The notes under the pieces were generated by a model, which had not been told where the DNA came from, ran no database searches, and saw only the letters and a list, made by a program, of their open reading frames with translations. From Parasitella parasitica NRRL 2501 (lineage: Eukaryota; Fungi; Mucoromycota): a DNA stretch of 61,484 nt. The DNA lies in the NCBI GenBank assembly GCA_025201805.1, contig MU619306.1, forward strand, positions 16,772 through 78,255, in the 5' to 3' direction. A program made the position numbers and the translations under genes. This document shows positions 1 through 61,484 of the stretch, one piece after another (within the stretch, counting starts at the first letter, position 1; every line of letters begins with the position of its first letter).

Positions 1-3000
1 TAAAGAGCAAAGTATAATTCTAATAGGTACCTTGCGTATGTCTCCATATGAATCGATAGCTGATATACAGCATAATACGGGCTAAAAAACCATTTTTGTA
101 TACCTTTATTTTTGGATGAAATAAACACCACCAAAACTGAAGTATTACCTCTTTTCCTGCTTAAAGACATAACTTGCAATTACTGATGTCTTTACAAACT
201 ATCAAGCGATGGAGACACAATTTTCAGCCAAAATATTTCCCGTTTGAACTATTCTACAATATATCCAATTCTCAAACATTTCTGATGACCATGATTCGGA
301 TTCTGCGATGTTTGGACCCCAAATCTCATATTCGATTTTCAATTTTCAACTTTGGTGATCTGCCATAATGTAGGTTAGGAGATCATGATAGTGTACTTCA
401 ATTAAAGATTGGAGATTGTCCAATGATGTGTTGTTATACTTGTCGAAACAGGAGAATAAAGCCTTTTTTGTTTCAAATCAGGAAGGTTATCTGTAACACA
501 GATCTGTATGATTGGCAAACAATAAGGTATACTGTCAGATCAAAGATCAATAACCTTGTAGTATAATATTACATCGTACCCTGCTGTTAAGGATATGATG
601 TTGCTTGCAAATTATTCTTATCGATTAGTATCGACTAGTATTTTAACTAAGTCACCAAAAATTTATGTTGTTGTAAAAAGCATAAATAGCAGATGCAAAG
701 TTGAATCTTTAATAAAGTAATCTCAAGTTTTAGTATCTCGTTAATTCAACGTTTTATACTATACTTTTCTTATTTCGATCTTGCAGATCTCAACACCACA
801 GTTTAAGTATATAAAGATTCATCTACCTGGCTAGTAAATGAACTGGAGCTTTATACACCTGTCGATTTGATAATAAAACCTATACCTTTATCAAGTTGAC
901 TTTATTGTTTTTTTAATATAATTTTTTTCCGTGAATCCATATAACAATTTATATCGATTCCACACACCAACTCTTGTATGAATGTGTTTGTTGTATTATG
1001 ATTGGAGAATTTGTGTTGAATTTGGCATCAAATATGCAATCAAATTGTTTCGAAATGGGTTTTTTTGTTGGCGAACTGAATCATTCAGAACAGAAAAATG
1101 CGTTTGCTTTTTTAAATTCAGCTGCGTGCTCAATCAAAGGCTCTTGAGGTATAGCTGGTAACTTAACCGTGATAAATCAGCATGGAATCACCTCTCTTTT
1201 GAAAAATCAGTACTGAAAGATAGATCAGAATCTGTATCATATCTGAATACAATACCAATGAAAGAACACAACATACCATATAACCGTAATATTTTTAAAA
1301 TGATACTGCCCTGTATGTCGCAGATTTCTCAATTTTGGTTGCTTGTATTGAGCAGCGCAGAGACAAGAGAAACAACCCACATGTCAATTACAATACACCA
1401 TTCGATACTACAATGCATTCAAACTTGGCAGTCATAATTAGAAGTCTAGAGAAGAACTATGAGACTTGAAATAGCTGTGTTTCTCATTTTTTCCTCTTTT
1501 CGTCAAGATTTTAAATTGAAATAACTTTTCATCCAATCAACCAATTTTTAAAACATAAAAAGTATCATATTCCACAACATCAAGTCTATCTTGTCATTTA
1601 GCTTTGGTTCACCAGATTATAGTTTTTAACTTAGTTTTCTAACTTAATATTGTTTATTATATTGCATTCATTTACTGCTTACGCAAAAATACGGTCACTG
1701 GCGTATTAAAAAATTGGCTACGCCTTTTTTTTTTTTTTNNNNNNNNNNNNNNNNNNNNNNNNNNNNNNNNNNNNNNNNNNNNNNNNNNNNNNNNNNNNNN
1801 NNNNNNNNNNNNNNNNNNNNNNNNNNNNNNNNNNNNNNNNNNNNNNNNNNNNNNNNNNNNNNNNNNNNNNNNNNNNNNNNNNNNNNNNNNNNNNNNNNNN
1901 NNNNNNNNNNNNNNNNNNNNNNNNNNNNNNNNNNNNNNNNNNNNNNNNNNNNNNNNNNNNNNNNNNNNNNNNNNNNNNNNNNNNNNNNNNNNNNNNNNNN
2001 NNNNNNNNNNNNNNNNNNNNNNNNNNNNNNNNNNNNNNNNNNNNNNNNNNNNNNNNNNNNNNNNNNNNNNNNNNNNNNNNNNNNNNNNNNNNNNNNNNNN
2101 NNNNNNNNNNNNNNNNNNNNNNNNNNNNNNNNNNNNNNNNNNNNNNNNNNNNNNNNNNNNNNNNNNNNNNNNNNNNNNNNNNNNNNNNNNNNNNNNNNNN
2201 NNNNNNNNNNNNNNNNNNNNNNNNNNNNNNNNNNNNNNNNNNNNNNNNNNNNNNNNNNNNNNNNNNNNNNNNNNNNNNNNNNNNNNNNNNNNNNNNNNNN
2301 NNNNNNNNNNNNNNNNNNNNNNNNNNNNNNNNNNNNNNNNNNNNNNNNNNNNNNNNNNNNNNNNNNNNNNNNNNNNNNNNNNNNNNNNNNNNNNNNNNNN
2401 NNNNNNNNNNNNNNNNNNNNNNNNNNNNNNNNNNNNNNNNNNNNNNNNNNNNNNNNNNNNNNNNNNNNNNNNNNNNNNNNNNNNNNNNNNNNNNNNNNNN
2501 NNNNNNNNNNNNNNNNNNNNNNNNNNNNNNNNNNNNNNNNNNNNNNNNNNNNNNNNNNNNNNNNNNNNNNNNNNNNNNNNNNNNNNNNNNNNNNNNNNNN
2601 NNNNNNNNNNNNNNNNNNNNNNNNNNNNNNNNNNNNNNNNNNNNNNNNNNNNNNNNNNNNNNNNNNNNNNNNNNNNNNNNNNNNNNNNTTTTCCTTAAAA
2701 ACAATGAATATTACACACGTTTTCTAAAAGACCATAACTAACACTCTCATGCACATTTTTTATAGTACCTATTACAAGAAAACAATATACAAGATGGCGT
2801 GTTTCTAGTGCAGTAGTTCATTCAGGTATTATCATTTATTATGTTTTTGAGATGGGCCATTTTATCCGAAGCTGTGAAGTGTGGTAAGACATTTTTCGGC
2901 TATTTAGGGGGGGTATTCATTGAAATTTTACCAATTTCTATTTTTGGTTGAATTTCAAGCTCCGCACTACATCAAAACAGGGGGAAACCCTGTTTTTTTG

Positions 3001-3773
3001 TTTTTAGAATTTGGGTGCGCGTAGGGGTTATTTTAGCCAATCAAATTGCGCGATTTATAATCTTTCAGCACTTTTTTTGTGTTTATAAATAAAACGCAGC
3101 GAAGAAAACAATGATATAGTCTTACCATTTTATTAAAAAATTGGTAGTAGTACCTAAGTTGCAGCGTATAACTAGTCCACAGCTAACATAAAATATTATG
3201 TATTTTGATTTCTCATTTGTGTATTTTCATGACTTCTATCTTGTCATAGAGCAGGATTTTGTACATTGGACTATTCGCTTGATTGTACAACTTCAATGTC
3301 AATTTCGTGATATAAACTTTAATAAACGTTTCAGTTACCTTAAGGTATATTCATAAAGATCTTGCCTGTAAAATAGTCATAAATTTTTACATCTATCTTC
3401 ATCAACATCTTCATTCAATCTTTCCATCAGGTTTATTGGTCAATCATACATTACACCATCATGGTATATTTCTTTATCTTTTAGTATCCACATTTAGTAT
3501 TAATAGCGATAGTATATTCATAGCCATGAGAGGCTCCTCATCCAAACATAAAATAAAACAGCGTCTTAAAAAGTATTTTATTTTAGTGTTTCCTCAGATT
3601 TTCACACATCTGTCCTATCATCTTCGTCCAATATTACTATTCTTTAAATCAGCATTTCCTAACAACTAAAAATTTCATTATCTGAAGCTTTTAAGCGCTC
3701 AGCCGTTGCATCGATTTGCCATAATTGATATGCTGTCTTAGCTTTGTAGGTTTGTAGTTGCAAACAGGCTACA

Positions 3774-3831
3774 AAATACATTCGCTGTAATGATATGCAT
3801 TTCACCGCCTCTAGATTCATCCAGCTCCCTT
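3774..3831 (+). repeat. Dispersed repeat, copy 1 (partner at 60923-60977)
   Basis: AAATACATTCGCTGTAATGATATGCATTTCACCGCCTCTAGATTCATCCAGCTCCCTT aligns with 60923-60977; exact shared core TCTAGATTCATCCAGCT. Confidence 0.7.
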
Positions 3832-3986
3832 CAACTGTTATAGACTATATACTGTATGTGCGCGGTAAAGGTGCACAAGACGTTTTGCACTTCGTACTTT
3901 GTAGATACCAACTTTTTATTGTAACGAAATATTTGAAATATTCATTACAATAAAAGAACAAAATAGTTAGAAATGCCTTATTCAAG

Positions 3987-4041
<55 letters not shown>
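3987..4041 (+). repeat. Poly(A) tract of about 55 nt
   Basis: Uninterrupted A run in intergenic DNA. Confidence 0.9.
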
Positions 4042-4045
<4 letters not shown>

Positions 4046-5403
4046 CAGCTATGGAATGATGAGAATACCAGATCGAATATTATGATATTCGCCATCAACA
4101 AAGAGTATCTGGACTAGCCATTACTTGGTAAGGAAAGGGGGAGGGGGAGGGGGAGGGGGACACCATTTGGCAATTACGAAAAATAGCATAGTAATTATTG
4201 ATATTGTCAGACTCACATTGACTTGTGCATGAAATTTTAGCTGATATAAGCACCATATTGTTAAATCGATAGATTAAACGCTTACAAAGAAATAGAGACG
4301 ACTCGATGATGTTGATTATTTTTAGGGGCCATTTTGTAAAATGTGTAGATAACTTGAATAATGCTTTTACATGTATTCATCTGATATTGACCAGACCAGA
4401 CTCGAGGGATATCGTTTGTTTGAATGGTGGAAGTCATCCATAATTATCTCTACACACAACAAATATTGGTAATATACCGTTCCATTCGAGCAACATTAAA
4501 CATTTTGTTTTATGACCGTATCTGTCAAGTGAATTTGAGATGTAGGCGCATGTAAAAATGGAGGTTTATCAGACTTAAAGACTGCTGCAGTTGATTTATC
4601 CGGCTTTATGAAATACTGATCGGAATATATAATGTTTAATCAACAAGTCTCAGTTGACTCCAACTTGATTTCCAATGTGATGTGTGCTCTTTTTCAGTCC
4701 TCGTTACGACAATATTAGTATAGTCATCATGGACGTTATAAGACCAACAAATATCAATTTGCAAATAAATTTGAAGAGGCTCTAGTTACTAAAACTATTA
4801 CACATATTGAGTTTTACAGATGGAAAAAGCTACCACTGCGATTACTCTATATATCGCTTAGCTGGGAGTGCAGCCAAAATAAAGCGGAGGTGTCCAGGGT
4901 AGCATGGTGCGGTATGTGTGCGCTGTTCGTTCGTATCAATATGTTAAAAGATAAATGTGCACAATTCACACATATACTTGAGTTAAATAATTTGACTGCT
5001 GGACAGCTTTTATTTTGAAATGTTTCAAATATACATGCCAATAGTACAGCTTGCACTTGCTGCCGATCTAGATAGTCTTGAACATTGGCCGACCATGCTA
5101 ACAATTTCTATTATCCCGGAATCTGATAATCCAGTCATTTTCCATATGATATAGAGGCCTTGGTTTTAGGAATTACGGCTATCAAATGTTGGTTTTTTTT
5201 TATCAACAGTCGTTGGGGCTTCAGTATCCGACTTTTTCTTTTTACAGTGAGAATCGACGATCGTGTTGAAAGACGATGAGAAAGTCCGCGAAATAAGAAA
5301 AAGGGCACCTCACCTTTCCTTCTCTTTGTCAAACTATTGCTTACTTTAACCCCATTCCAACTTCCATTCACCCCCAACTCTTGCCTGGTTAATCAATCAT
5401 AAC

Positions 5404-6707
5404 ATGCTTATTGCTTCCCTATTAACAAGCACAGGTACGTGTAGTCTGTGCCGTTGAAAAGATTGCAACACTCAATGGGTTTTGTAGCCAAGCAATGTCA
5501 AACAAAGGTACACATAGCAAAGCCATTGCTATGGACTCCTATGCAGCAAATGCGCTCATATGTCACTGAAAACACCACAAAAAAGCCGTAAGTAATCCAG
5601 AAAGAGTAGCGAGTAGCGCCAGCTTCTAAAATAACTCCCTCAAGACCCACCGCTGTTTTGCTCACCAATATGGGTGGACCAAAAACAACGGAGGATGTAT
5701 ATAATTTCTTGCATAATCTCTTTTCTGACAGAGATTTGATGCAACTTCCGTTCCAAAAGTATGCTGCAAAGTTTATTGCAAAGAGACGTACACCTCAAAT
5801 CATTGATCAGTATCAAGCCATTGGCGGAGGATCTCCTATTTTGCGTTGGACTCGCTTACAGGGCGCTGCCATGGAAAAAATCCTGGATAAGATCTCCCCA
5901 GAAACGGCTCCTCACAAGCATTATATTGCATTTCGCTACGTCGAACCTTATACCAATACAGCATTAGAGGAGATGAAGAAGGACGGTGTCGAACGTGCTA
6001 TAGTGTTTACGCAGTATCCTCAGTATTCGTGTTCCACTACCGGAAGCAGTTTGAATGAACTGCATCGCGGCATTTCGGAACTGGGCATGGATCATGTCTG
6101 TTGGAGCATTATTGACCGATGGCCTACCCATCCTGGCTTCATTGAAGCCACTGCAAAGAAAATTGAGGCAAAGCTGGCTGAATATACTGAGGAAGAGCGT
6201 CAGAGTGCTATCATCATGTTCTCTGCTCATTCTTTGCCCATGTCTGTTGTCAATCGTGGCGATCCTTATCCGGCTGAAGTTGCCGCAACTGTAGATCATG
6301 TCATGAAGAGGCTGGAAAACAAATATCCTTACCGCCTTTGCTGGCAATCACAAGTAGGTCCAAAAGCCTGGCTTGGCCCTCAAACATCGGACGCTCTCAA
6401 GGGTTTTGCCAAAGCAGGTAAAAAGAACTTGGTTGTTGTTCCAATTGCTTTTACGAGCGATCACATTGAAACATTGTACGAACTGGATCATGAATATGGG
6501 ACTGAAGCCAAGGAGCTGGGCATCACGGGATGGAAACGTATTGATGCTTTGAACGACGATCCGATTTTTACCCGGGCAATGGCTGACATTGTAAAGGAAC
6601 ATATCGAAAAAAACGAGGTTGTTAGCAAACAATGGCCTCTCAGATGTCCCGACTGTACGTTTGAAACATGTGGACATTCTCGTGAATACTTTAACAGTCA
6701 AAAATGA
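5404..6707 (+). CDS. HEM15: Ferrochelatase (mitochondrial), 3 exons
   Basis: NMGGP, QYPQYSCSTTGSS, FSAHSLP, WQSQVGP, PIAFTSDHIETLYELD motifs and C-terminal cysteines; ATG at 5404 with two short GT-AG introns upstream of ORF 5658-6707. Confidence 0.95.
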
Positions 6708-6973
6708 TGATAATAAATGCACATAATACTGTTTGCTTTAATAAAAATAGATCAGCTATAAAGCGAAGCAGTGTACGAATAGTGATCAGGACAAAGGCAT
6801 TGCTATGCGCTCCCATTAGAGTATCCAGACATTCGTGATGAAAGTACAGTGCATGCTTCTTCAACAGTCACCAAAACCAAAGCTTTTTTTTTTTTTTTTT
6901 CGTACTTGAAAAATCATGAGAAAGCATTAGTTCAAACATTGTCTTGTTTCTCATTCCAATTCAACTATCTAAA

Positions 6974-8293
<1,320 letters not shown>

Positions 8294-8333
8294 ATAAAAC
8301 TGCGAGTGATGGCAAATGACTATATACATGTTT

Positions 8334-9939
8334 TTATTCTTGTCGTCTCTTTTTGGTTTGTCTATCATCTATGTCGTTTTTGCGCCGATTTGATGCTTCC
8401 TTGATCCTTGGCATACATTCAATCAATTGTTCTTTTGAGACAGCATCTCTAATACTGCATAAAACATTGTCCACCGTGCGCTGATGGTTGCCATCAGGCT
8501 TATCATCTCTGTATCGCATGAATCTCCATGGTGATTTGAGATTTAACTGTTGTTGCAACTCAGGGTCATAGTTGCATTCAATGATTTTTCCGTCCATTTC
8601 CTTTGGTCTTTTCCCAAATTTTTCTTTCCATTCGTGGGTTGTTATACCTAACTCTGCAAAAAAATTATAATCTTTTCCTCCTTGCCACACAAGTAGGTCG
8701 ATCCTAGGTTTTGCTGTATAATCTTTGACACCTGGTAAGCTCCCACCCGGAAAAAATAGCGACACTTTGAAATCAACCGAGTTCTCGTTCAGCGGTTTCC
8801 ATTTCAGCCTTTAAAAATTCATTTAAAGACGGGTATGTTTGTACACAGTTTTTACCTACATTTTGTTACAAGTTCCCATCGCATATGGTGCATTTACAGA
8901 CGTAAAGATGAGTCCATCGTTCCCGTGCTTCAACTTGGGTATGATCTCATTAAACACGATATCAAGATGGTAAGTAAACTGCTGTTCTTTGAATTCAACT
9001 CTAATAAACCCAAGAATAAATATCTTGTTGTTACACCTGTTGTAACAAATCCTTACAGAAATGGCAATTGTCTTTGTAATTGTGGGTTCTTTTTGATCAT
9101 TTCTTGGTGGGGTTTGATGATGTCGTTTCGAAGATACTAGGCATTTATTAGTACTCCAGCAGCATGCATCAATGAATGGTATTTACCCCTAATCGGCTCA
9201 TAAGACCTCGAGATGTTAATACTTTGCTTTCGATGCATAAACAATCAAATAGTAAAAATCGTAGTTGGGTCTATTCAAATCATATAAATATATATATATA
9301 TTTATATTAGAAGTGGCATGATGATACTGGTTGAAAACTCACTGTGCCATCTTGCTCTTTATCCAGAACGAATTCTCCATCGATGATTGTATTTTTCAAG
9401 CACTTTTGGAAACTTGGATCACCTGGAATTGGAAATCGAAATTTGCGCACAACATGAAAATTGCTCTTTCTGTCAAACTAAAACTGCAGGATTAGGCTTA
9501 ATTGAATACATGGATCAGATAGAATACAAACGAGATAGACTTGTGGTTCTCGTCTATGGTCTACCGTCAGCAAAGCTAGACAGCGTACACCGTCTGATTT
9601 CTCGGCAACAAAAAAACTATGTAGTTTTTAAGCAAAAATGATGTCAGTCCATGAATTGAATAAAGTTACTCTTCTTCTTCGATTTCTCTCAGCTGCTTGG
9701 CGCCAAAGCTGATGGGTTGTGCTCCAGGAAATCTATCAATGGACAATTCAATACATGGACTTGAAGGCTTTTTTTTTTTTTTTTTTTTTTTTGTAAAACA
9801 TGGAATCTATTATCTCAACATTTTGCGGATTAGTTCTGTACTTGTAGCTATTCAACTTTAAAAGCGAAGCAACCTGTTCCTTGAGATCAAATGTATCTCT
9901 GACAGGTTCTCCAGGGATATCAGGAACTGGGCTTGTCAT
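8334..9939 (-). CDS. CEG1: mRNA capping enzyme, guanylyltransferase subunit (multi-exon)
   Basis: Minus-strand exons give FPGAQPISF, motif I FVAEKSDGVR (KxDG), HGNDGLIF, LKWKP and an OB-fold end with IIEC...WRFMRYRDDK. Confidence 0.92.
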
Positions 9940-10157
9940 TAGATGTGTAATGTTAAAAAAAGAGGAGAAAGCTTTGGCGGTGAGAAGAGGTCTGTCTAGC
10001 AATGGTGGTGGTTCGCAAGACGACGTCAGCCGAAGTTGGAGCGGTATATAGTGTAGCATTTGCTCCCTCCCTTTTCCAAGAGACGCGTTTTTGTTCTTCA
10101 TTATAAATTTTTTTCTTTTACTTTTTCGTTATTCTCCTAGTTTACTGATACAATAAC

Positions 10158-10719
10158 ATGTTTGGAAAGAGTACATTCGGATCAACTGGGGTATTTGGTC
10201 AGCAGCAGCAGCAGCAGCAGCCATCTTCAGTCTTTGGTCAACAACAACAGCAGCCTCAACAACAAGGTGGTGGATTTAGTGGTAAGTTTTTCAAAGAACC
10301 AGCAAAAAATCTTCGTTCGTAACAACGTAATGATAGCATTTGGAGGAACTGCCACAGGGGGGGCTTTCGGTGCCACACCTGCTACAACAAACGCATTTGG
10401 CCAACCTGCCCAACAGTCCGCATTCGGGTCTACGCCTGCTGCAAGTAAGTATATACATTTACATCCTTTTCCTTGTCAAAATACTGAATTTGTTTACTTG
10501 AAGCTGGTTTCGGGGCAGGCACCACGTCTGCCTTTGGTCAAGCTAGACCTTCTGCATTCGGAGCACCACAACCATCTGCTTTCGGCACTAGTAAGTTTCT
10601 TGTCATGATTGGAAGAGCGTTTAGTGTTTGACACTTTCTCATCAATAGCTCAAAATAATACTAACACTGGTTTCGGTGGTGGATTTGGAGCCAGTAAGTA
10701 TATCTTTTTCATTATATGC

Positions 10720-10758
<39 letters not shown>

Positions 10759-13393
10759 TATTGCTCAAGAGAAGCGAATTTTCAACTAAACTGTTGATAT
10801 ATTTAATCTGCCATGTCGTCCCCTCTGAATATTTCTCTCTTTTATTTTTCTTGAATTCTAACCAACTTATCAATGGTAGCGCCCTCGACTTCAACATTTG
10901 GAAGTACAGCAGCTCAACCAACGGGTGGATTGTTTGGACAAGCTCCCGTTACGAACGCTTTTGGGAGTACCTCCAATGCATTTGGACAACCTCAGCAGCA
11001 GCAAGCATCGGGTTTCGGTGGTATGGGTACCACTGGTTCTGCTTTTGGACAGCCAACTAATACTGGAGGTGTAAATCAAGGCACTGCAACTGCTGATTTT
11101 ACTCCTACTCAAGATCGCGACATTTCAACTGGCATAAACAATTTCTTCCAGACAATTACAGCTATGCCACAATATAAGAACTATTCTCTCGAAGAACTGC
11201 GTTTGCAAGACTACCTTCAAAATAGAAAGAATGCTAGCAGTGCTCCCGCCAGTTCATTTGGTACTTCTGGCGGCGGTGCGTTTGGCGCTACTCCTGCTAC
11301 AACCTCAGCATTTAGCCAACCTACGGCTACAGGTGCTTTTGGTCAGCAGCAACCATCTGCGTTTGGTCAACCTGCTCAGACAAATGCTTTTGGAGCCAGT
11401 GTAGGCGCATCTGGTAGTCTTTTTGGACAACAACAACCCGGCTCCAATACTCCAGCATTTGGTCAGCCCGCTACCAACGCCTTTGGTAGTAGCAATTCAG
11501 CATTCGGTCAACCCTCCACTGCTAATACAAGCTTTGGTTCCGCTGCAAACACTGGGGGTGCTTTCGGAACTGCTGCTTCAAAGCCTTTTGCATTTGGTAA
11601 GTTGATTTCTCAAGTTGTAAACTATTCAAGCAGTAACATCTTCCAACTTACTAGGCAGCACACCTGCGCCTACGACAGGTGGATTCAGCCAAACAACAAA
11701 TACTGCATTTGGTCAGGCTGCTCCCACTACAAGTGCTTTTGGTCAACAGTCTGCTTCTACTAATTTTGGTGGATTTGGACAAAAGCCTGCAGGTACGACT
11801 ACTGGTGGATTTGGTGGATTTGGCAACACTGGCACTACTGGTGGATTTGGTCAGCCTGCTGCTGGTGGGTTTGGTCAGCCTGCTGCTGGTGGGTTTGGAG
11901 CCGCCACAAGCAAGCCTGCCTCGTCCTTTTCTTTTGGAGCCACTGCTCCTGCCACTGGAACTACTGGTGGATTTGGTGGATTCGGAACAACCCCTGCTGC
12001 TGGTACTGGTGGATTTGGCCAAACTACTACTGGCGGTGGACTTTTTGGGGCTGCAAAACCCGCTGCTCCCACCACTTCATTGTTTGGTAATACTGCTGGT
12101 GCTACAACAGGCGCCACTGGTGGTTTTGGTGGTTTTGGTGGTTTTGGCACTGGTCAAACTGGTCAAACTGGAGGAGCAGGGGGTTTGTTTGGCCAAAAGC
12201 CTGCTTCTGGATTAGGCACTACTGGAAGCGGTGGATTGTTTGGAAACAGCACAATGGGTGCTACCAATACTGGGTTCGGTGGATTTGGTCAACAGCAACA
12301 AGGTGCCAATAGCTTCAACTTGCCTGCCCAAGGTGGTTTGACTTCGTTTGGCACTAATGCTCTCCAACCTGGCATGCAACAACAGCCTTTAATTGCTACT
12401 GTCGATAAGAACCCTTACGGCAACAATCCCTTGTTTGACTTGAGCAAGGTTTCTAAAACTACTGCCGGCCTCAAACCTGGTGCCTCTGCTGTTGCTTCAG
12501 ATGGCTCCAGCCGTAAATCCAACTATCCTCATTTCCCCATATCTCCTCGCACTGTGTCCAAAATCAGACTTCGTGGATTCAGCTTAAACCCCTCTAAAAA
12601 AGCCAATGCTCGTACGACTGCCACCAACTCTTTAGAAGGCGTCAGCGATGATGCTGTCCTCGGTTCAGGTGCATTCGCTCCTCGTGCCAACAATAGGGTA
12701 TTAGTATTTGATGAGAACGTCGACACAGCAAGCATTGTTAATCTGGTAAACAGCAAGAAATCTGACAAGAGAAGAGTCATGTTTGACCCCCAACTCGAAT
12801 ATGTTGCCGCCAAAGAAAATAACACTACAAAGTCTGCAACAGCAGCTACTACTACTACTACTACTACTACCACTGCTACAACGACTACGACGATATCCGA
12901 GGTGACAGCCAATAGTGACGCATCTTCTTCCATTGCAACATCTTCGGCATCTATTATTGCTTCAAAGAATGGCTATTATATCTCACCCACTCTTGATACC
13001 TTGGCAAGTATGCCTAAGGAAGGATTAAAGCAGGTACAGAACCTGGTTGTTGGTCGTAGGGGGTATGGCGAAGTACGTTATGAGCAACCAGTGGATCTAT
13101 CTGATGTCAATCTGGAGGATATCATGGGTAACATTGTTGTTATCGAAGAAAAGACAGTTGTCGTCTATCCTGATCAAGACTCCAAGCCTCCCGAGGGTGT
13201 TCAACTGAATTTGCCAGCAACTGTCAAGATTGAGAATTGCTTTTCCCATGATAAAAACACTGGTGCTCCCATCAAAGATCCCTCACATCCTCGCTTCAGA
13301 CTTTTCAAGGATCGACTTTGTAAGCGGGAGAATGTTGAATTTGTTGACTACAAAGATAATGGCGAATGGACTTTCAAGGTTAAGGGATTCTAA
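10158..13393 (+). CDS. NUP98: GLFG nucleoporin Nup98/Nup116-like (FG repeats, GLEBS, C-terminal S59-like domain; no Nup96 part)
   Basis: Many FG/GLFG repeats; GLEBS FQTITAMPQYKNYSLEELRLQDY; GYYISPTL...VGRRGYGEV...VVVYPD...LNLPA...GEWTFKVKGF-stop; several short introns. Confidence 0.9.
10723..10754 (+). repeat. (AG)n microsatellite in a NUP98 intron
   Basis: Direct read of sequence. Confidence 0.9.
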
Positions 13394-14224
13394 ATACACA
13401 GCTTGCACTGTTATATACGCTCACATTAAACATTTTGCCATTTGCCCAATTTTACAAACATTGACACATTGAGATTAAATAAAATCTGAAAATTTTCCTA
13501 TTAAAAGATTGTATGATACCAATTATAGTATAAAGACACAATTAATGCATGTGCTATTGGACTCAAAGCTCAGGTATTTCCTTGTTATTGAGAGCTTTGT
13601 CTTGATACTCATTGTCTTGAGTTTGACACTCGTTATTTGCTTTATTATTCTGGCTACTAAATTGTTCGTTCTACTGGTGCTTTATATGCTTGATACCATT
13701 CATCTCGAATCTCACATTATTGGTATGCAAAATAAAGCCGTACAATGATCGCGTGCACATTTCAGTAGCCTACAGTTCTTTATAAAAAGAACATGTTTAC
13801 CTTATTGTTACTAAAATAAGGTACATTAATAGATACAATGAATGATTGATTACATTTAATAGAAACAAGAACTAGATACGACGCTTAGTGGTACCTAGGT
13901 TACGTCATGTTGTGTATGGTTATGTAAGGTTTGTGTTATGATGTGGCAGTGGCAGTGTCTTCCGTTGGCTTCACCGTTGTCAACGTAACCAGCAATAAAA
14001 AGAGGGGGGGGGGGGGGAAGGGAGGGGGGAGGAGGAGCTCGAGCCTTTTCGATATTAGACCTCAGGATCTGCTTTTTATGCACACGTTAGGAGGGCTGAG
14101 ATTTCCTTCTAATAATGCGAATATTTATTCACACCATCATTTTCTTTTCTTTGTTTTCACCCCTTTTTTCTCTTTTTTTTTTTTCTTCTTCTTGATAATA
14201 ACATTATATACCCAATTAAACAAC

Positions 14225-15198
14225 ATGCCTCTAAAACAGATATCTGAAAAGGATTGTTGGTTCATTATAGGAGCTCACCAAGCTGGTGCTACAGAAAGAC
14301 AGTGCTCCGAATTATCTGGTCTCTCAAAGACTGTAACTCACAACATCATTACAAATTTTAAAAAGCTGGGATCGCCTCATGCATCCAGCTTGTCTGTGAA
14401 TGCGTTGATGAATAGTAAGTATATGTATTTGCTTTCACATGTGTATAATTGCGTATATCAGTGTGCTAATACAAAAGTGTGCAGGCCCTGAGAAAAAACG
14501 CAAGCTCAGGGATGAAGAATCAAAGGTGCGCATTTTGTTGAGCATTACACACAGGGCAACATAAACTAATTTTGAAACTCATGCGTATAGAATGTCCCTC
14601 GCAAGAGAGGTAGACCTCGCAAGCCCATTGAAGCACCTTTTTTTACCCGCTCCATTGTGCGCGATGTCCTGAAGCAAGCTAGAACAGATCAGGTAATGTT
14701 TTTTGCATTGTGCTGGAGTCTTTAAATCACGTGGTTACTAAATGCTCTCCTTATATGACCAAATAGCCGGTGTATGACGTCCATGATTCACCTGCAATGT
14801 ACCCGTTGGAGCGACTCAATACCCCACCTACAGACGAAGACTCGCAACATTTGGATGTGCCCTCAGGCAGGGAAACCAAAAAATTGAGACGCGAGTCTAT
14901 CAAAGAAGAGATGCTACCCTCTACTCCAGGATCAATTATTGCCCTGGACGAATCAGACGACGATGAGAGTGGCACTTCCACATGGACGATGGACGATGAT
15001 AAAGAGCTATTGGAGCATGTGCTTGGATTACCTGTGAAAAATGTTAAATGGAAAGCAGTGGAGACTCAATTCAACGACAGACACTTGGCCAAGATGTGTT
15101 CAGAGCGTTGGGATTATTTAAAGAAACAATTAATTAAAGATATTCATCATGTGTTAATTGAAGAGCGAGATGGCAATGACAATGGCGGTGATACTTGA
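14225..15198 (+). CDS. Putative DNA-binding protein: N-terminal HTH, AT-hook, C-terminal Myb/SANT-like domain (multi-exon)
   Basis: Exon 1 IIGAHQAGATERQCSELSGLSKTVTHNIITNFKKLG (Tc1/paired-like HTH); exon ~14591 RKRGRPRK AT-hook; last exon WTMDDDKELL...KWKAVETQF...MCSERW. Confidence 0.7.
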
Positions 15199-15299
15199 TA
15201 CAGTCAAATTATATTAAATAAATTCTGCGGTTTGCAGTGGCGAAAAGAGAGAATCAATGTAAATATCTCTTGTTCTCTCTCTCCCCACACTCGCAAGCA

Positions 15300-15335
15300 C
15301 GCACACAAACACATACACAAACACACACACACACA
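15300..15335 (+). repeat. Imperfect (CA)n microsatellite
   Basis: Direct read of sequence. Confidence 0.8.
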
Positions 15336-15753
15336 AATAGATCCACACATTCAATCAAAATGCACCTGTATATTTAGCCTGACGATCTTTCTTTAACTGT
15401 GCAATGGTTTTATATTTTGTCCCTCAGTCAATAAAATGGTGCTACAGGGCCAATTATTCAAGTGTAACCAACTTCAACGTGCAAACTGCCTATATTATAA
15501 CAGAAAGGCATGGTTTAATGAACGTCAGTGCTCCCATTAAACGAGAGCAAGCATAACCAAATGCTCCTTATATTCCCTCTCTTTTTTTTTCTTGTTTCTT
15601 TTGTGATTTATACCCTCTTTTTCTTTTATTCCCTAATCATCCTCTCATTCGAATCTTGTTTGTATAATAAAGAGGTAGCTTTCTGCTCAGTTACTTTTTC
15701 ATTATAGACACATCTTTTTCTTCCCTTCTTCTTCCCTTTTTCCTTGATCAATT

Positions 15754-17322
15754 ATGAAAGAGATCAAGTGGCAATTTTCAATACATTTTCTTGTCTTAAC
15801 GGCCTTATTTGCATTGGCAGGTAAAACTTATACTGTGTATATATATATAAAAAAAAAAAGGTTTAAGGTTGATTTGAAGTCTCATTGAATATCCTCATTT
15901 TTAGTTAGTGCGGCTGTCGCTAACGAGAAGCGGGATGATGGCAAAGCAACAAGAGCTACTGCTATCATTAACGATCGCCATCACAAGAAGAATTACCATC
16001 TCAACCGCTCTAATTCAATTCCTGCAAGAGCAACAAAGACTATTAGAAACTGTTTTTTAGCCACGATTCAGCAAAAGAAGCTAGCAAAATCTTCGGGACA
16101 CCATAAGCTGCCTGACATGCAAACGGTTTATGTATGTGATAGATCTAAGCATACGATAATCGTTAGCAAAAAACACTCTTTAAAGAAATTCGGCCGTCAT
16201 TCCTCTCGTAAAAAGAGCGTCGATCCAAAGAAGAAGCATAAAAAGGACACCAAAAGCAAACTTAAAAAGCATATTGCAGGCAAGCACAAAAAGCACACGA
16301 ATGGCAAGCACAAGAAGCATACGAATGGCAAGCACAAGAAGCACGCTAATGAGAAGCACAGTAATGACAAACACAAGAAGCATGATACGATGATTAAACA
16401 TAAAAATCACTCGACTTCTTTTAAATCAAAGAAAGTTAATACTGTAACCACAACTCATAACTCTAGTGAAACGCCAGTTTTGCCTGCTTCAATTACTGCC
16501 ATGACTACTACTGCTTCTACAAATAGCTATAATGGTAATAATGCTAATACTAGTGATGGTGCCACCGACAGCAGCAATGATATTAACAACAATAATGATG
16601 GCAATGACGAGGATGGCAATAGTGATGATGGCAATAGTGATGATGGCAATAATGATGATGGCAATGACGAGGATGGCAATGATGATGCTGCAAGTAATGA
16701 TGATCAAGATTCGGCGCAGGATGCTACAAGTACAGCATCTGCTGTTCCTCTGGGTGCTGCTGCTGACGCTAATGCTTCTATTACTACCGCAACACCAGTT
16801 GATAACAATAATCAAGTATCTGGCCAAAGTATCAACAATGGTCAAGCCATTGAAAACACACCTCAGAGTAAAATCATTGGCGTTTCTGTTGGTGCAGTTG
16901 TTGGTTGTCTGGCTGCCGCAGGTTTAGCTGGAATGTTTATTTATAAACGCAAACAAACATCCCAACACGATCAAGATATTGAAGATTTGAATCAAACAAG
17001 CGAAGTCAATACTCGCTGGCGTACACAGTCCTTCATGGCCGTGGTTGCTGGCACTGTTGCCAAGTTGCCAAAGCGTAGCAATTCATCTGGTTCAAGCAGA
17101 TCGGTTGGTGTTTTGAAAAGTATTCGTAGAGCAGCAAGTAATGCATCTAGTAAATTATCAAGAACAGCCAGTAATAGATCTAGTACGAATAGCTATGGTA
17201 TTGCCATCTCTGGACCTATACCTGCTATTCAACGCATTGACGGTGATCAGGCTCAATATTTCGGTGAACCAGAGAGCCCAACCGCTACGACACAACATCA
17301 TTTTCATACACATGCTTATTAG
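15754..17322 (+). CDS. Single-pass cell-surface protein (signal peptide, Lys/His-rich then Asp/Asn-rich ectodomain, Mid2-like TM and tail)
   Basis: MKEIKWQFSIHFLVLTALFALA signal, intron, then long exon; TM IIGVSVGAVVGCLAAAGLAGMFIY followed by KRK; Ser-rich tail. Confidence 0.75.
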
Positions 17323-17519
17323 AAGTAATAAAGACTTTCAACTTTTACAACATAAACGAGGAGCTTCTTTTTCTTAGGAGCTTATTTAGCATGCTAATAG
17401 TCATTGTAGATGTTTGAAGGAGCAAATCAAGGTAACTCTATATAGTAGCAAAATGGGTATACTACACAAGGAGTTCGCACCAAACAATGTAGTACCAGGT
17501 TTATTAATTGCTGTGTGTA

Positions 17520-20500
17520 TTATTCTGTTACAGGTGGAGAAGGTGCAACAACATTTAATACTTCGTTCTCATTCCCAAGGTAATCATCGCCATACTGCCA
17601 CGGCTGAGGTCTCATTTTTCTTCTCTGTTGCTGCAAGATAATTTCTTCTGCGTTTATAATGTGGTTGTTGGCTGCATTAACCACTGCATTTGCTGCTGCA
17701 GAGATTTCTTTGGATTGCTGATGTGTTCTTCGACTAGGATTCCTTTGTAGTCCAACAATCGACTTGCAAGTGCGTGTTATCATGTTGATAACGGCGCATT
17801 CGTGGGAACACCATGCTGTAAATTGAGACAACTCGAGTGCTAGATCGATGAAATAAGGCGCAATGATTTCCTCCTGTTTGTGTCGCAGTAATAGAATGCC
17901 TTCGTTCCTATCGACAAGGTCGTGCTCGAGTTTATCATCATCCACCTAAACAAAATATACATCAGTTACATATGCGTCGTATGGAATATATCTCTCTGGT
18001 CTTTCAAGAAAACTTACGGATACAAAGTTAATAAAGTTCATGAAATGATGTGTATTGTTCTACAAAAAGACCTAAAATGAATAGTATGAAATTAACGTGC
18101 TCTTGTAATACCCTACTTGAACAAATTCATTGAGTCGAATCATCCAGGGTTCTTTGGCGTTCTGTTCTATTGTACTATGACTTGCTAGTGTCATTAAACA
18201 TTTGGCGATTAATGTCAGTGTTCGGCAAGTTTTTGTATCCGGATGATCTGCAATGCAGAATTAGTAAAAACAACATAAACATGCGTGTGTGTGCATTTAT
18301 AAACAAACATACCTTGAACGAGCCCAAATTGTTTCGGCGATATGATGGCAGGGCAAATCCATCTTAGAAAAATAAACCCACTAAACGAAGAAGAAGAAAA
18401 AAAAAACATTAAATATCGCAATGCTATGCACAGAGAAAACCTTGTTTTGTATACCTGACACAAGTATATCTCGCTACTTGGTGGTGTCTATCCAATGTTT
18501 CTTTTCCTAAATCAAACTTCTTTACAATAGCAGATTGTAAATGACCAAAGATTCTTCTCAGCTCATTTGGACATTTCGTCTTGGCCCTTTGTATCCCGCT
18601 CCAAATGGATCTAACATGACTGAAGAGCTCTGAACAGTTTGCCATTGTATTTTCGGTTGTACTGTTTGATAAACGAGACGATTCAACCTGGTTTGGAGTG
18701 TTAATTGAAGGGTTGTTGAAATTTTGTCACTTACCTCAATATGGAGACTGAACTTGCAAATCTTTTGAATTGTAAATTGAAGCGCTTCTTCTAGAAACTC
18801 TTTTCCGCTCATCTTCATATAATTATCAATTACTTTGGTGAAGAATGAGTTTCCTCTGCAACTCAATCGTTAGTATGTAATTCCTTTTGTTTGTAAATAC
18901 ATAATTTGGTATTGTACCTGAATAAAATATTGACATCGTCTAAAGAAATACTTGTTAGTTCTCATTTTGCAGCATAAGCCTAAGCTGATGCATACCTGAA
19001 CTTAGCGAGGAAACTTCGTAATCAATCAATGATTTAATCCAAGTTAGTGTTAAACCCATGCCCTCATAAATTCGAAGTAGATTTCGGGCTAAACTTTGAA
19101 CATCTGAGGTTTTCCGAGCCATATCATAGATGATATCATGGCGAAGCTCGGTAAGGACATCCATTAATGGTTGATATATATCCAAGGAAAAGACCTGATG
19201 CTCCTCCAACAATAATCCAACTCTTAGTTGTCCCATGGATCCATGATTTGACCCTAAGCCTGTTAAAGATGCAAATGCCCTATTTCGGCTCTCTTTTCGA
19301 ACTTCGTACCACTCTTCGTGTATAGAGTTGCTGGGATCAATCTGAGACAGAGGCAAGAATACGGTACCTGAAAGTATTATGCTAGTGTTAGGGTTTTGGT
19401 TTAGGATGGCAAACATCAATTATTTACCGTAGACCGTCTCTCTGTCATTTTTACTACTTCGAGAGTAGATTGTGATAGTAAGGCCATGCCTTATTCGTGA
19501 GATATCACTAAACGAAAACTCTTCTCTCCAGAACAAGGTTGGTGTTTTCTTCAGCGACCCAGTCAAACCTCTAATCTCATTATCGATGACAATATCACAG
19601 TAGAGTTCGCTGTGAATAGAGTCTTTGTGGCTCACTTGAAACTTGCGACCTTCAGCAATTCGTACCGTCAAACTGAAAATAGTGCGACAAGTGGATACTG
19701 AGTTTGGGATGGAGACCACTGCATTGTTGTTGCAGATTGATTTGAGACGGACAAGCCATGCATCTCTTTGAACTTTACTGCATGTCATAAGATGATAGGT
19801 CTCAGAAGGCAAAGGTCGAATCACAATACAGTAGCGCATATGATCAACAGAATCCGAGAACGGGTAGATGTCTTGAGGAGATAATGTGGAGAGATTAATA
19901 GGGCGGTGGAAAAAGGAGTTGTCGTCCTAAAAAAAAACCAGCAAGATTCTGTTAATGCCTGTGTGTGTACAATGACGATCATCTAAGAACGACATGCTCT
20001 GTGTACCTTCTCTGTTTGTAAATGAAGTATCCCTTCTTCGAATAATGACACATGCAGGACACATAATGTGCCTGTGTGGTGCGAGGTGCAGCTTAATTTG
20101 TTGATACATAATTCTGTATTTACAGGTTATGAACCGCTATACATTTCTAGAACCCAAACTTACTGTGTATTCTAAACAGCCCTGTCATTTGTATCTTTGC
20201 ATTACTTGGAACACCTGTTGTACTACAGCAATTGATGGGGCAATCTGTCACTGGAACAGGGTAACCAAATAACAATTCGCCATTATTGTTTTCTCCGTTA
20301 TTTACAAAGTTGGTTGGACTTGTTGTTCTATGATTTGACTAATAAAGCGTGAATCATTTGCAAGAGATCTGGTAAAGGGTCTCCATAATGGAAGACTTAC
20401 TGGCGATAAAATGTCAATGCTGTTTCCTTTCTTACTGTAGGGTAAATCCATCTGCAATGTATGCCCAGCAGAGAAGCTCGATTTCTTGGTCAAAAATGTT

Positions 20501-23093
20501 CTATTACTGCCTGATGTTCCCGTTGAAGAGTAGCGAGGATGCTTGCTCTATGAAATAGTTAATTTTGAGCGTACTTTTCAAAAAGAGTCTACTTACAACA
20601 GCTTTTTTGTTAACGGCAGCAGTAGAATGGACTGACGAATGATGCGATATCTTTCTTGTACCTCCGCTGCTGGTTTTGACTTGATGAGGGTTCCAAGATC
20701 TCAATGCCTGCAACCAAGTTGAGAAGTCGACGGCTGTCTCTGCTTGAAGACTGAGACTATTAACCATGGATATTTAGTTGGTTAAATGGTAGAAAAAAAA
20801 AAGAAAGAAAGAGAGAAACAAAAACACTTTACATGTTGCTAGTTCCTTGTGGAGCAAGTTGAATAACAAAATCTCGCTTATCCGTCTCTGATGCATAAAC
20901 ACTTGCAGTTCTTAGATTTGTAACGACAACAGTAGTCTATATATGTATTAAATTACATTTGAATAATCACGGAACAGATAGGTGCGCTTACCACCTGGTC
21001 TTTATACTGCTTCAAATGACCATCGTCTTTTGTGACATAAAAGTAGTATCGGTCCCATTTGCCACCGTGTTGGCTGACTGTATCCTTGTTGTGGGTGTTT
21101 ATGCCGTTCGTGCAATTACTACCGACACCATTTGGCTTTTTCTTCAAAAGCAAGTACCCTTTTGCAGTTATGTGATTAACAGTTGGAATTAAGGAGTGCG
21201 GATTAGTTGACAGTAAGGAGTCTAAACTGTTATATCTCTGCTAATGCAAGACACACGTTATTACCGTACATTGCATACTTTATATATATACATATACGTG
21301 CACAAAACACTTACAACTACTCTTGGCTTGTTTAAAAACGTAAACGGGATGCGCGATGTTGGCGAAGAGGGCCTTGCTTTGATCAAGCCCTCAGTTGGGG
21401 GTGACTTTAATGAATTTTTGAGACATGTATGGTACGATGCTAGCTTCTCTTGTATATAGTAGGCTAGCCTCTCATTATTCAGCTAAAGGAGATTGCATGT
21501 TAGTAGAGTAGTTATTGTCATAATTTGCATCTGCGTATCTGTACCTCATGGTAATCTTCAAACGACGAGCGAGATGGAGGTGATGGGCTGGCTGGTCTGT
21601 TGTCCTCATTCGAATTGTTGGACGAAGTAAATGAGGTGTTTGACATGGATTTCTTTGAATTTACATCATAGACAAAATCTGTCGATATCAGCACAAGCTC
21701 TTCCAGCATCTTGAGATTTCTATGCTTGTCAGATTGAAGACCTTCAAAGAGAGGGCTCAGCTGTCAAGGAGAATAAGAGTAAGACACAGGTGATTTGCAA
21801 GCCTAACGCAACCCCACCTTTTCATTGACCAGATTCCTTGTAGATCGAATCAGGTTATTTAATGCATAAATGTACTCCAATAGGACCTTGCAAAGAGACC
21901 TTTTAGCCACATACAAATTTGTACTGATTTCCTATTATGTACGCGTTAGCAAAAAAAAATCGCCACACACTACATTACATAAAACTTACATCCAGGGACT
22001 TGTTGTTGGTCTGGGATGATTTCAACTTTTGTGCAGCACAGTAACTATTCGATAACTGAACATGCTTCAGTCTCGAGGCACTGACACTGCCTTCAAAATG
22101 CTATAGTATTTAGGAGATCAAGGTCAATATATATATATATATATATATTTAATAAGGAGCAGCAACAATAGCAGCAGACATGTAAGTATTTACCGTTAAC
22201 GTTTCCTTGATTTTTGAGCCATGGTCTCTTAAAAAAGCTGTAACATTATGCATAAATTGGTGAGTTTATCAAAAGAGTACATGTAAGAAAGCTCATGACT
22301 AACGTAAAATGGTTCGAATATCCTCATTATCCCATATCTCATCGTCATCGATTGATTTGCTATCAATGGGCCAGTTTAAATTACTACACTCCTCTGCTGT
22401 GTAAAATGGCTCATTCAGCATTAGCTTGGTTTGGTCGTATAAAAGTGCAATTGATTTGCTGTAGGCTATATATATTATTAGTAAACAAGGGTCAATTTTA
22501 AAAATCGCTGCTTTTTGTGAGAATATGAATCACTGACCAATTTCCAACTGCCTGCACTGTTCTATCTTCTCCAACCAAGTAAGATAGTGGTAGAGCCAAG
22601 TTTCTAAAGATGATAGATATTCGTGGAATACTGGCGAATCAATCCAGATGTCCTCGTATAATATATCTGATGACAGATCCATAACAGGTGCGTTCAATTG
22701 ATGTATTCTAGACGCAATTAGCGTTTTCCGGCCAGGAATTGCGATACTAGTTTCATCATCACTACTTGTGCTAATAGTATCGTCGTCGTTGTCTTCATCG
22801 TCTTCGTCATCTTGGTCGTTGTCTGTGTTCATGTCATATTCACTGTCATCCATATCGCTGCTACTACTGCTAAAATCTGTATCGTTCAATGGTACTTTTT
22901 CTGTGCTACCATGCCACAAAAGTGGCATCTGCGGTGAAGTAGGTCTGGATATAACCGGCTGTATCGAAGAGAGACTAAAAGATGATCTTGTTAATCTTGC
23001 GGTAGACATCAGATCGTCTTGCATGTTTGCATCATCATCATCGTCTTCCAAATGGATAAGCGGTACGCTGCTTGAACGCGATTGCTGGTCCAT
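17520..23093 (-). CDS. Ras GTPase-activating protein with PH and C2 domains (Bud2/Cla2-like, many exons)
   Basis: RasGAP motifs FRGNSFFTK and SGFIFLRWICPAIISPKQFGL, AKNPGWFDSMNEF; C2 segment SLTVRIAEGRK...FWREEFSF; PH-like segments ending WLQALR and WLVRLK; 5' exons linked by GT-AG introns (single gene inferred). Confidence 0.85.
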
Positions 23094-23861
23094 CTTGCGT
23101 ATGTTTGTATCAAAAATAAAAAGAAGAAAAAAAAAAAGATAATGGTAAAGCTACAACCGAATTTTATTAATGTATTCATGTAGCTTGTAATGAAACGGAC
23201 TGATTAAAGTATATACAAATATAAGCTTCAAAATACAGTGTAACCGGCTCCTGCCAACTCAGAGATCTCTCGCCCTTTTTCCCTCTTGCCCCCTTAATTA
23301 CATATCGTCCTCCTTTTCTCTCTGCTTACTTTATTATCCCCTTATTTTCCTCTCCTTAGTAATATATCAGTGAATGAAAGCGAAAACGAGAAAATATTAT
23401 ATAAATACAAATGGTCTTGATGTAAAGGCTAGTACAAGTTGCATGAAATGTGGAAGAAAGTTCACAGATCTTGCTACTAATACATACACAACCGCTATGT
23501 ACAATGCCTGATACATGAAATACCTATAATTTCATAACCAACTAATTTACAACAGTCTAGGATCGTCGTTGGCCAGCCTGTGTATTTATTACCTCGCAAT
23601 AAATGTTTGCCCATATAGCACAACAGCGAGCGTGCCCCTCTCTTTCTTTCTTTCTTTCTCTCTCTCTTTCTTTTTTTGTATCAACAGTGCAAATATAGGA
23701 CACATTTCCCCCTAGAGTGTTGTGTATATAATATCATATTTCTCCATACTTGGGCTGTCTTTTTTCTTTCTTCTTTCTTCTTTTCTTTCTTCTCTTTTTC
23801 ATTTCTTATTACTTGAAATTCAAGGCTGTGCCCTGAGTTTGTATGTATTATACCCAACAAC

Positions 23862-26800
23862 ATGCTGCCATTAAATCTACCATTACCATTATCTACTGAA
23901 ATGACAATGCAATCTTTGATGAAGGAAGCTTCAAATTATCTAGATTCTGGCAGATTAAAGGTACACTCGTTGTCAGTTACTACCTGTGCAATTAAAAAGG
24001 AGACTAACAAAAGAGGGGGGGGGGGCGCCCAATACACTGTAGATTTCCTATGAATTATATATCGAAGCGCTGCTATCAGCCATAAAAGAACTTCAACAGC
24101 TCGAATTCATTGATCATTGCGTAGTGGTTGAAAATAGCGACCTCTCTTCTGTATTTACGTTGGCGCAAACATGCCTGAAGCAGGCTGAAACTATATCGCT
24201 GAAGATTACCCAACGCCCTCCAGTTCCACCAAAACCATACAACCTAAAAATTGCTCCTCCTTTGCCCATGAGACCTGTAAACATGACAAGAGCGAAATCG
24301 AAACCTGAATTTGTAAAAAAGCCTTGTAATTTTACCACCAACAATGTATATACTGACATGGATGATGATGACGAGGATGAGGAGGAGGACGACTATATGG
24401 AATACGATTCTTCTGATGAAGAAGAGGACGATGATGAAGAAGTCATTGTAAATACAAAGTTAAAAGGTTTGTTTGTGTTTCCGTTATACAAGAACATCCA
24501 CATTCTTAATAAACAAAACTAGCATCACAACAAAAAAGGAAGGCTTCTGCTCCATCACTCAAATTACTCAAGACTAGCACCAATCGACCGAAGCTGCCTC
24601 GCAGATCATCGACTTCCAACCTGTCAAGCACATCCGCACCCTCCTCTCCGCTTTCATCCGTATCGATTCCAATAAATGCTGTTAAATCATTCCTATCGCT
24701 CCCAGGCTCCATGGCATCTCACACCACCAATAGAACAGGAATGTATTCAGTCGTAGCAGGGGATTCCAATGGACCAGCGTCGAATGGGGATGACATCTTC
24801 TTGCTAGCAAACAGCACAATCGATCCCAATGTGCTAATTACAGTGCAGACAAGCAACAGCGACAGTCTATCCACACCTACTGGCATTAATAGCAACTATC
24901 TTCCCATGATTCCGCAGGCACCGCTGGTTACTGTCTATCAATCGCTGCAGAAACAATTGGAAGACGCGCTTGAACTCAAGAAAAAGGGCGGCCAAGATAT
25001 AGGATACGCAAACCAGCAGGTGCTAGATATACAATCCTCATTAAATCGAGTGCGGAACATACACATGTCAGCCACGACTGTGCCCACTGTTCTGCAATTT
25101 CAACCTGTCTTGATTGCCTACCAACTAACGCTGATTGACTCAACCATCTTTCGCAACATTCCAGTCGAAGCTATTCTATCGCATGCTCCTAAAACGCCAC
25201 ATCCTTCTATCGTTGCGTCCACCGACTTCTTCAATTACCTCACTCGGCTGATTGAGCATGCTATTTTGCTGCAGCAGGAAGCTTCAGGGCGAGCACAACA
25301 CATCAACCATTGGATCAAAGTAGCGGGTAAATGCCACGAATTGAAAAACTACCAGACGTTGAAAGCAGTAATATCTGCACTGGGTACACCTCCTATCCAG
25401 CGCTTAAAGAGAGCGTGGCAGTTCATCCCTAAAAAAAGCATGCATTTGTTGGAGGATTTGAGCGATTTCATGTCAGAGGCATCTAATTATGGCAAGTATA
25501 GACGGTGTTTGGGATTAACTCAATCCAGCAGTGAAGAAGAAACCAAGAATCGAACAGAGAGCGAGGATAGTACAGTGTCGTCTTCGTCTACTGCCCCATC
25601 CAAGAAATCCAGCACTAGAAAAAACTCATTCAACGAGCCAACTGTGCCGTTTTTAGGCATATTTATCCATGACATGACGTATCTATTAGCAGCTCAATCC
25701 AAGAAGAAGCAACAGCACAATAGCGATTGGAAAATAGAAGCTACAAGCACGACATCTGACGCCATGCACCAAGATTCAAGAGTATCTGAATTGTTGCGAC
25801 TATTCAAAAACCTTCAAAGGAGTCCTCCTTATTCGCCCAACCTCTCTGCTTCCTGTATCAAGGATTTAAACAAGAACAGAAAGCGCAAACTATCGCATGC
25901 ACTGTCCAGAAACGCTGCCATCAAAAGGGCTCCAGCGTATTACCATGACGACGCTGGTGAACTTAGCATCGAGTTACAGCAATGTCTGGTGACTCAATAT
26001 TTGGTAAGCAAAAAATCTCACTGATGCTATTCTTCCAAATTAACAGGCATAATCATTAGTTGACTCGGTCGTGGGTGAGTGAGAAAACTGTAGACGAATT
26101 GAGCTTAGTAAGAGAGCCTACAAAGAGAAGCTTCTCGGTTGCAGACTCTCTATCCAGTCATCAAAATCAACAAGTACCTCCAACACCTCCGCCACTAACT
26201 TCTTCTGTTAGTTTAACAACTACTGATCAGCATCATCAACAGCAGCAGCAAGGGGGCATATTACGAAGCAGCTCAGGTAGTTTCACTAGTGGAGGCAGTA
26301 ACAGTTCCAATAGCCGGCCTATTAGCTTAGAAGACGACCAACAAGAAGCAGAAGTCATGGATAAAAAGAATACTGGGTTTTGGCTATTTGGCAGGAAGAG
26401 TGCAGACCAAGGCTATTTGAAAGAAACATCGGCTTTTGGCACGATGCAAAGATCGCCCAGACATTTTTCATTTGAAGATTTGAATAGGAAACAACATGCT
26501 ACTATACCTTCAATATCGTCTCAAGAAAATAATAGTAGTGGCACATTTCGTATGAATCGAGAAGGGTCTCAGAGCTCCTTGGCTTCAGCTATATTTCGGA
26601 AAGACTTTTGGAAGGGTGGAAGCCAACAACAGCAGCAACAACATTCAAAAGGGCCTTTGACGAGTTTCAACAGTGATCCTTCGCTCATGCAGAGAAAAGG
26701 GTCGACTGCATCTTCAGTCTCAGTTCATCTTTCGCCTTCGACATCTTCGTCAGCTTTATTCACGGCTAGTGCTGTTGCTGCCGCGTCTGCTGCTACTTCT

Positions 26801-27007
26801 GGCAATACAGCAACAGCAGCAGCAGCAGCAGCAGCAGCTACTGTTACACCTTCACCTAGTAGTAGCAATCGAACATTAAATAACAAGAATCTTCGACATG
26901 TCTTATCCTCACCGCATCCATTAGATCTCTCCTCTTCTACTTCACCAACTGCCGTTGCGCCCGCAACAACACCGTTATCTGAGATATCTAGTTTTAATTG
27001 GGATTAA
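23862..27007 (+). CDS. Ras guanine-nucleotide exchange factor (CDC25 domain)
   Basis: IAYQLTLIDSTIF, RAQHINHWIKVAGKCHELKNYQTLKAVISAL, IQRLKRAW, PTVPFLGIFIHDMTY; introns ~23961-24041, ~24467-24522, ~26004-26059. Confidence 0.88.
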
Positions 27008-27267
27008 TGCAATAAAAGTTATTGAGGATTCCATTAAGCTGTAACATGTCTTCAGCAAAACACTATACACATACCAATAAGGTTGAATTTCTTTTTATTA
27101 TGGTACATGATACAACTGCATAAGAAGTGTGTGTATATTTTTATATGTTTTTCTCTATATGACAGGCACCACAGAAAGGGAAACAACAAAGAGGGGGGGG
27201 GGGGAATCAAGAGCAACAGAAAAAACTAAAACAAGGGGAAAAAGAGATAATACAAGAATAAGCATTT

Positions 27268-28117
27268 TTACATCAATATACAGCATTTTGGTGTAGCACT
27301 ATGATCCGAGTTATCTACACCAGATCTATCAAAACTACCACCAGCACTAGCACCTCGTCCTGCACTATAACTAGGCGAATGTCGTTTACCAATCAACTCG
27401 TGTTCCTTATTGTAACGTCGAATATCTCTAACGATTTCATAAAATGCTTCGTCGACATTGATACGGACCTTGGCAGAGGTTTCCACAAAATGACATCTAT
27501 AATGCTTTGCTAAATCTTGTCCTTCTTTACTCGATATCTGGCGATCTAATTCAAGGTCGCATTTATTAGCAACTAAAACCAGGGGGAAATTATCTCTATC
27601 CTTGACTCGACATATTTGTTGGTAGAATGTGTCTATTTCTTCAAATGACATGCGAGAAGTGATTGAATAGACCAGCAAGAAACCCTCGCCATTTCTCATA
27701 TATTGCTCACGCATGGCACTATAATCTTCCTGTGAGCCCTGTTTGTAATGTATCCGAAATGCTCTGACTTTATTTACCTATATTCTTCTTGCCCTGCTGT
27801 ATCCAAAATATCCAGCAGTGCAGTTTCCTCATCAATGACACATTGCTTTCGGTAAGAATCTATCATCAACAAATCAGCAATATGTTTTAACCGGTAGAAA
27901 AAAACAAAAATACCTTCGATAGTGGGATCGTACTCATCAACAAAATGTGATTGTATGAATTGAATAGTCAAAGCAGACTTTCCTACGCCTTGTTTTTATA
28001 TATAAATATCAGTTATGTCACATCATCGTTTAACATTAATTGCTATCAATCACCTCCACCTCCAACCATGACAAGTTTATACTCGCGGACAACCCAAGAA
28101 GCGGCTTTGTTCGACAT
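27268..28117 (-). CDS. ras1: Ras small GTPase (Ras1 type), 4 exons
   Basis: [60 protein letters not shown]-terminal CAAX CCILM. Confidence 0.96.
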
Positions 28118-28680
28118 TGTGCATACGCTTGATTGCTAGTATCAGTTTGGAACCACAAGTCTTTTCAAAAAAATTTGGGTCACCTTTTAAAAAGTGCCAT
28201 GAATATTACATAATAATCCGGGGCTACCCCGGAGTCCGGTTACCGAGAGCTCTATACACTATATAATGAAACCACAATCAGAAAGACACAACAGAGTAAC
28301 TATATCTCAAAAAGACCAAAAAGAAAGAATTACAAGGTTATGTTGTAGGTTTCAAGGATAAAAATTTCAGACGCAATCATTTGATCATTCTTATACAGTG
28401 CAACCTGTAAATTCTGCCCATTTTGAAAAAACAAATGGCGTTTATTGGAATGGTGTTTCCTCAAAATTAAATGTCATATTCAAAAGCACATATTGTCGTT
28501 ACTAGAACCTACAATGCATCCTCCATAAATAATTTTTGTCTTGTTTTTTTTTTCTACACATTTGTTTCTTTTTTAAACTAATATAAAAAAAAATGTTTTA
28601 TAAAGCTCACTAGCTATTAACAATTGAGTAAATTCCTCGCTTCAGCTCCTTTGCTACTTGTATATAATGGGCAATCGATA

Positions 28681-30126
28681 TTATAATCGGCTACCATCGC
28701 CATCAGAGGCTAATTGTTGCTGTGTTTCAGCTTGCTTCTTTTGTCTCTTCTGCTCAAGTTCAGACAAGCGTACAATACCTTCTTGGGCAGTTGTCGCAAC
28801 CAAGACACCATCCTGGCTATAGATTCTACCAAATGCTACACCACGTCCATTATTAGTGCGAGGACTATGAATATCATATAAAAGCCATTCATCAGCTCTT
28901 GCCTGAGCATGAAACCAAACAGAGTGATCCAAAGAAGTCATCATCCCAATACTTTCTGAATTGTAAGTAAATCCATTAGCTGTAGCTGCTGTGTTGATGA
29001 ATCCACTGTCTGAAGCATAAGCAATGATACAAGCATGGAGTTTCATATCGTCATTCAGTGCTCCTCTTGTTTTAAACCATCTTTGCTATAGCAAAAATAT
29101 TTAAAAATGATGTTCCTTGACTTTTTCGGTTAATAATAATACACTTACACCGTATGGTGTGGGTTTGACGTTGCCTGTGATGATTTCCTCAGGTGAATAT
29201 TGAATAACTGCACGATAATCAATTGGCTGATCCTGTATATTGTTTACATCTTATATTAGAAACTAGATGGGTACATGCCACGCCACATACGAAACCTTAC
29301 ATCTTCTAATCTCCTTTGTGCTCTTTGTCTAAATTTCTCTGGGAAATCGTTTTCAGTGTTGGCTAATGTATGCTGAAGTAATTCAATATCACTGTAAAAC
29401 ATTTAGAATTTAGTCTTATAATAATGCAGTCTAGACTTACGAAGGTAAATTGTCAGCATCAATGACATCTGGCATATCAGTCTAGTTTGTTAAAATAACA
29501 TAATCGGTTAAAAACATGTAGAAAAACATGTTCTTCCAAGCTTTATATACATACTTGATGATTTAATGATATTCCTTCCTCTGGCTTTGCAAAGCTACAA
29601 CTGCACACAAAGATGGCTTTTCCTTTCTGTGTTGCTGTTACGATGCGGGTTGCAAATGATCTGCCATCTCGAATACGCTGTACGTTATAAATGACAGGGA
29701 TATCGACATTACATGCTAGGATAAAATATGAATGAAGGGACTATTGTGTATTTGAGCATACGGTATACACAGAATTTAATGAGCTATTTTTTTTTTCTTA
29801 CATGAACAAAAAAGTCTTTTTGTAAAGTTTCCCAAGCAGATTTTAAAGCTTGAGCAACAATCTATTTTGTAATGTTTTTTATAAGTACAGTACTAGTGAT
29901 TTTAATGAGCTTTTGGTATTGTCTATACCTGTCCACCAAAAGCACCCCTTGAACCAAATGGCAACCATAGCTCTTTGCTCATGTATAAATTTGTGTCAAT
30001 CAATTGAACATCAATGGCGTCTTTCATCTTCAAAGCAAAATCGACATCCTCGTCTGTCTTTTCTTTGACACCTTCATCTTTATTATTTCTGAAGGTTATT
30101 TTATTAGGGTATGTAAAAATAGGCAT
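28681..30126 (-). CDS. TES1: Acyl-CoA thioesterase II (peroxisomal), multi-exon
   Basis: GAFGGQ, SLHSYFIL, RDGRSFATR, AYASD, SLDHSVWFH, GRIYSQDGVLVATTAQEG; C-terminal SRL PTS1 signal. Confidence 0.92.
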
Positions 30127-31200
30127 TTTTGATTGACAAAAAGATAATTTAGCTTCTTTTCATTATTACAACAAATTTATATTTTTTTAAAAAAAGTCTT
30201 AAAATTCCCAGGGAACAATTCCATTTGATAATTTTTTATCCAGGATGGCTATAAGCTTATATGCTGATCAAGGTACCATATCAAGGAAATATGAGACGCT
30301 TTAGAAATCCATGAAAAGTCAACCACATCAAAATTAAGGGGCAATTTACTGTCAAGTTAATAGTTGGAAATCCCAGATACATATCTCCATGGCAACGAAA
30401 ATGTTTGCTTTTACCATAGCAACTTGATGTTCAAGTTTATGTACCCACATCAAATTTTCATAAAAGGCTATATATTTTTCCAAAAGAAGAGTATTTTAAA
30501 TCTGTTTGATGTTTATTGATCAGTATTTCCAAAAAATGCCAATGCAACATTGATTATAAATGATTGTGGGGGGGATTTTTTAAACCAAAACAGTATCGTC
30601 TCGCATAATTATTACTTAAAATGGCATATATATGTCAAAATTAGAGCAATTCAATTGTGAGGCCAAATTCGAAAGAAGCAAATTCTATCAAATTTGCAAA
30701 AAGCAAGTCCATTGGTAAATATAGAGTGTGATATTGCATCATTACTGCATACTTGAATGCCTCTATAAATGGGGCGCACAAAATTTATTTTACCATGCAT
30801 TCAGTTAATCTATTTTCGAGCAGAGCAATCTGAGAGGTATCTGACACGTAATTTACAATTGTACAATTGATAAATAGCATTTATATTCTTTGATATCCAG
30901 TATAAGGATATTATTGGAAATAGTGCTTTATAAAAGCTACGAAATGTTTTTGCTCTCAAGAAATGAAGTCTCATTGGAAATTAGTAATGATATTTTCATT
31001 GAATTTTATTCGGCACAACTGTTCTGTATTGTCTCCCCAAAAAGTCCTTTCCGACTGTCGTCATCGGATTCATATAATCTACTAACCCATTATTAATAGG
31101 GCGGGACAAAACCTTATATAAAAAGCATTAGACTTTATCCTAATAACTTGCTTTCTTCTTCTTTTCAAAACCTTTAAACTAAAGCTTTTTTATATTTAAA

Positions 31201-32308
31201 ATGTCTGTTCTCGAACAACTCAAGAATTTCACCACCATTGTTGCTGATTCCGGTGATTTCGAATGTAAGTACCTGCAAATGTTGTCGAATCCTTATGCAA
31301 ATGGTTGAACGCGTTTCAATGTTATAGCCATCGCTCAATACAAGCCCCAAGATGCTACTACCAACCCCTCTTTGATCTTGGCTGCTGCTCAAAAGCCTCA
31401 ATATGCTCATCTCATTGATGATGCTATCAAGTACGCTAAATCCAAGAATCTGTAAGTAATGAAATGAATCAATTGAGAAAGTAAAAGGGGACAGCCATAA
31501 GCTAATACGGCAGCACGGTTTATTTAGTTCGGCTGAAGAAACCCTTGACTTGGCTACTGATAAGCTTTTGGTAAATTTTGGCTCCGAGATATTAAAGATT
31601 GTTCCCGGTCGTGTCTCTACTGAAGTTGATGCTCGTCTCTCCTTCAACACTGAGGCTACAATTGCCAAGGCCCTTGCCCTTATCAAGTTGTATAAAGAGA
31701 ATGGTATTGATAAGGACCGTGTTTTGATCAAAATTGCTTCCACTTACGAGGGAATCCAAGCTGCTCATGTTCTTGAAACAAAGCACAATATTCACTGTAA
31801 CTTGACATTGTTGTTTGGCTTTGCTCAAGCTGTTGCTTGTGCCGAGGCTGGCGTCACTCTTATTTCTCCCTTCGTCGGTCGTATTCTTGATTGGTACAAG
31901 AAGAGCACTGGCGAGGAATACACTGCTACTACTGATCCTGGTGTCAAATCCGTCAGCAAGATCTACAATTACTACAAGAAGCACGGTTACAATACTATTG
32001 TTATGGGTGCTTCTTTCCGTAACACAGGTGAGATCGAGGAGCTGGCTGGTTGTGATTTCTTGACCATCTCTCCTGCTCTTTTGGGCGAATTGCAAAAAGA
32101 CAATAAGGCTCTGGAGCGCAAATTGAGTCCCGAGTCTGCCGAACTTCAAAATTTGGAGAAGGTAGCCTACTTTAAGGATGAGAGTGCTTTCCGTTGGGAG
32201 ATGAACCAAGATGCCATGGCTACTGAAAAGTTGTCTGAGGGTATCCGTAACTTCGCCAAGGATGGCGTCAAGCTCGAAAACATGTTGAAGGAGAAGCTTG
32301 CTTTGTAG
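31201..32308 (+). CDS. TAL1: Transaldolase, 3 exons
   Basis: [64 protein letters not shown]. Confidence 0.97.
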
Positions 32309-33499
32309 ATTATATCCCCTTTTTTCAGACAGAACATAATAAAACATTTCTTTTTGTTTCAATATCTGATGCTACACTAGATGTGGACATTTATACCACA
32401 TCTCTTTTTTCCACCTGTGATATTATTACACAATTGAATTTTCTTTTTATATTTCCCGATAGGTTTCGTATCAAAGGACTGTTTGTATAATGAAATCTGT
32501 TGCTAATCAGGAATACTATAAACATTCAACACCTTTAAGTTAATCGTCTTAAAAAATGGTGTTCATTTGAGCAAATAAACCATATAAAAAGTTTTCATAA
32601 TGGTGTATAAAATCACTTCACTCGGGATTTGGGTAAGATTATGTAAACATTTTGTAAGACGTGAGGTTGAACTGTTTTTTGTCAACGCCTCATCTATTGA
32701 ATCCGGTTTTCCCACATTTTTCTATATGTCATTGCTGACAATTTGCCATATATTTTCAAAACCTGTAATTCGTGTGCCTGTGAATAATACGGCAATATTA
32801 TTACTTCTTCAAGAATAAATAACTAAATTTAGCATTTGAAAAAGCCTATAATCAATCGTCGAAAACATATATTACATGTCACTCAAATCTTTATTATTAT
32901 CTAAAATGATCTATGGTTATACAACACGCATAAATTTATCCAACTACAATTCTAAGCACAACTGCACGGAAAAACACTGTACAATACCGCTTCGTGGTTT
33001 CCAGCAAGCACTGTTACAGACTTGCTTTATCTTCTAAGTGTTTCTTTTCACAAGAAATAAATAATTTATTTCCTTCAATTGAAAACCTTCCAAATTCAGA
33101 AGGTAATAACTGAATATTTCCCTGCATTTGAGACAGTAAAATTAAATCCTGACTTGCCACGAAATCTCGTTATTGTTAGAGCCCTGAAGTTAGAAATCAT
33201 GTATAAACCTTCACATTTTCGATTTATTCTATTAAAAAACAACACATATCAACCACTATTTTGCTTGTTAATAATGTATCATCTATGTCATTCGCTTTTA
33301 ATGGTCGCAAAAGACGCCTTATTGCTATTAATGATGAAATAGAACAAATGTCAGATCAGTCGTGAGTGTTGCGGACAAATCAGCACTTGAACAGTCAATT
33401 TACTTTCATGATGCATGCACTCAACAACAATCATAACCAAGAAGTTATGTATAACTCTCACCACAGTTCCCTGTTAAATGCAATGTCTTTTTAGATACA

Positions 33500-34053
33500 T
33501 CAGCAAAATCGACGACTAAAGACAAGACAGCAACGAGACATAATCCAAACATTGAAAACAAGCCAGCGATTCCTGAAATCGCAGCTACAGCTTGCTTTGG
33601 CAGGCTAGGGATACGGTAGATTAATAAATTGAGAATTTGGACCAACAAAGATAAAAGCTGGTTGCAAATACGACATCACATCCAAAACTAGCGTCTTCTT
33701 TTCTTAGCTTTATTGTATGCCTGCCGCCAAACATGAAGTTCAAAAAAAGACAGTTAGAATGTTATGTTGCAGGCTCAATTATCATCAATCCTCCAGCTTC
33801 TTTTCTAAAGACATCCAAAGAGAAAGCAGATTACTGGAGTGCCAATGATTTCAAGACAATGAGCCGCGATCAAGTCTCAGCATTTGCAATTAGGCTTGCT
33901 GGCCTTGGTTGCCTTTTGTTTGGAGTAACTTTCCCCTGCTTCGCCCCAAACCCCACCACTGCCAAGCGCACACAATTCAACAATTTAGCCCTATCTTTTT
34001 TGTACAAAAAACAGATCCTGGGCTCGCCTTTCTATGGAGGCAATACTCTTTGA
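33500..34053 (+). pseudogene. Degenerate, internally deleted relic ending in a possible Fanzor/TnpB RuvC-III (RD) segment
   Basis: Stop-interrupted frame PEIAATACFGRLGIR*INKLRIW...QLSSILQLLF*RHPKR joined to SRDQVSAFAIRLAGLGCLLFGVTFPCF, which resembles an RD-motif C-terminus; family assignment from memory only. Confidence 0.4.
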
Positions 34054-34279
34054 AGATAAGTAAACAAATATAAAAAGTGCGCTGCATCTTTGACTTTGAC
34101 CTTTTAATACTATTGGGTAAATGACATTACGATTTATAAGTTGTTTATAAAAAGTAACCAAAATCATCTGAATTTAGCTTGCTATTCCGTTACAGTATGC
34201 ATATTCATTTATGACTTTAGTGAATACCGTACATACAAGTTATTGCGTTATTGACGTCAACTATATACCGGTATCAACC

Positions 34280-34389
34280 GACCAATCAAATAAAAAAGCA
34301 TTTGTAAGCTGACTAATCAGATCTAAGCCGACCAATCATGAAGCATTTTAAAACGACCAATCAAAAGACTCTTTAAAACTGTCCAATCA
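34280..34389 (+). repeat. Array of five GACCAATCA-like motifs
   Basis: GACCAATCA at 34280, 34330, 34355; GACTAATCA at 34311; GTCCAATCA at 34381. Confidence 0.8.
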
Positions 34390-34985
34390 TATTGCCCTAA
34401 ATGATTTCAGTTTAGAATTTACTTCAAAAAGACGCATTGGATTTTGCAAAAGTATTATTCATCAGCCAAATAAAATTTGAAAGATCAGTTAATAAATATT
34501 ATATAAGAAACATCGCTTGAACTTTTTTTTTTGAAGAGAAAATGGGCATAGAAACAAAACGATCCTTTGATCCAATAATGAATTGCTGCAACCCTAAGCC
34601 GTAAATTTCTTTTTGAAACACCAGTAGTCACGAAATAATGAAAAGGTATAAATACATGGTACAAAACGCTGAAAGAATTTTTTTCTTTAACAACGCAAAA
34701 ATTAACAATTGTAATAAAAAGCATTCGTGTGAGATGGTTACCTCGGTAATTATCTATGAAGCATCGAAATCGTCAAGCAATTGAATATTACCTATAACAC
34801 ACGAGATGGGTGCACAGAATGGTTAGGATTGATCTTCGTATTAACCCATGGTATTATGTGCAATTTTGTGGGTTTCATTTATAATTGAATACCTTATTCA
34901 ACAATTTAACAAAGTAAAAGAAAAAATCTTGTCCTTAAGCTTTAATGTTTCTTAATTTTGCAGAGCATATTCGTTTTAGTTTTAT

Positions 34986-35514
34986 TCACTTTAATAAAAA
35001 ATTAGCCTCTTCATCTTCCATGACATTTGTTTCTTTGGCCACTTTCGGCTTTATTGACACTGTGTCCATTTTAATAATGTTTTCTGTTGAGCATACATAA
35101 TTTAGAGAGAATTTTTGTTGTTTGGGGGCATCATCTTCAGTTCGCATTGATGTCAGCAATGGTAATAAACCTTTTGTATCATGCACTTTTTCTTTGATTT
35201 CAAACAATAGATGTGTACCAATGGTTTCATCCACCTTTCCTTCAAATGTCAACCCACCAAGTTGTAATAGAGGCGTGCCTTCCTCTAAACCCTGTATTTT
35301 GATAAAATTAGTGATCATGCAATGTAGTTGAAGCTGCGTAACGTACAATAATGCGACATCCATTCGCTTTTTGTTCAACAAAAGCACTTGATATGTTTGT
35401 ACCCATATCAAATGTGACATAGCTTGTCTAGATTTCATGCTAAGAATACGATAGAAAAAAAGGGAGATATAGTGTCAATACCTCTTCTTCATATTCATAT
35501 TCGGTGTCGCTCAT
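34986..35514 (-). CDS. TFIIIC subunit 6-like protein (TFIIIC_sub6 domain)
   Basis: Acidic N-terminus MSDTEYEYEEE, then IQGLEEGTPLLQLGGLTFEGKVDETIGTHLLF; introns present. Confidence 0.75.
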
Positions 35515-35950
35515 TTTGTGTATCAAAAACCCAATGTTAGAAATGGTTTGAATAAAAAATTACTTGAGAGATGAAAAAATTTAACGTTCTGGCAATCATC
35601 GGACCCAGTCACTGGAACTGCTGCCCCTTAAACTGAGGAAACGTTGTAATGATGCTGTGAGGTAATGAATCAAAGAAAGGATGCGGTATAATCGACCTTG
35701 ATTAATATAGTTGCGTGCCAAAGAACTAACTTTCCATATACATACGACTCTTTTTTAATGCCAATATCGATCCTAGCAAGCATTTACATATTCAATCAAT
35801 TTGCTTTCCGCATGATAAATGAAATGGATATAAAAAACATGTCCAGCTCACACGCTTTATCTTGATCATTTCTTTTTTTCCCCTTAATTTTTTTATTTTT
35901 TTGATTCCACAATTAGACAAGCAAGCAGCTTCAAGTCTATTTAAATCCAT

Positions 35951-38106
35951 ATGGCTAAAGGCAGAAACCGTATTTACTTTGCTATAGCTTCCCTCATTTC
36001 ATCTATTCCCGCAATCGTTGCGATATATGCTCTCAAAGAAAATCTAATAATCGTTAGTTCGTTACTTTTTGCTCTCTCCATCATCAGTTTAAGTTGTTCA
36101 ACATTTTTATTTCTCGGCTACAAAACAGTAAAACACGGAACACCAATGCTACTTAACATTTTAGCAAGCATTAGCAAATCCTTGGCCCCATTTGCTCGAT
36201 ACCTGGCCAAAACAGCCATTATTGGACCATTATTTGCTTTTGTAATACGATGCTTTTTTTTCCTGGGCTTCATTGTGTTGTTGATGGGCGATCAACTCAT
36301 ACGAGCAGTATTTAGATTGTTTATTGGCAGACATCCCTCCAAGAGGAATTACTGTAGGTACCCTTCCTTTAGATCAATTATATCCATTCGAAAACAAAAC
36401 TAAGTCTTTATACAAAGCTATCACAAGTGCCATGGATCCTCGAATAGAAATGTTTGATGATACAATCCCGAGAACGAAGCATTTGGAAAATAGTGAGCTT
36501 TTTAAGCAGAGAAAGCAACTGCGCATGACAGAGGCCACTGGCCCTGAATCACGTGAGCTCACCACACTTTTGAAAAGACCTAAGTACTCTGTGCCTCTCG
36601 CTTATACACTCTCGGTGGCAAGTAAATTAGTCTACGAAGATGTCGATATAATCAAGTATGAACTGAAAAAGGCAGGATTCGATGTTGAGCATACATTCAA
36701 ACCCATTGCTTATAAGGTTTGTTAATTGCGTTACACTGATCGATTAATTAGACATTTAATGTGTTTATGTAGAACATTTGTGCTTTCATAGCTGAAAAAG
36801 ACAATGACGTTCTATTGGTATTTAGAGGGTAAATATAACGTCCATACATATAAATATATGTCAATACTATAATAGATATTCGCTAATGTACTATGCATGT
36901 AGAACCAATCCATTAAACATTCAAAATTACCTTACCAACATTTCGGTTACCATGACAGAGGTAAAATCGCCGTGGGGCCCTATGGGAAAAGTGCATAAAG
37001 GGTACTGGAAAGCAATGGGTGAGCCTTTAAAGCGAAAGGAAGATCATGAGACTGCAAAACCATCTAAAACACCGGACAGCCCAGTTTTGCACATTGAACT
37101 TACAAATACATCTGTTTACCGAACGATTGTTTCGGCAATTCAGGGCACAGCTAAAATCATCAAATTTTTGACTACCAACCTATTCCGCCATGTAAAAGAG
37201 CCCATTGACAATAGCTGGGTCGGCCCTGATATCGACATTCGTACAAACAGCATGTATACTCTGGCTGAAAAACACATTTTGGAATTGATTCAGCAACATT
37301 TGCAAGTTGATAAGCAACCTAGAAGACGATCCGATATACCACATGGGGGTACAAGCACAACAAAAAAGCGTAAAAGATTATTTATAACAGGGCACTCGCT
37401 CGGAGGAGCCATGGGAACCAGTAAGTGTGCTGATGTATACGGCTCATTTGGTTTGCTAAGAGTATCGCTTTTAGTCTTTTTAGCAAAGATGTTACAATCA
37501 AAGAGTCCATTACTTGATCATTTTGCAGGTTTATACACTTACGGACAACCCAAAATTAGTGATGCCGAGTTTTCCAAAGTCTTTAGTCCACGCATGACAA
37601 GTATGATCTTCCATCATGTTTATAATAACGATATTGTACCTCGCTCACCTAGTTTTTGGCATTACGAGTAAATATATACCTCAAGTTCGATACATCCCGG
37701 AGTCTAATCTGTTTTTTATACATATCTGTACAGTACTCCACCAGGTTCATTGGTTTATATTGATTCTGCATTTAAAATCACCATTTATCCACCAAATCCT
37801 TATACAAATGAGCCAGTGCCTGTACGTCCAATCTCATTTTTACACTTGTCTGGTCTGCTGAATCGATATGTAATTCGACGCTTATCCAGTGAAAACCAAA
37901 TCCGAATTTTGTTTCGAATTTTGTTTCCCTTCTTTATGAACGACCATTTCATTAATGATTATTGTCAAAGTCTAAAACAAGGCACTGTGCGATGGGTTAT
38001 TATGGGTGCGGGAGGATTGGAAGGTGGTGATGAAGAACAACACAAGACTTTGCATAAACAAGGCAGCTTCCAGCGAAGACTCAGTATTGTAGACGTTCAT
38101 GATTGA
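35951..38106 (+). CDS. Class 3 lipase with N-terminal membrane segments
   Basis: LVFRGT, VHKGY, ITGHSLGGA nucleophile elbow, YTYGQPK, NNDIVPR, NDH; several introns. Confidence 0.9.
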
Positions 38107-38245
38107 TCGAAATAGACCCTTTATATACTATATAAAAATCAAATACCCCCACACATGTCATCCATAAAGTGCCAGTATATACATATATATCTATCTTTTA
38201 TTACTATTTGCCGTCTATGTTGAATGGTCATATGCATGTATTAAT

Positions 38246-39380
38246 TTAGAAGTATCTACTCAGGATATATTTTGCGATGTTGAAGCCAAATAGGGACGCC
38301 ACAAATAATGCGATCCACAAAGCAATAGGATACAAGAATATCTCGGTGTGAACCAAGAAGGGTAACACTATTATGGGCACGTTTAGACAATACTGTTTTC
38401 TAACTCTACAAATCTCTTACCATTAAATCCTAAAAAGACACCCACCATATACCAAATTAATGCGACGCAGTACATGAAATTTCCAATGAACATCGAAATC
38501 CAATTATCCTTCAATACAAGTGGTAAAAAGAACAATTGAACAACATATAGAATGACATAGAGTGGAATAAACGCATTGCTGTGAACATCAAATGCATAAG
38601 CCCACTCAACTTTCTGCGCAACAGCGTACGTATTGATATTTTGAAGTAAAAACTTGTTGGTAATGTACCTGATTCATGACTAATATGAGTACTGATACAG
38701 ATAACGAAATCCACTCTCTTTCTCTTTTTTTTTTACCATGTAAGTGTTGATATAATCGCACCAAAGAGTAAAAAGTCAATAAATACCATCAAAAAGATGA
38801 TTCTAATAACACCGTATATGTCAAGATGATATGCCAATCCCCAAACAATAGCTGATACTAGATGAATTTTAAGTAGGTTAGGGGCAAATACGTATGCATA
38901 ACGATCTAGAACTCGTCATTACAGCTTAAAAATGTCGTTAAAAGCACTATAAATGCAGGATCATCTCTTGACCATCGATTTTTAGTTTCTATTTGGGAGA
39001 GAATTCATTAATTCTTTAAAACAACAAAACTGAATGATTCAAAGCTGCATTACGTTTATGGTAATATATATTTCGATAGCTATAAAGAAAGACGTTAGAT
39101 CCATGAAGTACCCCAAATAAATAAAATATTACACTCTTCTTGGGGCAATTAACAGATAACACATTTGCCACAAGGCAAACTTGATTGATAAAGCATTAGA
39201 ATAATGCCTGTTGATACACGCTTTCAAACTTACTTGAAAGTCCATTTGTGGAAAATGGAACAGTCGACGCAGAAGAGTGGGCGAACTCTTTCTTCGTCTA
39301 CTGCTCTGACTAGTATAAAATGGTGATGATGACGATGTTGAGCCGAAGCTGTCATTTGTAGTTGGTAATATAGAACTCAT
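38246..39380 (-). CDS. UNC50: UNC-50/Gmh1 family Golgi membrane protein
   Basis: QMDFQ/FALWQMCYLLIAPRRV/YRNIYYHK/TKNRWSRDDPAF, WAYAFDVHSNAF; hydrophobic exons; stop at 38246-38248. Confidence 0.9.
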
Positions 39381-39517
39381 ACTTTAATTGTAAAACGGCC
39401 AACAAAAAAACTGCCAAAATCACATCAAAAGCAACAGGATACAACCAGACTGCTTTTCGGCTTTGAATCAGACTGGTGCCTTGGTCTTTGCATGCATAGC
39501 AATGCCTCACAATGTAT

Positions 39518-40054
39518 TTATTTATAATTAACACCATCATTAACAGGGTTAAAAGAATAGGCTTTGACAATTTGCTGCTGTCTGTGATATTCTAATTGAT
39601 GCATACATGCTTCAATACCGAATTGAACATGATGAAAGTAGTATGGTATGATCGGCATTACTGAAGGAGCAGCAGCATTAGCACTAGTTTCATGCTTAAC
39701 GATGGCAAGAGTATCATAAGCTTTGAACGTTGGACCAGGAATAGCATATTGAACAAGAGGCTCAATAGATTGGTAAAAGGGATCGAACCTATTAGCAACA
39801 ATACTGGGTTTGTACAATAGCAAGCTGGAAATAGGAGGAAGACACTGATCATTGCTTAATACCAATGAAGATGAGGTTTCTGAATTGATTGTAGAAAATA
39901 CAGATACATCAGAGGGTATCTCGACATTCAATTCTTCTTTTACAGAGACTCTAGGCTTCTTGACCTTCTTTTTGGTAGTAATATTAGCATCAGACGCACT
40001 GCTCTTGAAGCTGCTGCTCTTTCTCTTCTTACTATTAGTAGGATGATTGATCAT
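39518..40054 (-). CDS. Hypothetical protein (basic NLS-like N-terminus)
   Basis: 178-aa ATG-initiated ORF; no recognised domain. Confidence 0.5.
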   Translation of the reverse strand: MINHPTNSKKRKSSSFKSSASDANITTKKKVKKPRVSVKEELNVEIPSDVSVFSTINSETSSSLVLSNDQCLPPISSLLLYKPSIVANRFDPFYQSIEPLVQYAIPGPTFKAYDTLAIVKHETSANAAAPSVMPIIPYYFHHVQFGIEACMHQLEYHRQQQIVKAYSFNPVNDGVNYK

Positions 40055-40733
40055 ATTAAATGAAGGGAAATATACAAAAGGAAAACAAAGGAAAACAAAG
40101 ATAAGGTCTTAAGGCATTGCATTTTTATACTGACATCCTCAATTATCACAGCATAATAAGCATTGGATGAACGGACTGGGATTTTTTTTTGCAAAAACGC
40201 GTTTGAATTACATTGTATACCATAAAGATTGGCCGAATGCTTTGCTATCCATTTAACGTGAATGTTATTATTTGATACCATTGGTTCCTGTGTTGACAAG
40301 TCATTGCGTATTTTGTCCAGTTCCTGTCTAATAAAAATGCGGAAAACCTTTGCTACGAGCTCCTCTCACATGATCCCTCATCTACGCTTTTGTTAGAGAG
40401 TATATGAAATCACAAAAATCCGAAAGCTTCTCACCTCTTGACTATGATCACTTTGTATGGTGGTGCGAAAAGTAAAGCAATTTTGACCAAATTGTCGTCA
40501 AATGTATTTATAAACATAAAGGAGGATTTAACCTGATATTATATGGCTCTTTGTTGCAGATCAATATATTAAAATAGCTATTATTAAAATTCATTATAAA
40601 AGCATAAACCAACAACAATAACGCCATGCATGATAGTAATTTTACAGTATTTTGTTTTATTTACAGAGAATTATACAAATATATTTATAATATTTAATTA
40701 ATGTAAAACAATGAAGACAAACACGCATTTTCT

Positions 40734-43700
40734 CTAATTGAGGTTTGTTACATGTTCGCTCAGCATTTCGTACTTTGTAACCAACTCCTTCCACTGCTGC
40801 TGCATTTCATCTTCAAAGCCATTGAGAGACTTGAACATTGATTCTAGATTTTCTCGGTTTGAGGCCATGTTGTCAGTTGGTGGCGTTGGCACAGGAGTTG
40901 GCGCGGCTGAAACTTGTTTATCCTACAAGTTTTAAATAAAGCATTGAGTTTCGGAAACACAAAAGTCGTATTATATTTTAGCTACCTTTACATCTAGTGT
41001 CATGTAATCAACTCCAACTTCTTCACCAAAGTCATCGTCTGTAATCATGCTAAAGGAGCTTCGTGCACTTGAATCGCTATTCAAAGACGAGATTGTATTG
41101 GAGACAACTGTCTTTGCAGGCTTCTCGAATTGATGGTATCGCTGTTTTTGGTCCCTATGATTATTATTGTTTATGCTCTAATTATGGGAAGTACAAGTTA
41201 ATAATCTATGCATGCATGGTGTGATATCGATAACTTACGGTTTCTTTGCTGTCACGCTCATCAGTAATGTCACTTTCATCGAATTGATCGTCTATGCCAG
41301 ATGTTGGTATGCCATAAGAGGAAGACCATAAGGAAGAGGCTAATGTGGTGACTGAAGAGAGTTGACTATGGTTCTCATTTCTATAGTATCCTTGGCTACC
41401 GCTCCAAGAATGGTGCACGGATAGGCGTGACATAGATGATGATTGATGCTGCAGTTGATAAGATGCGGATCTCGATTTCTTAACTATACTAGAAGGCGAT
41501 ACAGATCTTGATGCATTGCTGTTGAACAGCTTTCCAAGAGAGGGTATACTCGATGTTCTTGGCATAGTTTTGCTTCTTGAGCGAGTTAAATGATGGCTTG
41601 ATTGTTGCGGTGATTGTCCTTGTAAGCTCTGCTGAAGCTTAAGAATAACTTGTGCTGAATACTCGGTCGAATTCTTTAAGCATTGATCGAGATAAAGCAC
41701 TAGAGCAAAAGTTAACCGACGAAAACGTAGCATAGATGCAGTTCCTGACTTACTGTTATTCCAAAAGATACTCTCGAAATCAATAGTCTTTTCACTGGAT
41801 TTCTTGTATTGTTGCGCCATCAAAAGGTTAGCTTTAGCACATATATTAAACCTGAATCCCTTCATGTCCTCTGGCTGTATGAGGCCAACAATCCAAGGAT
41901 TGTACAACGCGTTGCGAGATGCGAACAGATGGTCTATGTTTGTGTCGTTGTCATCGACATAGATGATGGTGCTATCATTTTTGTACTTTGCCCTGATATA
42001 ACTGTCTTGATCATAGACGTTGCAATAGCTCGGTATTCCTCTCCACATCTTGTAGTATGCCTTATCGGTTGCTGGCTCATATCGCTTCATCAATGCTCTT
42101 GTTTTTTGGTATACTCCACGGAATGCAGTCAATTTATTCATGCAGTCGGCTCTTTTTGGCTTCGAGAGTAATGCTTCTTCGCGAGCAGGCAGAATAGAGT
42201 ATAAACGAGGTCCTTTAAAAAAGTACTTTTCAAAGGAGGTGATATTCGAGACGTGGTCAGCCGAGGATTCAGGTGCAGTGGTCGCAGATAAGACAAAGGA
42301 ACCAGGGCGCTCTAAAATACCGCAACAAAGAGTCAATCAAATGCATTCCACCAAGGCGCATGTGTGCTAATTACCTGTTACACCTTCAAACATTTCAATA
42401 CTCTCAATATCAGCCCAACCCTTGAATTTGAGGTGTGGTTTTTCTGGTTTGTAGTAGTTATTGCTTCGCAGTAAGGAAGCGCTCGAGGAGTTTGTGGGAC
42501 AGATGCCATTGGAATTATCCAGTAGTTGCTGAAGGTCAATTTCTTTAGAGTCAATCGAAGACCTGCTTGCCACCAAAATCTTGTCTGTGAAGAGGAAAAT
42601 GGATACAGCCCTCGTCGGTTTATTTGTCACACGATGGATCTCAATGGCGTCAATATGTGCAATGAGTGATCGTTTCTGATTAATCAGCGAACACTAGGAA
42701 TAACATGTCAACAATATGATGGTGCGATGATAATGTCTTGAAACACTTACAGGAGAATCTTTGATTGCTTGGTATAGGTTCAAAAACATGGTTGCTGTTT
42801 TTGTTGGGTCATCATCGGCCATCGTGGCAATCTCGCTGGCTTTTTCACAAGCTACAAACAACCCGACATAGTCAACATGGTTTTTTGGGGTCAATTGGAG
42901 GATATCGCGCAACATCATTGAATATCTACTGATGCGTTGAACTGGTTCAACGAGTATGTCCTGCAATCTCTTTCTTTTAAAGTCGGCATGATCTTTTACT
43001 TTCGACAGAAACCGCTTGTAGCTCTGGTTTGCCTTATATTCCTTTGCATGCAGTTTTTGTGCCTCAGACTGCTCCAAAAGGTACTTTCTGTAACACTCGA
43101 ATTTAATTATCTATAAAAGTGTGATTAGCGGATAATGAGATCATTTTCATTTAGTGTCGTTCTTACATGTTTTTGACACATTTCCCCAAAATTGTTGTTT
43201 GCGGATGCCAAGTCTTCCAAAAAGTCGCTGTTCACCTTCATAATTTGCTCAATGTTGAGGAATATTTTCTGGCACTTGAACGTGTTTAATATGCTGTTTT
43301 TTTGCTGCATTGTGGCTCTCAACGGCTTTACTACATGATTTACAATCGTTCTCAAAGTGTCAACATAAGATTTTTCGGTTTTAATGAATTCCTGGATACG
43401 GAACTGCCTCTTTTCGTCATTCATTTCAACCTAGCTTGTTTGTGAGAACGCTGCATGCATCAATCACATAATTGTGTTTGTACCTCTTTAAAAGCTGCAT
43501 TCTGTATACTGGATTGAGCGTTATGTGGGGAAGATCCGTGGAAACACGATGCCTGCTCGTGTATCTCGGTTCCAATTATGTTTAAGAACTGTTCCAATTG
43601 AATCTGCTGGCTTGTCGTTCTATTTCTCGAGGGTATAATCAAGTCTATATTTTGGCACTACACAAGTAAATTAGAACCGATGTAGAGTAAAATACAAGCT

Positions 43701-43880
43701 CGACTTTACTAATGGTTTTGTTGTCTGCTTAGTTATCTTGTCGTGAAAATCCTCGTGGCTCGTTGATTCTATTTTACTGTTGGTGATGTCTTTTTGTTTA
43801 ATAAGTTTCCATTGGTGAGCATATCCATTTTTTTGCAGTTTGGTTTTGAGTTCCTGAAATGAGATTAGTATTCGACTCAT
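40734..43880 (-). CDS. Rho GEF (DH-PH) domain protein, multi-exon
   Basis: KRQFRIQEFIKTEKSYVDTL, IFLNIEQIMKVN, LQDILVEPVQRISRYSMML, SIFLFTDKILVA (PH); stop at 40734-40736. Confidence 0.88.
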
Positions 43881-44733
43881 TTGAAAATCAGAAATGTATT
43901 ACCTTTAAGTTGCTCATGATTTTGTATGTACAGAAACAGAAAAGAGGGGGAGAGAACAGAGAGAAACAGAGAGAAACAGAGAGAGAGAGAAGTGTTGGCT
44001 TATTTATTATGCTTTTTTTATTATTTTTTTGTTATTGTTTTACTCTCCTAAAACAGTGGTTCGTACAACTGAAAGCGAAAAAAATTACAATTAAACCATT
44101 TCACTTAGAATATTTTTAGGTTTTTTTTTATTTGATTGTCTGTGGGATTTGATTATTACTTGGGCATGGCTTCATTGTTTGCTAATATATTGCACCCCTC
44201 AATTAAAATAATTGCACTCACAACAATCCAACACGTGCAAAGTGTATTTTTGTTGGAAACTTCTTTTTTCTTTCGCATGAAAATCAGGACAAAATGAATG
44301 GCTTTTTATTTATGTATTCACACTTGAGCACAAACTCATGAAATAGATAGCATTCTGACAAGAGTGAATTATCTAACACCATGTTGGTGACACAAGTTTT
44401 GCATACAACGACTCCGCGTTCTCAACATGCCAAGTGGGATCATTGTTTATTTGCGCCATAACATGATCCGATGTTGTTCCCAAGCAATATTTACAACTGT
44501 TTTATAGAATTCTTGTCAGGGTTTTTTCAAAAAGGCAGAACGCCAAAATCACATTGTAAGGTTCCCCTATGATGTAAGATTTACTATTGTGTTTTTTATC
44601 TGACAAAAACAGAAGGCTGCATCATTCGATACCTAGTGTCAAATGTGTCAAATGTAAAGCTTAGAAATTAAATAGAAGAAAAGTATCACCAAATGATAAA
44701 AGTTAAGGTGAATGGGTATATTTATATACATAT

Positions 44734-45108
44734 TTAAAAGTTGGATCGGTAGCTAACTAGAACAGCAATGCTATAATGGCCTTGTTTTTTGTTTGCTCTT
44801 GTATTTCGCATGACTTCTTCACTGAATTGTATAGTGTCTTCGCCATCTTCTTGTTCTTTTCTTGGAATAGCTTGATCTATATTTTGATGTAAACTATCTC
44901 CTTCATGGTATGGATCGGTTGATACAGATGAACGTCTATCATATTCCTCGCTGCTATACGTTTCATGTATCGTAGCTTTATTACAAGAGGAAAATCTCAC
45001 AGATTTTCCTATAGCCGATTCACTACTAAGCGTACTACTACTGCTTTTTCTTCGATTATTTAGCTTAGATTTTGCTGACTGGTAAAACTTGGAAAAAGAT
45101 GAAGGCAT
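44734..45108 (-). CDS. Small protein with PP1-docking motif (Bni4/neurabin-like)
   Basis: KSVRF followed by IHETYSSEEYDRR. Confidence 0.55.
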   Translation of the reverse strand: MPSSFSKFYQSAKSKLNNRRKSSSSTLSSESAIGKSVRFSSCNKATIHETYSSEEYDRRSSVSTDPYHEGDSLHQNIDQAIPRKEQEDGEDTIQFSEEVMRNTRANKKQGHYSIAVLVSYRSNF

Positions 45109-45723
45109 ATATATATGGTTCGCTGATACGGTGGGAGTGAAAAGAAAGTGAAATTGGCGAGTTATGTATGCGTGCACAGAAATCGATGGTCACAATAGTC
45201 AGCAAGTATTAACTGCATTAATGATTTGCTTCTTTTATAGATATCGAGGAAGAAGAGAAGCATAAATTGTTCATTTCTACCCAATCATGGATGTCAAGCT
45301 GAAATCTCTGCGCAGTCTGTTGTACGTAGATGCTAAGCAAAAAGAGCTGCGGTCAAATAAAAAAAAGCGAAGACAATGCTTACAAATCTTGGATATCCGG
45401 GATTAAAGCATGCCTTCAATTCGAATAAAAAGTCTAAATACGTACATAGGTAGCTCATACAATGCTAATATGACATGCCCATAGTCGCTCAACTCTTTTG
45501 CATTGAAAAGAGCAAATATGATAAGCTTTATTTATTAAATTAGCATTAAAAGTATATATGTAATTGAGTTTGTACATCGTAGCCCAGTTTAAGATTTTAG
45601 TTCACATTTACCATGTGTCGTGCTACAGTGAATTAGCTTGATCTGTAACAACGGCAGCGATAAAAAGTTTAAGAAGAGCGAAAGGAGCTTAGTTGAGGCA
45701 ACATTACCAATATCATGTATTTA

Positions 45724-45745
45724 GAGCATCTCCAACGGAGATGCT
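45724..45745 (+). repeat. Terminal inverted repeat (3' end relative to Fanzor); itself a 9-bp hairpin
   Basis: AGCATCTCC-AAC-GGAGATGCT perfect stem; matches 49357-49378. Confidence 0.92.
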
Positions 45746-45895
45746 AATTTTACAAAATTTCCAAAAGAAAATTGATCAGAGGGTGATACTCTCTTTTTTT
45801 TTTGGACAATTTTACTCACCTGTAATGGTGTATAGGATAAACCGAATACCCATGACGTATCAAAGAGTAATATCAATGATACATAATGCTTGCAA
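45724..45895 (-). ncRNA. Candidate Fanzor omegaRNA region
   Basis: Lies between the Fanzor stop and the element end; minus-strand stems GTATCA/TGATAC, GGGTA/TATCC, CACC-ATTACA-GGTG plus the terminal TIR hairpin; identity inferred from position. Confidence 0.5.
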
Positions 45896-48456
45896 TTATT
45901 CTTTTGATCCAGAACGCTGGAATGGTGAAAGACGAGCGTCATTGTTTCTTGCTGCATGTAAAAATATGTTCAGGATGTTTTTTGCAGCCATTATATCGCG
46001 ATTCCAAATAATATTACAAGCGGTTTCTTGACACTGTAATACAGAATGTACTCTTCGCTTTGCTGATCGTTGCACAACGTTTTCAACATTTCTTTTTTTG
46101 CAGTTGTTGCTGACTTGACTGGTGAGGTATTCGTCTACCATTTGGACTGTAACGCCACAATTTTCTTCGCATTTTTGAAGAGCTTTTATGATAGTCTTTG
46201 TGGGTCCAAGTCTTTTGCCTCTCATTGTAGGTAAAAATCTTCCATTTCCATAGGCAATGATGGTTTTATTTGCCTTTTCTCGTTGTTGTCTTCACATTGG
46301 TGAACGCACCCGTACAATATTTGATGCTATCATGAGGAAACATCTTGACTATTTCGCTGAAGGCTTTTTGCTTCTTTCTATAACATCTAAACTTTAATTT
46401 TGAAGACCTAGTCCATTTGGTTAACACATTTTTAAAATATGTACAAGAGTTTGCTACACTTACCAAAGGCCTCTGTTATAAAATTCATACATTGTATCGT
46501 AGGATTGTATATACGCTTTCTGCAAGCAATCAAGAATTTTGAAACTTCTCCGGTTTTTAATGAATCCAGTTCTGTTATCATTCTATGAGTGTTTGTGTGC
46601 TTCGCTTGATGAATCTTTCGAATGTGAGCTGCATCATTAAACCCACACAAGTGATAATACTCCTTTTGACCAAGTGATCCCACTCTACCAGCTTGGTCAA
46701 CTATAGTAAAAACCGTGCTAATTCCAGAGTCTACCGCCCACACTTGGCACCCATTGTCAATATCTGTTTTCAGGTCAGATGGCTTTACGGGAAGAGAACC
46801 TTTCTTCTTTTTTGCTGTAATTCTTGAGAAGAGAAAAGAAACTGAATAACCATCCGTGTAGATAACATTCCTACTATAACTTGATAAGTTCCAAGGCATT
46901 AGTAAATTAAAACTATTTGAACTTACTTAAAGATCTTCTTTCCATTGTAGAGCTTATCCCTGGTTTTAAATCCAATTTTAGAAAAATCAAAAAGTTTGTA
47001 ATAAAACGCAGACAGTTGCTCTTCATTTTTAGTTCCTGAAGTAGTATAACCATCAACAGAAACTCTGACCAGTCTCCAGAAAGCTTGTGCGTCAATCTGA
47101 ATTGATTTTCTTTGCGTTGAATACAATGGTAACAGAGAGAAAAAGCGATACCACGTTTATCGGTGTATTTTGTGGAGCAAAATGTTTCATCCTTTATCCT
47201 TGATTTCAAAGTGCTTACGAAAGTTGACACCATTGGTTTGTGTTCTTGAATACTTTGAAGCTTCTTTCCAAAAATGAGAGACTCGTTACTGTTAATCGAA
47301 CTCACAACCGCTTCTTTCAATGATTCAAATTTTCGTCTATTCAACGATGCCGCAAACTGTAGCTCCTTTAACTTTCGATGAACGTATGCTTTGGAAGCAA
47401 CGGTTTCGGCAATTTCCTCAGTTAGATGTACTTTTTTTTCAACTTCTTTCTGCAGGGAAAATAAAGTTTCGGGGTCGCAGTCTACTTCTTGATACTGACT
47501 CCATAGATCCTTAATCTTTTGAACGATTTTATCAAGTGCACCGGTTCTTTCTACGGAATTTGGCCATCTTGATTTTTCTTTAACCTTTGGCCATATATGT
47601 AATGAGCAAGTAATTTTCTCTGGCTAGCCGTTAAATTACGACAATAGAATTCTGAAATCCTGTGGGTGAGTGTTTCCAGAAAAAACGTATGCTTCTTCTT
47701 TCATGATTTTCACAAACATGATATCGGATAAGGGTTTCATACTGCTTGGCAGAAATGGAAAGAATAGTCGCATAACCAATAGACTTAAATGCTTTTAAAA
47801 TTCGCTCGTCAATCTCGCACGCATTTTGAACTCTTCAAAATATTGACGGATGAACTCAGGAGCCCTACTCCCATTACCTGCTAAGGTAGAAAATATAGCA
47901 TAAACAAAATCTTGACTAATGATTGGCGTATCTTCATTGGCATCTGCACATTTCAGAATGATAAAGTTTGCAAATATGAGCCTATATAGATAATTTTCAT
48001 AGCGTAATCCACCAAGTTGCCAATTGATTTCATGAATGTTGTATTTGTGCATGTGGTTTTAAGTGAAGACTTGATGGTGAAAGCTTCTGTCTTTTCGTCA
48101 TCATTGTGTTGAACCACCTTCTTTTCTTTTCGATGTGGACAGAGTTTACTGGTAGACCTTGCATGATCTGTCTGTTTACGTGAAGGACACAGCATTGGTT
48201 TGTTGGATTTGTTTTGCTTCTTGAACTCCTCTAAAGCAACTTTTTTGTCTTCTTTCTGTTGGACTTTCTTTGATAAAGTAGGAGTTTTGCTGGAAGAAGA
48301 ACCTATATCATTAAATAAGCTAGCAGTCTTTTCTATTGAGCTAGAAGCCTTTGATGTTGAACTCGAAATATCGTTGGTGGTGGGAATACCTGGTGTTGTC
48401 AAATCAGCCTCCTCTTCTTGGTGATTCAAATCTGCACCTAAAATATAGTAAGACAA
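45896..48456 (-). pseudogene. Fanzor1 (TnpB-like RNA-guided RuvC endonuclease), frameshifted
   Basis: RuvC-I VWAVDSG, IAYGNG, RuvC-II VDEYLTSQ, zinc finger (S)NNC...CQETAC, RuvC-III WNRDIMAAKNI; YTDGYSVSFLF and EYYHLCGF; N-terminal C...H-ARSTSKLCP knuckle; split across at least six frames. Confidence 0.9.
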
Positions 48457-49356
48457 ATATTCTTTTCGCGATGAATGTGTTAGATATTTACTTCTTATAG
48501 CTTTCTTTCTTTCCTGTCCGGTGAATTGTCTTTATGTTTACACTTCATATATGTGTGAGGAGTAAATTAAGCAAAGAAAAAGAAGAAATGAACTTACAAC
48601 ATTCAGTGATGTATTCTGCTGAATTTGATAAATTAGGCTCAATACAAAATCTCAAAGTGCATTACGATCAAAACAGTGGATACTCAAAAAAAAAAAAAGA
48701 GAGTATAGTGTATAAAGTTTAACTAACTATACGAACTTTATTAGCATTTTCTAAAATGGCCAGTATATTTCTGTTCTGAATGCTCATATTAATGTTAGAA
48801 GTGTGGGGTTTATAGTATGAGATATATAAGTGTGGATTGAATAAAGTAGTGAGCACCAGCTCCTGTTTTGAAAGTAGAATGACTTTGCATTACGAAGAAA
48901 AGATAAGAGCAAAAGAGTAAAAGAGAATACAATGGACTCAAGAACCAAGGGAGTAATTCAAAGAACTTCAGAAACAAAAAAGCAAGGTAACAGTAAGCAA
49001 GCAGGGACGATTACACCAGTGAAAGATTTATAAGTAAAATAAAAGCCAAAGTTGAAGGTAATAAATAACTAATGATTTTATTTGAATTTAAAATAATTGA
49101 GGATGAGGATATTTATACTAGTTTCGAATAAAGTTATTTTTGATAGAGAAAGCTTAAATCTTGAAATTAGGTATTATGCAAGAAAAAAAGTGTGGAGAAA
49201 CTTAATAATGTCATATGAACTGACAGTGATCTATTGATTTTGCGTTATTTGAACTCAATAAATGTTTATCGTCTCAAATTAGCACTTCCAAAAAAGCAGA
49301 CAAAAATTTTTCGGGTTATTAAAAAAAAAGCGGGTGCTTTAAATGGCTTTTTGTTC

Positions 49357-49378
49357 AGCGTCTCCGTTGGAGATGCTC
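49357..49378 (-). repeat. Terminal inverted repeat (5' end relative to Fanzor)
   Basis: AGCGTCTCCGTTGGAGATGCTC followed by TTA. Confidence 0.92.
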
Positions 49379-50341
49379 TTAATTTTTTTTTTATACATAC
49401 AGGTTGGTCTTAACACACAATTTTTTATATTTTAAGAAACCATAGTAACTAATCAAAATAATCTGCATACCGTTTCCATGACAACGATCAATTAACCCGA
49501 AATTGTGGCATATTGGATCTTCTTTTTTGCGGGGTAAGACTTTAGACGAACTGGTAGACCATGATGGCACACCAGATCAAGAATTCAACCTAGATTAAAA
49601 TTAAGCTTTTTTGCGAACGTAAGCCATAGCGTGCTCTTTTAAAACCCTCAAATAAATACTGCAGTTCAAATACCATTTACATGTCATTATATGTCTTTAT
49701 ACAGTCTATAGTATGAATTGTTGTTATTATTTTATGGTTACATACGTATTCCTTTTTTTAATCTCCAAAAAGAAATTTTAAAGAATAACCAAAATGAGTT
49801 TTGGTAAGTCGGTTACCTGAATATGGTAATTTGGGATGAATGGATCGGGTGAAAAAAAGAAAGGGGAACCTTATTAATCTTTCTTGTATACATGAAACTC
49901 ATTTTTTGAGCTACCGGTCAGGCACTATATACTACTCGTATGAAAAACCATACAGTCTCTACCTATTATGTTGTAATAGAAATAAAATGGGCTTACTAAG
50001 ACTAGACAGAAAGTAGTTTGTCTTTTTTTATTTTTATTATTTGCCATCTACAGAAGTTCTCTTTAAACAGTGAATAATTCATTTCAAATCAATTGATTTA
50101 GCTGAAATAAACCAGATGCCAACAGCTTGTTATTTCCTTATAACATCATGTGAATCATAATATCCCGAAAATAAAACAACCCTTTTTTGCTATACATACA
50201 AGATAAATAGACTTCTGTGTTACAAGATGTGTTGTGTTTCCATGTTTTTATTTTAAAAGAAAAGACAAAAAAAACTTGATTTTCATCTTTCTTTCCTCTT
50301 TTTTTCTCTCTCTGGCTTTTCCATTTTGCTTAAACATATCA

Positions 50342-51454
50342 ATGTATTATTCAAACCCTATTTCTTACGAACTGTTTCCGCAATTGGATGCGATTCAGCC
50401 AGGTCCAAGTGATTGCTTTTCTACCGGCGCTAGGATGGACTCTAACAATCAATCATTTTACGATTCTTCATTTTACTACTGTGCTGGTCAAGACGTTGCT
50501 ACCTCATCTTGTTCCTCTACTGTTCCTGTGGTATCTACCAGTAGTATATTGGACTGTAGTGACGTTTTATTCCCTTCATCGTCAGCGTATAATCAACAAC
50601 ACAATATCAATCATACTTTAGCGACATCTTATCAATTAATGCAATCTTCCCTTTCTCCGTGTTACACATCAAACAGTGAATCTCCTTTATCGATTGAATC
50701 AGATAACTTTACTCAACAACAACAACAGCAACAACAGCAGCAGCAACAGCAGCAGCAACATCAACAAGATCAGTTTAACCAATTTTGTGTTTATGAATCC
50801 TCAATAGATTTAAATGCCATGACTCCACCTTCCGGGGTATACGATATAGCTACACAATCAAGTGCCAATGGATTCCCGACGGTTCCTGCCATGTCTTCCT
50901 CCACAGCATCACTTCCAATTGACCAAAATCACCACCATCACCAACATCACCACCAGCGTACTCTTTCGTCTTCTTCTACATCTTCTTCAGCTTCTTCTAT
51001 GTCTTCTCCTGCTTCCTTTTTCTCATCTGGTTCTTCCTTCCATGACGAACATATTCATCATAGCTCAGTGCGTACCGGGTCTCTTTTCCATTGCGAATAC
51101 AAAGGATGTACGAAGACATTTACTCGTACATATAATCTCAAATCGCACCGAAGAACCCATACAGACGAAAAGCCATTCGTCTGCGATATGTGTCCCAAGG
51201 CCTTCGCTAGGCAACATGATCGCAACCGTCATGCCAAGCTTCATCTCGGGTTAAAACCTTTCCCCTGCTCTTTCTGTGATAAATCTTTTGCCAGACAAGA
51301 TGCGTTGAATCGACACTTGAAAAGAGACAAGAAAAAGAACACAGTCCAGATAACCAAACAGGAAGAAATCTCAATCGCCCCACCTCCATGCCTACTGTTG
51401 AAAATCAAACAAAAACAAAAGGCAAACCTCAAAAAGAAGAAGCAGCTTCAGTAG
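50342..51454 (+). CDS. C2H2 zinc-finger transcription factor (Crz1-like fingers)
   Basis: FTRTYNLKSHRRTHTDEKPFVC...FARQHDRNRH...FARQDALNRH; polyQ, polyH and Ser-rich N-terminal region. Confidence 0.9.
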   Translation: MYYSNPISYELFPQLDAIQPGPSDCFSTGARMDSNNQSFYDSSFYYCAGQDVATSSCSSTVPVVSTSSILDCSDVLFPSSSAYNQQHNINHTLATSYQLMQSSLSPCYTSNSESPLSIESDNFTQQQQQQQQQQQQQQQHQQDQFNQFCVYESSIDLNAMTPPSGVYDIATQSSANGFPTVPAMSSSTASLPIDQNHHHHQHHHQRTLSSSSTSSSASSMSSPASFFSSGSSFHDEHIHHSSVRTGSLFHCEYKGCTKTFTRTYNLKSHRRTHTDEKPFVCDMCPKAFARQHDRNRHAKLHLGLKPFPCSFCDKSFARQDALNRHLKRDKKKNTVQITKQEEISIAPPPCLLLKIKQKQKANLKKKKQLQ

Positions 51455-52563
51455 GATATCACATCAGTTGTTTGTCCGGTACAAATATAATATACTATGC
51501 TTTTATGCCTCTTTTTCTTTTTTCATTTTCTATTACTTTCTTTATAACCCCTTTATTCCCCCCAACCATGGTTTTTACCACTGCTGCTATCCGCCGCTTT
51601 TTTATGCAATAATATTGTAGTTTTCATTCCAAAACCAACAATCTTAATTAGAACTTGCTCATTTTCACATATTTAATAAAACCCAATACATAATAAACCT
51701 TTTGAAATAAAACTTTATTGTTGTCAGGTTTAGACACTGTGACTAAAAATGTCATTTTTGCTCAATATCGTATGATAATTGTGGCCATCCGTACGTTGTT
51801 TACAGCATGATATAGTGTACACAATTCGTACCGACTCAAGGGAAACTGTTCTTTTTTGTGCCACATACACGCGTAATCTTATGTGCAAGAAAAACTTTCA
51901 ATTGGATCTGTTACAAAAAGCAAGCGTTTTTTGTTTTACACACGAGCACAAATTCCTATAAACACGAGAAGAAATGGCGTTTTTCCTGTGTCTGCAGGCT
52001 GCCTATATGTTTAAAAAGGAAATGTACAGTAATGTCCTATTGGTCGTTATAGATGCTCCAACATGGACATTGATATGATATACACATCGTTGGGTCACAC
52101 TAAAAATCTGTTTCTTTCCCGTATAAAATCTTGCTAGAAATCAATATTTTGCAGTCGAAAACAAATAAGGGTGCGCGCAAATACGACACATGTATCACAT
52201 AGAGAGGAACATATTCACAGTAAAACTAATGGTCCTATCACCCTTATTATTACGTACGCGAGAACAAATTCCCTTGCTAAACAGACTCAAGTCGTCCAAC
52301 CTTTAATTCCATTGCTCCTCTCTGTTTTGCCCTTTTGCAATGTACACGAAATGAGTAAATATGCACAGCGTCTTTGATTGAAAGAACACACGCATTAACT
52401 TGTTATGCGTCATGGAATCCCAACCAATTGAAAAATCAGGTACAAAAGGGTAAACTTTTTCTCAATGAATTTATAGTGTATATATAAACCCTTTTTCTTT
52501 AGGTATAGGCACACATTTAAAAGACAACAGGAACTTTTGTACACACATACACATTGATAGTAC

Positions 52564-53421
52564 ATGGCGCCTCAAAAAGATAATTGGTCAGCTACCAAAT
52601 ATGCAAAACACGCCTCGTTTGTGCCGAAGTTGGGTTCTGTCATTCTTGACAAATTAGACCCTCAACCTAATGAACATGTATTGGACTTTGGCTGTGGTGA
52701 TGGTGTATTAACAAAGGTACTAGCGTCAAGAGCTCAATGCGTTACAGGCATTGATGCCAGCCAAGACATGATTGATCGTGCCAAGCAAGATGATGCTCCT
52801 CAAAATGTCACCTACTATACAGTGAATGGATATGACCTCGATACCTGGTTTGATACTCACGAAAAAGCAGTTTCATACGACGCCGTGTTCTCCAGCGCAA
52901 CGCTTCATTGGCTAAAAGAAGACCCCGTCAAGGCGATTAGAAATATTCACTATGTTTTAAAGCCCCAAGGAAGATTTGTCGCAGAATTTGGTGGCTTTAT
53001 GAACTGTGGAGGTAGTACAAGCTTTTTCGTTTTTGCTTTATTATGACTGACGTCCCAAATTTTCCAAATTATAGAGATCAAAACCGCTTTGGTACATGCC
53101 CTAAACAAACGTGGCTTCGATGGTAATGCAGCTTCTCCATGGTTCTTTCCTTCTGCTGAACACTATAGCCAGTTGCTTGTAGAGAATGGATTCGAAGTCA
53201 AGGAGGCGGAATTGATCCCCCGAATGACGGAACTGAACACCGATATTAAGGGCTGGATCGAAACTTTTGGATTTACCTTTTTGGAACATTTGGCAAACGA
53301 TCAGGAGCGGGCTCAGGTTGCTCAGGAAGTCCAGGATTATCTTCAGCCTAGTTTTCAAAGAGAAGATGGCAAATGGTTCATCATGTATGTTCGGCTTCGT
53401 GTCAGCGCTATCAAAATATGA
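52564..53421 (+). CDS. Class I SAM-dependent methyltransferase (Tam-like), 2 exons
   Basis: VLDFGCGDG motif I, GIDAS, YDAVFSSATLHW, LKPQGRFVAEFGG; intron ~53012-53073. Confidence 0.9.
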
Positions 53422-53526
53422 GTTGGAGGAGGAAAAAAGTTTATTACTAGGATACAACTATTACAATAAAAAAAGGGTGGATGAAATGTATATATATAAT
53501 TTTTTGGGAGTGTGCAACGTTATAAT

Positions 53527-56490
53527 TTAGCTATAATGCTTTATAATTAAGCCTTGACTAGAATTGAATGTATATCGGTTGCTTTCAAATTGTTCAGAAT
53601 GGAAGAAAGATTGAACATCTTGTATATTCAATGACTTTGCTTTGTCTTCAAACTCTGAAATAGTAACGGTAACTTCGGTTGGAAGTCGTCTGTAACAAAG
53701 CTGGTAAAGTTTACGCTTTTCCACACAGATATCGTCCAATGTAGCAAACAACAGTTCGTGGTCATCGCGAGAATTTCTAATAAATTTCATAAAACGCTGT
53801 AAAGCAAACGGGATGTGAGAACATTGTCACAAACAAAATCTTGCAGTTCTCAAACTTACTCTGCGAAGCACCCTCATCATACTGAATTTCTGCGCACTGA
53901 TGAAACTATCCAATGCTACGCGGATAGCCATGTCCACGTCGTCTGAACGGACATATTCTCTTAAGTGCATCTTGGCGTGTGCTTCAGCAAGACGTATCAT
54001 GGACTCAAGATGACGCACTGTGATAGGAATACTACCACTAGCGAGTGATTCTCTCCTCAATTCAGAGTAAAGGCGAGACAATTTATCTTCGTCCACTTGC
54101 TGCAATTTGGGTTGAATCTTCTCTCGAGCATACATGATGTATTTCTTGAGTAACTCTTGATTGATAATATCAGCATCGTTTTCCTTGGGTTGGGCAAATT
54201 TCTGATCTGCGTCGTTGTGAAGAGGATGGCTACGAAGATGACTTCCAATGACATTCGTTGCCAAAATGTGATCTTGCTCTGGATCAACCAAATCCTTGAC
54301 AACGCAGAGCACATCGAAACGAGATAAAATAGGCTCTGTCAACTCAACATTTTGAGAAAATGGAATCGATGAGTTATAGCGGCCACGGATAGGATTAGCA
54401 GCAGCCAAAACGGAGCATCTAGCTTGCAAAGTAGTGACGATACCAGCCTTGGAAATAGAGATAGACTGTTGCTCCATAGCTTCGTGAATAGAGGTGCGAT
54501 CAGCGTCGTTCATCTTGTCGAACTCATCGATCAAACAAACGCCACGATCAGCCAATACCAGTGCACCACCTTCCAGTGTCCATTCACGGGTAATGGGATC
54601 CTTGCGAACTGAAGCCGTCAAACCGACAGCACTTGCACCTTGACCGGTTGTGTATACTGCTCGATGAGCTGTTTTTTCCACATACTTCAAGAACTGTGAT
54701 TTGGCGGTACCAGGATCACCCAGCATCAGGATATTGATATCGCCACGGATGATGTGTTTGCCCTGAATGTTTTTGGGGACACCACCAAACATGGCCAATG
54801 CAATAGCACGTTTAATATCGTCATGTCCATAGATAGAAGGTGCAATACTTTTCATAATCTTTTTACCGATGCGTTTATCTTTGCCCATCGCTAAGATTTG
54901 CTTTGTATCATCCTCTGTCAATCTATAAGCCGCAAACATATTTTCCTTTTTGTTGATGAAGTTTGCTTCAATAATGGTTGCAAAAACAGGGAACCCATTC
55001 TTGGTACTAAGAGAAGCGTCAAAGTTGTTGCGATAGACACCTATCACCTCGATCTCCTCACCAGGTTTGGCTTGATCAATTAAATCCCAAAGACAAATAA
55101 CTTCTCTGTGGCGAGGCAGACGTCCAGGGGGGACGGTGCCTGGGGACTCCTGAATAGTCAACTTTTGATAATTACGATAGACGGTCTGCTCCATGTTAAC
55201 GTTGAAGGGGCCTCTGCTTTGACAACTAGGACATGTATTGATCTTGATCTCGTTGTGAATGTCTTGGTAGAAAGGACCCAATAGAGCATTACATTTGCCA
55301 CAGTTATACTTGACCCATTTCAATTGAGGGAACACACCAGTGCGACGGGTAACAACACCAGACACGCGAATTAAGCAGTTCAATTGAGATTGTCTCAACT
55401 CACGCAGTGTATTCTTTACAGGTAAATCTGTGATGCGGACATGAATCTCGCGGTGAATACGTTCGTAAGCAGGGAACTGCATCAAAGTAACTTCCAGCGC
55501 AACCTCGTCAAGAATTTTCAACATGGCGATGGGTGAGTTGGATAGATAATAAGCCAAAATAATTTTACTATCTGCTAGATTTTCATAGTTGACTTCGAAA
55601 GACTCCTTGTTACGCTCACCCATATCTCGAATACGTTCACCGTAGACTGATGTACCATGTTCGTCTACATATGTCTGCAAAAAGTCTCTAAATTCACGTT
55701 TGATACCACGGCGAACTGCTTCTCTTGTTATCCAAACATCAATTGAAGAGTCCTTCATGTTACGAAGATCGCTGAGTGACATTTCAGGCTATTGTATATA
55801 TATTTTTAGTGGTGTGTGTGTGTGTGTGTGTGTGTGTGTCAAACTTACAACACCATCCTCATCTTGATCAACATCTTGTGCTTCATAAATATGACGATGT
55901 CTTCTGACTGCAGGTTGAGTGTCGTTTGCATCATCATCCAAGCCGTATATAAAAGCACCCGCAACACGTCCTTCTCGTCTTCTAATTTCAACATCACGCC
56001 TATTCAAATTGTTGTCGAGTGCGTTACGAGCTCCAATCTCAAGGGGCTCATAGTACTGATCATCAACACCCTCTTGTTCATAGTTATCCAATTTTTCATT
56101 GTTAACATAATCTCTGTAACAAACGCTAATCAACACAAACGATTTGGAGTTTTTTTTTAAAAAAAGATAAACAAACCTCTCTGCATCCTGGAAAATATCA
56201 ATATCGCCGTTATCAGAATCGTTCAGCTCATCATCATCAGCAAACGCATTGTCAATAAGATCCTCTTCCTCTGCTTCGTTTCTGTATTCAGCTTCAGAAA
56301 AGAAAGGTGCAGGTGATGAAGGAAAGATAGACGAGGGTTCAGGAGAATCGTTGTTGAGAGGAGTACTGGGTTCTCCACCATCAGCAGCGTCATCGTGTCT
56401 TCTTCTCTTACGCTCGGCGTTATTGTTGGAGCTCTATAATTTCAAGCATGTTAAATTTATTTCAGGTCGATTCATTATGCCCTTTACCAT
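53527..56490 (-). CDS. MCM2: DNA replication licensing factor MCM2
   Basis: Acidic N-terminus; C4 zinc finger; [14 protein letters not shown]; Walker [10 protein letters not shown]; IDEFDKM; SRFD; ATG at 56488-56490 followed by an intron. Confidence 0.97.
55813..55839 (+). repeat. (TG)n microsatellite in an MCM2 intron
   Basis: Direct read of sequence. Confidence 0.9.
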
Positions 56491-56849
56491 ATCAAATACA
56501 AACGCAAATGTTTACAAAAAAAAGAGAAAAAGAAGAATGGCTATATGAAAATTTTTTAGTTGTCAAACGCGTTTGATGAAAAATTGTTTTGATTAGACGC
56601 CTCTTTTTATTTTGCGGGCGCGCAACTGATTCATTGCGGCTCACGTTGCCTGACGCAGGGAAAATCAAGAGGTTCATTGGTGCTGTGAAGGATCATACTG
56701 TACCAACTACCAACAAATTCACTCATGCAACTATGGCTACCTTTCTGAAAAATTAGAGACGAACCTGTTTTTTTCATCACAACTAATCACTGGGATGGCT
56801 AGTTGCATGTGAAACAGAATGACTCTTTCATCTTGTCCGACTCTGTTCC

Positions 56850-58489
56850 ATGCAAGAAGAAGAAACTAAAAAAATGAATTGTGAAGATAGAGGTGTAGGT
56901 ACTATTATGGATGGCTATACAACAACAGATCAAATAGCTAGCATCACTGCTTACTATTTTAATCAAAAAACAATCAAAGATTTGCGCAATTCGCTCTCAT
57001 TCTTGTTGTCTCATTTTTGTCTTTTACGTGGTGAATCTGCTAGAAAAGCAGAGCTACCTGACTTACAAGTAGTCAATATCGAAGGTGAAGGTTCAGGTCG
57101 TTGCCCTGCAATGGTACTTNNNNNNNNNNNNNNNNNNNNNNNNNNNNNNNNNNNNNNNNNNNNNNNNNNNNNNNNNNNNNNNNNNNNNNNNNNNNNNNNN
57201 NNNNNNNNNNNNNNNNNNNNNNNNNNNNNNNNNNNNNNNNNNNNNNNNNNNNNNNNNNNNNNNNNNNNNNNNNNNNNNNNNNNNNNNNNNNNNNNNNNNN
57301 NNNNNNNNNNNNNNNNNNNNNNNNNNNNNNNNNNNNNNNNNNNNNNNNNNNNNNNNNNNNNNNNNNNNNNNNNNNNNNNNNNNNNNNNNNNNNNNNNNNN
57401 NNNNNNNNNNNNNNNNNNNNNNNNNNNNNNNNNNNNNNNNNNNNNNNNNNNNNNNNNNNNNNNNNNNNNNNNNNNNNNNNNNNNNNNNNNNNNNNNNNNN
57501 NNNNNNNNNNNNNNNNNNNNNNNNNNNNNNNNNNNNNNNNNNNNNNNNNNNNNNNNNNNNNNNNNNNNNNNNNNNNNNNNNNNNNNNNNNNNNNNNNNNN
57601 NNNNNNNNNNNNNNNNNNNNNNNNNNNNNNNNNNNNNNNNNNNNNNNNNNNNNNNNNNNNNNNNNNNNNNNNNNNNNNNNNNNNNNNNNNNNNNNNNNNN
57701 NNNNNNNNNNNNNNNNNNNNNNNNNNNNNNNNNNNNNNNNNNNNNNNNNNNNNNNNNNNNNNNNNNNNNNNNNNNNNNNNNNNNNNNNNNNNNNNNNNNN
57801 NNNNNNNNNNNNNNNNNNNNNNNNNNNNNNNNNNNNNNNNNNNNNNNNNNNNNNNNNNNNNNNNNNNNNNNNNNNNNNNNNNNNNNNNNNNNNNNNNNNN
57901 NNNNNNNNNNNNNNNNNNNNNNNNNNNNNNNNNNNNNNNNNNNNNNNNNNNNNNNNNNNNNNNNNNNNNNNNNNNNNNNNNNNNNNNNNNNNNNNNNNNN
58001 NNNNACATCTCTGACATTTCAACTGGAAGAGCACCATTGCAAATAAATATTGAATGGCCACAACAAGGTTCTAGTAGTAGTATTCTACCTAGCGCATCTA
58101 TACGAACGTTTAACACTGATACTACTGCAAAAACTACTACTGAAGTTCTGTCAACCACACAAAAAACGCCTAGACCTTCATCTTCTGCATCTTACAGGTT
58201 GAGTACAAATGTTTATACATTGACCGATTTGTACAGGGAATGGACTGAAGGTTTAGGTGGTAATCATTCAGTAGTTTATATGAATGCAAATCATCCAGGT
58301 TGGTACTCTAGCCACAAAAGTTTCTACATGAGAAGACGCAAAATCATCAAGGCTTGCGAAGATTATGCTGCTGTTGAAGGGATAACTGTCTTGGATGCTG
58401 TTAGAAGAGCAGAAATGCTGCGAGTTAGAAACAAAAAATCATTAGATTACCTTTCAAAAAATAGTGATTTAATTTTTACATTACTCTAA
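56850..58489 (+). mobile_element. Crypton (tyrosine-recombinase DNA transposon, CryptonF-like), 5'-truncated and spanning an assembly gap
   Basis: EDRGVGTIMDGY...FLLSHFCLLRGESARKAELPDL (Ndc10-II/YR domain with catalytic R); after the gap a GCR1_C-like domain YRLSTNVYTLTDLYREWTEGLGG...W...FYMRRRKII. Confidence 0.85.
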
Positions 58490-59982
58490 ATAAAAAAAGT
58501 CTTTTACACAATATATTAGTTTTTTTTGTGATGTATAAAGTTATAGTTATATAGCAAAATATTTGAGGCATCATATATCATCTGCTATATAAACTAATAA
58601 ATTTATTACAGGTTTCCCAACCTTCAAATAAGTCGACTTATTGAAGTTTCCTCTTGAATAAGTTCAATTAATTGCCTGCGGGATATGAAATCAGAGGTTT
58701 CCTTTTGGTCTCCTCAGGTTTCCCGGCCCACATATAAATGTTTTTTATACAAGACATTCTATTGATTACTTCTATTTAATACACATTGGATAACCGGTAA
58801 CATTTAACCTTAGATCCGATCGGGAACGGTTTCCATAAAAACTGAATTGAAATATAAAAAATATTTTTTAAAACTGTTATTTATTTTTTAGATGAAGGTT
58901 GATTTATCAGAAAAGTTCCAATAGAAAATCAGGTAAAGACCCGTTTATTACATTCAAAAATAGAGGGTTTATATACTTTCTATGAACTGAGGGAAGCGAT
59001 GTGAGGATAAAGGTTTTAGTGATGAGATCCGGGAGATAGGGTAGATTGTATCTATCCCAATGTCATGTCATATTATTTTATGATCTGATGTTTTACTCTT
59101 CAGTATGAGTTTATATTATATTGACATCCGGTTTTAGAATTGATACATCATATATGATATTAAATTAGCATGAACTGAGTTATTGCATTAAAGGAGTCTC
59201 TGTAACTATTATGAATATTTAGTTTAAATTACCTACTAAAAATATTCTATAAACGTAACATTATTGAATAACAGGCTAGTACGGATTTAAGAATACGTAG
59301 TTCAAATATCAAGAACAAACAGAAGAAAATCTAATAACACTCGTCAAATCTGTGATTGGTTCCCCTTTTCTAAATCTTTGCTGCCAAGATGTCCTTGACG
59401 AATAATCCATTAAAATTTAGGTTCATATCGATAACCATTTATCTTTGGAAAACTACTAGGAAGAGATAGTTTCTAAATGACATGATTTGATGTGAGCTTC
59501 ATCTAACAAATAAATTAAAGTTTTAAAAATTTATTTCTATATTTTTAAGTAGTAATTTCACAATATAATATATATAAGCTGTATTTTTATCAATTATTAT
59601 AAACTATATTGATGTGTCGATTTCCCTACCGGAAGTCAAACTCAAGTAAACTCAATTCTAAACACAATTCAGGAGGAACATATCCCAATTAATCATGTTC
59701 CTTATTTATAACTCAACATGACATGTTCCTAGGCATTAGATACTATATACCGCTCTAGTTGTTATATTAAATAAAAGTCTGATAAAAATAAATCTGCCAA
59801 GCAAAGAATTACACTTTTATTCATAATACATCTCTCGATGGATTGGATGACTTCCAAAACTAAAAAATGAATAAATTTTATACATTTGTCAACTCCGTTA
59901 GATTGAGATTCATCCCGATATAAACCACGATTTATTTGCGTTTATTCACGTCAATAGATATTGTTTATTTCTGTCATGCAAA

Positions 59983-60460
59983 TCAAAAAAATCTGAAACC
60001 ATTATTGTTTCGATCGTCTTGCCACTTTTTAAAGTAAACGGTGGAAATTGGATTAATGCCCACCAATCTAGTTCTAAAATTATGCAATCTCCATATGATG
60101 TGCAGTAGTTGTACACGGGTTGCCTTGTCGTCTTCACTTAACGGCAGGCTAAGTCGCCCAAAACCAGATTGAATAGCCCTCATTCCCCATTCAGCTGCTT
60201 GTCTGTGCTTTGTAATGGCTTTGAAACGATCAAATGTTTCTTCATTTAAGACCAAATCATTCATCTCATTTTTCTTGGGAACCCGAAGAATCTTTTCTTT
60301 ATACTCGAGTGAATTAGGAAACCCAGCATCCGCCAGCAACCGATATAGCTCTGGACAAGGACTTTTGTTTAAAAGATTTACATACATTGGAATGGCGATG
60401 TCTGCATCATGCCATGATCCGGCGGGACAATTGTGTTGTGCCAGTATCAAAGGGCGCAGC
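59983..60460 (-). pseudogene. PIF/Harbinger-class (DDE_Tnp_4) transposase, C-terminal fragment
   Basis: NCPAGSWHD, LLADAGFP, RQAAEWGMRAIQSGFGRL, LHNFRTRLVGIN; N-terminal half with first catalytic Asp not seen. Confidence 0.8.
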
Positions 60461-60922
60461 GTAATGTTATGTAAAATACGATTTGTATAAAGTAATAAGA
60501 CTTTTCTGAATAAAACCAGATACAAAATTGAAGAATTTTATTGACATAAGATATGCTCTCGATTTATACTAAAATATATCTCAATCAATGTTTGTCCACA
60601 TAACATCTGATGTTTGACAAGAAGTGTCAAACCTTATTAAATCACAGCATTTCCAGGACAGACCTATCTTTCTATTTTACATTAAAGAGAAGATTGGGTA
60701 GGATGTCGAAAAGACATCCCGCGATCTGATCTAGATGTATTCTTTGAATAAGCCTAGAATCTTGCAAGAGGTCCAATTACAACTCGTAGCTTATTCCTTA
60801 TTTGTAAAAGAATTACCAACAATTAATATCATGATCCGTGCATTATGACTAAGTTAGATATGGCATATGTAGCCTTTATATGGATACAACAGATATTACC
60901 TTTTGCAGTGGTATTAACTGTG

Positions 60923-60977
60923 AAATACATTCACTATGATGATCTGCATTCCACTTCTAGATTCATCCAGCTACCTT
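60923..60977 (+). repeat. Dispersed repeat, copy 2 (partner at 3774-3831)
   Basis: AAATACATTCACTATGATGATCTGCATTCCACTTCTAGATTCATCCAGCTACCTT. Confidence 0.7.
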
Positions 60978-61484
60978 AAAATGATATAAATTACATATGC
61001 GCACAGATAATAAGATGTGCAATACAGATTTATACTAAATAAGATATAAGCTAGAGACTGCACCATTAGGATGGGTGACGCTATAGACTGATACTTATAT
61101 CTCGACACGAGCCTTAGACATTTACTAGATTTAGTATATGCTGAGAGTTATATGAATAACGATTATTTCCAAAGACAATTAAATAAAGAGACTACAAGCG
61201 ATTATATCACGGAGAACGTAGGGTCTTTATTAAAGATTGAAAAGGAAGCCAGGATTGCTCTGGTCCTGGTTTCTAAAAGTCTTTATACAATTCCATTTGA
61301 ATGTCAGTGTCAATATTGGAATTGAGATGAGATTCAACCTTCAATTAATAGGCGAAAACCGACATTCTCCCCCACTCAAACTCGACGCCAGTTCTAGTTG
61401 TTGATACACTAGGTTTTCTAAAGCCTATTTTTCTTTGATCTTTCGGTAATTGCATTGGTTTGGTTTGATTGTCCAAATTTGCGC

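Follow-up and report, generated by a model that had tools for sequence, protein, structure and literature searches.

A Fanzor1-like nuclease as the only gene of a dead, probable PIF/Harbinger transposon in Parasitella parasitica

The window, i.e., the whole stretch of 61,484 nucleotides of the Parasitella parasitica NRRL 2501 genome that was analysed, harbors a 3655-bp unit at positions 45724-49378 with a Fanzor1/TnpB-like gene on its minus strand. Introns were placed by three GT-AG joints on the gene strand, which are present in contigs of run X7 (RNA by guess only, and contigs that may derive from other family copies) and in none of DNA run X4. The features, in window coordinates, are the following.

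45721-45723: target-site duplication TTA, left, directly at the end of the unit
45724-45745: terminal inverted repeat of 22 bp at the guide-RNA end (left), itself a 9-bp hairpin
45744-45819, minus strand: GT-AG intron of 76 nt in the 3' untranslated/guide-RNA region (joint 45743>45820 in two X7 contigs, none in X4)
45820-45895, minus strand: putative omega-RNA scaffold downstream of the stop codon, with a hairpin at 45856-45883
45896-46407, minus strand: last coding exon with the RuvC-II glutamate, the zinc finger, the RuvC-III aspartate and the stop codon (45896-45898); PF07282
46408-46463, minus strand: coding intron of 56 nt, GT-AG (GTAAGT...CTAG), joint in an X7 contig
46464-46870, minus strand: exon with the RuvC-I aspartate, VDSG against VDPG in the family
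46871-46926, minus strand: coding intron of 56 nt, GT-AG (GTAAGT...GTAG), joint in an X7 contig
46927-48437, minus strand: N-terminal half of the Fanzor gene, delimited by frame tracking, broken
48438-49014, minus strand: 5' leader and promoter region of the Fanzor gene, from X7 contig depth; common to deletion derivatives
49015-49287: segment of 273 bp absent from nearly all other family copies
up to 49378: right-end segment, final ~110 bp, common to MITEs
49357-49378: terminal inverted repeat of 22 bp at the 5' end of the element (right), one mismatch against the left
49379-49381: target-site duplication TTA, right, directly at the end of the unit

The two terminal repeats are identical at 21/22 positions, and each 22-mer is itself a 9-bp hairpin around a loop of 3 nt. 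As this loop has opposite orientation at the two ends, the 22-mers are true inverted repeats, short ones of the PIF/Harbinger type. Allowing up to three mismatches, 65 matches to the terminal repeat were found in the genome as opposed to none for a reversed control pattern, which rules out chance. At least 19 family copies (586-3655 bp long) retain both ends; 13 of these 19 are flanked by a perfect TTA/TTA or TAA/TAA duplication, while the flanks of the other six are unequal (TAA versus TTA in four, degraded in two). Counted by distinct ends, 40 out of 45 abut TTA or TAA, and AT lies immediately outside this triplet in 17 of the 45. The initial annotation, made from the letters alone, had described a unit with just these repeats and a TTA duplication on both sides, and had suggested tracing the repeat across the genome and collecting copies for their TWA duplications; both the description and the expectation are borne out by these counts. 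Individual loci were read for part of the family, short of some of the paralogous Fanzor loci and lone ends. A paralogous empty site was not found among the family loci examined; in DNA run X4 the site is filled, and run X8 yielded neither allele.

The same pair of ends is common to several internal-deletion subfamilies and to MITEs of ~600 bp, so that the Fanzor-carrying element, derivatives retaining the guide-RNA end only, MITEs and relatives with transposase remnants are all members of one family in one genome. Within the 5' leader, element positions 2986-3291 are those common to the deletion derivatives. We consider it very unlikely that a separate Fanzor transposon, bounded by ends of its own, sits inside a Harbinger MITE, a nested arrangement for which the other contexts of paralogous Fanzor families in this genome and an inner 18-bp perfect inverted repeat (45786-45803 / 48689-48706) could be quoted. 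The inner repeat, however, is a low-complexity A/T run that is not kept in other copies, and the Fanzor module has no flanking duplication. Nor does the Fanzor element contain the interior of the MITEs, and so it is not a MITE plus an insert. Moreover, the outer repeats are used by all two-ended Fanzor-derived copies; the deletion derivatives keep both of them, and inner ends, named in the initial annotation as the mark of nesting, were not detected in these copies.

Database searches took the gene in pieces, one by one, and the joined gene was only translated and folded. The minus-strand piece 45896-46225 matches Pfam PF07282 (Cas12f1-like TNB) with 36.9 bits (E 4e-9; cut-off 26.3 bits) and, weakly, the Guillardia theta Fanzor1 (GtFz1) in the PDB (E 0.004). 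A Fanzor paralog in the same genome matches GtFz1 at E 9e-5 and SpuFz1 at E 0.15, and in this PDB search neither the paralog nor the window gene matched PpFz1. The RuvC-I motif AVDSG lies at ~46723-46737 on the minus strand (aspartate codon 46729-46731; VDPG in other copies) and RuvC-II is DEYLTSQ, with its glutamate (codon 46130-46132) six residues before the first Cys position (DEYLTSQV-C), the spacing given for Fanzor in PMC13565253. In the family the zinc finger reads CxxC...CxxxxC and is followed by the RuvC-III motif WNRD (aspartate codon 45995-45997). The claim of a TnpB/Fanzor gene, made earlier from these three motifs and the C4 zinc finger, is thus upheld by their positions and by the positive profile search. 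The exon piece with RuvC-I (46464-46870) has 64 protein matches among 1.84 billion representatives, and in two long ones, P0041 and P0049, PF07282 is found downstream of the matched stretch. By itself this piece has no Pfam or PDB match, P0041 has no PDB match, and the N-terminal half of the gene (46927-48437) has no Pfam match. Assignment to Fanzor1 rather than Fanzor2 follows from the fungal TIR-transposon context and not from a tree. Paralogous Fanzor families of this genome occupy other contexts. Apparent open frames of ~1000 aa are artefacts of N gaps.

Damage is spread over the whole gene. The last coding exon has one frameshift near 46280 and, at 46109-46111 (place 46111), serine in place of the first zinc-finger cysteine that other copies have; the RuvC-I exon has a private 2-bp insertion at 46508; and the N-terminal half has lost single bases, present in other copies, at 47975, 47823 and 47679, with further frameshifts near 47600 and 47130. 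The DPG>DSG change (place 46728) and the Cys>Ser change (46111) are both private to the window copy, which, with about seven frameshifts and two private substitutions at key residues, is dead, i.e., an ordinary dead transposon. The initial annotation had reached the same verdict, rightly as to the frameshifts and both substitutions, but the gaps in the gene at 46871-46926 and 46408-46463 are introns, and the reading frame runs on across the 46871-46926 joint. X7 contig depth peaks at 48773-48923, in the 5' leader, which possibly holds a 5' intron.

Transposase remnants are present in other members of the family. The C71 copy (L047), which has both family terminal repeats, contains three PF04827 (Plant_tran) fragments (E 6e-22, 6e-21, and 5e-8), and C98 (L086) contains another (E 4e-22) adjoining a Fanzor tail and an element end, with the Fanzor-tail end aligning to the family terminus. 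C32, likewise with a family terminal repeat, matches the transposase fragment of C71 more weakly. Beside the transposase at four loci (C98, C32, C87, and C49) is a second ORF of 141 aa, without a Pfam match even at E 10, and at C32 it lies beside the family repeat. The transposase pieces of C71 and C98 are frameshifted, and none of the family's copies in the genome revealed an intact transposase. Of the transposase partner proposed in the initial annotation, remnants were recovered but no intact copy. This partner came to light from the ORFs of an odd 1859-bp copy.

Plant_tran fragments within the repeat-bounded C71 copy and at C98, together with family-wide TTA/TAA duplications, sustain the earlier assignment to PIF/Harbinger. 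Given that the window copy has no transposase and that several deletion subfamilies have been amplified, mobilisation in trans fits, as had been supposed when the nuclease was described as cargo. We consider, with a probability of about 0.88, that the unit is a dead non-autonomous PIF/Harbinger transposon whose sole gene codes for a Fanzor1 (TnpB-like) RNA-guided nuclease, with the transposase supplied in trans and a spliced guide RNA.

Membership in another superfamily, e.g., Tc1/mariner, is the most improbable of the readings weighed here. It could be argued from DDE_3 fragments in the C2 copy and from a complete Tc1-type element in the C89 MITE, but the latter has its own repeats and TA duplication and is thus a nested insertion, and the former comes from a family whose own loci are without these terminal repeats. 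The flanks agree with a TWA duplication of 3 bp and not with TA, and the Plant_tran matches also argue against Tc1/mariner. More weight, albeit well short of even odds, is given to the possibility that the ancestor was an autonomous composite Harbinger with transposase, second ORF and full Fanzor gene, from which the window copy lost the transposase genes, without any capture by a non-autonomous element. At C98 and C71 the transposase (at C98 also the second ORF) directly adjoins the final portion of the Fanzor gene together with the same element end, both share a junction at element position ~326, and the window copy has 67 bp inside its 273-bp segment (element positions 3481-3547) in common with the transposase-bearing C71 copy. 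However, none of the copies seen combines a full Fanzor gene with a transposase, recombination during gap repair could just as well have produced C98 and C71, and in the C32 lineage the family repeat occurs with no Fanzor tail at all.

Under the preferred reading of a non-autonomous Harbinger element with Fanzor1 as its only gene, related elements would make a PIF-type DDE transposase that recognizes the 22-bp hairpin repeats, as the ends, the duplications and the copies with transposase remnants suggest, and that probably works with the small second protein encoded beside it. The transposase would excise the element and paste it into TTA/TAA, preferably AT-TWA-AT, generating the 3-bp duplication. 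The Fanzor gene would be transcribed toward the left end, where, by analogy with TnpB and characterised Fanzor1, its 3' region would give rise to the omega-RNA scaffold. Removal of the 76-nt spliceosomal intron may then fuse this scaffold with the terminal hairpin and the adjacent host DNA. With flanking DNA as the guide, the nuclease would, again by analogy, cut unoccupied insertion sites and so favor re-copying of the element. In the window copy such activity would have ended with the frameshifts and the substitutions in the RuvC-I motif and the zinc finger.

The predicted scaffold hairpin (45856-45883) is kept in two paralogous Fanzor families with one compensatory change (G:C to C:G), in a comparison of three sequences only. 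The RNA-like X7 contigs over the 3' region are spliced, and neither an RNA 3' end nor read-through into flanking DNA was seen in them. The 76-nt intron has its acceptor AG within the terminal repeat, at a distance of 20 nt from the element end, its splice sites are kept in most aligned family copies, and a fold of the joined sequence shows that splicing restores the full 9-bp terminal hairpin. Homology to the MITEs and to the C32 Harbinger end ceases at approximately element position 39-46, within this intron, which by sequence comparison spans the junction of Fanzor-derived and Harbinger-derived sequence. We tentatively postulate, at somewhat less than even odds, that in this Fanzor1 clade the spliceosome assembles the guide RNA, with a conserved 5' splice site after the scaffold, an acceptor provided by the terminal sequence of the host transposon (here within the Harbinger repeat) and an intron spanning the capture junction. 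If true, a Fanzor module could enter a new transposon superfamily with its scaffold still placed beside the new end and the flank. With the same anatomy, the nuclease might instead be aimed at the family's own ends, as the 20 nt that follow the scaffold after splicing are terminal repeat and the acceptor lies at a typical guide length from the end. We regard such own-end targeting as improbable: the restored 9-bp hairpin resembles scaffold, not a single-stranded guide, and the guide of characterised Fanzor/TnpB is non-conserved sequence beyond the element (PMC13565253). Neither Saito et al. 2023 nor Xu et al. 2024 (PMC10432273, PMC11423790) mentions a spliceosomal intron within the guide-RNA region, and a literature search brought up no such intron.

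Fanzor is known as cargo of other transposon types. The pairing of Harbinger with Fanzor1 is not wholly unreported either, as the MCi-5 family of Mucor circinelloides, a Fanzor1 family, was described as containing a Harbinger-type transposase (Bao and Jurka 2013, PMC3627910) and Harbinger is listed among Fanzor hosts in a 2026 review (PMC13565253). Both MCi-5 and the present family are Mucorales elements in which a Fanzor1 gene has an associated Harbinger-type transposase. However, terminal repeats are not detectable in MCi-5, its duplication is a putative one of 6 bp and its classification was left open by the authors (PMC3627910), whereas canonical 22-bp repeats and 3-bp TTA/TAA duplications mark the present family, with Fanzor and transposase together as remnants only. 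PIF/Harbinger elements and Tourist-like MITEs share with it the 3-bp TTA/TAA duplication, short repeats, a Plant_tran/DDE_Tnp_4 transposase, an adjoining small second ORF and MITE derivatives with only the ends in common; it differs from them by the RNA-guided nuclease cargo, the guide RNA abutting one end, the hairpin repeat, and a second ORF without a Myb/SANT match. Characterised Fanzor1 proteins (GtFz1, SpuFz1, PpFz1; PMC10432273, PMC11423790) have in common with the window gene the RuvC D-E-D residues, a C4 zinc finger that follows the glutamate at six residues, an omega-RNA on the 3' side (putative here), residence in a transposon and eukaryotic introns, although the similarity to them is weak (GtFz1) or nil (PpFz1). 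A guide RNA encoded at the transposon end, with a presumed homing role, recalls IS200/IS605 TnpB and IStrons (bioRxiv 10.1101/2023.11.20.567912), the latter also in the intron overlapping the guide RNA; in contrast to both, the present family has a DDE transposase, a 3-bp duplication and a GT-AG spliceosomal intron. Between the repeats of their Fanzor elements, Saito et al. 2023 (PMC10432273) did not find any transposase, and they left open the role of Fanzor for DDE-type transposons. Here the whole Harbinger-Fanzor family, including copies with transposase remnants, is visible in one genome, and the common pair of ends with a defined TTA/TAA target makes the target motif of the nuclease comparable with the insertion site of the transposase and the splicing of the guide RNA testable.

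Some further transposase candidates were rejected. The C2 copy is not a fusion of a transposase with the Fanzor N-terminus, its fragment being Tc1/mariner of a separate family, and C89 is not a MITE with its own transposase, as it holds a nested Tc1 element with a TA duplication of its own. Seven loci from a genome search with PF13359 belong to other Harbinger-type families (L032/33/34/36 and L035/37) and not to the partner; they have no family repeats, no convincing repeats of their own and no DNA similarity to the element. The L035/37 family lies partly in the window, at 59983-60525.

That the window element (3655 bp, 45724-49378) carries a Fanzor1 gene within a PIF/Harbinger-type transposon, as the initial annotation had proposed, is supported as a whole by the family ends, by a match to PF07282 in the gene and by PF04827 fragments within a copy on contig C71 that bears both terminal repeats. 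On the minus strand, 45896-46225 matches PF07282 with a score above the Pfam gathering score, as well as the Guillardia theta Fanzor1 in a PDB search, so that the gene is indeed of the Fanzor/TnpB type. A glutamate lies six residues ahead of the C4 zinc finger, a position used as the Fanzor criterion (PMC13565253), and WNRD comes after the zinc finger. The RuvC-I piece (46432-46899) gave no Pfam match; in a set of 1.84 billion representatives it matched 64 proteins, and in two long ones among these PF07282 lies downstream of the matched stretch. Exons were queried separately, and joined exons were used only for in-script translation and an in-script fold.

The terminal repeats (45724-45745 and 49357-49378) are identical at 21 of 22 positions and immediately flanked by TTA, just as first described. 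Each is palindromic: after a single base, two 9-bp stem arms enclose a loop of 3 nt. Because this loop has opposite orientations at the left and right ends, these are true inverted repeats. The window's genome comprises 32.8 Mb in 450 contigs and is interrupted by many N gaps within repeats; a search of it with the 22-mer gave 65 matches at up to 3 mismatches, versus 0 for the reversed control pattern. TTA or TAA adjoins 40 of 45 distinct family ends, and as AT lies just outside in 17 of the 45, an AT-TWA-AT target is suggested. An 18-bp perfect inverted repeat (45786-45803 and 48689-48706) also brackets the Fanzor gene inside the element; being a low-complexity A/T run unconserved in other copies, it is probably due to chance.

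The whole element as query matched 79 pieces of this genome. Among 20 loci retrieved, both ends were visible in 19, spanning 586 to 3655 bp (the window copy being the longest), and perfect TTA/TTA or TAA/TAA duplications, the expected TWA type, flank 13 of these; in four, one flank is TAA and the opposite one TTA, and two are degraded. Identity between the window copy and the others is 86-93%, indicating an old family. The majority are internal-deletion derivatives, grouped in subfamilies with common breakpoints.

Deletion subfamilies of the Fanzor element (element positions, counted from 45724)
1-553 joined to 1986-3291
1-1226 joined to 2986-3291
1-1104 joined to 2386-3291
1-674 joined to 2071-3291

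Common breakpoints imply amplification after deletion and hence mobilisation in trans, in agreement with the earlier idea of a transposase supplied from elsewhere. The ~600-bp elements, whose similarity to the Fanzor element is confined to the outer ~40 bp on the left and ~110 bp on the right, are MITEs. An assembly gap (N run) occupies 57118-58000 of the window; such gaps also interrupt many family copies elsewhere and thus create false long open frames in genome searches.

The search for transposase partners recovered PF04827 remnants, on C71 and C98, and no intact copy, as every transposase copy seen is broken. Three ORF fragments inside the 1859-bp C71 copy, which has both family repeats, match PF04827 (Plant_tran; E 6e-22, 6e-21 and 5e-8), and support assignment to the canonical PIF/Harbinger type. 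On C98, a C71-type transposase (E 4e-22) lies together with a second ORF of 141 aa (no Pfam match) directly beside the last part of a Fanzor gene, and the end adjoining this tail aligns to the family terminus; no 22-mer match was found at this locus even at up to 5 mismatches. The two genes are co-located at C98, C32, C87 and C49. At C32, TTA is followed by the family repeat, MITE-like sequence and both genes, with no Fanzor tail beside them.

Other candidates were set aside. A PF13359 search of the genome returned two unrelated Harbinger-type families with ends unlike those of the Fanzor element. One of the two is represented in the window by a transposase fragment (59983-60525, minus strand; PF13359, 30.7 bits) that is 95-99% identical to a C144 locus (L035), where the gene lies in two open exons. 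The apparent partner on C2 is a Tc1/mariner fragment recombined into a family copy; there (L040 1072-2276, G000:C2:172071-173275) Fanzor codons 1-88 are in frame with a Tc1/mariner DDE_3 transposase fragment, forming a natural chimera that probably arose during repair. That on C89 is a complete Tc1/mariner element (~1.7 kb, own repeats and TA duplication) nested in a family MITE with perfect TAA duplications (L083 291-2536), its transposase being read as two long ORFs, one of 252 aa that contains the DDE motifs and an N-terminal one of 135 aa. Two inverted Tc1/mariner transposase copies with open frames also lie ~6 kb apart at G000:C74:94141-94788 and 100870-101517, and several similar pairs occur in this genome.

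Splicing was read from contigs of X7, a run guessed to be RNA by the tool, aligned to the window. These skip three GT-AG intervals on the gene strand (46871-46926, 46408-46463 and 45744-45819), none of which is skipped in contigs of the DNA run X4. Two of the boundaries that had made the gene look fragmented are thus introns; the frameshifts themselves stand, as the frame still changes at seven places after intron removal (47975, 47823, 47679, near 47600, near 47130, 46508, where two bases are extra, and near 46280). The window copy is dead, as originally judged, and its DSG and Ser are confirmed as substitutions by the DPG and first zinc-finger Cys read in other copies. Four of its frameshifts are absent from the X7 contigs, suggesting that better copies may lie in assembly gaps.

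The third, 76-nt intron (element positions 21-96) lies at the putative guide-RNA end, the left end of the element, 3' of the Fanzor coding sequence. Homology to the MITE and C32 ends stops inside it, at element position ~39-46. Its acceptor AG belongs to the terminal repeat; the last two bases of the exon before it are likewise AG, so that the 9-bp terminal hairpin is restored in full upon splicing. Two paralogous Fanzor families (43-57% protein identity) have a donor at the equivalent position, downstream of a conserved hairpin.

Paralogous Fanzor ends
L082 2423-3020 (G000:C188, window's genome): hairpin, GTAAGT donor a few bases on
L085 8200-8510 (GCA_025118155.1): hairpin, GTAAGT donor a few bases on

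The zinc finger of L082 is intact and the remainder of its gene falls in an assembly gap. The hairpin shows one compensatory change (G:C to C:G), which with three sequences only is weak evidence. Neither a transcript end nor read-through into flanking DNA was seen in the X7 contigs (RNA by the tool's guess). The literature searched yielded no account of a Fanzor guide RNA that is spliced by the spliceosome, the nearest analogue being IStrons, and we consider this intron-in-repeat architecture the part of the element worth further study.

Carriage of Fanzor1 by DNA transposons is already known; the evidence here supports a host of the canonical PIF/Harbinger type. A 2026 review names Harbinger among Fanzor hosts (PMC13565253) on the basis of the family MCi-5 from Mucor circinelloides. 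Bao and Jurka 2013 (PMC3627910), who described this family with a Harbinger-type transposase and a putative duplication of 6 bp, detected no terminal repeats in it and left it unclassified. Saito et al. 2023 did not find a transposase between the repeats of their Fanzor elements and asked for further analysis of repeats and gene associations (PMC10432273).

The same occupied insertion site is present in X4. Contigs of X11, a run labelled as another organism, are ~95% identical over 45790-48845, and in GCA_025118155.1 host genes flank an internal fragment of 88% identity (L084 5918-7040); judged from these identities, the Fanzor module may have been transferred recently between moulds.
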